A stretch of 64,000 nt of DNA from Dimorphilus gyrociliatus (Eukaryota; Animalia; Annelida), in the NCBI GenBank assembly GCA_904063045.1, contig CAJFCJ010000014.1, positions 1,485,643 to 1,549,642 on the forward strand, in the 5' to 3' direction. The notes under the pieces were generated by a model. It was not told the DNA's origin. It saw only the letters and a program-made list of their open reading frames with translations, and did not search any database. Each line of letters begins with the position of its first letter. Within the stretch, counting starts at the first letter, position 1. This document shows, one piece after another, positions 1-64,000 of the stretch. The position numbers were made by a program, and so were the translations under genes.

Positions 1-1086
1 ATCACTTATTCACTGATGGACCGAAAATGACATTGGCTGACTTAATCTTATTTATCAACTTTTCGTTAATTAACAAGGAACGGTTAGAAACCTTTCGCTT
101 GATACGGAACTGGTAAGTAGAAATATGTATAGACCTGCTTTCTTTATTATATTATTCTCATTGACAGGTATAGAAGAGTTTTGCAAGTTCCATGTATTAT
201 TCAGACTTCCTTTTCATTAGGCTTAACTACGCATGACTTTTCGTGTGCTTGTTCTTGTGAAAAAACTAAATTTTTCGAAACAAACTCTATTTCTATTCGA
301 GAGAACGTAAAACCTCCACAAAGCTTTTCAATAAGCCAATTATCTTCTTCAGAGTCCAGAGCTGAAAAACATTTTAATACTATTAAAACTGTTAATAAGG
401 AATATGACCCTCTTGATTGGGACACAATACCTTTGCCTTTACACCCGTCAGTTCCAGATAAAAGAAAACTTCGAAAAAAACAACAATTAGATTACATTAT
501 TGGCTGCGTTAATTCTTTTGTTGAACCAGGTCAAGTTATTGTTGACATGTGTGCAGGGAGTGGACATTTGGGATTGGTACTAGCTAATCTTCGACCGGAT
601 TGTACAATTATAGTGGTAGAAAGTAAAGAAGAAAGTATTGAACGTTGCTATAATATTCGAGAGAAATTAGGTTTAAATAATCTAAAAATCTACTTCTCTC
701 AGCTATCACATATCAGAATGAAATTTGATTTTGGCGTTGCTCTGCATGCTTGTGGTTCTGCCTCAGATTCTGTTATAGAAAAATGTCTTGAAATGGCTGC
801 TTCATTAGTATTGGTGCCTTGCTGTTACGGTTCAATTCGTAGGACACATAATGTAACTTATCCTAGATCCAAGCTATTTAACGAACTGGAATACGAGAAT
901 TATCTAGCAATATGCAGAATAGCTGACCAGCATAGTTCCAATAAAGAGAGATCTAAACGTTCATCAGATCTAATCGATACTGACCGTCTAAAGTACGTAG
1001 AAGAGTGCGGGTATTCAACATGTTTCTTATCACAATTGCCAGAGGATTCTAGCCCTAAAAATAATTTACTGATATGTCTAAAGTAA
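1..1086 (+). CDS. GSTCD: GST C-terminal domain-containing protein with C-terminal class I SAM methyltransferase domain (5' end outside window); exons <1-112, 168-1086
   Basis: The exon at 3-112 reads HLFTDGPKMTLADLILF...RNW, a GST-C 'TLADL' motif. It is spliced over a 55-nt GT-AG intron (113-167) to YRRVLQVP... The methyltransferase motifs IVDMCAGSGHLG, VALHACG and LVPCCYG and the C-terminal SPKNNLLI match the GSTCD architecture. Confidence 0.85.
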
Positions 1087-1385
1087 ATACATTTATATAA
1101 TTAAATGAATGCCTAAAATACGCTAGAGTTGTAAAATCTCTCTTTGAATAGTTCTATTTACAAAAGTAAGGTAAAGACAGTAAAAATTTAAAGATGAATA
1201 TGGATAATTCGAATTTTTATTCTCTAAGTTTGAACACCGGCGCATTATGATACAACCATTTATAAATAATAAACTAATTTTACCTATTTTAAATAGGCTA
1301 AAAATCTTTTGCATAAGATAAGCGAAGCTCGCTCAAGAACTTAAAAGTATCACCAAATGTAAAAAGAATAATAACAATGTAATAG

Positions 1386-4300
1386 TTATCTGTCGTATTG
1401 CAGGAGAATTACAGGTATTGTTACAGCTAATAGATGAAAAATGTCTAAACTAATAACTCTAGAAGAATTAAGGATTTCTTTAGATTCCTCGTAGGTTGTT
1501 GGACCATTTTCCCTTTTGGGAGGCTGGTACGAATCGTCTCTTGTACCTTTAGGGAAAATTTCTGATAAAATTAGATAATTAAATGAAAATCTTTAGGATT
1601 GTTAGGACACTTACTTATGTTCTTTCGTGTAGTATTTGGTAAAATGGGAGCAGGACCCTCGCAAACCTTTTCTCTGTGATCTATTAATAGGTCAATGTAT
1701 CAAATATAAGCTATTGTCTTACGAAGATCACCAACCTTTATGCATTTGGACAGTTATATCGACTTCAGTTGTATCGACTAATTGTCTGGCAGAACTTAAG
1801 CTACATTGAGCGTCTCTCATTCGGGCAGCTTGAATCCAAGTAGGGTAAGGGGCGCTATGAACAATCGAATCAATAACCCAACAATTGTACTTGTAAGGTT
1901 CGTGTCGTCCATAACTAGTAATCAAGTAGCTTTGATCCGAATTTATTTTATAGAAAGCTTCGCACTTGTAATCTGTATAGTTTATAAAAATTTTATCAAA
2001 TGTTATGTACAATACTTGTATATATGCTCTTTTTTTACAGTAATTATGTTTAGAGTAGTCTGAGCACGATTTGGTTTGAGTGTTTAAAGTATCTGAAGAA
2101 CCACAGCTTCTCCTATTCCAATCCGAAAGAGTTCCATCACATGTTACTCCTCCTTTAGCTAGATTAAAATTAGCACTTATCGAACCATCTAAACCACAAT
2201 TATTGAACCATCCCTTGTTCTCGGGAAGAAGAATTTTATAACCACTTGAATGTATGGTAGATCCAATAGGTTGTCGATCTTCTCTAAAATCACATAATCT
2301 TTCAAAACTACTGTCAGGATCTAAGGTAGTATGGGCTAAATGCAAAAGAAAAATAGTTTTATTTTTAACGAAAGGAATAAAACTGAATCAACCCTACATA
2401 TTTTCAATAACAGGACTTCGTAATCCAATTTCTTGATGTTTAAGCAAATAAGCCTTGGTAAGCTGCGGATGAAGGAAAAAAAACGTGTAAGTTAAGAAAA
2501 GGAAGTCAAATACAATGTCTATATAAACAAAGTCACGCAAAAAACAATTCGCCTATTCATACCATCCGTTCCTTGAAGTGGTGATCAATAAGAAACTGCG
2601 TTTCTCCTCGTTTATAGACTTGCAGACGAATTTGCCAAAGAGGCGGAAAATTACTTCATTCCTCCTTATTTGAACCTATTTACGCATTATCAAATGCCAT
2701 TTAAAGAGGGAAAAAAATGAGGCAATTACTACAGAATTGAAAGATTGATCAGCAAGTTCATTTAAAAAGAAATTTTCAATCATTATAATTAAATTAATTA
2801 ATTAATCAATTAATTAATTAGTCTCAATAACTAATATTTTAAAGGGATAACAAAGAGATAAGAGTAAGAAACTAACATTATCGTAGAAATTGGATTCGTA
2901 CCAAGTCCATGAGCCTCGAAGATATTCAGGTATTTCGCATTCGGGTTCCTCAGAAGGTGCTAAATGACATAAGTTGCAAGATTTCTTGCAGTATGATTTG
3001 TATTTCCTATGATGACACTTTTTTCTAGCCACTACTTTGTCACAACCGATATTCTCATCGATGCATGTTCCGCTCTGACTCCTCGTTAATTGAAATTGTA
3101 GAGTGGAACCGTTCCATTGTCCGTCGCTGCTTATCTTCAAATTAACCCTGTTATACATGGTTGCTGACGCAATTTCATTTTCAGAAGTTGGTAGATGGCG
3201 TGGTAATTTCTATTAATAGGCAATAAAATAAGAATGGAAGAGAATGAAATATCAAATTAAGTCTTCCATAATCTTAAAATTTGTCGCGTACACTTTCATA
3301 TAAGGATCTTATTTCTTTGTAGAGTTTTTTACTTTATCTACGTGTATAACGACTGTTGCTAATTGTACTTAATTACACTTGTTAGCGCCAATGCAGAGGA
3401 GCTTCGAGGCACGAACTCTCGCCGACGACTCCCCTTAATTACATGCTATGTAGGATTTTGTTCTGTCGATGAGAGAATTTTCTGCTCATACATCCAAAGC
3501 TTTAACACCTATCTATTTCCGCCTCTTTCTACCAATTTAAAACTATTTCGATGCCAGCAGATTGATAAGATTATCAGAAGAAACGTAACAAAATTTAAAA
3601 ATCGATATGACCGACTTACTAGAACATAATGAGCTGGATCAAAATCATATCCTAAGATTACAAATGAGTTCTTTTTATGAGTCCAATTTCCCCAGCATTG
3701 AAACCTCGCAAATTTTTCCTTGTGATCCGAAAAAGGATTACAACTTGGTGTCGGAAAGAACATAAGTAAACCTTCTGTCGTTACGCATTCGCTCTCCATT
3801 CTTGATGTCTTCCAAGCGTAGGAGCAAGTGGGCTATTAATGATAACAGAGGAATCAATTACGAATCAAACCCTTAGGCTAATACTTTGAAATCAATGTTA
3901 CTAATATTGCTTTTAAATGCATCAGTTAATTCAAATGAAATTGTTAATAAATAATTAATTGTTTTCCATGTTCTGGATAAGACACGCCTAGACAAACCTT
4001 ATTAGCATTATTATGGAACTGATGGAATAAGAAGCCTCCAAGTTTTGGACAAGGTACCCAAGTCCTTTGAGGAGCAGCTGTAAAGAATATTAAAAACTTT
4101 AAAAAAGGTAATACGTAAGTGATTAGAAATCAATAGAACATTCATATATTTATAGTCTTAGACGTAGAAGACAGAAGAAATAATGCATATTGCATAATAT
4201 TATAAATCGAATAATACCAGACCGGGACTCTGGAGATCAGACCAGGCCGACTTGGTACAAGATCAATGAAGACGTAATCAATTTGCGGATCAGTAGGAAA

Positions 4301-6125
4301 TGGCGTCAACAGCTTACCACCGTTCTATTAGACCCTCTAACCTTTTGTCTTACTTAACAAACAACAAGTAGATATATGTAAATAATGTCTTACTAACCAA
4401 TCCACGGCCATCCATGATGCGATAAATCTACGTCACTGTTGCAGATCTTCATGGTTGAATAGGTTATTTCAGCTTAAAAGGAATAAAACACGTAAATAAA
4501 GGAGAAATCAGAGATTACAAAGTAGAAAGATATAAAGATGGAATATAATTGAATAGAGGAAGATGGATAGTCAGGATATTTTAGTCAAACAGAGAAACAG
4601 TTTCATTGACTTAATCGTCCGGCGGGTCAGTCGTTTGCTTTATTGGGTTGAGCGAGAATCTCATACATGTTAACAAGTTGAAATGCTCTATTCTTATTTT
4701 AATATAAAAGAGTTGGAAACTCTACGTAAAAGTGCAAGTTGAAGGATAAAATCGGTGAGGTTCGATAATATGAAGAGGGGCCGTTAGGAAGAAGGGTAAG
4801 CGGAACGGTATTCAGTAGATGGAATGTGGTTAGAATCCGAAATAAACGAATCAATCAGGAAGGGGGAACTAAGTCATCAAGAAACTTGATTGTGTCATTC
4901 ACTAGACACCTTTTATCTTTTTCTTCCCTTTTACATTGCTCACGCTCTACCACCCGCATCATTTAAATATCTTTATCTTTAGCTTACCTGAACTGACTTT
5001 GATTATGTTTCTACCATCTAGAGGCCGAAGTCTGGCACAAACGAGTGTGATCGAATTTGATCTGTAGAACGTCGTATTCATTTAAGCCTTACAAATAGCA
5101 GACATATAATTGTTAATCAAATGGTAAAAAAAAAGCGATGTTCCTTTGTTGTTCTTTTTCAATTTAATCCTTTACATTTTTTTTTATTACTGCAGATAAA
5201 CCTGCCTTGTAGCATTACTCCAAATATAGATCTACCCTATAATTTAGTATACTTTTCGTATACAGTTAAGAATATATGGTACCTGATCTCTTTAATAACA
5301 AATAGATGGTGGGGTCGAGCGTCCAAACATTCCCATTTATATAATAAAGTCGTTTTAAAGCAGGAATCTCCCCTTCGGCAATATGAGTTGCTTTGACTTC
5401 TCAGCGTAAAAGTCAACTCATCAGGCCTAGTTGCCTGTACTTCTTTTCTTTCTATCCAGTGTCTAGAAAAATTTCCGTACATTGTCTCGAAAGTCCACCC
5501 AGACCAACCGCCCTCTTTCCGTTTTTGTCTTATGTAGGAAGGGAATGAACACTTTTGCCATGTTGGAACTGTAATTAATAGAATTGAAAAATTACTGATT
5601 GGCTCAAAAAAAGTCAGAAATAAATTTGAGAAAGTTAAAGAAAAAGCTAGAGATATATCGGAAAAGGTGGTAGGTTTCAGTCAATACGATCACTTCCACA
5701 ACATCCAACCCCTTCAAATATTTGTTCACTAATTTTCTAATCCGGTCACGTACCCTTGGTGAAAATTGCTAATATCTCCTATACATAATGCTCGTATCGG
5801 TTTAATTCATGTGATTGTTGAAGAAAGAGATGTAGCAAAGAATATATACATATATGTATGAAAGATATAAGTAATAAGCTTAATATAGATGATTCTAAAG
5901 AGTTTTTATTTTTAATTGATAGGTCTTGTTCAAGATATAATTGGCATTAGATCCTTTTTATTATGACAATCTTCATTGCTAATTATTAATTTAAGGTATT
6001 TTTGATACTCTCTATCAACTGAAAAGGTTTATTGGCATAAAAATATGCGATAAATAAATATATACTATCTTTCAACTCTTGTAGTATTTACCATATACAG
6101 ATATATATATATACATAGACGCACG

Positions 6126-6161
<36 letters not shown>

Positions 6162-8606
6162 TATACTTCTAGTATGTATTGTGTATATTATAAGAATGGT
6201 ACGCTACAGCGAACGACTTTATTGCCGTTGAGCTTTTATTAAATAACGCAAAAAAGGAATATAGTATGCGGAAGCAGAATGAAAAGGCGAAGTAATCAGT
6301 TCTACATAGCCTTCATATTTGAAGTTCTCCTGTGATATATACAAAAGCATCTAATAACCGTTTAAATGCAACTAAGGGTTTACTTCCTGTTCTAAAACTT
6401 CCACCATATATGAAGTCTTAAATGTACTTATCATGCGCAATAGAACTTTGTATATCAACTTTGTATATCTTCATGTTTCATGATACGTTTCTGCGCAATC
6501 TCTATCTTTCTTACTTATTCACCCTTTCTCTTCTCTACTTTCTAGTTTACTCTTACTCTCACTCTCTGTTTCTCTCTCATTCTACTTATCGATTTTCAAT
6601 AGTCTATACATAAAAAATGTGCTTGCTATTCCTTATGTAAAGGCAGTCGAACCTATTAACAAACACTAATTCAAACAGACGATACAGGAAATTCGTCGAA
6701 GCGTCTATTTATTTTGCTTTCCTCCTCGCGTAACGATTTAAATAAGTAACTAATTAGACAACTTGTTTTTATTTATTTGTTTTCCTTTCCTTTCATCGTT
6801 ATTATTTTCTATTAGGGTAGGACGTTAGGTTTATTGGTAAGTTTAGACGCTTAACGCTTTAGTGATAGTGTAAAAAATGCGAGGGGAAAATCGCCAAGTG
6901 TACTCGGAAGAACAAAAGCCTTTTGTTTATTAATTGAATGAGATTGTATGCGAAGGTATAAGGTATTGATCCAGTCGATGAACTTTGAATAGGTTTGCTT
7001 CGTATAATGATAAAAAAGGCGTCTACGTGTAAATTGGTGCCTCCTTTTTTTCACTAGGCGTCAGTCGATTGTAAATTCTCCCGGGCTAAAGAAGAAACGC
7101 TGTATATAAATATATGAAGAAGCGCGACAAATACTACCGAAGGGCGTTGAGGATATGCAAAAGCCTTGCAACTTTATATGCACAATATTCATTTACTAAA
7201 CACGTTTGTCCATTCCCGTGTGTAGGGAAAATGGCCGTACAGGAAAAGAAACGCCTGAAAGCAAACATCGCTACTTGTTTAAAGCAGGCGACATTGGAAA
7301 GACGCTCGGCTTTTTTACTCAGAGTCTCAGCCGTCCGTCAAGTTTGGACTGTTGCATTCTTTCTCAACATTGCAGTCGTTAGACGCTTTAGAAAACTTGT
7401 GTTTGCATTTCATTGCCTTTGTTTTCGTATTTGACGACCAACTTTGATTTATTTGGACGTCCCCTTACATATTTGTAGGCATTTATTCAATGCCCGCAAC
7501 GATCCATAAAATATTTAAGGAGAGGAAAATGGCACTTTTAACGGAAATTAATAGATACACCTTGTATAAACTGTTACTCTGACAAGAAATGCAAAAAGCA
7601 AGAAATCGAAGTGAGCAAATTTAAGTGGGTGGAGTTTGAAAGCAGAGGGGTGAAGGGGAAAAGACTGCTTGAATATGAAGTTGATTGAAAGACTTTTTTT
7701 GTCTAATCAAATACGCTCATTGTGACATGACTGCCCTTGTGGTCAAGTAAACGAACGTTTGACGCCAATTACTCTACTCTCTCCCCTCCTCTCTCTCCCT
7801 CTCACTTATCCTCTCATACTCCCCCTGTCTCTTTTTCCTCTTTTTTTTTTTTTACAGCCAATATTGGCCAAACTGGTGCAGTGCAGCTGTCAGATTGCAC
7901 CGTGAAATATTAAACTACTTCTGCTCCATTACCATCTCAACCGCCTTTTTATATAAATATATATAAACTGTATATAAGATATATATCGAATATGGGACCC
8001 CGCGCGAACAATTAATCCTTATTAGGCCTTCGGCAATATACTTCGCCTTAAAAGCAAGTCATCTTCCACGTGTGACATTTATAATGTGAAAGAAAACTCA
8101 TAGAATCTCATTATATGCGCTAAAGGAGGGAGGAAAGAAAAACTTTGTCTTATTTATTATCGAAGTAATATGCTTAAGAATAGAAACTATACGTAGAAAT
8201 GATTACTAGTGGGAAAATCTTTTTACATTACATTCTGTTCTCTTTTATGAATATTGAAATAAAAGTAAAAATAAAAGAATATTTCTTAAGAAAATAACTT
8301 TTTTATAACAATATTCTTTTATTATTTTATTATATTCCTATTTACTATTACTTTATTATAAACGTTCATCGGCTTTCGATAAAAATTTGTTCGACCGCAG
8401 ACTCTCTATAGACAAGACAGACTGTATGAGAATAAATCTCATTTATACGTTAATCACGTACTAAAGAAGCGACAAACCGATGACTTGTAATTGAAAACAA
8501 ATAATAACAACCAACCGATATTTTATAACTGAAAATATAAAAATTTAACTGAGAACTAACCTGTACTAATAGCGAGAAAAATGGATGTGATCGAAAGCAG
8601 GTTCAT
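1386..8606 (-). CDS. Secreted or GPI-anchored cysteine-rich multi-repeat protein with an internal ShKT domain (multi-exon)
   Basis: Exon 8606-8561 encodes a signal-like MNLLSITSIFLAIST and is spliced in phase 1 to an exon starting at 5568 (VPTWQKCSFPSYI...GGWSGW). Recurrent C-x-[FI]-P...W and FQCWGNW repeats follow. An ShKT-like six-Cys module (CIDENIGCDKVVARKKCHHRKYKSYCKKSCNLC) lies at about 2965-3063. Last exons are 1680-1615 and 1561-1386, ending in a hydrophobic tail NSSRVISLDIFHLLAVTIPVILLQYDR*. Not all internal exon boundaries were resolved. Confidence 0.65.
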
Positions 8607-9207
8607 TGCTGTTTTGCAGTGTAGCGACGTTGGGCCTTTGCAGCGCGGTGCGTCAGAGTCAGAATTAAGTTAGGTAGTTTGCAGGACAGCAGTGCGCCTC
8701 TGGGGACAGCGTCCATCTGCTTGAACGGTCTCTCGTGCTGATCGGGCCGCTGCTAGAATCATTAATTTTCATTGTTATCTCGTCTCTTTTTTGCATATAA
8801 AATACCTTCTCTTTCTTCTCTCCCGATGGCTTTAAATGTTTATCGTAAGGAATATAGAAAGCTTGTAAAAAAAAACTAAATACTCTCAAAACACACACAT
8901 ACTATGTCTCTCTCTCGTTCCCCTCCTTTTTGCGTAATTATCTACAACTCCATTAGCTTTAGGATATTTCCCATCGACACTAATTCCATCAAATATTCTC
9001 TAAAACTTGTAGTTATCTTATCAATAATCATTAGCTAGGAAAACTCTTTCTCTCTCTTTCTCTATTTTTGTTATTTTCAGTTACTTTTGGGTAAAATGTT
9101 AAATGTAATACTCAGAATGTAAAAAGAAATAGAATCTTTCCTATTTCTTAATAGGGAAAGGGAGAGGTGGAAATCTAGACAGAGAGAAGATATTCGAGAA
9201 ATTTGCA

Positions 9208-9220
9208 CGCCATCTATTGG
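9208..9220 (-). promoter_or_regulatory. CTCF-like motif CCAATAGATGGCG
   Basis: Matches CC-N-N-Y-A-G-R-T-G-G-C-R. Lies between the 5' end of the ShKT gene and the 3' end of the sushi gene. Confidence 0.5.
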
Positions 9221-9560
9221 ATTCCTTAAAAATATGAAAGAATAAAAGAACAAAAAGAACTATAGAAAAGAACCAGATATTCTTTTAAAACTCTTTATTT
9301 AAAACTATCTCAAAGTAATTTTAATTATTCAGATCTATGTTAATACATCTTGAATGTTGTATTTAAAAATATATAACATACCCTTTTAAATTTGAATAAA
9401 AACTGTAAATTTGTATAGAGAGTGCATTTGTGTCTTATTTCTTTCTCAATAATGTTACTCAAACATTAAGTAACTTTTAGAATTGAACAGGCGAAGTAAT
9501 AATTTGTTATTTTCACTAAAAGTTTTTTTTTTAAAAAAAATAAAAAAAATAGTATTAAAT

Positions 9561-12500
9561 TCATTTCTTCTTTTTTGATTGTTTTAAATGTTTCGGCAAA
9601 GACTTGGTTTTTACTTTTTTTTGGAATAAATTACACAAATGGGGTAAATCCATACCAACAATGACCAATGCTATAAAGCCTAATACAATACCAAACACAG
9701 TACCGATATGCTGGGCTGATGGAGCTTCTAATGTTTTTTCGTCTTTTTTAACTTCTACTTCTGTCAATTTGATTATATATAAATATGTATATCTACTTTA
9801 TTCAATAGAATAATATTTTGAGTCAGTAGTGTACTGTTATTGTTAAGAAGAGGATATGTTTTCTTACCTATACACTGTTCAATATCAGGCTCCCATTCTC
9901 TCCGGCAAGTAGAAAAGAAGAATGAATTCTTTTTCGACTTGAATCCATCTTGACAAGAACAGTTTAGCTTGATACCCCAATCTGTTGAATTTTTATCACA
10001 AACAACTCCGTCCCAAACGGGAATTGGAGGACACTTGATGACTAATAAAACATATAAAATCAATACGTAATAAAGGCTTAACAATAGTAAACTCATACTT
10101 TCACAATTATCTATAAATGACCAACTTCCATTGATCAAACATGTTGAGATATTGTTTGTATCTTTAAATGTAAATCCGTCGAAACAATTGTAAGAAACTA
10201 TTGAATTGTAGTTTGTTGACAGATACGACGATTTGCTGTTTTGTACTACTTTGGGTGAACCACAATCGACTCCTATATATAATAAAAAGTGATTGAATTG
10301 ATAATACCTAAAAGAATTTTATCTACTGAAGCATTTTATCTCATCGAATTCCGTTTTCCACTTTCCATAGACGTCACATGATATCGATAACGAAGTTATT
10401 CCTTTTTTTATCCAATATCCATCATTACAAGTTACATTGTATTTATAATTCTCTTCAATCCATAGTAGACTAGAGAACTCGACGAACTTTCTTGACGGAC
10501 ATTTAATTCCTATTGAAAAATTATTTATTAACTGTAAGAATAAACTATTCACTAGAAAACTTACTAGTGCAAAACGGCCGCTCTAAGGAGGGAAACCAAT
10601 TTCGATTTTGACACTTAATAACTATACTACTAGTATTTAATACTGTTAAATATCCTAATAAGCACGTTACTTGAACATAAGTATCTTTTGTGGTTAGAGA
10701 TGAATTATAAACTGTAAAGTTTTGAGCAGTTAAGGCGGGACAATTATCTAAAAATTTGTTTTCAATTTAAGTCAATTCCATTGAAAGATAACTTTACAAA
10801 AAGTTTAAAATACCTGAGCATGTAATATTGTCCGAGAGCCATTCTTCATTTGGCGAGCATTTTATATAAAAGTATTTATATCCAAAGTTAGTTAGCGTTC
10901 CGTTTAGACACTGATACTTAACAGAGGAGAGTAATTCATTTTTAGTATCGTTTACTTTTACGGCAAAATCAAAGTTAGGAGCGTTTTCGCACAAATTTTC
11001 TTCAAATTGAATAGGAAAAGATATATTTAACGACAATCAATATTTATCTATAACAGACCAATGATAATGATTCTTACCTACGCAAGTAGAGACATTTGAA
11101 ATGTCCCAATATCCATCCACACAACTAAGATGGATTATATCTACACCATTTTCAAAATGATACCCATCAATACAGCTTAAAGTTGCCGACGATCCTATTC
11201 GATTTAGTTTTACAACAGTTAAAGGCCAGTACGGTAATGCAGGACAGATTTTCTTACAGGTCAAGTCAATAAAATGTGAGCATCTTGTTTGAAAATTTTG
11301 AATATATCCTATATTCGTTTCTTTTCTACTGTCTACTTCTTTTTTATCTCGTAAACAATCTATTTCTAAAACATACATAAACATATAAACTGAATGATTT
11401 TGTTATATAACTGCTTTACTTTGGCATGTTGCGTTCATTTCGTGCCATACATTTGTGCCAATACATTCGTGTGTCCTTGTTAAAGTATGATCTTCAAATT
11501 CATAGCCAGAATGACATTTCCGAATTAGAACAACGTTTTCTTCGAAAAGCTCAAGATTTCGATATTCGTTAATATTTATTTCATTTATTGATACTATTGA
11601 GCAGCTCGCTTCTAAAGGTTCTTTTGTATAATTGATTTGTTTATATTCATCAGTTGTAGTACTTTGTTCAAATGTTACAGTGGTTCTTTTATCTGGCTCC
11701 GGAGTGGTATTTGTTTCAGTAGCATCAACCTGTGATTTTGTTGTTTTTATTGAATTTTCAGTTGTCTCGTGTAACTTTGTAGTAACTTCTATACTTGTAC
11801 TTACTTGAGATGTAGCTTGTATATTCTGGGTTGTTTGTATAGTTGATTGTGATGTTGAAGCGTTAGGAGTAGTAGTTACTTCTTTTGTCGTAGAATGTTT
11901 CGTTGAAGCTGTTGTTTAAAGATGTTATTGATTCAATTGTTTTGAAAAATTTACCTGTTAACTGAGTAGTAGTTGGTAGTAAAGTGGTTGTTGTTTGTTG
12001 ACTAGTTGTTGTCGGCGCGTAAGTTGTTGATTTAGTTGTCGTTGGTTGAACTGTAGTTGTATATATAGATATTGTGGTCGCTTTTAAAGTAGTAGTTTCT
12101 TGTGCAGTTGTAGTAGTTTCCTGTGCAGTTGTAGTAGTTTCTTCTGCAGTTGTAGTAGTTTCTTGTGCAGTTGTAGTGGTTTCTTGTGCAGTTGTAGTTG
12201 TTTCTTCTGCAGTAGTAGTAGTTTCTTCTGCAGTTGTAGTAGTTTCTTGTGCAGTTGTAGTAGTTTCTTGTGCAGTAGTAGTAGTTTCCTGTGCAGTAGT
12301 AGTAGTTTCCTGTGCAGTTGTAGTAGTTTCTTCTGCAGTAGTAGTAGTTTCTTGTGCAGTTGTAGTTGTTTCTTCAACGGTTGTGGTCGTAGGCTGAATC
12401 GTTGTAGTTTGTAGTGTTGTAGGTACAGTAGACGATATCACAGTTGTTTCAGGTGTTGTTGCAACAGTTGTTACTGAAATTAATTTTCAGGTTATCTGAG

Positions 12501-13064
12501 AAAGTGATTTAAAAGCTCCTTTTGTATTTAATGGAAAATCATCGATTGTATAATTTTGAAATGTAATATTGTTGAAGAGAAGTATAATAACTAAAGACTT
12601 TACCAGGATCAGGCTCCCATGCAGTATTTAAGCAAGTCACTGTCGTGCGAGAGTCCCATTTCTCCGACGCAGTTTCTATATCGGGCCATAAGGTGTTTGG
12701 CCCCTTTCTAAAAGGATAGGGAAAATATTTTTACTAAAAAAGAACTGAATCAAATACCATTCTACGATAAACCTGTATAATCCACTGGCACATGCTATTG
12801 TACCAATCCTCCAAGAGTTGGATTGGTAACTTATATAAAGATTAGTAGAAGGCATTTTATAATAAGGTCTATCATACTGACACCCAGCTCCGTTGACTAT
12901 ATTATAAGCTCCGTTCAAAAACCCATATCCAGTGTCGAAGATTTGAACACGAATACAGTAAAATCCTCCATTAACTGAAATGTTTATTGGCTGTAATTTC
13001 AATTTCATAATTACTTTTACTTACCAAATTTAAAGAAAAAGAGGAGGAAAAAGATGCTGGTCAT
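9561..13064 (-). CDS. Type I membrane protein: signal peptide, small N-terminal domain, Thr-rich mucin stalk, several sushi/CCP domains, TM helix and basic tail
   Basis: ATG at 13064 gives MTSIFFLLFFFKF, spliced to VNGGFYCIRV (acceptor at 12975). A Thr-rich region spans about 11640-12470. Repeated C...C.xGY/F...C...W...C sushi patterns occur in exons at 9870-11600. The TM segment IGTVFGIVLGFIALVIVGMDLP is followed by a Lys-rich tail and a stop at 9561. Confidence 0.75.
12088..12372 (-). repeat. Coding tandem repeat, 21-bp unit, 13 full copies plus a partial copy, encoding ETTTTA[Q/E]
   Basis: Direct reading of the units (e.g. GAAACTACTACAACTGCACAA on the minus strand) and of the translated ORF 11863-12441. 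Confidence 0.95.
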
Positions 13065-14526
13065 TGTACTGTGAAATAGTAATCTGTTAATGTATAGCTC
13101 ATCTATACTAATTGTTTCATGGAGCGACGATAGATGGTGCTATTTTGCAAAAAGTATTAGTAGTTCACAAGAAAGAAATAGAGGACTATTAATAATAGTT
13201 AATTATTTGATGATCATCATTACATTCTGAATTAAATGTAGCCATACACAAAAGCAAATGTCATCAAAAATAGTGCAACAGTGAATGGCCCATCGATTAC
13301 ATTATATATTAACAGTTCGCTGAAAGTTAACTTCATGAATAAGAAAAACCCAAACTATTTATATTAAAGGAAATAAATATATTTAAATGTATAATTTTTA
13401 TTACTATCTTTCCTGCAAGTCGTTTTATCCTTTGTTTTTTCACTGTTCTAAAACTCCCTTTACTCTTTCAATCTACGTATCGATCACACTCTTTCTTGTT
13501 CTTCAATCCGTCACAATTTTTATTTATAGCTTTTCAAGTTATCGAATTTATCAGGTATATATATTCGTATAATTTATGTATGAAAAATATAACATTCTTT
13601 CTTCAATAAAACCAATACCCTAATATATCTTAGAACAATGGCCTTTTATTATTATGCCCTATAGCTCGAGAATGAAACGTTCAAGGACTAAGTTTGAAAT
13701 TTTAGTCGTCGCTTCTTTTCTGTAGTTAACACTTAAGTCAATAAAATACGAAAGCTTTGTTTTTCTCAAAGGGATACTCTTTTTCCACCTAAAATATAAA
13801 TACAATATGTATGATACATTTAGCTTTGTAATCTGAATTAGTATTTTTCCTTCAGCTTATGCAAATATAACTCTTTAAGTTCGTAAGGAACATTTATGAA
13901 TATTTCTCTATGGGATAAATCTTGGTTTTTTTCTTCAAAGGCAATTATCAGCTAAAAACCAAATGAGATAATATTCCACAGAAATATTTAGTTATAATTC
14001 CTAGAACAGTATAACTTTATTTACTTTATATTTCAGACTTGCTCTATCAGATTACGCTAACATGATTATTCTTTGGAAGAATGCCTAAACATAATGGTTA
14101 TAGATCGAAGTTGACAATTAAGGCTTCACTCTTCATAACAAAATTATTTTGTACTGCATGAAACAATGACACATTTCACACCAGGTGGCAGACTTCCATC
14201 TACAGTAATGGTAAATAGGAGACGCATTAGTTGTGGGTTAGATGTTAATGCTTAAGTAGAGGGGACAATATGATATAATTACTTTTTTACTAGATATTAT
14301 GGATAATTTGTATCCTAACATTCCAAGTTTCACTTTGAAATTTTATGATCGTGTGTTTGAAAAAGATATTTCTAGCACGATATTTATAAAATTTTACTGT
14401 AAAAAGAATACTTGAAGTTTTATTTAATAATGTTAAAAATAAAAAAATAATGGAAGTATAAACGATAGCTATATAACAGTTTGCTGATAAAATAAAATTC
14501 TTAATCAGTCTTATTAAAAAATAGAA

Positions 14527-15926
<1,400 letters not shown>

Positions 15927-16059
15927 TATCTCCTTTAAATGACCAAAAGGCTCGGTAAAGTACAACTAAAGTTAGTAATAGTAAGATTAAATTTTTACCT
16001 TAAAATCTTATTAAATAATTTTAAGTATTTCTTTGACAAGAAGCGAAAAAATTGTAGAT

Positions 16060-16190
16060 TTCTTTGGGCTGGCGGCAAATGTTCCGCCAACGGAATATAA
16101 AAAATCCCACAAGTCGATTGTGATGTGACGCAATATCCGCCCAAATATTTCGGAATACGAAATGTTTCGGAAAACATAACGTGGCGTTAG
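16060..16190. promoter_or_regulatory. Bidirectional promoter between RAD51 and ZIP7 with E2F-like sites
   Basis: The head-to-head ATGs at 15926 and 16198 are only 271 nt apart. Motifs TGGCGGCAAA (16070-16079), TTCCGCCAA (16082-16090) and TCCGCCCAAA (16136-16145) resemble E2F TTTSSCGS sites. Confidence 0.55.
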
Positions 16191-16197
16191 TTTTAAA

Positions 16198-17542
16198 ATG
16201 GCGGGTAGTTTGGGTGGTTTTACAAAATTCGCTGTAATATTAACCTTTGGGTTGTTAATAGCAGTCGTTTGTTCTCACTCTCATTCTGATAATGGCCACC
16301 ATTCACATGGCGATCATGGCTCTCAGCATGGACATTCACATGGTGAGGATCCATCGTTTAAATATTCTCAGAAAGCAAATGCCGAAGATTCGAAAAGCTC
16401 CGACAAGCGCAAGTTAGTGGGGGCTGATTTATGGACGAAAGCTTTAGGCTCTACAGCAATAATCTCAGTGGCCCCTATATTTATTCTTCTGTTTATACCC
16501 TTGGGTAATACAGCAGAACATAACAATCTGCTTAAAGTTCTTCTCGCTTTCGCATCTGGAGGTTTGTTGGGTGATGCCTTTTTACATTTGATACCTCATG
16601 CTATGGTTAGTAGTGGATCTGGAGATCATTCTCATAGTCATTCTCATAGTCATGGACAAGAAGGCCATGGACATTCTCATGATTTAAGTATTGGTTTATG
16701 GATCTTGGGTGGAATTGTAACATTTTTATGTGTTGAAAAATTTGTCAGAATTGTTAAAGGAGATCATTCACATTCCCACTCTCAACCAAAATCAGGCTCA
16801 AAGAGTTCTAAGGGCGGAAAGGGGACTAAAGGTGGTATTATGAAACAATTTATTCTTATATGCAATTTATTTCAATCTTACAAACTACAGAGATAAAGGT
16901 TTCCGGATATTTGAATTTAGCGGCAGACTTTGCTCATAATTTCACTGATGGTTTAGCTATAGGAGCATCCTACCTTGCCGGTCAATCAGTAGGTAATAGT
17001 ATTTATTGATTTCTTTTGGGAATTGCGTAAATGTTTGAAAAAAACTTGTAACTTTTTTTCACGATTGTAAATAATTTGTTACAGGTGTTATTACCACAAT
17101 TACCATATTTTTCCATGAAATTCCTCATGAAATTGGCGATTTTGCGATCTTAATTCAATCTGGACATTCAAAGAAAAAAGTTTGTTTTTTTTGGTAAAAT
17201 ATAATTAAAACTAAAACGATTCTATCCTCATTAGGCAATGCTTCTACAACTCGTAACTGCTTTAGGTGCAATGTCTGGAACACTTTGTAGCTTAATGGTT
17301 GAAGGAACCAGCGATGCTACTATTAGTTGGGTTCTTCCATTCACGGCTGGCGGTTTTATCTATATTGCCACTGTTTCAGTAAGTTTATGCCTAGGAAAAA
17401 TTTAAAGTAAATATCACGTTGCATATTGAAATAGGTTATCCCAGAATTACTGGAAAACTCTAAAACTTGGCAAACAGTGAAGGAAGTTGCCGCTCTCCTT
17501 GTAGGAATTTTCATGATGGTTCTCATTGCTGAATACGAATAA
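16198..17542 (+). CDS. SLC39A7: ER zinc transporter ZIP7 (SLC39A7/Catsup, LIV-1 subfamily); 5 coding exons
   Basis: Signal peptide, His-rich HSH/HGH tracts, [40 protein letters not shown], the [14 protein letters not shown] motif and [12 protein letters not shown]. Four short GT-AG introns; stop TAA at 17540-17542. Confidence 0.95.
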
Positions 17543-18422
17543 GTATTGGCATTAATTTATTATGCTGTTGTGCTAATTAATTTTTTGGTGTGAGAAAGTT
17601 ACACAATGATCCAGGATTACTATCGTTTGAAAATAAACAGGATGTGCTTAGTTTCAATTCAAAGTTTATTATAAAAAAATTATTAAATTTAACCAAACCT
17701 TAGTTCTTCAATGCATATTAAAGAGTTAACATTATACTACAAAATTTTTTCATACTTTGTCCACATCATCAATATGAAAAAAATCACTTACAATTTCACC
17801 TTAAATAACATTTCTCTGATTCATGCAAAGAAATAAATCATTAGAATAGAGAACTTTATGAGTTTCAATTGGAAACTGTTAGATGCCAAATTCGTCAAAA
17901 TTTATAGATTTTCAATAAATTGCTTTATCACTTAAAGAAATCAAGTCGTTATTTGTATAGCTAACAAACTTAGCGCCAAGAGCGATAATATACATTTTTA
18001 ATCGAAAAGAATTTCCATAAATTCGTAACCTTACTTAAAAACTTGAAAATGGTGTAAGAAGATATAGTAAAATATTTATGGAAAATGATTAGCCCACAAC
18101 TGAAAAGATGATATTTTTTAGTATTTCACAAAAATTTTAAATATATTTGAAGCCATTGTTTTGGCGGAACCAAAAGGTGGCGCTTTATTTCTTCACTTCC
18201 GTCGTTTGATGTTTTTAATTTGAAATCGGTTACAAAAGGTTTTAACTTTACCTTTATTTAAGTAGATAGAATTATAGTGTAATATAGACATTGTAATTTT
18301 TGATTCATGAATATTTGGAAAACTTTATCGGTTATCTTAAAGTACATGATATTTTAGGTGCCGGTTTCTTGTTTTCGCTAAGATCATTAATTCGTATTTA
18401 CTCTCAGGCAATTGATTTAGTA

Positions 18423-19532
18423 ATGAATGAAACAAGTGGAGAATTTCGTTTGGATGATCCACCTCAGGATGGCATTACTACAGTCGAATTTGGTAACTCG
18501 ATTTATAATTTACTTGTTTCGTCATGGGATTGCACTATTCGTTTATATGACATCAAAACGAACTTGCTGCGTGCAACATATAAAAATAATAGTAGCGTAT
18601 TGGATTGCTGTTATTTTGTAAGTTTTTAATATATTAAACTTGATTATCGTTTAAAGAATTTTTTTTCTGTTAATGCAGGAAACTTCTCATGCAGCTTCAG
18701 CCGATACCAATGGCTGCGTTAAGGTATACGATATTAACACAAGTCAAGGTAAAGTACTTACTACAAGGTTTACTTGAAAGTAAGCAATTAAAATAATATA
18801 AACAATTTTTTATTTTTAGAAACCCAACTTGGTATTCATGAACAGCCAGTTAAGTGTGTTGAGTTTTCAGCAGACACTAAATGTCTAGTTAGTGGAAGCT
18901 GGGATCAAAATGTCAAACTATGGGATCCAAGAGCACCGAATGAAGTTACCTGTGTGCAGCAAACTGATAAAGTTTATACAATGACGATTAGCAATGAGAA
19001 ATTGGTTGTGGGAACAGCAGGTAGAAGAGTTCTTATATGGGATTTAAGGAATATGAATAATGCTGTCCAAAAGCGCGAATCGAGCTTAAAATATCAAACA
19101 AGATGTATCCGTGCCTTTCCTAATGGCCAGGGGTATGTCGTAAGTTCAATAGAAGGCCGAGTTGCCGTCGAATATTTTGACCCCTTGCCCGAAATTCAAA
19201 AGAAGAAGTACGCGTTTAAATGTCATAGAGTTAAAGAGGATGGAACGGAAAAAATTTACCCAGTCAATGCTATTTCGTTTCACCCGACTCACAATACATT
19301 TGCCACTGGAGGTAGTGACGGTCTTGTCAATGTATGGGATGGGTTTAACAAGAAACGACTTTGTCAATTTCATAGATTCCCCACAAGTATATCTTCCTTG
19401 TGTTTTAATGCTGATGGAACTATGCTGGCAATCAGTTCTTCATACATGATGGAAGAAGGAGATAAGCATGAATCACCTCCTGATGCCATTTATATGAGAC
19501 CGGTCACTGATCAAGAGACAAAGCCTAAATGA
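18423..19532 (+). CDS. BUB3: Mitotic checkpoint WD40 protein BUB3; exons 18423-18617, 18679-18748, 18820-19532
   Basis: LLVSSWDCTIRLYD, RESSLKYQTRCIRAFPN, SSIEGRVAVEY, KKKYAFKCHR and IYPVNAISFH are diagnostic of BUB3 as opposed to RAE1. Confidence 0.96.
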
Positions 19533-20361
19533 AACCTGTTAGATATATAATACCTTATTTAATACATTAATCATCTGTTATTCCTATATGTACACATGTA
19601 AATATATATAATAAATATTAAACATAATAACTTGTAATACGACAAGTAGATGTTTACTCATGGAGACATATAAAACAATCTATGATAATTTCCTACTTTT
19701 TCTTAAAACAGCCTGAGTAGATGCATCTGTTTGATTAAATATAACAAATAAAATCTTTAAAATCCCTTATGGTTAATTTAACTTTTATAGAAAATTCAGC
19801 AAAGCAATTGTTGACCTTGGACTAGGAGAAAACCCACTTGTGTCCGGGAATAGACTAAGTAGCTAATTCAACAAAAAACAAGAGTAAATGTATCTTACAC
19901 TTTTTATTTGTCGATGATAACAGGAATAGCATAGAGTAGATGGTTTATCAATTTACAATTGTGAACTATATTTGACATTGTCTTTAAAAACATTGGTATA
20001 TATTAGTAAAGATACTGTATACCAGTATAATCCTATTGTTTACTACTTTTTCCATTATATAAGACGTATAAAAAAAGATCGCACGTTTTTGGTGACCTTT
20101 CAATATGAGCATGTTTTCCTAATTATTAAATGACAGAAGCAGATTCAAACCTCAGTTAAAGGGTAGTGTCGAGGTTATCACTTCTGAGGTGTTTCGTTTC
20201 ATCGTCTAAAAAATAACTTTTATTTTTCATGCCCTTGATTCTAACCCTAAGTAGGAGTTTTAAACTAAGACTCTATAACAATAAGAAATTTTATATGCAT
20301 CTGGGAAAATTCTATTGTTTATTGACCTATTTTTCTTTCCTTAAATTTCGACAGTTGGACT

Positions 20362-22367
<2,006 letters not shown>

Positions 22368-23759
22368 AGAATACCTCTTGATAAATTTCATAATTGACTT
22401 TTACTAATAAGCTAATTGAAAACCATTGATTCAAATATTCCGTAGTTTACTTTTAATATATATATATATATACTGTATATTTCATTACATACATTCAACT
22501 GCAGACAAAACTAAGATGATAATATACAGTATATAAGTATTAAAACAAGTATTATAATTTTTTACAGTATCATATCAATGTATCAGAAATATAGATTGAT
22601 TTACAACCTTGCCTAGTATTGTTTACAATTTCTTTGTAGTATAAAAATTAAAGGGACAGGGAGGGGGGGAGCAGGAGAATTTTTACCTTTTTAGAAAATA
22701 ATTTATACATTTTATCTTTTACTTCCGAAAGTGACATGGACGTATTGATATTCAAAAGGTATAAATTTATGCAAAAACCAGACTAAGCCGCCTATATTTA
22801 TTCACCCATCGCATTAGGCTTTCATTATTCCTTCCTATGAGGCTCTGACCGCATCTTTCGCAGTTTCTTTACGCTTTAGTAATATTTGAGTACGTAATAA
22901 AGTCGTAAGTATATGGTATGTTTTAGTTTTTCTATTTTTAAAGTATATTTATTTTGCTATTTATATAGATTCTCTAGATGCAAAAGCACACTATATATTA
23001 ATACTATATAATCTATTTCGTATGTAGATGTGATTGTTTACATATAAATTTCTGGCTTACAAAGTCGTAGTTTTATTTATTGAAGATCAATTTTATTATT
23101 ATTATACCATCCATTCATATTTTAATTTCATATATCTATCTATTCCATTATTTCACCCATAGACACTTGTTTTTCGCTCGCCCATTTAAAATGTTTTTAA
23201 TTATAGGCCGATAACGGCAAACTACTAATTGAATTGACGGTTAAGCTATTCGATGTAGATCGATTGAAGTTTGAAATGTTTATTAAAAAAATCTTACTTA
23301 TACTTGCTTTTTTATATTCGAAAAATATTAACAAACTCTGACGATTATCGATTTGTGAGTGAAAGAATTATTATTTGTTAGACAGCTATGATGCTTAGAC
23401 CTCAAGCTTTGCTTTTCAATAATGATAATTGTCGTCAAGCTTACGTTTGCCATTGCAAACTATCTATAATATATAGTTTTTGTGATATTTTTAACTGAAT
23501 GTGTATAAATAGATGGGAACTTAATTAGATTTACAACAGATTTATTACTGTTTTTTTTTTTGTAAATATCATCAATTCCCTTAAATTGTTAGAAAAATGA
23601 ATAGTTTCCCTTCTCACAAATATCATCAACTAGACGTAAATTACTTTGTAAAAGAAGATATGATTGAAAAAATAAACTAATTGGTTGTCGTTAGTTACAG
23701 ACTTAATGTAATCTGACATGAAACAGTCAAATCAAAAAATTGTTCCTATATTCTTAGAA

Positions 23760-23772
23760 CCTCTAGATGGCG
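23760..23772 (+). promoter_or_regulatory. CTCF-like motif CCTCTAGATGGCG
   Basis: Matches the CTCF core consensus. Lies between the PAH 3' end and the neuroligin start. Confidence 0.5.
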
Positions 23773-24280
23773 TTGTAGAAAAAAATGTATCCTTTTTAAG
23801 CCTTCATATGGATTGAAGGGTTAGAAACCGCTAACGTTCTATGAAAGTTGTAAGACGAGAAGGCGTTCGTGATGTCCTACTTGCTAAAGAGATGCCAAAT
23901 TTATTTAGAGTCTTTTAACTGTGCTTGTTCTTTAAGTTTTCTCATTTATTCGCATTCTATGCCTTGTCGTAGTGAGTAAAAGTTTACTTAATACAAACTA
24001 TTATCTTCAGAGCACCTTTAGTGTATCGCTAAGATAGATGGCGTGTCGAACTGGCAGAAAACTATTTATATGAAAAAAGAAAAAGAATCAACGAAATCAT
24101 CTTGGCTGAAAATCTTCCGCTCACGCTCCATCCACAATTCCTGAGAGAATGATTTACTAGATGGAAATACACTGATCAACTCATTCATAGCTCATCTTCA
24201 AACTAGCGACGGTCCCGCCCTTCGACGGACTGTGTGCATAATTCATTAATCAGATCCTTGTTAGATGTAGGTGGCGTTGT

Positions 24281-27200
24281 ATGAAAAATCCGCGCCGCAT
24301 ACGATCGGATTATGACGTGAAAGACGGAACGACGTTCGGAATGTTTATCCAATTAGTCCTCCTAGTCGTCGAACTGTCTATGGTAGATTGTGCCAGAGCA
24401 CTGGAGGCTCGTTCTATGCCTTATAAGACAAAAACGAAACTGGGAAATGTAATAGGTACCAGAGTGACACTCGATAATAAACGTTTGCCGGAAGTTGACG
24501 CTTTTTACGGTATGAAATACGCTACTATACGTGGTGGTAGTTTAAGGTTTATGCCACCGAGTACAATTACGACAAAATGGGAGAAAACGGTTAATCTGAA
24601 TGAGTGGAGTGCCTGTCCACAGAGACACTTAGATTTTGAAGATTTACGCAAGAGGATAGAGTCTAGTCGACTGGAAGAGTTGAGTAGGATCTTGTTAGCT
24701 TTAAAAGAGGATGGCTTCCGAATGAAGGAAGACTGTCTGACATTAAATATTTTCCGTCCAGCAATGGGTAAGTACTTGAACGCATGAATAATTCAAATTA
24801 CTGATTCTTTACTCCCAAGTAATGTCCTCAAATTATCCCATTCCATTTATTCCATCAATTTTCCTTCTCCTTTCGCTTTGCACTAAAAAGAAATCATTCA
24901 AACAAAACTTAAAGTAAACATTAAAGCAAAAAGCATTTATCTATGAAAAGTAAATTACGTATGCAAATGGGATAATCGCTAGATAATTTCATTAGTATTA
25001 AATAATTCTTACAGGTTTTATATACCGTGAAATTGGGAATTCATCGATTTGTAATTACATATTAATAGATGACTTAGTGATAAATAGGCCTGATTTTTTT
25101 CAACCAGTACTTTCTATAAGTCCCCTAAGACTAGGCTGCACCATTTATCTTCATATCGTATATTAGGTACGCCTATGGGTTTATTAGGATAGGGGAAATG
25201 GTATTGGCGATTTTAATGTATTCTTTATTTCCTGGAAAATCAAATATATATATATTTGTCAAAAGATGAATATAAAATGAGAAAAGAAATGAAAAGAAAA
25301 GAGGGAATTTCAAGACCAATATATCAAATGTCTTGAGAATTACACTCTATATATATAAAAAAAGACTAAATGAAAAACCTAATAATAACAGACGTTTCTG
25401 TGTTGTAATTTATATCTGAGCTGAGGAATTAATCAGGATATTAGCAAGCAGCTTAGCCAAGACAGTTTCTGTGATGAAGGAGCTAAGGAAGAGGTCTACT
25501 TGACCTTGGGAGGAAAAGAAAATAACAATTTTCTCTTTTGTTAAATATACATTCTCTTACGGCTCATAAAGTTATAGAGAAAACTAGTTTACCTTCTAAA
25601 AAATATCCAGGGGCGTAAAATAGATCGAACGTTTGTTTTTCCTCATCTTATTCCCTGCTTTTCTACATGCTCAATTTTTTCCTTGCCTTGGGAATAGACG
25701 TCATGATGATGTGAGAGAGAGACAAGAGAGGAAAAAGAAGGAGAAGGAAGAGAGTGACAGAGGAGAGAAAGAATAAAAAGGGATAACATAATCTTATAGT
25801 GTTGTTCTGTGGGATAAATTAATATACTATATGAGGATTTATAATAAAAAAAACCTTTCCTTTTATCAACATTCAACAGGAGGCGAAAGACTAATAAAAC
25901 AGGAACGGAAAGGGCGTCATTCTTGAGGCTGTATATTCTTAAACTGGAAGCTAAAATAAAAGGGTAGTTTTAGTAAACTATCGAAATATAATATCGACGA
26001 TAAAAAGGGCAAGCAGAGTTGCAAGTGTAAAGTAAAGAACTAAACGTACTCTTTTCTTTTGACCATTATACCCACTCTTGCAAACTTTTGGATATCTCTT
26101 TATCTAATAAGGAAGCATACTTGATTTTTATCAAATAATTTAACTATAAAGATAATATGGAACCAATTTTTGTCTTCCTGGAAATATTAATATAAAAAAT
26201 AGATAAAATTAACAAATTTTATTTTTTTATTCCTCTTCTATCTCTCTCTTTCTCTCTCCGTTTCCCTGCTACGTATGTAAGTGCACTTTTCTCAGTTCTC
26301 TTCATCCTTTACTTCTTTTACATAATACAAACGTATATACTGTATATATATATATATATATACTGTATATGCAGTATCTATATTTTTATTTAATATAATT
26401 ATTATGTGCTTTGAGATGGAAAGTCTTGCTAAAAAAATAGGTTGTTGGGCCTATATCTGCTTAAACACAGGTGGCTTTTAAATAAGATAAACTGCCTAGA
26501 ATAATTATATTTCCAAGCACGCAGATAATAAAATAGAATGGTTTTATGAAAATAGAATAAATTATAGGGTAAACATTAAGTGAAAAGAACATCTTTAAAT
26601 GATTGCAATTGAAAACTAGAAAGAATTCAAAGATTTAATGTGTAGATCATTTACTACTTTGATATGTTTTCAATGAAAAAATATAGAGAGATATATTATT
26701 TTTTACCATTTGATCTTGTAACAAAGAAGATGAAAAGTCAAGAGTACTTAATACACTTTGTGTAAATACAATTAGATTTTATCGTGTTAATTTTTAGATA
26801 ACATAAGAGTTTCAGAATAATAGAAAGACCGATTGACCTTAAACATATTCCGCAGGGTAATAGGTAAGTGTTTACTCGTAAAAAGAAGTAGGCCGTCTAT
26901 AATTGTTGCAAATGTCAGCGGCTATTGCAGTTCGTGGTTTTTTAGCTCGCTCTATAGCCCTACTTTAATTCAAACTTGATGTGATAATTTTCTGTTTCTT
27001 TATCAATTCTCTCTCCTTCTTTCTATATTGTGTAATTTCTGTGGAGAAAAAAATATATTTTTAAGATAAAGTGTTACGCTAAAATCTTTGCGTCGAGAAT
27101 GGCGGATTAAACTACTTTTATTAAAAGTAAAAACATCCTGTACTGGATTAAAGAGAAGCTTTATGCTGTTTTTTTTCTATTTTTCTACCAACGTTTTCAT

Positions 27201-27356
27201 ACATAAACCTGGTGAAATTCATAAAGAAAATTAATAAAATATCAGCGATAATAGAAGAATATTGATAAAACAGACAAAAGCAATCGAAAACTATAAAACT
27301 GTGAACATTGAAAACAAATCCACCTAGAAAGGATATTCTGAAAGGGGGAAGGGAGA

Positions 27357-27387
<31 letters not shown>

Positions 27388-30300
27388 AGTAGTATAAAGA
27401 AAAGGAAAGCGAGTAAGATGATTCCGAGGGCATATTGAATTTATGCGGAGAGTGATAGTGGAGTAGCGATGGGTGAAAAGTTATCAGAGAAGACACATAC
27501 GAGTAAATATTATATAAGGTAATAATATTGTTATAATAATCTTTAGGGTAGGTAATATAAAGGAAGAAAAACTAAAATTAGACCTTATGACGCAGCTGCA
27601 ATATTTGCAGTCTGACTAATTGCTTTGATGTCTTCACCTGCACTCATTATTCATGCTGTCAAGAGTCCAAACTTTTTAAATAATTCATACAGATTTTCAA
27701 CTATCACTCTGTTTAATTTTAAGGCGATGCCTATTCATTGAGCATTGTGAATTAAATTACCTATAAAATGCTATAAAATGCTATTGTTGTTAATTTCATT
27801 AATAAAAAATGCTATTTAAAATGATCCAATTCCGTTATAATTGAAACTGTTGTACTTATTTAGGTTATTTTGTCTATATTATCTAATTCATCCCTTTCAT
27901 CCTCTTTCTCTTTCACTCCTACTCTCTATTTCCTTGCCTAAATTTGTAGTAAACCACTTAATTTTCTAGTTCTAAAGTAAAACCCTCCAACGAATCGAGA
28001 GCGGAATTAGGGGAAAGAATAGAATCGTCAAATGGGATTGTCAACTAGGTTTTGTAATTACTTCTTCCCTTTAGGTCTCTCTTTTTTTAAATAACTAAAG
28101 CCCAAAGAAAACAATTAAATACTTTTCCTTTCTCTCTCTGTCTCTCTCCATCTCTTTTCTTTCACTTCGCGTTCATGCTTATGAAGCGCGTCTAATTAAA
28201 TTTCAATTATATTTGCATACTGCACATAGTAAAGATTAAGTTTAAAACTATTATTATTATTATAATTGTATATATTTGCATAAATATTTTCAAAGAAAAC
28301 GTAATTCCTCTCCCTAAAATAACTTTAAATTATTGATTAACCATTTTTAACCATTTTAAAACCGATAGTTTTTTTTATAGAAAGGCGGAAAGAGAAAGGA
28401 AGGAAAGATTAGGCAAATTAGAACTACGTTCAAGTATTTGAAAGAAAGAGGAATATGAATAGAAAGTCCATTTCAGTTTTTAGATATTTTTAAAAGCATA
28501 AGAAATAACAATATTCAATTACTGTATAAACTGAAGGAAAAGCTATGTGATAAAAGGAAGGAGGAGAGAAGAGAAGAGAAAATTTTACAGTCAATTAACT
28601 ATTAACTGGTATTAGAAACTAAGCTGTTTCTTTGCCTTGAAAATAATCGGTATTAACTAGAAATACGTAACCGATGAAGAGCAAAAGTGTTTTTCTAACC
28701 TCTTTCCGCTTTTCTTCAAGTTGCAAATAGCTTTTTACTGACACCACTAGAACGATTCCTTATCATTAGCCTCAATTCCCTTGTTTGTACTACAAAGTAT
28801 TGGAGTTACTGGCTGTAAAAATAGGCCTAATTTTTGAAAGTGTAATCTATCGGACTACCTTATTTAGAACTTTGAAAAAGGCCGTATAATATACAGGAAG
28901 TAATTGATCTAACGATTGATAGAGTTGATAGAAAATATTCATGGAAGGATTTCTACGTATTGTTCATTATTCAGGTTTTAGCTTTATGAAAAAATTTAAT
29001 AGCTGTCTTGTAACTAACAAGTAAATAGAATATATACTAATATATATATATATATATATTAATATATGCTGTATATATACATATATTTATGTATTTGTAT
29101 GGTAGTATATACGTTTAATCTAATAATTAATATTCATTTATTTTTAAATGATTTTTTTAACGTTAGCAGTTAAGTAATATTGGGTTGGAAATAGGCTTTT
29201 ACCATTTCTTTACTTTATGCAGCTTTTTATCGATAATTAAGTTTGGTAAAGCGTTTCGATGCAAGGAAAGGAAGAAAAGGAAAGGCAAAGACAAACATCA
29301 AAAAGTAAAAGAATCTATAGGCTTTTGACTAGCGTGAAAAAATAAAATAGATTTAGCACCGCCTGTTACGGAACAGGAAAAAATATGCGTCACTAATATA
29401 ATAGTATATGCTAAAAGGTAAACACATAGAATTAGAATAGAATCGAACGATTTTCGTTATATCATCCAGTAAAGATGAATTATTCCGAAAAAGTCAGAGA
29501 GGAGAAATGACGAAAGTTGATTCTTCTGCTGGGGAATCCCCATATCTATCAGTAAATGTCTTTACATTCACGTAACCTTTGCCCTAACTGTGGGTAAATC
29601 TGATTTTGCGTTGAAAATGTTATAATATAATCCTCGGATTTTATCCTGATTCCCCAAGTCTCTTCAGTGTCTTACTGGTAAAGTTTTTAAAAATATGGAA
29701 TTCCCAAACGTTCTTACATACAAACAACCAATCATCGCCATATAGCGGGATGATCAAAGCCCTAAACTTACACTTATCTCGCCTATTTCTTTTCTCTAAT
29801 CCCCAATTGTATAATAGCCCGTCGTACTAAAGTCGACTACGCAAACAGATCAATCGGCCTCTGTTATTTACACGAGAATTGATGACAAAAATTCGAACAT
29901 TATACCCTGACTAAAATCGGGTTCTATTCGATCATTGAATCTTAAAAGCGTTCAATAGAAGCGTTTTGTTTATCTATGCTTGTTTAAGAGTGTATTTATA
30001 GCTGAAGAAAAGCGTTCGATCTGTCAATGAAAAATCTTTTGCCACATTGCTCTTCTCTCACATATCTAATTCAAGAAAAAAATTGATTGGAAATCATCTC
30101 CCTCTCTTTCCGCTTTCTTTACCCTTTTAATATTTAATAGCCACTAGAAAATATTCCCCCTAATAACATTTACACAAGTTTCGATGCCTAATACAATACT
30201 GTATATTCAGTGAAAATAGAAATGATTTGTCTTAAAAACAATCTAAAAGAAAGGGTTAATACAAATGAATCACTCTTCATTTCCTGGAGGATAATTTTCA

Positions 30301-31728
30301 ACGATTGAAAATTCTTTAAGCTTATAATGGAATCAAATAAAAAAAGAAAACTCCCTCTTTCTTTTATAATAATGAATGGAGAAACAGTTTTTATTGTAAG
30401 AGTTAATTAAGGGATGGAAAAACGTTTCTCCCTCCCTCTTCTCCCTCTTTATATCCTTCTCCATCGCCTTCCTTAATTAATAAGCGTTTTCCAGCTAATG
30501 CTTAATTTTTTCCTGCCTAATTTATTCTGAAGAAAGTAATATATCGCAAAACTGTATAAAGTTGAACTTTAGTTAAATTTAAGTCTATTTATCGCTCTCC
30601 TACACAATCTCCCAATCAACGCCCAGTCCAACCAATGTCCACTCTAATAATCAAGGCGTCCCTTATTTCTCAATAGACGCTTCTATATGCATAATTCAAC
30701 TAACTCGGTCTTTTTCCAGCTGAAAGAGACGCCGCTAAACTTCCGGTACTGGTATTCGTCCACGGTGAAAATTATATGTATGGTTCTGGCGATAATTACG
30801 ATGGTTCCGTATTGGCGGCGGTTGGAAAATTAGTTGTTGTTACTGTTAATTACCGTCTTGGCGTACTCGGTAAGTTTCCTCTATTCCATTTCTTGTTGAA
30901 AATCAAACAGAAATCAGTATGAGCGTCTCCTTTATTAAGATTTTTTTTCACGAATCATTGAAACTATTTAGGAATAAAGCAGTATTTTCTACTCTAAGGA
31001 TTGCAAAGTTCTCTTAGAATGGAACCGAATAAATATTATCAAAATGATGGCTAGTTAACGTAATTTAATAAGTAAAAAGTATACGGGAATAGGGAGAAAA
31101 TGGGCTAAAGGAGAGGCTATTCGATTCCTGTTTTTTTTTCGCTTTTCGAAAGGGAAATCTACTCGTCTTTTGGGAATTCCCTTTGCTCTTGTAAACGGAC
31201 CGTATAAAAAGAAGTGTTCTTTGTACAGGATTCCTGAGTTCAGCAGATAGTAATGCACCCGGTAATTACGCTTTATTAGATATTCTTGCTGCTCTGCACT
31301 GGGTTCAAGACAACATTGCCGATTTTAAGGGCGATAGATCAAACGTAACAGTGATGGGTCAAGGGTATGGTGCAGCAATGGTTAATTTGCTACTAGTCTC
31401 ACCCGTTACGAATAGTAAGTATCCACTCAACATTCCCAATCAGACAGCATTGACAGAATGGCGTTGGGTCCTGCTTATCTCTTTACGCCTTCGTTATACA
31501 TCTTACGAATCAAATCCTTTAGCTGTCCTTCCCCTCTTATTTTATTAGGAAGAAAGATAATCTGATAGATTTATTAACAGCAAAGAAAAGTCGCATTTTT
31601 TCCCCAAGATATCTTTAAATTCTTTTTTTAAATGAGGAAAAAAACGGCCACCTCACAGATTTTTGTCCCAACCGCACTGATGGCTAAAGAGAAGTTCGGT
31701 GTTTAAATGTCTAAAGCGGTATAAATGC

Positions 31729-31767
<39 letters not shown>

Positions 31768-34700
31768 GATTGTTGAGATAACAAGAATTTCAATGGAAAA
31801 TAAAAGAGATTTCGTTAAGAAATCTACAGTAAAAGAGAGATAAGAATATGAAAAAAAAAGTAAAGAAGGGAGAGAAACATTTAACGTCTAATTTGCATAT
31901 GAATAAATAAAATTTTAATCATATTTAGTCACTTTTCTAATTTAAAAGACTTTTAACGTTATGAAGATTAATGACCTAATAAGGTAATTTTACTATAAAT
32001 GTAGTAGTATGAAAAAAAAGAGAGGAGCCTAATTTCACATTTAGCTTAATTAATTATAGATGTATCTATTTTCTATATAAAAGTGCAATAAATTAGAAAC
32101 GTTTATACGAGTAACAAAGTATAGTAAATACTAAATTTGTAAAACGTTCGTTACATATAATATATATTCAGTCTACAGTTCGTTTCTTAATTTACCTAGT
32201 AGGCAAAATAATGAGTTTTACTTCAATCGAAACTAATTCGAGTCAAACCTTTACCTGTAGCTAAAAAATTTTTAAAAGGAACTTTTATGGTTCCTACCCT
32301 AAACCTATAACTTTATTCAATATACAGTATATATATATATATATTGTATATTTATATATATATATATATCGTAATCAATAAAAGTATAGGGAATAGAATT
32401 TAGAAGAACTAAAAATCATGTAAATAAATATGAAAAGAAGCGATAGGAATCGAGTCGTAAAAATAATTGATTTTTATTATTTAATTTTCCTTTCGGCAAC
32501 ATAAAAGCGAAAGTATTTCAATAAGATTATTATTTAGATTTACTACTAAGATTTTCTCTTTCCCCACTCTTCTTAGTTTAGAACGAGGTGGAAAGGTTTA
32601 AGGAAAGGTAGATATTGTGTAGATTTTGTGATAGGAATAAACATATAGATAGAGTGAATAAGGGTTAGTAAAGCGGCAAGAGAAGAAATATATAGAAACA
32701 TCTCTGGGAGAGAGAGAGAGTGAGCGAGAGGAGAAAAATCCGCTAAAGGATTATTAATTATGACGTAAACCTAAGGCTTCTTTCTTGATTCTTCCCAGCC
32801 TTGGTAAAGCTCCATTCCATAAATTAATTTAGTCGATAAAACAATTGTTATCATCGGGCTTGTTTATTAATTAACTAATACTGTTATATTTGACATTTTA
32901 CATTTAGAAAGTTAAAGAAATTAAGCTAAGTAGTAAAGGTAGGTAAAAAGAAAAGCGTAAGTATATAGATGATGAATGCTACAAAACCTTGAAAACATGA
33001 TATTTGGGAGTTTCTTCTAGGATTCCTGTCGAAGTACTGTATATTATGATATTATATATAAAAAGAGAAGCCGCCAGAAAAAAGGGAAAAAAATCACCTT
33101 TTCTAACAGTATAAAATTGCTTTTGAGTATTTATCTCAGTTTGAGCAAATTTCATCCTTGATTAAATCTAGCTTTGCTATCTTCTTACAATCAGTTACTG
33201 TCAATTGCTGTAATGTCATAATTTTTATTTAGTCATATGAATAAATGGATTAAGGACATTTTACCATATTATCACCTTTAGAAAACAGCATCCTTTCATC
33301 TGTCTCTTCTGTACTTTTCTATATAGACAAAATTCACTACAGGTAACGTGATCAATTTGGGAAATAATCACCAAGTTATTCAACTTATTTTATCAGGGTT
33401 TTGTCACGTGACAATAGTTCCTTATATTAATAGAGCAATTTTGTTAAAATAGAGAGGCCCAGCATGAAAATGAGAGAGTATTAAGGTTAATTGTCCATTT
33501 GTAAGCAACTAGAGTTCAAGCTAAAATAAACGACCCACGATAAGCCTGATACATATATTATATATATGGAGTATTATAACATATATTCACAAATATAAAC
33601 TGAATATATATACGTAATACTGTAGAAATTCACGAAAATTGGTCACTTGTGAATTATAATAGGAAAAATTACCCTTATAGAAATGAACTATAGCAAAAGG
33701 GAGGAAAAGGAGAAAAATAGACTTTTAACATTCGTAAATGTTTCTTTTATCCTATAATTTATTTTAATATCTTTTCAACCAGGCAAAACAGGAAAGAACC
33801 TCTTCCATCGAGTAATCCTGCAAAGTGGATCGGCTTTAAGTTCGTGGGCTATTGCAAAGGACCCTCGCTATTACGCTAAGCACGTAGGCAAAAAATTTAA
33901 CTGCACTATCACCAATATGGCAGCATTAATTTCCTGCCTAAAATCCAAGAATTTCTCCGATCTTATTCAAACTGACATTGACAACTTTAAATATCTATCA
34001 TCACTTGGACCTGTATTGGACCACAGCTCCCTTTTCCCAGGTCGTTTGGAAGCCTTATTTCAAAAAGATACTGCCCTCATTCAACGCATTCCAGTCATGA
34101 TCGGTTTTACTGCCAACGAGGGACAAATACTTTTCAACGACCTGCAATTAAAAGGCGAGTTCTATCATTTCAAAGTTTTGAATATTTAACGTTTTCTCTT
34201 TCCAAGCGCGTCCTTTCTAAACCGCAAATATTCAATTTGTCGAGGATTATCACGCAGTTTTTCAACCCCTTTATTATCATGTAGTGCATTTATTATATAA
34301 ATGGCACTGCTGACAAGCTTTTTAACCATTGGATATGTGTCAAACATCAGAATAATTGAAATATTTATGCTAATCCTTAATTCTATATAAATATTGTAAA
34401 CTTCGAATGCATACATTTGGAGAGGAGACGAAAAATGTCGTTTGTAAATAAAGCGCCATCTTTGAACAAATTTTATTGCCTTAGGTGACCCAGCAATCGT
34501 TACAAGAAGGAAATTACTAGCTTACTTGCCACTGGCTTTAAAGATAGTATACATTTTACTTAAAATTAAAAAGCTCTTTCTTCTTTAAATACAATAATAC
34601 CTCGAGTTCTTTTATGTTAAAATTATTATAATCATTATAACAGTCACTGATGTTTAATTAATAATGCAAATTGTCTAAAGATGGAGGAGGAGGAGGGGGA

Positions 34701-37439
34701 GGAGGAACAGGAGGTAACAAAAAGATAGAAAGCATTTCATCATTTTTTTTTATTCACTCTTAAACCATCTACTCAATTAATTAATAATTAAGTTAGAAAG
34801 GTAGCCTTAAGGACAAGTGGGACAAAAGACTATCTTATTTTATCTCCATTGTAGACTTTTCAATTAAGAGTAACATTTAATCTTTTCTCAGTCAAATAAC
34901 GGTTTTCTTATGGAATATTTAAAATGAATTAATTAATTCTTACATAGACACCTCCAGTGACAAAGTCTGTGAGAGATTTAATAAACAATGTTGATTGAAG
35001 GCAACAAATTTCATTTTCTGGTATGTAAATAGTATACTAAAAATATTATGACCTGATTTGAGGTTTTTAAATCCTCTCCAATCTCTCATCAACTAGGAAT
35101 TTATATTCTGATTTTCATTCGCTTATTATTTTCCTAAAAAACTGAAAAAAATGGAGAAAAAACCACTTTTAACTTGCTTTATTTAATTTATCAATTAAGA
35201 AAATTATTTAATTAAGTGCTTTTTTTGTCTTAAATTTTTACAGAAGGAATTTCAGAGCAGGAAAAGAATAGAATGCTAAGAACATACGTTAGGAATGTCT
35301 ATAGCTATCATCGTCACAAGATTTATGAAATTCTAGCCAATGAATATCAATTATCAGGGAGCGGAGATCCAAAAGCTCTACAAAAACGTCTACAACAACT
35401 AATCGGCGATGGTCAATATATTGCCCCAGCGTTAAGAGTTGTCTCCTATTTAAAGTCGGCTTATATTTACTACTTCTCAAAGGGTCCAAGATCAGCCCAC
35501 GGCTCCGATTTACCCTATATTTTTGGTGCTCCGCTCAATAAGGGAATCAATCCATTTGATACAAAATTTGACAATGATGACGTTTTAGTTAGTGAAGCTA
35601 TGATTAGATATTACAGTAATTTTGCTTGGAGCGGGTGAGATATCACGTGATTTCTTTTAATCAGATAGATTTTTAATGAAACCTTTTCCTTATAGTGACC
35701 CTAATAAACCCGGAAAATTTAAAAACTACGGACAGCATTCTAATAAGACAAAAGTGAACTCTTTCCACAATGCCTACTGGCACTCGCATTCAAAAAAACA
35801 TCCAAGTTATCTTCAGATAGGTAAATTTTTAGATTACTACCATTAAATACAGCAAAGTTCACGACAAACAGACGTATACTCTTAATCAACGAGCTATGCA
35901 ACAAAGAACAAGAGATCTTACTTCCTATTATTGAATATATAATATAATAATAGTTCTATCGCTGAAAGAGTAGGAATATAGGAAGTAGGTGTCCTCCTCC
36001 ATCGGAAATATTAAGCTTTTTTCGCCTGACTAATAGTCGTATCGCGTTAGTTTACAAATAACCGAGAGCGTCTAATTTATGCTTAATAAAAAGGAAAACT
36101 CCCCGGAGCTGTTTCAATATTTTTTCCGAACCTTTGCTTATTTAAAGATGAGGAATAAATTGTAAAATAGTAAAATTCATATCAATGAAAGATCTAGTCT
36201 AGCATAAACTTGTTGAACGTTGGATCATTGGATTTGAGTTAGTTAAGATTAATCAGGAATTTATGTAAATATAATGAATCGTTTAACGTGTTATTTTGAG
36301 GCGTTTAATCGAGAAATTGATGATAATGCTGTAGGCTGACGTTGACGCTTGTTTGTCTATTAAAGATAGCAGGAGACTATTAGGATTAAGTATTTGAAAC
36401 TACCCCATTTGAATACAGTTATGACGGCCATAAAAGGCAACGCGTATAGGCTGGATGTATATCGCTGAGATAACACAAATTATTCTTTGTTGGGGAGGAT
36501 TTATTTCAAGGGAAAAAGAGAATTTGTGGGGGTGGTAGGGTGAAGAAAGACTATCTCTAAGCAGAGGATTAATAGTACTATTTACAAATGGAGGATTTTA
36601 GATTTATCTTTATTAATAACCCTCGTTCGAAGATTTTTCTTCCTTTTTATCGAATGGAACAATAGTTATTACAGTTGAGCTTTAACGATTTTCCATTTAC
36701 AGATTCGAATCTTGTACTTCATCGAACTTTCTTCAAAAAGACAAGGATTTCGACCTGGAATGTAGCGATCGAAAAATATCGATCCAACAGCGGTTCACCA
36801 TCTGCTAAGCATAGACTAGACAATTCCAGTGATATGTCAACTTTTGAAAAATCGGGTACTAGACCTTTAAAACTTAAGCCTATACTACCTCCACCACCTT
36901 TTCCGCCGTTTCTTTCACAGCGACAAACTACTGTGTCGACAAGATACTCAACTACTACTAGCACAAAACTTACAAGTAGTGTAGCTACGTCAACTGTTAG
37001 GAAATTTACGACTAGTACAGTACCGACATCTACTGTTATTTCGAATTTGATAAATGACAAAGGGGAAGTTAGCTTCTCAACTATGTCGCTGTCAATAACG
37101 ATAGCCGTTGGATGCTCGTTATTATTTATTAACGTTATAGTCTTTGCCTCATTTTTATATCAAAGGGAAAAACTTTGGAAGGAGCTGAAAAGGAGACAAA
37201 GAGAATTAGAAGAGAGAGAGCGAGTTGCGAATTCGGGTCTTGAAGAGAGTGATAGACTGACAATAGCTCCATCTCCCAAAGCTCCCGTTAAAGTAACAAA
37301 ATATTACGAGATAAATCATCATTCAGTTCAAAGATCTGCTCCACCTAGTGCTTATCAGACACTTAGTCGAACAACGGCTATACCATTTCAGGAAAATTGT
37401 ACAGATGGATTTGTTACAAGACCTGTAACTCAGGTTTAA
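24281..37439 (+). CDS. Neuroligin (non-catalytic cholinesterase-like adhesion protein); exons 24281-24767, 30720-30809, 31229-31414, 33783-34154, 35244-35634, 35696-35820, 36703-37439
   Basis: EDCLTLNIF, PVLVFVHGENY...GDNYDGSVLA, VTVNYRLGVLGFL and GNYALLDILAALHWVQDNI are present. The nucleophile elbow is GQGYG, with no catalytic Ser. A Thr/Ser-rich stalk, the TM segment LSITIAVGCSLLFINVIVFA and a class I PDZ-binding end (..VTQV*) follow. The start could be 24281 or the later Met of MFIQLVLLVV. Confidence 0.9.
31732..31765. repeat. (GA)n microsatellite
   Basis: About 17 AG units in neuroligin intron 3. Confidence 0.9.
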
Positions 37440-39512
37440 AGTTTTTTCTCTGCAATGTTAATTGTGGGTGCTTAGTTATTTAAAAAAAATAAACAATAGT
37501 AAAAGAAGAAGCAGAAGAAGAAGAATAAGGAGGATGAGGAGAAAAAGATAAAGAGGCGTTCCTCTTGTTTGTTTTTTATACGACTAAATAAAACTGAATG
37601 AAAACTGTTCAGAATGACAAAGCTATTTTTACTTTTTAAAGGAAATATGAAAAATATTTGCTATGGAATTATATTTAAAAAATTCCTATTCTCTTTTATA
37701 TTATTTAATTTTGTATTAGTATGATTATACTATATATTCTTCATATAATGCTGAAAAAAACACACTTACATACAGACTTTCCAACATATCACACTCATAC
37801 CTACAGCAATTTAGTTAATTAAGAAAGATAATAACAAACTAGGCAAACATAACAAACAAATAAAACCTAATAAATAAACAAAACAACCAAAGAAAAGTGT
37901 ATTCTTTTTTAATTTGATATTAAGTTTGTTTCTCGTTAATTCAACATTTTTGTATTCCATATCTGTATGTATTTTTAGATAAGAAAAAACTGTCTATCTA
38001 TCCATACATCTATATATTAATATATATATATATATATAGGTATATAGATATGTTAAAAATATTGATTTGTTCTTGTTCAAAAGCTGGAGAGAGAGCGAGA
38101 GAGAGAGAGAAAGGGAAGAAATTATAAACAAATAAACAAACAAATATACAAATAGATAAAGAGAAGAACAAATAAAAAACAGAAACAAATGACTGACAAA
38201 GTTAATAAATATTTTAACTAAAAGAGAAAAACAAATGAAGGAGCGAAAACAGGATACTTTATTTTAAATATTACATTTGTTAGCAGTTTCTATAAATAGC
38301 TAAGCTTCAATACGAATGTTATAAATAGTATAGTATAAAGAATATATTTTATTTACATTTAATAAGATAGTACTTGGGAAAAAAATTCTTATTCTTTTAA
38401 AATTGTCCTTCTTTTCTATATAGTTTCCATAATTGAATCATTCGAATTGTGGAGAAATTCAGATGATAGAAATCAAACAGTTGATCATTTCGACGAGGCA
38501 ATTCACGTCAAATTTTGACGTTAGAAGACTTGCTACATAATTATCTTTTCTCTTCCTCTTCTGATATCTTTGAAAGGGTACTTGACGATTTATTCATGAA
38601 TCTATATTATTATGATTATTCCTTTTATCAATTAGGAAATATTCAGTTTGCTTTGTTGGGAATGTACAAAGGCTACTACTGTAAAAAAGAAGAAGCTAAT
38701 GTTCTCTAACTTTCTACAATATTCTTTTAGATTTAAAGTCGAAAAGGGAATTATTCATTAAACGCAAATTTCAATAGTCTTCTTTATTTAACTATTTTAT
38801 CCTTGCGTAGAGCCGAAATGGTGGTATTTCCTTTTACATCGTCCCTACTCTATATTGGCTCTTTATGTTCTTAAATATTAATAGGAACTAATAGCCTTGA
38901 CTTTTTTAAAGTTAACCAAAAACAAAGAGGAGTTGATTAAACCTTTTTCTCCTCCGGAGAGTAGTGGGAAAAATAATTTTGCTTCGGGCTTGCTAAGAAA
39001 TAAATATATGCAGCACTTCCTAATCTTCTGTTAGTTTTGAAAGTGAGAGCGAAGAAGAGAGGGGCAGAGGGAGCGACCGAGGTGGAACAAAAAATATTGG
39101 AAATAGGGGAAAGAGCAGGGGAGGTTATGGAAAGAAACAAACTGTTAACGTTCGACGGATAATAGATGGCGTCACTTGCCTATAAATCTTAAAAAAAAAA
39201 CAATACAGACAAGTTTATTACGTACACGCACACCGATACACTTTATTTAACAATAAAGTTTTATTTTACGCAGGCAATGCTTGTATATAAATTCTTTTTC
39301 GAATTCAGAATGCCTGAACACAACATCAATCGAAAAAGTAATCGAGGTTGCTAACCTTGACCTTTTTTCTTAAGGTTTGCACATAAACCCGGCCAAACAA
39401 AAAAAAAATATTTCGTTAAAAAGGCTAGGGAAGGACGAAAGAACGAATAATTTTTATAGTTTTCAAGTTCGTTATTAATCTGCAAGCTAATTTTTTTTGT
39501 ATTTATTCAGAT

Positions 39513-39979
39513 TTAGAACTGGAATTCGGCTGCTCGCTCGTGTTGGCGTTTAACAAGAGCCAGTTTCGATTTAGTATTATGAATCAATGGAGAAGTTTGG
39601 CTCGTGTATGGAGATTTCTGGGTACCGTGGAGCATAAGAGTCCATTCGAATAGGTTTCCAGATTGGAATTCCTCCGACTGTTAGAGACACAAACACAAAA
39701 GAAATAATTAATAAATATAAGTTATATTCATCTCATATTATTGCCTTTCACCGTATTACTGTTATATAATACAATAATCTTTAGAAAAAAGACCACCACC
39801 ACCTCCCTAATCCGATTAAAAAGCAGAAAAGTAGATTAAAATGAAGTATTATTATTAACCTCTCTCTTATTGAGGATTGGTTTAGGTGTTTGCTTGTGAC
39901 ATATTTACGAAGATTCCAGTATCCTTATAGCTTTTACATTTGAAAAATATTGCATATGTAAGAATATACATATAGATAT

Positions 39980-40037
<58 letters not shown>

Positions 40038-42812
40038 CTTTATTACTACTGTATATAAATTAGATATACATAAGTAATGACTATACCTAAATTAATCTAT
40101 ATGCTTTCAAAATATGAGGATTACCTCTGAGCTGAATGTGACAAACAATATCCATTTTCCTCTAGGATTCTCGGCCCAGGAATGAGTAGTCATAAATGGC
40201 CATTTATTAAATCCATCCTTATTATCATCGTCATTTGGTCTCCTACTTAAAATCAACGAGGTTGTATTCATGGGAGATGTCAGATAAATGGTTACATCGC
40301 CTCTTCTTGTTGAATTCAAAGTGATAAAGCTTTGAACATGTTCCAAGTAGTTTACCTGATTCTTTTTACCCCTGCAACCATCCGTGTCTATTTGTAGTTT
40401 CAATGCGTTCTTGGAATCAAACTTGTATACACCTTTAACGGTACCAGCTGTACAATGAAATCTTTCGGGGACAGTTTTCCAATCTTTAGCCAAATCAACC
40501 ATATCTCCAGCATCTAAAACTCCATAGCCAAAAAGATGATTAAATTCAAGACCAGCACCGTTCATTGTCCATTGATGGTGTGCGGTGGGATCTTCTAAGT
40601 GGTTTCTCTTTGATGTAAGGACAGTAAGGTGTTGAACATCTCTCCAAGTCAATTTCCTGTTAGCTTCCAAGGCTAAAGCAAAAACTCCTGCAGCTTCTGG
40701 TGCGGCAGCAGATGTACCTGAATGCTTGGTGGTACATTTTCCATACAAATCAGTGGTAGCTACTCCAGCGTCCTTGTAGCCTATTAAATTATGTATAGGG
40801 TCAGTAAATTTGCTTTTTGTACTCAACATGTGTAAATATAATAGAATTTACCTGGTTTACCGTTGGAAAAGGTAGATGCCAATGTAGAGCTACAGCTTTC
40901 GTCGTAACTAGCGGTTCTACCATCGTTTGTTGCACTGTTTATTGAAATGGTCCACATTGAAGCGGCATAACCATCACAGTTACAATCATCGGAAGGTCCA
41001 CCATCACCACTAGCCCAAACGTAAATTGAACCTAATCCATTTCTACCCTCATTTACTCCCTTTACTATGGCACGCATTGTGGCGTTTCTAGGTCCTAATT
41101 ATACAAATACAAAAAATTTGTTACCTAAAATATTGGATTAGTAAAAAACTAATGAATTTACCATCAACCGTTTTTCCATCATCAGTTGGACCCCAACTTG
41201 CGCTGTAAATATCAATCAAGTCTGGTCTGTGGCTCATTGAGCTAGCTTCGATTAAATCTGTCATGTAAGGTTGATCAAGCATCCTCAGACCAGCAATTTT
41301 ACTATTATAAGCTACACCAACACCACAAATACCATTATTTCTCTTTGCAGCAATTTCTCCGGCACACCTCGTTCCGTGAGAATTGAACCAGTCGTCTGTG
41401 TAACGCGGATATGGGAAGTTATCGTTAGAACTGAAGTCGAAGGAAGCTTCTGCATTGAAATTATCGAAGAGATCAGGATGCATATAATCAACACCATCAT
41501 CCATTATAGCAGTGGTAATGTTTTTGCCGGTATAGCCTTTAGCCCATGCAGCTTCAGCATTTAAATCCAAACCAGGAACTCCTCCTGCTTGTCCAGTGTT
41601 TTTCTAGAAATAAAATATTTTCTTCTATTTATACTTAATCGGTTTAATAAACAATACATACTATATACCATTCCTTATCAAATAAGGGATCTTCTTCATT
41701 AGAGCCTTTTTTCGGTGGAAAGGCATTGATGCTCTCTATTGGCTTTTCTTCGTCCAACAAAGATTTAAGAGGTTTAAAACCTCTTTTAGATCTTTTGTAA
41801 CCAGCTTGTTGAACAGCCGTAGCGATTAAAGGATCGAGTTTTAGGTTCTTAGTATGGCGGATACTTCTCTTCTTCCTATTGGATTTTACTTGCGGGTGCA
41901 TGAAGTGATATTCCCTCTTAGAACCCAACATTGGCATGATCATAAGAAACCCGTTACGGTTAGCAACATCATGGGCTGTTTGATGATCAACGTCTCTCTT
42001 GAAAATTACCTATAAACATTGGAAAAGTGAATAAAAACAATCTCCTATAGAAGTAATTTACATCTTATATTATTCTATATTTAGATATCAGTTATAAATT
42101 AACTAAATTGAACATCTTAACTATGTGTAAATATTATCTAAATATAGCAATAAAAAAACGCTGAGTATTCACTTTGTCATTTTTAAACACTAGGATTGAT
42201 AAACTTAATATTTAATATTACAATATTAGTAACTTTAAAAGAGTGACAATCGTAATCCTTACAATTCTCATAGGTCGAAGACCTTTACGTTGAATTTACA
42301 TAATCACCAGTAATCAAAAAATTTTTTAAATCATCTTTGATACCATGTATAATCTTACTAGTAATTCTAACATATGTTTATGGCTTAAGCGAAAAGGGTA
42401 TCTCTAAAAACGTATAGAAGAGATATTTAACGTTTAATTTACATATATCATCACTTTCTTAATAGATACTAATAATAAGGACTTTCTTTTTATAATTATA
42501 TACGTCCTATCCTTTACAAACATTGTTTGTAGGGGTATTAAATAGCTTGGACAGAAAAAACTTTTTTAACCTCAAAGGCGTTATTTTTATGGGAAATTAT
42601 AGAATATTATACATAATTTTAGTTACTAAATGACATATTTTCACATTTCCATTGCAGAAATATCTTGAATTCATGTTAGAAAAGATAAAATTTAACCGTT
42701 TACCGATACTTACATGCCAGCTGTTTGTCATAACCTCTTCTTCGGCTGCCAAGAAGCTGGTTGAAAAAATAACAAGGTTTAGCAGCCCTATGGCCGCAAA
42801 AAAGCGGGCCAT
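39513..42812 (-). CDS. PCSK2: Neuroendocrine prohormone convertase 2; exons 42812-42714, 42009-41662, 41603-41162, 41094-40852, 40780-40125, 39677-39513
   Basis: Signal peptide and prodomain with RKKR and RSKR sites. Catalytic Asp in IMDDGVDY, His in NSHGTRCAGE and Ser in HSGTSAAAPE. The oxyanion-hole residue is Asp in WASGDGG, which is PC2-specific. P-domain end: EWTLMLHGT. Confidence 0.96.
39984..40033. repeat. (TA)n microsatellite
   Basis: About 25 TA units in the last PC2 intron. Shorter (TA)n tracts occur at about 6129-6160, 26343-26362, 29040-29059, 56712-56735 and 60703-60723. Confidence 0.9.
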
Positions 42813-42864
42813 AATCGAAATTTGATTAGAAAACAGAGCTGCTAATCAGTATAATTTCAGTTTG

Positions 42865-42935
42865 TACGTCAAAAGAAGTAAAACAACCACAGGAAGTTGA
42901 ATGATTAACATAACATTATCTATGCTAGTGACGTA
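42865..42935. promoter_or_regulatory. Two CRE-like TGACGTA sites just upstream of the PC2 start codon
   Basis: TACGTCA at 42865-42871 and TGACGTA at 42929-42935, about 55 and 120 nt upstream of the ATG at 42812. Motif match only. Confidence 0.3.
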
Positions 42936-45900
42936 CTTTATTTCTGCTCACAGGTTCAAAAAACTCTCCATAGCTTTTCGTATTACCCTACTTTTTTTTT
43001 TTAAAGAAAATAAAACAATAATTTTTCAAGATTTTTGTAATTAAACTAGTATCTCTATGACAAATTTTTTTTATAAAAGTAAAGATGTAAAGGTCTATAT
43101 ATACTTCTATATATATATATATATATAGATATATATATAGAAGTATATAAATCCTATATGTAACGCTTATCGATTGAAGGCGTTTCCAAGGAGATGGATG
43201 GAGACGCCTACGCTCATTTATTCTAAATCGGTTATACTAAACTCCAGATTATATTTGCTTTTTATTTCTATTTAATACTATTCAAGATAATTTCTATTTA
43301 TACTAATTATTATAATGTGCACGAAATCATGAAAATATTAATAAAATAGGCCTACTTCTTTCAATAATATGAACTTTTAATAGATAAATTCTTTGATATA
43401 TTTTTAACGGTTTCTCTTATATACCTACAATTTATGTATTCAATTTCCTGTTTGATCAATCTCTCTCTCTCTCAATCTCTGTATAGAGGTAGAGCTTGTT
43501 TTTTCTCTTTGTCTTTTATTTCTTTGTAATAGTAGTCGTATGACGGTAAAAGATATCTTATTGAAACTTTTGTTTACAAGATAATTACCTCTTTTATCCT
43601 TTCGTTAGAATTACGTAATAGCAGTATACTATTTAACAGAGGATTATTTTTAATATATAAAACTTGATATGTGATATAACTGGTAGATAATAAAAACTTA
43701 AAGGCAAGTTTCTTCCAGTATATTGTTCAGTGATAAGGCAGGATTAAAAGTTTTTTAATTATTTTTAATCAGGAAATCCCTTTAATTATGCTCTCTTTTG
43801 TGGTTAATCCATTAAGAGTTAATTGAGGCGAAATATTTTAATCTTTAATAAATGTTAGAAAATGTACCATATTGATCTTAGAAAGTGGAACACAGTCTCT
43901 ATACATTGAACAGCTAATTTCAATAAAAGTTCTTTTCATTCATTTCTTTATAATGATAAGTGGTAAAGAGATTTATTTTAGACCCTTATTGTGAGTCTTT
44001 TGAAAAAGATTTCAAGTAATACGATATTAGCGAAGGTTAATCTATTTCTCTCTCAACAATATTTCTACTTCATTTTCGAATTAAAAAGCCTAATTTTCTA
44101 ACAGATCTACTAATGGGATCGTTGAAAATAGGAATAAGGGGAAAAAGGAGATGAAATAGTAACAAAGTTCAAGGGTTGCTTTATTTAATAAATCTTCATA
44201 AGTATAAGATAGAAAACACGAATAAAGGCAAGACTTTTTTCATCCAAATAACTTTCCTTTTCCTGGCGCCATCTTATAGAAAAAGCTATCGAAATGGACG
44301 GGCAATAGAGGGCGTTGTATTAAAAGATCCATTTTTCTTACAAATTTTAAGAGCTTATAATTAGGGAAAATGAAGAGGATTCACTTATTCATTAAGAGAG
44401 AAGAAAGGAACAGACCCTTTCAACAAACGTCATTATCTATAAATACATAAATAAATTTTTGTCAATTAATAAGCGGGGCTAATTTAGTATCTACAGAGTA
44501 ACATATTCAAAGTTCCTTAATTAAACTTAAGTATATTTTAAAGTATTTATCTTTGAAGTTTCTATGGAAGAGCATGGGATTTCAAAAAATTTTACAAAAT
44601 TAGCCAAGGAATTAGGAGAAAGAATAAAGAAACGAAGAAAATGAAAAACCGTCTCTTAACGCCTAATATTTACTTAGACGGCTCGGGGTATTTGGAAATT
44701 TTAGATTCTTACCCGGAAGGGCGTTATCTTGAGGACACAGGTGGCGCTTCAATAAGGGAAATGGAGGGTTGTTGGTAAATTTTTTTGAAATACGAACGTA
44801 AGAAAGAAATGGGAGTGAAAGGGATAGGAGGAGTATTTTTAGTACGGTATGACAGAAAGGGAAGAACGAGCTGACGGCAAGCCATTCACGAGGGAAATTC
44901 ATTGAAGCACAATAGAACAGTATGCCTTTATATAGAAGACTAGAAGAGAAAGAGGGCAAATGTGTTGCTATTAGTGCGTGTGTTCTACTGTATATAAGTG
45001 TATTTCAGTATGTGTGCGAGCACGTGTATATAAGTATATATATGTATGTATATAAGCGTGTATAAGTGTGTGTATGTGTATGTCTTGTACGTTGTATGCT
45101 TAGTTTGTACTACATATAAAGAAAAAGTGTATATGGAAGTGTTCCGTCGTAAGTAGATAATGAGAAAATTCTCCTTCCTTTGTTAGTAAGTACGAAGAGG
45201 GTTCTTAAATCTCAACGGGTCACTTTATAAAAAACAAGGTTTAATGTTTAAATTCAAACCCAGTACGCTGTTTGCCTGACTCCTATTATCCTGGAGACAA
45301 ACACGCTTGGGGATTTGATGGAAAAATCCTTCGCAATCTCTGCCTCCGTTACCGATATTGGCAGGCCGAAGGCCTAATAAGAACCTAAAAGTTTAAATTT
45401 ACATATGCAAATATGATAATTAGCTTATATTAACAAATAGGGACAATATTTAGTATTAAATGATTGAAAAGGGAAACGAATGACTGTTAGAATTATTTAT
45501 TAAGGGACGGAAAATATCTAAGGGACTACCTATGTCGCACATTTGGGAATACACAATGTGAAGACTATCAAGAACTAATAGGATACTTGACATATTTCAT
45601 ATGATTTATGAATATTTCCAATTACCAAACACCGATCGATTATTTCACACGGACGGATGATTTATCATCTACAATTTATATACTAGTTTAGTTAGCTGTA
45701 ACTTTATAATATACTGTTTTCTGAGGGATATTGAAAACTATTTATATAGGCTGGACGGTGGGAAAGGACAAACTATTATCCGAGCAATACTCTGTGCAAA
45801 TTCGCAGGAAAACGAAATCTAGTCGAATGAAAAAGATGCGGGCAAAATCGAATTGAGAATAGAATGCATGTGGTGGATTGCAATGAATACGCGTCCATCA

Positions 45901-48900
45901 TAATCAAACTTCGAGTTAGGTAATCCGTTTGACGGCCGAGGTAATTTTCCCCTCTTCCTTTTAACAATAACTATCTCAATCTTATACGACACAATCTAGT
46001 TGTGGGTCCTCTTTTTCCATTTTTCCTTTCTCTTTCTTTCTTTCCCCCTTTTTCTCCCCTGACTCATCAGAAACTCTCTGCTTCCACTCCAAGATCTCTC
46101 ACGCGCTTTTTCTCCACCATATCTGTTTCTTTATATGGCTTCAAAGCTTTAATGGAATTACAGGGTTCACACTACGTAATACTCGTGCCAGTTAGAAATA
46201 AGGTTGACTTTATTAAAAAGAAAAGACTGAGGTAATAGTTTACTCTATTATCTTCCTCATATTGATTAGTGTAAAGTGCGCACAAGAGACGTCTTTATTC
46301 AACTCAGTCGTAAAAGAGTAAGACACAGGTGTTTAATATAGCTTATAATTATGTTTTCTACTTTACCGCTTATTTCTACCCAAGACGCTATCTGTTTATT
46401 TATCATTCTATAACGCTAGGAAAACGGATAGTGTCGTCTATTTTTCTAATTCTCTCTGTTAAGAATATTCGTTTTAACGGTTGTTGCACAATTTACTTTA
46501 ATAGCCAAGCCACAAAGAGCAGCTTAAAGACAAAAGACAATAAAGCTCATTATGATTAATCCAACAGTGCCCTGTCATTGTATAGTCAAGGCTCAAACCG
46601 CCATGTCAAGGTCAGGCCTATAGGTTTTACAATCCCTTTCTGCTTGATTACATTGTCTAAAGCAACGGGGATTTGTCATATTCCTAATGAACGCTCAACT
46701 ATATCCGGCTAAGCGTACAGATGCGTAATGGCGGAGAGGAAACTAAATAAACGCTTTTTAAATGAATCCTAATAGTTTTCTTATGCTAGTTTGGTAGCAT
46801 AACCTTTTTCTTAAACGTAATGTTGTTGTAACATTAATAATTATAATTAATTTATGTAATTTCATTCAAAAGTAGTACCTTTCTTGGGTACGTAACTTGT
46901 CTCGTTAATTACAATCGATGTAAGTCAATTACAGTACGGAAAATTGTACCGAATGACGTTTCTGTAATTGCAATACCCTCGGGAGTCGTACATTTTTGCA
47001 GCATTGAATTTCTATGATAAATCGAGCTGTATTTGCGAAGAGATGATTCCCTTTAAATACCTCAATGTCTCTGCATAATGTAATTGGCACAGCAGGTAGT
47101 AATTTCTTATGTATCCCTACGATCATTAAAATAAATTACTCTTTTTTTAATACATTGAAAGCTAATATTTAAATATAGTACTTGCTTGAGTAGTCTATGT
47201 TTGTAAAATTTTTTGGCCTATTGTTAGATCTTTCCAAACGCAAAATAAAAAAAAATTCTCTAATCGCCTCCGTAGATTAATTAATATCCGTGTTTTTTTT
47301 CTTTCCACGACCCCATGAGTACAGAAAACTAGATAAATCATTACCCATCGTCCCTTACTAACTTAAGTAAACTAGACCAGTCTACAAACGCCCTGAGAGT
47401 AAATTACTCAATTTTGACCTCAAGTAACTTGACCTGTCTAAAGTTCTGTTTCTCATTATATAATAATGTATATATATATATAAAGTTATATCATAGACTA
47501 AAACTATATACGTGCTTGCTGTAGACAAAGTTTATAGATCATCCAAATGTAAATAGGTATTAAGTTATAGAGGAAAGGATTACGGAAGACGGGGAGAGAG
47601 GGTGAAGCGAAGAAGGAATAGGAAGAGTCAGGCGTACAAGCTGGAAAGATTAGAGATAAATAAGAAAAGATTTAGAATAAGGAAGAGATAGGAAGAGGCA
47701 AAGACAGCCACAGAGAGACAGTAAGACAAGAAAAAGGAAAGAAAATATAAATATATAAATATCTACCGTCTGAAATGGGATATAAGAGAAAAAAGAAGAT
47801 ATGGAGAGAGAGTGTGTGTATGAGTGTGTGTATGTGCGAAAGAGAGAGAGAGAGGGAGAGGGAGAGAGAGAGAGAGAGAGCGAGATAGAGATTTTGGCGT
47901 GTTTAGACGAAATAAAACTTATAATAAAACAAGAAAAAAGATGAATTTATTCACAAGACGAAATGAAAAAATGCACTGAACATAATAGTTTTTTCTATCT
48001 GTATTTGCAAATGTATATAATTAATACATATTCATAATGAGTCATTGTAGTATGAATTAAAGTAAATTATTCCTTTTATTGTGTGCCATTCATAGTATAA
48101 ATTCTAAAAGAACATAAAGGTTATATGTGTAGATCGTATATATAGTATATATATATATGAATGTTTGTACTGAAGTAGATAATGTACGTGTTTACAGAAC
48201 TTTATTAACAAACAAGTGTATTAGAGGTAAAACAGTATAGTGGTACTATATATGTCATCATTTGTAAATTTATATTATTGATGGTATTATAAAATTATTT
48301 CTCACTCTTGTTTTTTTCTCTCAAGTAAAGGAAAGTGATGTTTATGTAACTTTAAAGCAGTATTAAGAAAAAAATTGCCACTCAGGAAGCGTGTCGCTCA
48401 TCGCAGTACAGACTTTATCCGCGCAACACTGCAAAACGTGCCTTCTCGTCTTATTAACAACCAGCAACTCTCCAACTCTGCCGCGGGTTTTTTTTCGACT
48501 TGTTCTTGTACTATTCGTTTGTTTTCTTCTATTATATTTCCACCACTCATTACAAGATTGGGAAAAAAAAAGGAAACGATAGGCCTAAAGTTGAGTGGCG
48601 AATACAGAAGGACAATAGAAAGTAGAGGAAGAAGAAAAGAGGAAGAGAAGAAAAAGGAGGGAAAGAATAAAGAGCTAAAGTTAGTGATAAAAGATAGAAG
48701 AAATTTATCTTTTTTGACTTTATCGCTCCTTAACGGCTCACCCGTTTTTCAGGTAGGTGATTTGTTCTGATAGAATTTTGTAAAGATTCGTAGAAAGGAA
48801 TAGATTTATCTGTTGTTTTTGTTGCTAACTAACCTCTAACTCTTCAACTGCCACTCGCTCTATAATCAGTTTTTCTAATTAATTGATAACGAGGAATGCT

Positions 48901-49707
48901 ATTGGTTGAGAGTTTATTTTACGGTGTTCTCCCCACAATTTAACCTCTGATGGGCGTAAAGAAAGAGAATAAGAAAAGGGAAATGAGGAAGAAGAATAAG
49001 AAGAAAATTCAAGAAATTAGTGATAAATCGTAATAAGGGGAAAGAAAGAAAACAAAGGAAGGAAGGATGGTATATGAATGAAAGTGCCTGAAGGTAGATG
49101 TAAATGGAGGATAATACGATGTTAAGTAAGATAAAAGGCACATAGTTCTAAGAGCTCATTCCCCTTACGTAACCTATGTAGATGTAATTTTTTCGAGTAA
49201 CCGGGGAAGCTATGGCCTCCCGCTAACTAATTCTCTGCAATTTTTCCAAGTAATTGATCCGAAAGCATTCCCTCACAAATTAACCTCCTTTTCAAAAAGA
49301 AAACATTGGATTTACGCCCTTTCCTCAGCCTTAACCCACCCCCTCCCTCCTTACAAAGCTAACTCTACCATACTTAAAAAAACCAATGGGGCGGTTTTAT
49401 ATAAATTAACTATCGGAAGAACTCTTATATGATTTATTTTTTTTTCTGCTATGCTCTTTTTTTATTAGACGCCAAGGCTGTTTTCAGGGTTTTGTGACTT
49501 ATTCAGAAACCGGAAGACAACATTGTTCCCTACTTAGCTAGAAAAAAATTATTTCATTGCGATGGCAATCTGTCGGCGATTTTCATTTTAGCGTTTTCCC
49601 TTCACCACCCCCTTTTAACCCTTTCTTTTTTTTAAATTATATGATTTGTCTCCCTCGATCGCGTGCACCGCTGTAAATAACGAAAAACGGTTTTTATTAA
49701 TAAAAAC

Positions 49708-49746
49708 CGCCATCTGCTAAACTGTATAATATACCAATAGATGGCG
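49708..49746. promoter_or_regulatory. Divergent pair of CTCF-like motifs (minus TTAGCAGATGGCG 49708-49720; plus CCAATAGATGGCG 49734-49746)
   Basis: Direct motif reading, about 410 nt upstream of the CABIT ATG. Confidence 0.5.
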
Positions 49747-50153
49747 GTGCGCAAAGAAAAGAATGAGGGCATTGAAGTCGCTTAGTAAGTCAAAGCTATA
49801 CGCCATTTAGTATTGATCAAATTTATCGCTGTGTCCTATGCCTACGTAGGCGATTCGTTCTACATATTCATTGGACTTTCTTCTTCGGTCTCGATCCGTC
49901 TAAGACTCTCGCTCTCTCCGTCTATCTGTGTAGACATATTCTCTTTACATAACCACTTTGATAATAAAAGGAAGATTTATTGGATAGAGAGCCTGGAAGA
50001 GAGAAAAAAGAGAAAAAGCTTTACTCGGATCGAAAGAGAAATAACACTACGTTTTAGTTTGGGGCAACGTTCGACTATTGTAGCATAAAAACACGCCTAC
50101 CTGAAGAATAAAAGGAAAGACATTACACTACTAGAACTTGTCTTTAGTCAATC

Positions 50154-51536
50154 ATGGCTGTCGAAATACACTTTAGATCCGATTCTACCTTATTAAGGAA
50201 TCTGCCTGCTTCACAGCTGCCATGTATAGGGAGGATAACCCGTGGTCATTATTCTCATATCGGAGCTTCGAAAAATAGCGAAAGAGATCTTTATATTTAT
50301 AATATTTACGAAGGTGATGCCATTTTGGCTGAGGTTAATCGTGATGATGTACAAATATCGATACCGAAGGCCTATCGCGGCTTTTTTGAAGTGTTAAATG
50401 CTGAAGGATTATCGACTAGCACGACTGTGGTAGGCGTACGACAATTGGCAAAAATTTTTCCAAAAACAGCTCTAGTGAGGCAGCAAGTTTGTGCTTTAGT
50501 TTATTCGATTTCCCAATCGGGTCAACTGGTCCTTAATAAGCAACGTTATCTGGCAGGGGGTGAAATAATTAAATTAATGGCCCTTCTCAAAGTCAAGGCT
50601 GGATCAACTGGAAAAAATCACGAATTAATTAAAGTTCAAACGAAAAATAAAGAGACGCTTTTTCTATCAGTTAAAGATAATAATGGTATATTTAGTCCAA
50701 TAGCTGAAAATGCCGATGAGGCGGGTGTCTATTCAATCTCATCGTTAATAGACCACTATAGATTTCCGCTAAATGTCCGACTAGTCCATGGCGTAGTACC
50801 ATCTAATTTGGAATCGTTTAATGGGACGATGACCCTTGTACGCTCCTATAAAGATGAAGAAATTATAGCTTGTGATTTCAATGGCCAAGCTCTTTCAATA
50901 CCTAAGAATGAGGCTTTGCGCCTTATATTTTCTACAAATATAGACAAACCAGATATTTTGTTTCCCGAATTGGCTAATAAGTGCAAACGCATGTTTAATT
51001 ATTTTGATAAATCAATGCATTTCCTCAGACATCCGCCGGAAGAAAAATCCTTCTATAAGGAAGCAGAATTTATAGACGATTCATTGAGTGAACACATTCT
51101 GGAGGAAATTGATGAACTCTACATGCACGTTCGAACCGGTGAACCTATAAAGAAACTTAAGAAAAGGAAACAGAACGGTCATGTAGAAAACAACGTAAAC
51201 AAAGAATTTCCTTTTGAGAGACCTGAACACGAGTATGAAACTTTACCCGATCCAGTGGTTATAAACGATCCCGAAGTAGAAAAAGTATTAGGTAGCGATT
51301 TGAAACTCTCGGAATCTGAAGAATGTCCCATTATTAATCAAGATACAGTAATAGAAGGGACGATAGAGCTACCCCGTAGACCTAGTGAAGATTATGAGTC
51401 ACGCAATCCAGTTCAAACACCTGCGCACAAAGACTTACCGGAACTTAAACAAACCGACGTTGTCAGCTTGCGCCAAGCAATAAAGAATAGAAAAACCGGA
51501 CTCTCATCCTCTCTTTTATCTAATGAGGATAATTAA
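50154..51536 (+). CDS. CABIT-domain signalling adaptor (GAREM/THEMIS/serrano family), single coding exon, 460 aa
   Basis: The N-terminal half follows the GAREM CABIT motif order: LPCIGRI..G, ISIPKAYRGFFEVL, VRQLAKIFPK, LAGGEIIKLM, GIFS, YSISSLIDHYRFPLNVRL. The C-terminal half is acidic and disordered, with Tyr motifs and LPRRPS. No SAM domain was seen. Confidence 0.75.
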   Translation: MAVEIHFRSDSTLLRNLPASQLPCIGRITRGHYSHIGASKNSERDLYIYNIYEGDAILAEVNRDDVQISIPKAYRGFFEVLNAEGLSTSTTVVGVRQLAKIFPKTALVRQQVCALVYSISQSGQLVLNKQRYLAGGEIIKLMALLKVKAGSTGKNHELIKVQTKNKETLFLSVKDNNGIFSPIAENADEAGVYSISSLIDHYRFPLNVRLVHGVVPSNLESFNGTMTLVRSYKDEEIIACDFNGQALSIPKNEALRLIFSTNIDKPDILFPELANKCKRMFNYFDKSMHFLRHPPEEKSFYKEAEFIDDSLSEHILEEIDELYMHVRTGEPIKKLKKRKQNGHVENNVNKEFPFERPEHEYETLPDPVVINDPEVEKVLGSDLKLSESEECPIINQDTVIEGTIELPRRPSEDYESRNPVQTPAHKDLPELKQTDVVSLRQAIKNRKTGLSSSLLSNEDN

Positions 51537-54079
51537 TCCGTCTCTTCATTTTTCTTTCTTAATTCTTTATCAATAGCTATAGCTTTCAAACGAAAGAAAG
51601 AGAAAAGCAAACAAACCTCAAGGCTAAATATTTACGGGTAATGAATACATCATTCGTACCTTATAAAAAAGAGACTAATTTGCATTCAACTCATGCTGAC
51701 ATCTATCGGAAAGATAATTATTTGGGCGTACTTGAACAATTGCATTATACGTTAATGTAAAGAGAGTAATAGAATCCTTGTTAACACACGTAACCCTATC
51801 CTTGAATCGGACATGCCACAGCCTCAATTAACTAACGGTAAACACGTTCTAGACGTCTCTTGTAACCTGACCTCCTAATTAGGGACGCTTACGTAATTTG
51901 CTTTCGCGTCTAAATGGGCAGATGTAGTGGACGGTGTTCGTAATTATTCTCTTTGACGAAAAACTGGCGGTGACAGGTAGTTTGTCAAATCCCTATCCCC
52001 TTTCAACTTCTTGGCCTAAGATATCCTTTTATCCGTTTAAAGGGCCTAAGATAGAGAAAATTGAAAGATCTTACGCACTCTTTAGTGCAGTTGGCAAAGT
52101 CTTTAAAGAGAGTCTAAAAAAAGAGAAAATGAGAAGAACAAGGTATTCGAAGAGATGAAGGGAAAAGTATAAGAGAGATATAGAGAATGGAAAAGAGAAA
52201 AAGTAAAGAAAATTGTAAAGAACAGATAGAAGCTAACTTTGAGCCCAGGGCAAAGAGAATATTTACGCTTGTAAAAAGTAAAAACCGTTAAGTTTTAAAC
52301 AGAAAGGGCGGTTATATAGTTTTTCGTTTGTCAGGTGGCTGAGTGGGAATTTCGATTAGGGGAGCGATAATTCGAAATCGGCACCTGCGTAAGAGCTTAC
52401 GTTCCCCGGTGCGGGGCAGGGAGGAAGTTTGTATATTTATTCCCGCTTAGATGTCGGCTGCCGGAGCGGCGGGCGAATAATTGCCCTGTTTTATAATCAG
52501 ACACGGAAGTAAACAGCTTTAACTCGTTTTGACAAACCAGTTCCCTCATCAATTCAACTTAGTGTAGACGAGGAAGGGAATGTAAAGAAAATAGAATGAA
52601 AGGGAGGAGTCAAACGTATTTCTAGTACAATTTCCATCCCCCTTCGCCTATATCTACCATCCCTATGCTGACGGGACGACGCAGCTGGCGCCATAAAACA
52701 CTCGTTAAGTGTCAGGAATAAAAACACAGATGGGTCTAATGACTGACGATGTGTTCATTAGGGATTTATACATCTACGGCTTAAGCCTATGTAGCTTACG
52801 GCTAACTCGAAGGTAGCGGCGTCTATTCTTTTGGTTTCCGTCGTCTGTGCGTAACGGGCTTCTTTAATCACCATCCTTAATCTGGGAATTATAGCGTAAA
52901 AAATGCACTGAGAGGTTGCCCGCCCTATTAAATCTTTTACTGAAATTAAGGAAAAATTTAATGTTCTCTATTCCCTTTCCACTCTTCTCACTCTTTCCCT
53001 CTTAAGTTGTGTTTAACACATCATCTACACTTGTAGAATAGGCCTATTTCTTGGGTAAGCGTGACGAAGGTTCGTTAGCAGAGGAATAGCTGATAATAGT
53101 AAGAAATTTTAAGGCGGAATTCGCGATCAATTAGGACATTCGTTAACCGTTGACTGAAAAGTCGCGTCAACGGCGTTTCCCGCTTTTCCTTTAGACGACG
53201 TGCAACAAATAGTAAAAAAGGAGAATTTGGCGTTAATTGCTCTAATATACTACCAGTTCAAAGGGTATAATAAAATCACGACAAAAGCAATAAATGCTTC
53301 AAACGCAATCGTGCAATTGTCTATATATCTAATCAATATACGAAACGAATTGCGACTACATTCGTACGGGTGTCACGTACTAGTAATTAAGCGTCGTTCG
53401 ACGTTTGTTTATTCATCTCATAGACATATGGAAAAATCGTTGATCTGAACTTTGACCCGCTTGTCGAGTTGACCGATATTAATCGGTTTTTTGTATACAT
53501 TTTCAATCAAACCGTATGTTTTTTTTTGGTCCAACGTGAATGACGTACAACTCAAAGGTGGAGAGTTACTAGGTTTTACAAATTTTACCCAGAAAAAGTT
53601 ATCTGTAAGAGAATAGAGTAATGCGTTTCCTTTTTATATTGTATGGTGGAGAGCCTCAGCCAATCCTTTTCCAGTTTAGTATATACGTTTGTTAATTATT
53701 CGCGCAGACCGCTATAAATTCCATGCTTACCACCTGCAAGCGGTCTGACGGATTTTCTGCCCGCGGTGCTATTGCAAGTTTAATGAAATGTTTGATTTCA
53801 CACTTTATCTGCACTCTTCTACGGAGAGCGGATAAATAGTATATTTCTTTTTCCGCTCCCGTCAACCAAATGATCTAACATTCAGAATCTTCTTGATCCG
53901 GCCTAATCTCATCTTTCATGTTCGTCTTAACCTAACTATCGTTTTTATCAAATGGATCATCTTTTTGGCTCCTTTTTGAAAACAGATTTTATTTTTATTT
54001 TTATAGAACTAAAGAAGAGGAAAGTTTGACGAAAGAACAATACTAAAACGAATTACTTAAGATAGCAAAGACTCAAGGA

Positions 54080-57000
54080 ATGGAGATGACAAACATAAAG
54101 TTAGGATTATGGACAGTCATCTTAACTTTCATCGCTGCTGTAAACGGTAAGTTTAGTATTAAAAAAAGCTAGTAGACGCCTCGTCTTTATTCTTTATAAA
54201 TACATACTGATCAACAATGAACGCTTATTTGCCTAAGTGATGGATGCCAGAATCGACTGCGTGGTCTTTGTAGAGTTTGTGGATATTGATGAGCGTTGAC
54301 ACAGGGTCAACCGTTCTTCGCATTTCTAGAGCGGAGATTTGTAAAATTCGCTACAAACTTTATCGTGATGAGTAATTGGGTTTGTCAAACGAATTTGGAT
54401 ATGTTTACATATTGTTATACGGAATATAGGCTACATTATGAACTGTATATAGGATTTACTCAAGCGCAAAAGCTGGCTAATCCAACATATAGTATAATCG
54501 CTATGGGATAGAGAGAAAGTAAAAAAAAGAAACAGAGTAGGGAAATGAGAGAAGAACGACTAAAAGAAATGCGGTAGATTATCTCAGTACAGTTGGCAAA
54601 TGAGTGCGAATGCGTAAAAATTCTCTTCCCGCCAAAAGAAACTTTATTTTACTTAGGGAATAGTTTTCTCCCCAGCTTGCCAAGGTTGAAGGTGGTAATG
54701 AGAGGGTAGCACTTAAACACGTAGTTGTTTTTTGTACATTGTAAGCAATATATAAGCCTAACAAATATGACTAAATATAAGTAATAACTAATGGAAAATA
54801 GAGAGGAGAATATGTTTTAAAGGGAAGGAAATTATTATAGAGAAAAATGAAGAAGGAGGTTACGGGATAAAGATAGAGAAAATTATAAGAACTCAAGTTC
54901 TGATGGGCGTCAAATTCTTGTCAGCATTCTCTTTTCCTTTCCTTATAATTTATATTACCGACGTATTTTTTTGCGTTAAGCCTCTCATATATGCTATTAT
55001 AATTATCTCATTCCAAGTTAAAATACACTACCGAAATTAAACGTCAACATTCTATTGAATAGAACCTCAGTATGTTTTTATTACAGCAAACAAAAAAAAG
55101 ACGTTTTTCTAGCTTATTAGTTTATTTATTGCCGGTCTATTGCCTACAACCCCCACTTACATTATACATGATATTTATCAAAACCTGTAATAAACACTTG
55201 ATCGCCTCTCCTCTTGTAGTTGTCAATTAAACTGAGAAAGGAAGGGGGAAGAGAAAGAGGAAAAAAGAAATCTAAAGAAGGGTAGGGTAGTAAGGGTTTA
55301 ATTTAAAAAAGAATAAAAAGGGCGTAAATAGTAGGTTTATGTGAAAACATCGTGTATCCAGTATAGATATATTTACATTTTGCAATCAATCTTAACATAT
55401 GTTTTATACTAAGGTTGCAGCTGGTAGATTTATGACTGCATGCGTTCGACATTCATTTCAAGTAAAACCAGCCCACCTTTTATCCTTGCTATATCTAATT
55501 ACGCAATAGTTATAGTAATAATTATTAATGACTGTTTGTTCTTCTTTCGATGTGGCAATACGTTATGATATTCGTAACAATAGAGAGGAAAATTAAAAAT
55601 TGATCAGGACTGATAGGTTGCTAATTGTGTCGCTCTTTTCTGCAGAAAAGAGATGCATAGGCCTAAAGGGAGGGAGAATAGTCGGCACGAAACAGTAAAG
55701 TGGAATGGGGGAAGGGAATTTATCGGTGGTTTGATAGTTTTTAAAAGAGGTTTTTTCACCCAAACCTTTTTACCGCCTCTCCGCACGACATTGTTATTAG
55801 ACGTTCTAAATTTGGGGCATTGAAAAGAGCGACGCCTCCGTCGCAGACTTTTTTCCCCCTATACTTCCTATCAGCCCGCCACTGCTATAAAAGCTTAGAA
55901 CGGGTAGCCCGGAAACCCAGGGCGTTGTTACGCCGCTGCAGGAGCAAGTGTAGAGTCGCGGCGGTCTCGTCATTACAGAATCTTCGTTCGTCATGAAAAC
56001 GACTGTTCTCTTTATTTGCTGTATTCTTTCAGCTCGATCGTCGTTACCAATCGTTCAGTCACCCGATATAGGAGAAACAGATAAAGTTGTAACTATATCT
56101 ACTATAAGGGTAAGTTATTCCTGCTTTTAATTTCCTTCTCATTTACTCATAATCATTCCCCTTCTCTCCCACTCTTTCCCGTTCGCCCTTCCTTCTTATC
56201 TCACCATCTCCATTCCTGTTTTCCCTTTATTTTATTTTTTCTTTCCAATTTCATTCTCTTATTTGCCTAAGAAATTCCTGTATACTTTCTACCTTTTTAC
56301 CAGTTTCGTCTCGTTTATTTATCTATCAGCTAACCGTAGGGATGAGAAACACGTGGAATTAGTTATTGAAAAATATGTAGGCGACGTTAAACTATTCACG
56401 GCACTTGTTTTTTCAATATCGAATTACTGGCAAACCGCTGCAAAAGTAATTTTAAAGTTTGTAGACAAAGATCAATTGCCTTTTATTAGAAACCGAGTGC
56501 GTAATCAATCACAGTTAGCGAATGGTTTTTAATTAGTAGCCGTCTCTCTGATTTCTCCCTTACTTTCTTACTTTTTAGTTTAAAGCCTATTACATTTTCA
56601 TTCAACTGTTAATAGTCATTTCGCTTCTTTGTATGTTTGTTAAGTTTGTACCATAAAAGGAATAATCCATACTATTTATATATAGCGTATACTGTATTTT
56701 GCTTTACATAAATATATATATATATATATATATATAACTGAACATTTCTCTAGGCAAGTGTTATTTTATTTAACGCGTATCTCATAACTTAAAAGAAAAT
56801 AGTTTCCCCTTCAGCTATATAAGTACTTCGCTTATAAAGGTTTCTGCAACGCGCATGATGTAGCGTTTCTTTTGTACTGCAACGTATTTCATACCTCTTC
56901 ACGAAATTTATATTATGTTTACATAGGGTTTTTTTTAATCAACCTGTTTTCCTCCCCCACAACCACATAACACTATGCATATAAGATCTCATTCTTCCCT

Positions 57001-60000
57001 TCCTCTCTTTTCTATTTCATCCTCCCGTTTCTTCTCATTTACCTCCTTCCTCTTCTCTTCTTTTCTACCCCTCTTCCCCTACAGTTTTCTCTCTTATGTT
57101 GTCAATATGAATGAAATATAATATATGAAACGATTGAGCATAAAAATTTCTCCTTATTTACTCAATCGAACAAACGAACAAAAGAGCAAACTGGAATTTT
57201 TTTATGTAGTAAAAGGAGGAAAAACTATACAAACTTTGGGGCACTTTTCACGCTCGACTGCAAAAAACTCACATCAATAGGATAGAGTTATTGTTTTTAA
57301 TTTGCCGGTCGCTTTGATGCTGCACGCTAACTGACCATTGGAATATAAATAGGCGTACTGCAGCGAAACACTGCAATTAATTTCGTCCGGCTGCCGCGAG
57401 ATAAACACGTGCAACAGGCGTTCCTGAAATCGGCTCATCATCTCTCAACCGACTCCTTTCCTTTCGTTCGATTACCCAATCGATCGTAATACTTAATGAT
57501 ATAATAGAAGAAATAGACAAAAAAATGATGGGTCAGAAAACTTGTCAAGATAAGACATCGTCACGCTAACCTGGCTAATTTCTACGTCGATTCGAATTTC
57601 GACGAATTTAATGCATTTCCCCTCATCTCAATTGATCAAAATCGTGACGCTTCAATATAATCCATCATATTACCCATCTTTTGTTCCTGTTGAACAAAAG
57701 AATTGACCTCGTTACACACTTGACTTGATGCTTCTTGGTGAGCGTTTTCTCCGAAGGCGTTTTCTGTCTATTTTTATTTAGTTGCCTCGCTTGTAATTAT
57801 CTTCGTCTGTCGTGAAAGAAGGAAAAAGTGACTACGAGGGGTAATGCATAGAAAGGCACGGATTATTAGCTGCCACTGTTTTACTCACGTTCAAGACACG
57901 CTCCCTTCAAGTGAAATCCTTTATCGTTTCCTATTTAATTGCCGGTGAAGGAAATGTTTGTAATAAAAAAATAGTTATGTCTAGTGAAAAACTCGGCAAA
58001 TAACATTTACTCCGCATCTAATTACATTCGTCTTATAAATTGGCCATCGTAGCGTACAGATAACTAATAGAATTCGCTCTTCCGCTTAGTTCGTGCGTCC
58101 TCCCCCTCTTCCTCTTCTCTTATTATCCCTAATACTGTAAATCGTTCAATTAGTAATTTAGACGCCGTATATTTACATTTATATACGCTATTGTATAATC
58201 TATAATACCGGATATATGCAGAGCGAACTTTTGTGGTTTTTTCATTACTCAGAGTGTGACATTTTGGCAGATCGTGCTAAGACCTTTTTATAATTGTTTC
58301 CTTGCCATATTGGACAAAGAAGATAAAAGGAAACATACCAGTGGGAAAATAAGTTCATAGAGTGAGACAGAAAATGAGAGAGACAGCGTAAAAGAGAAGG
58401 CGGCAGGGCGTGGTATGGGAGGGGGTAAGGGGATTGAGGTAAAGAGAATGACAGGAGGAGCGAAAAAGAAAGAAGAAAAACAAAAGAATGGTAACAGAGG
58501 AAGTCACCGTATATATCTAAATATATACTGAGTAAACAAAATGAAAGAATAAGGAAGGAAGAGGAGTAGACGTGAAAGAGCATAGAATGTCTTGTACAAG
58601 TATATTAAAAGCGGTTGGAGTTTTAAGATAGATGAATTTTGCCTTAAGTAATATACAAAGAAATCTAACAGTTGCAGTGAGACTGCAAATTAATGACTGC
58701 ACTTAGCAAACAATAAAAATACCGATATACAATCTATACAATGGTTAATATATATGGCGCCAAACTAGCGTGATGGCGAGCTTTCAATGCTCATTCAAAA
58801 TTTAAGATACCCTACCTTTTTGTTATTTATTCCATAAGTTGACCTTTATACTCCTCTCTTTTTCTAAACTTTCTCTCCCTCCTCTTTTTCTTTATATCCT
58901 TTTTATGCCCAATTTTTTGCATATTTTTCTTCCGGCAGATTGAGCCGTACGTCGTCATCCATAAGGAAATAAGGGATCACTATCGTTACGAAGGTTATAT
59001 TATTGATCTAGTTCGAGAGTTGTCTAGGGATTTGGGCTTCAAATTTAAAATATTTGAAGTAGAAGATGGTCAATTTGGCTTTCGTCATAATGGAAATTGG
59101 AATGGTATGATTGGAGAAGTTATAGGAAGAGTAAGTACTCAATCTTTCCCTCTCCCTCTTCTGTGAAAGGGCAATTTATTCTTGAACGGTTAAAACGGTT
59201 AGTTCAAAGAGTTTTGTAAGTGCTTGTTAAGAGCTCACACTAAATTAGACCCCAAATATATAATTCGATTTATGGTAATGAAATGAGGGTGGACTATTGA
59301 ATGAAGTAATAGGATACAGAAAATTGGGTAGGGGTGGTTTACATAAAATAAAGCTGCCTCAACTAACTTCCTTCCGACTAAATATACATGTTCTATTAAT
59401 GATTTAATAGAAAACTGTAGAGTTTTCATTTAGTACAAATTAAGGCGAAACTAACCGAGTTCCGCGATCCGACAATAACCTCGTTAGAAGGAAATTGCCT
59501 CCAGGTGGCGTTTATGCAAAAAAGAGGTACTCGCGATCCGCTCAGGACGTTACTTATAAGAAAAGGTGCTGCAATTCGCTGTATTAAGCGGCAGATGCGG
59601 CTGTTAATGGTTTTGGCTGTGGGCCGCATAAATTTTAAGTAAGCAGGGAAATACAAAAAGAAACCAGACCAAAAACAGCCACAAGTGGTGAATTTTAAAA
59701 AAACCGCTATCATTTGATTGGGACGGAAGCATTTCTACCCTGGAGACGCCCTCCAACTGCAATCGGCCGGTCGTGGACATGACCTTTAGCCTTGCGGCAT
59801 CAACCTTAGTCCACTATTTAGGCGTCATTCACTCACCATCTCGACCAAATGCTACCGCCCTAATTTCGTATTCTGTAGACTTCCGCTAAGATCCGAAAGG
59901 TTTAATTGAATTCGTTTTTCTCTTTTTCTCCTTTTTCTAGAGGGTCGATTTAGCGGCAGCTCCCCTCCTCATGACTAGACCTAGAATGAGAGCCATAGAC

Positions 60001-60609
60001 TTTACAGAACCATTCATGAAAGTTTACGCATCTGTGTTAATAAATAAACAAGCAAGCGAACTTATAAATGGCTACAAGGATTTATTAAATCATCCCCACT
60101 TTACATATGGAGTGCAAGCTAAAGGTGTTTTACGAAGAGCATTAAAGTTGTCAAATGATACAGATTTGTCAAGATTATGGAAGCAAATGTTAAGGTGGCA
60201 AGAAAGAGGTTTAAAATTCATATTTACAAAGAATAACGAAAGAGGTATCAAGAATGTAAGAATCGACGAAAGCTACGCCTTTATCCTCCCTTCACCAATT
60301 GCAGACTATATGCAACTTCAAATGCCTTGCAATTTAAAATCAGTTGATAAGTTCCTTATAAATATGGACTATGCTTTTGCTGCAAGAAAAAACTCTTCTT
60401 TAGTATCAAAAATAAATAAATCATTGAGAAAATTCAAGAAAAATGGATATTTAGATAGACTACGGAAAAAGTGGTGGGAAGATAGATCCCAATGCTCCTC
60501 AGCTAGAAGTATCAAGAGAGAAGTATTGGGATATAACGGGAAATCTACCGCTGTAAAGGGACATTTTTATTTAGTACTTCTACCTCCTTTACTATTATTA
60601 TTGTTATAG
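54080..60609 (+). CDS. Pore-less ionotropic glutamate receptor-like ligand-binding-domain protein (signal peptide, S1 fused to S2, hydrophobic C-tail); exons 54080-54146, 56033-56109, 58939-59130, 59941-60609 (334 aa); alternative start 55993 (325 aa)
   Basis: S1: KVVTISTIRIEPYV...YEGYIIDLVRELSRDLGF...DGQFG...WNGMIGEV...DLAAAPLLMTRPRMRAIDFTEPFM. It runs straight into S2: INGYKDLL...TYGV...SRLWKQM...YAFIL...MPCNL...YAFA...GYLDRLRKKWWEDRSQC. All splice junctions are GT-AG and phase-compatible. AATAAA lies at 60632-60637. Confidence 0.88.
55886..55893 (+). promoter_or_regulatory. TATA box of a putative internal promoter of the iGluR-LBD gene
   Basis: TATAAAAG in a GC-rich island, 107 nt upstream of the in-frame ATG at 55993. 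Confidence 0.45.
59498..59510 (+). promoter_or_regulatory. CTCF-like motif CCTCCAGGTGGCG
   Basis: Strong consensus match inside a GC-rich island in the last intron of the iGluR-LBD gene. Confidence 0.5.
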
Positions 60610-61531
60610 TGTATCATAACAGTCTAGAATTAATAAAAAGAAACGAAGAAGATAGGGGGATGAATGTATATAAAAGAAATATAAAATATATACATAACGA
60701 CTATATATATATATATATATATAAATGTATATGTATGCAGTATATACAGCATAAATGATGTATCTATAAAAGAAAACGAGTAAGAAAGAAAGGAAGAAGA
60801 AGAAAGAAAAGAAAGAAAGAAAAAAAAAAAAGACTGCAGATTACAATTCCATTATGCTCATTCTAACTGTCTTCTCTATTTGTTTGTATACTGAAATCAC
60901 CTTATTATATATTCATGGTCACATATTGTTTAAGCTTTTTTGTTCATGTAAATCATATAGTTGATAACTGTTTTTCTAGTTTATTCTAGCGATATCCATA
61001 CATATATATATATATATTACTAATATGTATTTATATGTATGCTATATCGTATAAAAATCCGCCTAATGATTTTATTCCTTCCCATTTGAATAGAGAAATA
61101 CCTTTGAAGTTTATTATATAAATCTTGTACATACAAAGATTCTAATAATATACATATATTATACGTAAAATATGTATATAAACAGTATATATACAAAGAT
61201 ATAGGTAACTATATTTGAAAGCCTATATACAATATATAGGCATATATTTATCTATTTTTTATGTACAACTTCTACTTCGTCGACCAATGAATTGTTAATA
61301 ACATTTTATATACATAAAAATATATATAATATTATTATACAATATTTATATATAATATATGCTATATATATATACAGTATGATAGATATGATTATGTTAT
61401 CAAAAAGAAGAAATACATACTTATATCATAAAACAAGATATATGAATCATACAATCAAAAAATTACATTCCTCTTGTGCAATAAGTCAAAACCTAACTTT
61501 GTCAAATACAATTATTAGTACCAATACAGCA

Positions 61532-62559
61532 ATGGAAATTAATGGAGAAAATATATATACATTATTAAAAGACAGATTAAAGTTAACTTTTACTGAATTT
61601 CGGACAGTGAATGTCTCAAAAGGATGTGATCATAGAGTTATGCTTATTAACCTAATTGACTGTCAAATTGATCGGTTAATCGTAAAAGAACCCCTTTCGG
61701 AATATGATAAAATTCATAACGAAATTTTAGGTTGCCAAATAGCAGAAAATGGACAAGTTACTGCCCCTAGAATTTTATTACACGACTCAGCTTATCTAGT
61801 TGAAACTTGTATTGGAGAAATGGATTTCTACGAATATTTTATCTCTATAAATGCTCCAGAGAAAAAAGAAATAATTAATAATTTCTATAAACATGTTGGA
61901 AGGTAAATTTTAAATTTATAATTCCATTTCTTTAAGTCAATTTCTTTAATAAACATATTTTTAGAAATTTAGCCAAATTTCACTCAGCGAATAATGGAGA
62001 AGGTTTTGGCAAAGTAATAAACTTTTCCAGTCACCTTTCAAAGGGTTATTGCCCCAGAGGAATGTACAAGACAGCTTCAGAATATATAAACTCTTGGTTT
62101 TCATTTGAATCAGACATATTTCTTCCCGAAAAGAACATATTAACCGAAGAAGAAATTAGTCAGTGTCGACGATATTGGATCGAAAACCAAGAGTTTGTCA
62201 ATAACGTTAAACAAACAACTCTACTGCACGGCGATGTTGACCTATCGAATATTCGAGTTGATAGTGACGGACAGTTTAGAGGTTTTGTAGACTTCGGAGA
62301 TGCGTACATTGGGGATTGCTTAGACGATTTAAGTAGGTTATACGTTCATCTTTATGGTCAAGTTGATTGGACAGCTCTTGTAAATGGATATGAAGAGATT
62401 GCCGGCAAGCAAGCTGTTGACGAGAGAAAATTAAAAGTCTACTCTTTCCTCCTCTTATCGTGGATTATCCCACATTCAAAGAAGAATCTAGATATTGAGA
62501 AACCGAATAGATATCATTTTTATAAAAGTGTTTTTATTCGTTTAATCTCTAATAAATAA
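61532..62559 (+). CDS. Aminoglycoside-phosphotransferase (APH)/choline-kinase-like superfamily small-molecule kinase; exons 61532-61902, 61965-62559
   Basis: N-lobe GCDHRV...LIVK, VTAPRIL and YLVETCIG; LAKFHS; Brenner motif LLHGDVDLSNI; GFVDFGDA; GDCLDDL. A 62-nt GT-AG intron (61903-61964) joins the two ORF-track fragments in frame. The start codon is uncertain. Confidence 0.75.
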
Positions 62560-64000
62560 ACAAATAAATATCTCTAATTCTCATATTCATTCCTCTATAT
62601 TGGCTAAATATCGATAAAAACTGTATATACAATATATATACAGTCTATATAGATAAAGATGCAAAGAAAACACCATTCATTCATTCCTTACCCCCTCCCC
62701 CCTATTTCTCTCAAGAAAATATATACTATTTTTAGCCTATCACATTGTTTCTTCTTTCATCGTTATCTTCACCCTGGATATTTTACCGCAAGGATAGCAG
62801 GGCCATCTAGCGTCTTGTGTATAACTACTAATACCTTTGGTTGATAAGCTGAACCTAAGATGCAGAATCTTAGGAAAGCAAATGAGATTTTTAGACGCTT
62901 TAGCTGTAATAAAATATTACGTCATTTATTTCGTTTAATAATGCATGAAGCTGTTCTATAGAGGTTATTGTTAGAGACTTGTTGATAAAAACTTGTCAAG
63001 TTGGTACTCTAATGAAATTTTACGTTCGTTTGAATGGATTTAAAGCATTTATTATTCAAATATTCGATAGAAACCCCTTAACGTTAATAATTGTCTTTTA
63101 CAATTCTTTAAATAGAGTATTGTTTATTAATGATTAGCATCACTTGTAGTCCGTTACAAATGGGGGTATCTATCATTAAAATGAAAAAAAAGTGGCAAAG
63201 AGACTACATTAAAGTCCATTTTCCCATGTATTTGATTTTCTCTTTACTTTGCTTTATATTACTATTAGCATATAGATTCTACAGAAATTTTTCCTAATAT
63301 TTTTATTGTTTAAAGTATATTTACACAGAAAGGAGAATATTCATCCTATTGACTTTTTAAATACTAAACAAATATGTAAACCTTTTCCTGATCTTCTTAA
63401 ATTACTCTTCTGCTTATTACATAGATTTAGTAAACATGATATATAAATATCACTTTTAAATCGTTTAAGATCCGATTTAGACTCGTCACAATAATAAAAA
63501 TATCTTATTTTTATTTAGTTTTACATTTCAGTTTTAAGGTTTTCATATCAACTTCTAACATTTTTTGGTCGGATCTTGGTTTTATTTTTTCGCCTAAATT
63601 TTCTGTACTAATATATTTTCCATTTTTTTCCTATTTCATTTTATATTTAATAATATCCATTATGGAAAAAAAAGACTCTTAAAATAGATGAGAAATTTCT
63701 ATCCTTTATAGGCTTTTAATTACCTTGTCTAAGAAAGCAATGTTTATAGAGAGTGTTAATCGAGTATTCTCTGTTATCCGTGAAAATTTAATTAAAATAG
63801 TTTATTAAATAAAAAAAACCGGCGACAAAAATAGTTGTCTTGTACAATGCGTTTTTGTAATATCTTTAAGAGAAAATACTAAAGACGTTTGCGTCTGTCT
63901 ATGCTTAATTAGCGTTTATTATTAATGACATCTATCAAAAAGCTTTGAGAGACGTCACCGCAGTCATTTGTAGAAGATACTATGGGAAAAATTATCATAG

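What the first reader, a model, noticed from the sequence alone, without database searches (positions are those of the whole stretch)
54080..60609. A natural pore-less 'S1S2' glutamate-receptor ligand-binding protein
Seen in sequence: after a signal peptide, the protein has only the two iGluR clamshell segments. The end of S1 (DFTEPFMKVYASVLINK) runs through a few residues (QASEL, about 60049-60063) directly into the start of S2 (INGYKDLL...TYG). This junction lies inside one uninterrupted exon (59941-60609), so M1, the pore loop and M3 are physically absent rather than spliced out. There is no amino-terminal domain. The reading frame is intact, the splice sites are canonical, both LBD disulfide cysteines are kept (60328, 60493), and AATAAA follows 23 nt after the stop. 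Established knowledge: this mirrors the engineered GluA2 S1S2 construct (S1-GT-S2). Vertebrate kainate-binding proteins and most insect IRs lack the ATD but keep the pore. Molluscan AChBP is the precedent for a channel-free ligand-binding domain, but in the Cys-loop family. Inference: this may be an iGluR-family equivalent of AChBP, i.e. an extracellular ligand buffer, decoy, carrier or auxiliary sensor.
Basis: partly seen in the sequence, partly recalled or inferred. Interest (0 to 1): 0.92.

Follow-up and report, generated by a model that had tools for sequence, protein, structure and literature searches.

The report
Channel-less glutamate-receptor binding protein, membrane-tethered
This annelid gene makes only the ligand-binding clamshell of a glutamate-receptor channel, with no ion pore and a lipid-anchor-like tail; it is expressed, conserved, and belongs to a large annelid family I could not find described anywhere.

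Summary
The window is from Dimorphilus gyrociliatus. RNA contigs confirm a 4-exon gene (54080-54146, 56033-56109, 58939-59130, 59941-60609) encoding 334 aa: signal peptide, S1, a 4-residue linker (QASE), S2, and a 14-residue hydrophobic C-terminus. The S1-S2 junction lies inside exon 4. No M1-M3 coding sequence exists anywhere in the 64 kb.

A related dinophilid genome keeps the same four exons, with dN/dS 0.087. Exon 4 aligns in one stretch through the GT linker of engineered GluA2 S1S2 constructs. An AF2 model of the exon-4 part superposes on them at 1.7 Å.

- The tail aligns with the start of M4 and looks like a GPI-attachment signal. The protein is therefore probably membrane-tethered, not free like AChBP.
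- It is not a singleton. About 100 of the 150 best representative clusters are short, pore-less and mostly hydrophobic-tailed. Named members come from Capitella, Helobdella and Owenia. One well-supported tree branch (96/87) separates them from channel iGluRs.

The pocket keeps Arg485 and the disulfide but has lost the α-amino contacts (E705→P). Nine literature searches found no description. First-stage notes report two more pore-less paralogues elsewhere in this genome.

The parts
53600..53919 (+). Minor upstream non-coding leader exon, spliced 53919->54007 in a minority of transcripts
   Evidence: X10 contig with a GT..AG joint at depth 13.5, against 105 for the main form.
54007..54146 (+). 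Exon 1: 5'UTR plus the start codon at 54080 and the signal peptide (residues 1-22 and the first base of codon 23)
   Evidence: X10 contig covers 54007-54145/6 and joins to 56032/3 (GT..AG, depth 105). The n-h-c layout ends in VNA before RSS.
56033..56109 (+). Exon 2: mature N-terminus and the first S1 strand (...VVTISTIR)
   Evidence: Joints 54146|56033 and 56109|58939 in X10. The orthologue differs at one residue.
58939..59130 (+). Exon 3: core of S1 (lobe 1), including the Tyr450 equivalent at 58996-58998
   Evidence: Pfam Lig_chan-Glu_bd 4e-17. 63 of 64 residues are identical in the orthologue, dN/dS 0.018.
59941..60609 (+). Exon 4: end of S1, linker, all of S2, tail and stop codon
   Evidence: Uninterrupted ORF. 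SBP_bac_3 spans residues 1-179 of the exon. It aligns in a single stretch with GluA2/3 S1S2 constructs at about 1e-25. AF2 pLDDT is 90.7.
60049..60060 (+). Natural S1-S2 linker QASE, occupying the place of M1-pore-M3
   Evidence: It aligns opposite the engineered GT linker, with a 2-residue gap in the construct. An X10 cDNA contig and an X1 metatranscriptome contig both span it.
59983..59985 (+). Arg127, equivalent to GluA2 Arg485 (binds the ligand carboxylate); retained
   Evidence: Alignment to GluA2. Arg in 91 of 92 pore-less family members with a residue in that column.
60289..60291 (+). Pro229 in place of GluA2 Glu705 (α-amino contact). Leu122 (59968-59970) replaces T480, and Val175/Leu176 (60127-60132) replace S654/T655
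   Evidence: The signature L-R-V-L-P is typical of the 'P-type' subfamily (Pro in 62 of 114).
60328..60330 (+). Cys242, equivalent to GluA2 Cys718 (first half of the LBD disulfide)
   Evidence: Cys in 114 of 114 short family members.
60493..60495 (+). Cys297, equivalent to GluA2 Cys773 (second half of the disulfide)
   Evidence: Cys in 110 of 111 members with a residue in that column.
60565..60606 (+). C-terminal hydrophobic peptide FYLVLLPPLLLLLL. It is a remnant of the start of M4 and a probable GPI-attachment signal, with candidate omega sites G312 and S314
   Evidence: It aligns with the start of M4 in 8i0b_A. No residues follow it. 95 of 110 family members have such a tail, against M4 plus 50-330 further residues in channels.
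60632..60637 (+). AATAAA, 22 nt after the stop
   Evidence: Sequence. RNA coverage continues to at least 60693, so its use is not proven.
55993..56032 (+). In-frame ATG-initiated extension of exon 2 (MKTTVLFICCILS) that would give an alternative signal peptide; possibly an alternative first exon
   Evidence: The ORF runs into exon 2. 12 of 13 residues and 90% of bases are conserved in the orthologue. There is no RNA cover in X10.

Best explanation
Shown:
- A transcribed, spliced gene of the annelid Dimorphilus gyrociliatus, under purifying selection, encodes a 334-aa secretory-pathway protein.
- The protein consists of an AMPA-receptor-like ligand-binding clamshell only: S1, a 4-residue linker and S2. 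The ATD, M1, the pore loop, M3 and the cytoplasmic tail are absent.
- Only the first ~14 residues of M4 remain, at the extreme C-terminus.
- It belongs to a large family with the same architecture, which a single tree branch separates from channel iGluRs.

Inferred:
- The signal peptide is cleaved after Ala23.
- The hydrophobic C-terminal peptide is exchanged for a GPI anchor. Less likely, it serves as a short membrane stub. Either way the clamshell sits on the outer face of the cell membrane.
- The cleft keeps the carboxylate-binding Arg and the lobe-2 disulfide, but hydrophobic residues and a Pro replace the α-amino contacts. It therefore probably closes on a carboxylate-bearing ligand that is not an α-amino acid.
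- With no pore and no cytoplasmic part, it must act through partners. It could work as a ligand-presenting co-receptor or sensor subunit (in the way GFRα-type GPI co-receptors work), or as a local modulator of ligand access.
For: Gene model and transcription:
- Three GT..AG junctions are seen in cDNA contigs at depths of 105-174.
- The CDS is 1005 nt, intact, 334 aa.

Pore absence:
- The junction lies inside one exon.
- There is no PF00060 hit.
- A hydropathy scan finds no internal hydrophobic segment.
- tblastn finds no M1-M3 anywhere in the window.

Selection:
- The orthologue in L001 keeps all four exons and splice sites.
- dN/dS is 0.087 over 325 codons (dS 0.68). The neighbouring gene gives dS 0.74.

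LBD identity:
- Exon 4 aligns in a single stretch with S1S2 constructs at 1.7e-25.
- The AF2 model has pLDDT 90.7 and pTM 0.80.
- Foldseek puts GluA2 S1S2J first, at E 1.3e-17 and rmsd 1.7 Å over 195 columns.

Family:
- About 100 of the top 150 representative clusters are short single-stretch matches.
- Named members come from Capitella, Helobdella and Owenia.
- An Atlas cluster of 147 members is 'commonest Annelida'.
- Pore-less and channel proteins form one bipartition, 96/87.

Tail:
- It is homologous to the start of M4.
- 95 of 110 family members end in a hydrophobic peptide, mostly 0-7 residues from the C-terminus, with a median uncharged stretch of 15 aa.

Pocket:
- Arg in 91 of 92 members; the window protein reads L-R-V-L-P at positions 480/485/654/655/705.
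- An N-x-S/T sequon in S2 is conserved in the subfamily.
Against: - No dedicated signal-peptide or GPI predictor was available. Both calls rest on layout heuristics.
- No ligand, partner, cell type or localisation is known.
- The hydrophobic pocket could mean loss of ligand binding rather than retuning.
- Non-coding DNA around the gene is less diverged than synonymous sites (0.12 against 0.30 per site). dS may therefore overstate the neutral rate. Even against the non-coding rate, dN is only about 0.4 of neutral.
- Transcription is shown in one organism-specific run plus one metatranscriptome contig.
Confidence: 0.6

Rival explanations
1. A freely secreted, soluble ligand buffer or decoy, the iGluR counterpart of molluscan/annelid AChBP.
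For: It has the same logic of a channel-free binding domain. A few family members do lack any hydrophobic tail and would be soluble: P0093 of Owenia, which ends in a His-rich peptide, and P0101, P0113, P0148, P0018 and P0006. GPI proteins can also be shed.
Against: This protein and 95 of 110 relatives end in a hydrophobic peptide. The tail is under constraint between the two dinophilids (dN/dS 0.12). The pocket lacks the α-amino contacts, so it would not buffer glutamate.
Confidence: 0.15
2. A single-pass pseudo-subunit. The tail is a real, short M4-like helix that packs against M1/M3 of true iGluR subunits, and the LBD joins or caps the LBD layer, modulating native AMPA-type channels.
For: The tail aligns with the start of M4 (VKGHFYLVL against VAGVFYILV). 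In established iGluR biology, M4 contacts the neighbouring subunit and is needed for assembly. The closest full-length relatives are AMPA-type.
Against: - Only 14 hydrophobic residues with two central prolines, too short for a bilayer-spanning helix.
- No flanking basic cytoplasmic residues.
- Tail sequences are not conserved across the family beyond hydrophobicity. That fits a GPI signal better than a specific helix-packing interface.
Confidence: 0.15
3. A ligand-independent adhesion or scaffold protein that uses the clamshell only as a protein-interaction module, as GluD receptors act in trans-synaptic complexes.
For: Four of the five canonical ligand contacts are replaced by hydrophobic residues or Pro. 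The AF2 model fits open-cleft (antagonist-bound or apo) GluA2 structures best, at 1.7-1.9 Å, against 2.6-2.8 Å for glutamate-bound forms.
Against: The carboxylate-binding Arg is nearly invariant across the family (91 of 92) and Tyr732 is kept, which argues that the cleft is still used. The replacement residues are themselves conserved as a class within the subfamily.
Confidence: 0.08
4. A decaying relic of a channel gene with an internal deletion, or an assembly collapse at the junction.
For: None beyond the unusual architecture. The public annotation is truncated.
Against: - dN/dS is 0.087, with intact frames in two genomes.
- Spliced RNA is seen at high depth.
- cDNA contigs from two independent libraries cross the junction.
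- The same junction is present in about 100 representative clusters.
Confidence: 0.02

Closest known systems
Engineered GluA2/GluA3 S1S2 ligand-binding cores (S1-GT-S2 constructs; e.g. PDB 1ftj, 1lb9, 3lsw)
   Same: S1 is joined to S2 by a very short linker in place of M1-M3. Exon 4 aligns in one stretch through the linker at about 30-35% identity, with rmsd 1.7 Å over 195 columns. The disulfide, Arg485, Tyr450 and Tyr732 are kept.
   Different: The protein here is natural, spliced and under selection. The linker is QASE rather than GT. It has its own signal peptide and a hydrophobic tail derived from M4. The α-amino contacts are lost (T480L, S654V, T655L, E705P).
AMPA-type ionotropic glutamate receptors (closest full-length relatives, e.g. 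'glutamate receptor 2/3/4-like' of Styela, Pecten, Octopus, Tubulanus, Asterias)
   Same: The LBD sequence and fold match, and these are the best full-length hits.
   Different: No ATD, no M1-M3 with SYTANLAAF, no full M4 and no cytoplasmic tail. One tree branch (96/87) separates the pore-less proteins from these channels.
Vertebrate kainate-binding proteins and insect/protostome IRs
   Same: The ATD is lost. IR-like pockets are also divergent, often keeping only the Arg (established knowledge; Croset et al. 2010, PMC2924276).
   Different: Both of those keep the ion-channel domain. This family does not.
Acetylcholine-binding protein (AChBP) of molluscs and Capitella
   Same: The ligand-binding domain of a ligand-gated channel family is released from its channel, and it occurs in lophotrochozoans (established knowledge).
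   Different: AChBP belongs to an unrelated fold family (Cys-loop). It is a soluble pentamer, whereas this protein carries a membrane-anchor-type tail.
SmGBP, the truncated metabotropic glutamate receptor of Schistosoma mansoni (PMC3206071)
   Same: A natural glutamate-receptor ligand-binding module that lacks the membrane-spanning signalling part (abstract seen).
   Different: It is the Venus-flytrap of a class C GPCR, not an iGluR S1S2 domain.
Bacterial periplasmic amino-acid-binding proteins (SBP_bac_3, e.g. GlnH)
   Same: The same type II periplasmic-binding fold, free of a pore. Pfam SBP_bac_3 matches and the Atlas gives structural matches of TM 0.56-0.57 by query for the Helobdella homologue.
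   Different: The protein here derives secondarily from animal iGluRs. Animal AMPA LBDs score far better, and it has the iGluR disulfide, the KWW motif and an M4 remnant. The gene has spliceosomal introns.

Membership tests
iGluR ligand-binding domain (S1S2 clamshell) | Sequence match to Lig_chan-Glu_bd / SBP_bac_3 profiles | tested here: met
   Lig_chan-Glu_bd scores 4e-17 on exon 3. SBP_bac_3 scores 7.9e-11 across exon 4.
iGluR ligand-binding domain (S1S2 clamshell) | Two-lobed fold that superposes on solved iGluR LBDs | tested here: met
   The AF2 model of residues 105-334 has pLDDT 90.7. GluA2 S1S2J is the top Foldseek match at rmsd 1.7 Å over 195 columns and TM 0.77. The N-terminal two thirds of lobe 1 were not modelled.
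iGluR ligand-binding domain (S1S2 clamshell) | Conserved lobe-2 disulfide (GluA2 C718-C773) and carboxylate-binding Arg485 | tested here: met
   C242, C297 and R127 are present, and all three are near-invariant in the family.
iGluR ligand-binding domain (S1S2 clamshell) | α-amino-acid recognition set (T480, S654/T655, E705) | tested here: not met
   The residues are L, V, L and P in this protein. About 40% of the family keeps T-R-x-T-E.
Ionotropic glutamate receptor (ligand-gated channel) | M1, pore loop and M3 with the SYTANLAAF gate (Pfam Lig_chan PF00060) | tested here: not met
   There is no PF00060 hit and no internal hydrophobic segment. No M1-M3 similarity exists anywhere in the window, while the S2 positive controls are found. 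The junction is inside one exon.
Ionotropic glutamate receptor (ligand-gated channel) | Full M4 helix followed by a cytoplasmic C-terminal domain | tested here: not met
   Only 14 hydrophobic residues remain, followed directly by the stop. The sampled channels have 80-331 residues after Cys773.
GPI-anchored surface proteins | N-terminal signal peptide | tested here: inconclusive
   The layout is typical: a Lys in the n-region, a 14-residue hydrophobic core, and VNA before RSS. The orthologue has the same layout. No dedicated predictor was available.
GPI-anchored surface proteins | C-terminal signal: small omega-site residues, a 6-10 residue polar spacer, and a hydrophobic end with no cytoplasmic residues | tested here: inconclusive
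   G312-K-S or S314-T-A, then a spacer, then 14 hydrophobic residues to the stop. The architecture is shared by 95 of 110 relatives. NetGPI and PredGPI were not available.
GPI-anchored surface proteins | Release by PI-PLC, or a lipid-modified C-terminus | not testable with these tools
   This needs biochemistry.
AChBP-like soluble decoy | Secreted with no membrane anchor | tested here: not met
   A hydrophobic C-terminal peptide is present. Only a minority of relatives lack it.

The most novel reading that the evidence does not exclude
Annelids carry a sizeable, so far undescribed family of GPI-anchored, channel-less iGluR ligand-binding domains. The family arose once from an AMPA/kainate-like receptor, by loss of M1-M3 and truncation of M4.

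It has two branches. One keeps a canonical amino-acid pocket. The other, which includes this gene, is retuned to non-amino-acid carboxylates.

These proteins would work as surface ligand sensors or co-receptors that signal through partner proteins. That would be a third mode of glutamate-receptor-family signalling, beside ionotropic and metabotropic, and a natural source of stable S1S2 domains.
Probability: 0.4. Interest if true: 0.88.

Novelty: new variant of a known kind. Interest (0 to 1): 0.8.

Why it matters
- **A natural version of a laboratory device.** iGluR ligand-binding domains have been studied for 25 years as artificial S1S2 constructs. Here nature has made the same construct and kept it under selection in an entire phylum. 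This shows that the clamshell has a pore-independent function.
- **An experimental opening.** It gives the iGluR field what AChBP gave the nicotinic field: naturally stable, probably easily expressed binding domains with varied pockets. It also poses a concrete question about how a pore-less, tail-less binding domain signals.
- **A blind spot in surveys.** iGluR surveys that require the pore motif have been filtering this family out. Ramos-Vicente et al. 2018 dropped sequences with fewer than four conserved SYTANLAAF residues.

Tried and rejected
- **Word-indexed protein search.** It found only the annotated protein and one orthologue with exon 4. With a 20-sequence profile it found 13 hits. 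The exhaustive representative search was needed to see the family.
- **Taxonomic range beyond Annelida.** This could not be settled. Most family members are unnamed Logan or JGI contigs. The Atlas gave 'commonest Annelida' for only one cluster.
- **RNA runs.** Only X10 (100% identical) and one contig of X1 carry the mRNA. The coral metatranscriptomes X2 and X6 hold a relative's intron-like sequence, not exon 4.
- **The ATG at 55993 as the true start.** Rejected for the main transcript, because X10 splices exon 1 into 56033 and does not cover 55862-56031.
- **Full-length structure prediction.** Not possible, because the spliced protein has no reference. Only residues 105-334 were modelled.
- **Rfam scan of 53000-61000.** No match.
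- **Conserved intron blocks as repeats.** Rejected, because they are single-copy in the window.
- **Literature.** Nine full-text searches found no description of a pore-less iGluR LBD family. A hit in the Aculops genome paper turned out to concern nuclear receptors.
- **Bacterial SBP acquired by transfer.** Rejected, because the gene has introns, animal AMPA LBDs are the best matches, and the iGluR disulfide and an M4 remnant are present.
Full report
**Source and gene model.** The translation of exon 4 is 100% identical to DgyrCDS10010 of the annelid Dimorphilus gyrociliatus. That annotation (230 aa) starts at an internal Met in exon 3 and is incomplete.

Logan contigs of run X10 are all at least 99% identical to the window. 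Their depth is 105-174 on exons and 5-28 on introns. They carry three GT..AG joints: 54145/6 to 56032/3, 56108/9 to 58938/9, and 59130 to 59941.

The coding exons are therefore 54080-54146, 56033-56109, 58939-59130 and 59941-60609. Together they make 1005 nt and 334 codons. Exon 1 begins at or before 54007. A minor form adds an upstream leader exon ending at 53919.

**The observation.** Exon 3 matches Pfam Lig_chan-Glu_bd (4e-17). Exon 4 matches SBP_bac_3 over residues 1-179, and no Lig_chan channel domain is found.

Inside exon 4 the last S1 strand ends at K148. Four residues (QASE, 60049-60060) lead straight into S2. One X10 cDNA contig of 678 nt runs from exon 3 across this junction without a mismatch. 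A 256-nt contig from an unrelated marine metatranscriptome (X1) also spans it. Assembly collapse is therefore excluded.

A hydropathy scan finds hydrophobic segments only at the two ends of the protein. tblastn with the M1-M3 region of five AMPA-type channels finds nothing in the 64-kb window (best E 1.9). The S2 regions of the same proteins hit exon 4 at 1e-13 to 1e-19. No paralogue lies in the window. The flanking genes are a CABIT-domain gene and an APH-like ORF.

**Selection.** A Logan genomic contig from another sample (L001) is collinear with window 50390-60984 at about 85% identity. It keeps all four exons, the same splice sites and an intact 334-codon frame.

Nei-Gojobori dN/dS over 325 codons is 0.087 (dN 0.059, dS 0.68). 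By region it is 0.018 for exon 3, 0.10 for linker plus S2, and 0.12 for the tail. The neighbouring CABIT gene gives dS 0.74 and ω 0.116, so the synonymous distance is not peculiar to this gene. The signal-peptide exon evolves fast (48% aa identity) but keeps its start codon, hydrophobic core, VNA end and donor site.

**Comparison with engineered S1S2 constructs.** phmmer against PDB sequences aligns exon 4 in one stretch with GluA2/3/4 S1S2 constructs (best 1.7e-25). The natural KQASELI lies opposite the engineered KKGT--PI.

The best hit (8i0b_A) retains the start of M4. There the tail VKGHFYLVL aligns with VAGVFYILV, so the C-terminal hydrophobic peptide is an M4 remnant.

An AlphaFold2 model of residues 105-334, built on an 85-sequence family alignment, has mean pLDDT 90.7 and pTM 0.80. 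Foldseek against the PDB puts GluA2 S1S2J structures first (E 1.3e-17). The rmsd is 1.7-1.9 Å over 195 columns for antagonist-bound or apo forms, and 2.6-2.8 Å for glutamate-bound forms.

**Pocket.** The alignment to GluA2 and a profile alignment numbered on a GluA3 construct agree on the following. Kept: Tyr450, Pro478, Arg485 (R127), Tyr732 and both disulfide cysteines. Replaced:

| GluA2 residue | Residue here |
|---|---|
| Thr480 | Leu |
| Ser654 | Val |
| Thr655 | Leu |
| Glu705 | Pro |

This confirms the earlier first-reader note s1-083636.

**The family.** An exhaustive phmmer search of 1.84 billion representatives gave 1407 hits at E ≤ 0.001. About 100 of the best 150 are 130-373 aa long. 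Each matches in a single stretch through the S1-S2 junction, and they score above every full-length iGluR; the first of those is at 3.7e-31.

Full-length examples share one layout: signal peptide, S1, a 7-15-residue linker, S2, the second Cys, a short spacer, and a hydrophobic end. Many of the shorter entries are last-exon ORFs called on genomic contigs, which shows that the junction-bearing exon is conserved.

Named members are:
- Capitella teleta ELT90099.1
- Helobdella robusta ESO10626.1
- an unnamed Owenia fusiformis protein, P0078
- Owenia fusiformis CAH1779393.1

The databases label all of them hypothetical or domain-containing proteins. An ESM-Atlas cluster of 147 members (226 aa) is 'commonest Annelida'. 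Owenia belongs to the earliest-branching annelid lineage (established knowledge), so the family probably predates the annelid crown group. Its presence in other phyla is undetermined.

**Family-wide residue and tail statistics** (114 short representatives):
- Arg485 is kept in 91 of 92 members with a residue in that column.
- The two cysteines are kept in 114 of 114 and 110 of 111.
- Position 705 is Pro in 62, Glu in 36 and Asp in 12.

There are thus two pocket classes. One is canonical, T-R-x-T-E. The other is hydrophobic, [YFL]-R-[VIL]-[ILM]-P, and includes the window protein.

Of the 110 short representatives with the second Cys aligned, 95 have a strongly hydrophobic C-terminal window, which mostly ends 0-7 residues before the stop. 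The median uncharged stretch is 15 aa. Six that are not obviously cut short lack any hydrophobic tail and would be soluble. Channels instead have a 21-25-residue M4 followed by tens to hundreds of residues.

**Tree.** A careful IQ-TREE on 272 profile-aligned LBD columns was run with the engineered construct removed. One branch (UFBoot 96, SH-aLRT 87) separates all 33 pore-less proteins from all 23 channel proteins. 96% of bootstrap trees need only one change.

The window protein and its orthologue sit in a 98/93 clade of 11 P-type proteins with the Capitella member. The closest full-length proteins carry AMPA-type names from Styela, Pecten, Octopus, Tubulanus and Asterias.

There is a caveat. 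The channel sample holds only the best-scoring channels, with no NMDA, delta or epsilon outgroup. A single origin is therefore supported but not proven.

**Mechanism.**

*Shown:* the protein is a pore-less, ATD-less clamshell made through the secretory route. Its gene is transcribed and under purifying selection, and it is one of many proteins with this architecture.

*Inferred:*
- The signal peptide is cleaved after VNA.
- The tail has small residues at G312-K-S or S314-T-A, a polar spacer, and 14 hydrophobic residues with two prolines, followed directly by the stop. That is the layout of a GPI-attachment signal. It is too short and proline-rich for a stable transmembrane helix.
- Across the family the tail is conserved only in hydrophobicity, as expected for a GPI signal rather than a helix-packing interface.
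- A conserved N-x-S/T sequon in S2 of the P-type subfamily fits an extracellular location.
- With the Arg kept and the α-amino contacts replaced by conserved hydrophobic residues, the likeliest ligand is a carboxylate that is not an α-amino acid.
- Having no pore or cytoplasmic part, the protein must act through partners or by controlling ligand access.

I put membrane tethering by GPI at about 0.6 and a short membrane stub at about 0.25.

**Novelty.** Nine full-text searches found no paper describing a channel-less iGluR LBD family. The D. gyrociliatus genome paper mentions glutamate receptors only as class C GPCRs.

The main metazoan iGluR phylogeny excluded sequences lacking the SYTANLAAF motif. 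That explains how the family could be overlooked. The closest described analogue is SmGBP, a truncated metabotropic receptor of Schistosoma.

First-stage notes of this scan report two further pore-less paralogues elsewhere in this genome (s1-080359, s1-080358). I did not test them.

**Caveat on rates.** Non-coding DNA across the syntenic 10 kb is less diverged than synonymous sites. It shows 0.118-0.125 substitutions per aligned site, against 0.30 at third codon positions. Single-copy blocks of 94-197 nt are perfectly identical. This is unexplained.

It does not weaken the within-exon contrast, where synonymous changes are 11-fold more frequent than non-synonymous ones. It does mean that dS may exceed the local neutral rate.

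Noticed in passing
window 51537-60609 vs L001: Introns and intergenic DNA are about 2.4-fold less diverged than third codon positions (0.12 against 0.30 substitutions per site; pS 0.45-0.47 in two genes). Single-copy blocks are perfectly identical at 57245-57441 (197 nt), 56331-56512 (182), 58225-58357 (133), 54204-54329 (126) and 53725-53818 (94). There is no Rfam match. Possibly dense regulatory elements kept in the long introns of a compact genome.
   Followed up: partly
window 55993-56032: An ATG-initiated ORF (MKTTVLFICCILS) reads in frame into exon 2 and would supply a second, different signal peptide. 12 of 13 residues are conserved in the orthologue, and the 93 nt upstream are 93.5% identical. 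It is not covered by RNA in X10. It may be an alternative first exon used in another stage or sex.
   Followed up: partly
window 59107-60609 (DgyrCDS10010): The public gene model (230 aa) starts at an internal Met of exon 3. It misses exons 1-2 and most of exon 3, so the signal peptide and most of S1 are absent from the annotation.
   Followed up: yes
window 53600-54007: A minor transcript form joins 53919 to 54007 (GT..AG, depth 13.5 against 105). It is either an upstream leader exon or read-through from the CABIT gene's 3' region.
   Followed up: no
window 55900-59670 (runs X2, X6): Coral and aquarium metatranscriptome runs hold contigs 93-96% identical to the introns and exon 3 of this gene, but none on exon 4. 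A related dinophilid seems to be present in those samples, and the contigs look like DNA or pre-mRNA.
   Followed up: no
ESM Atlas clusters: Two clusters of giant-virus (Nucleocytoviricota) proteins carry SBP_bac_3 plus Lig_chan-Glu_bd without a channel domain. They are 337 and 372 aa long, with 203 and 114 members. The feature score is only 0.83-0.84, so this is a lead only.
   Followed up: no
P0093 (Owenia fusiformis CAH1779393.1), P0101, P0113, P0148: A few family members have a signal peptide but no hydrophobic tail. One ends in a His/Asp-rich peptide. These would be truly soluble S1S2 proteins.
   Followed up: partly
P0044 (Lineus longissimus XP_064648822.1, 989 aa): An uncharacterised nemertean protein matches the query in four stretches and has eight hydrophobic segments. 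It may be a tandem or fused iGluR-like gene model.
   Followed up: no
window 59094-59125 (run X6): A 2581-nt contig at depth 59 matches only 32 nt at the end of exon 3 and continues as a different S1-like sequence. It comes from a paralogue or a channel iGluR of the organism in that run.
   Followed up: no
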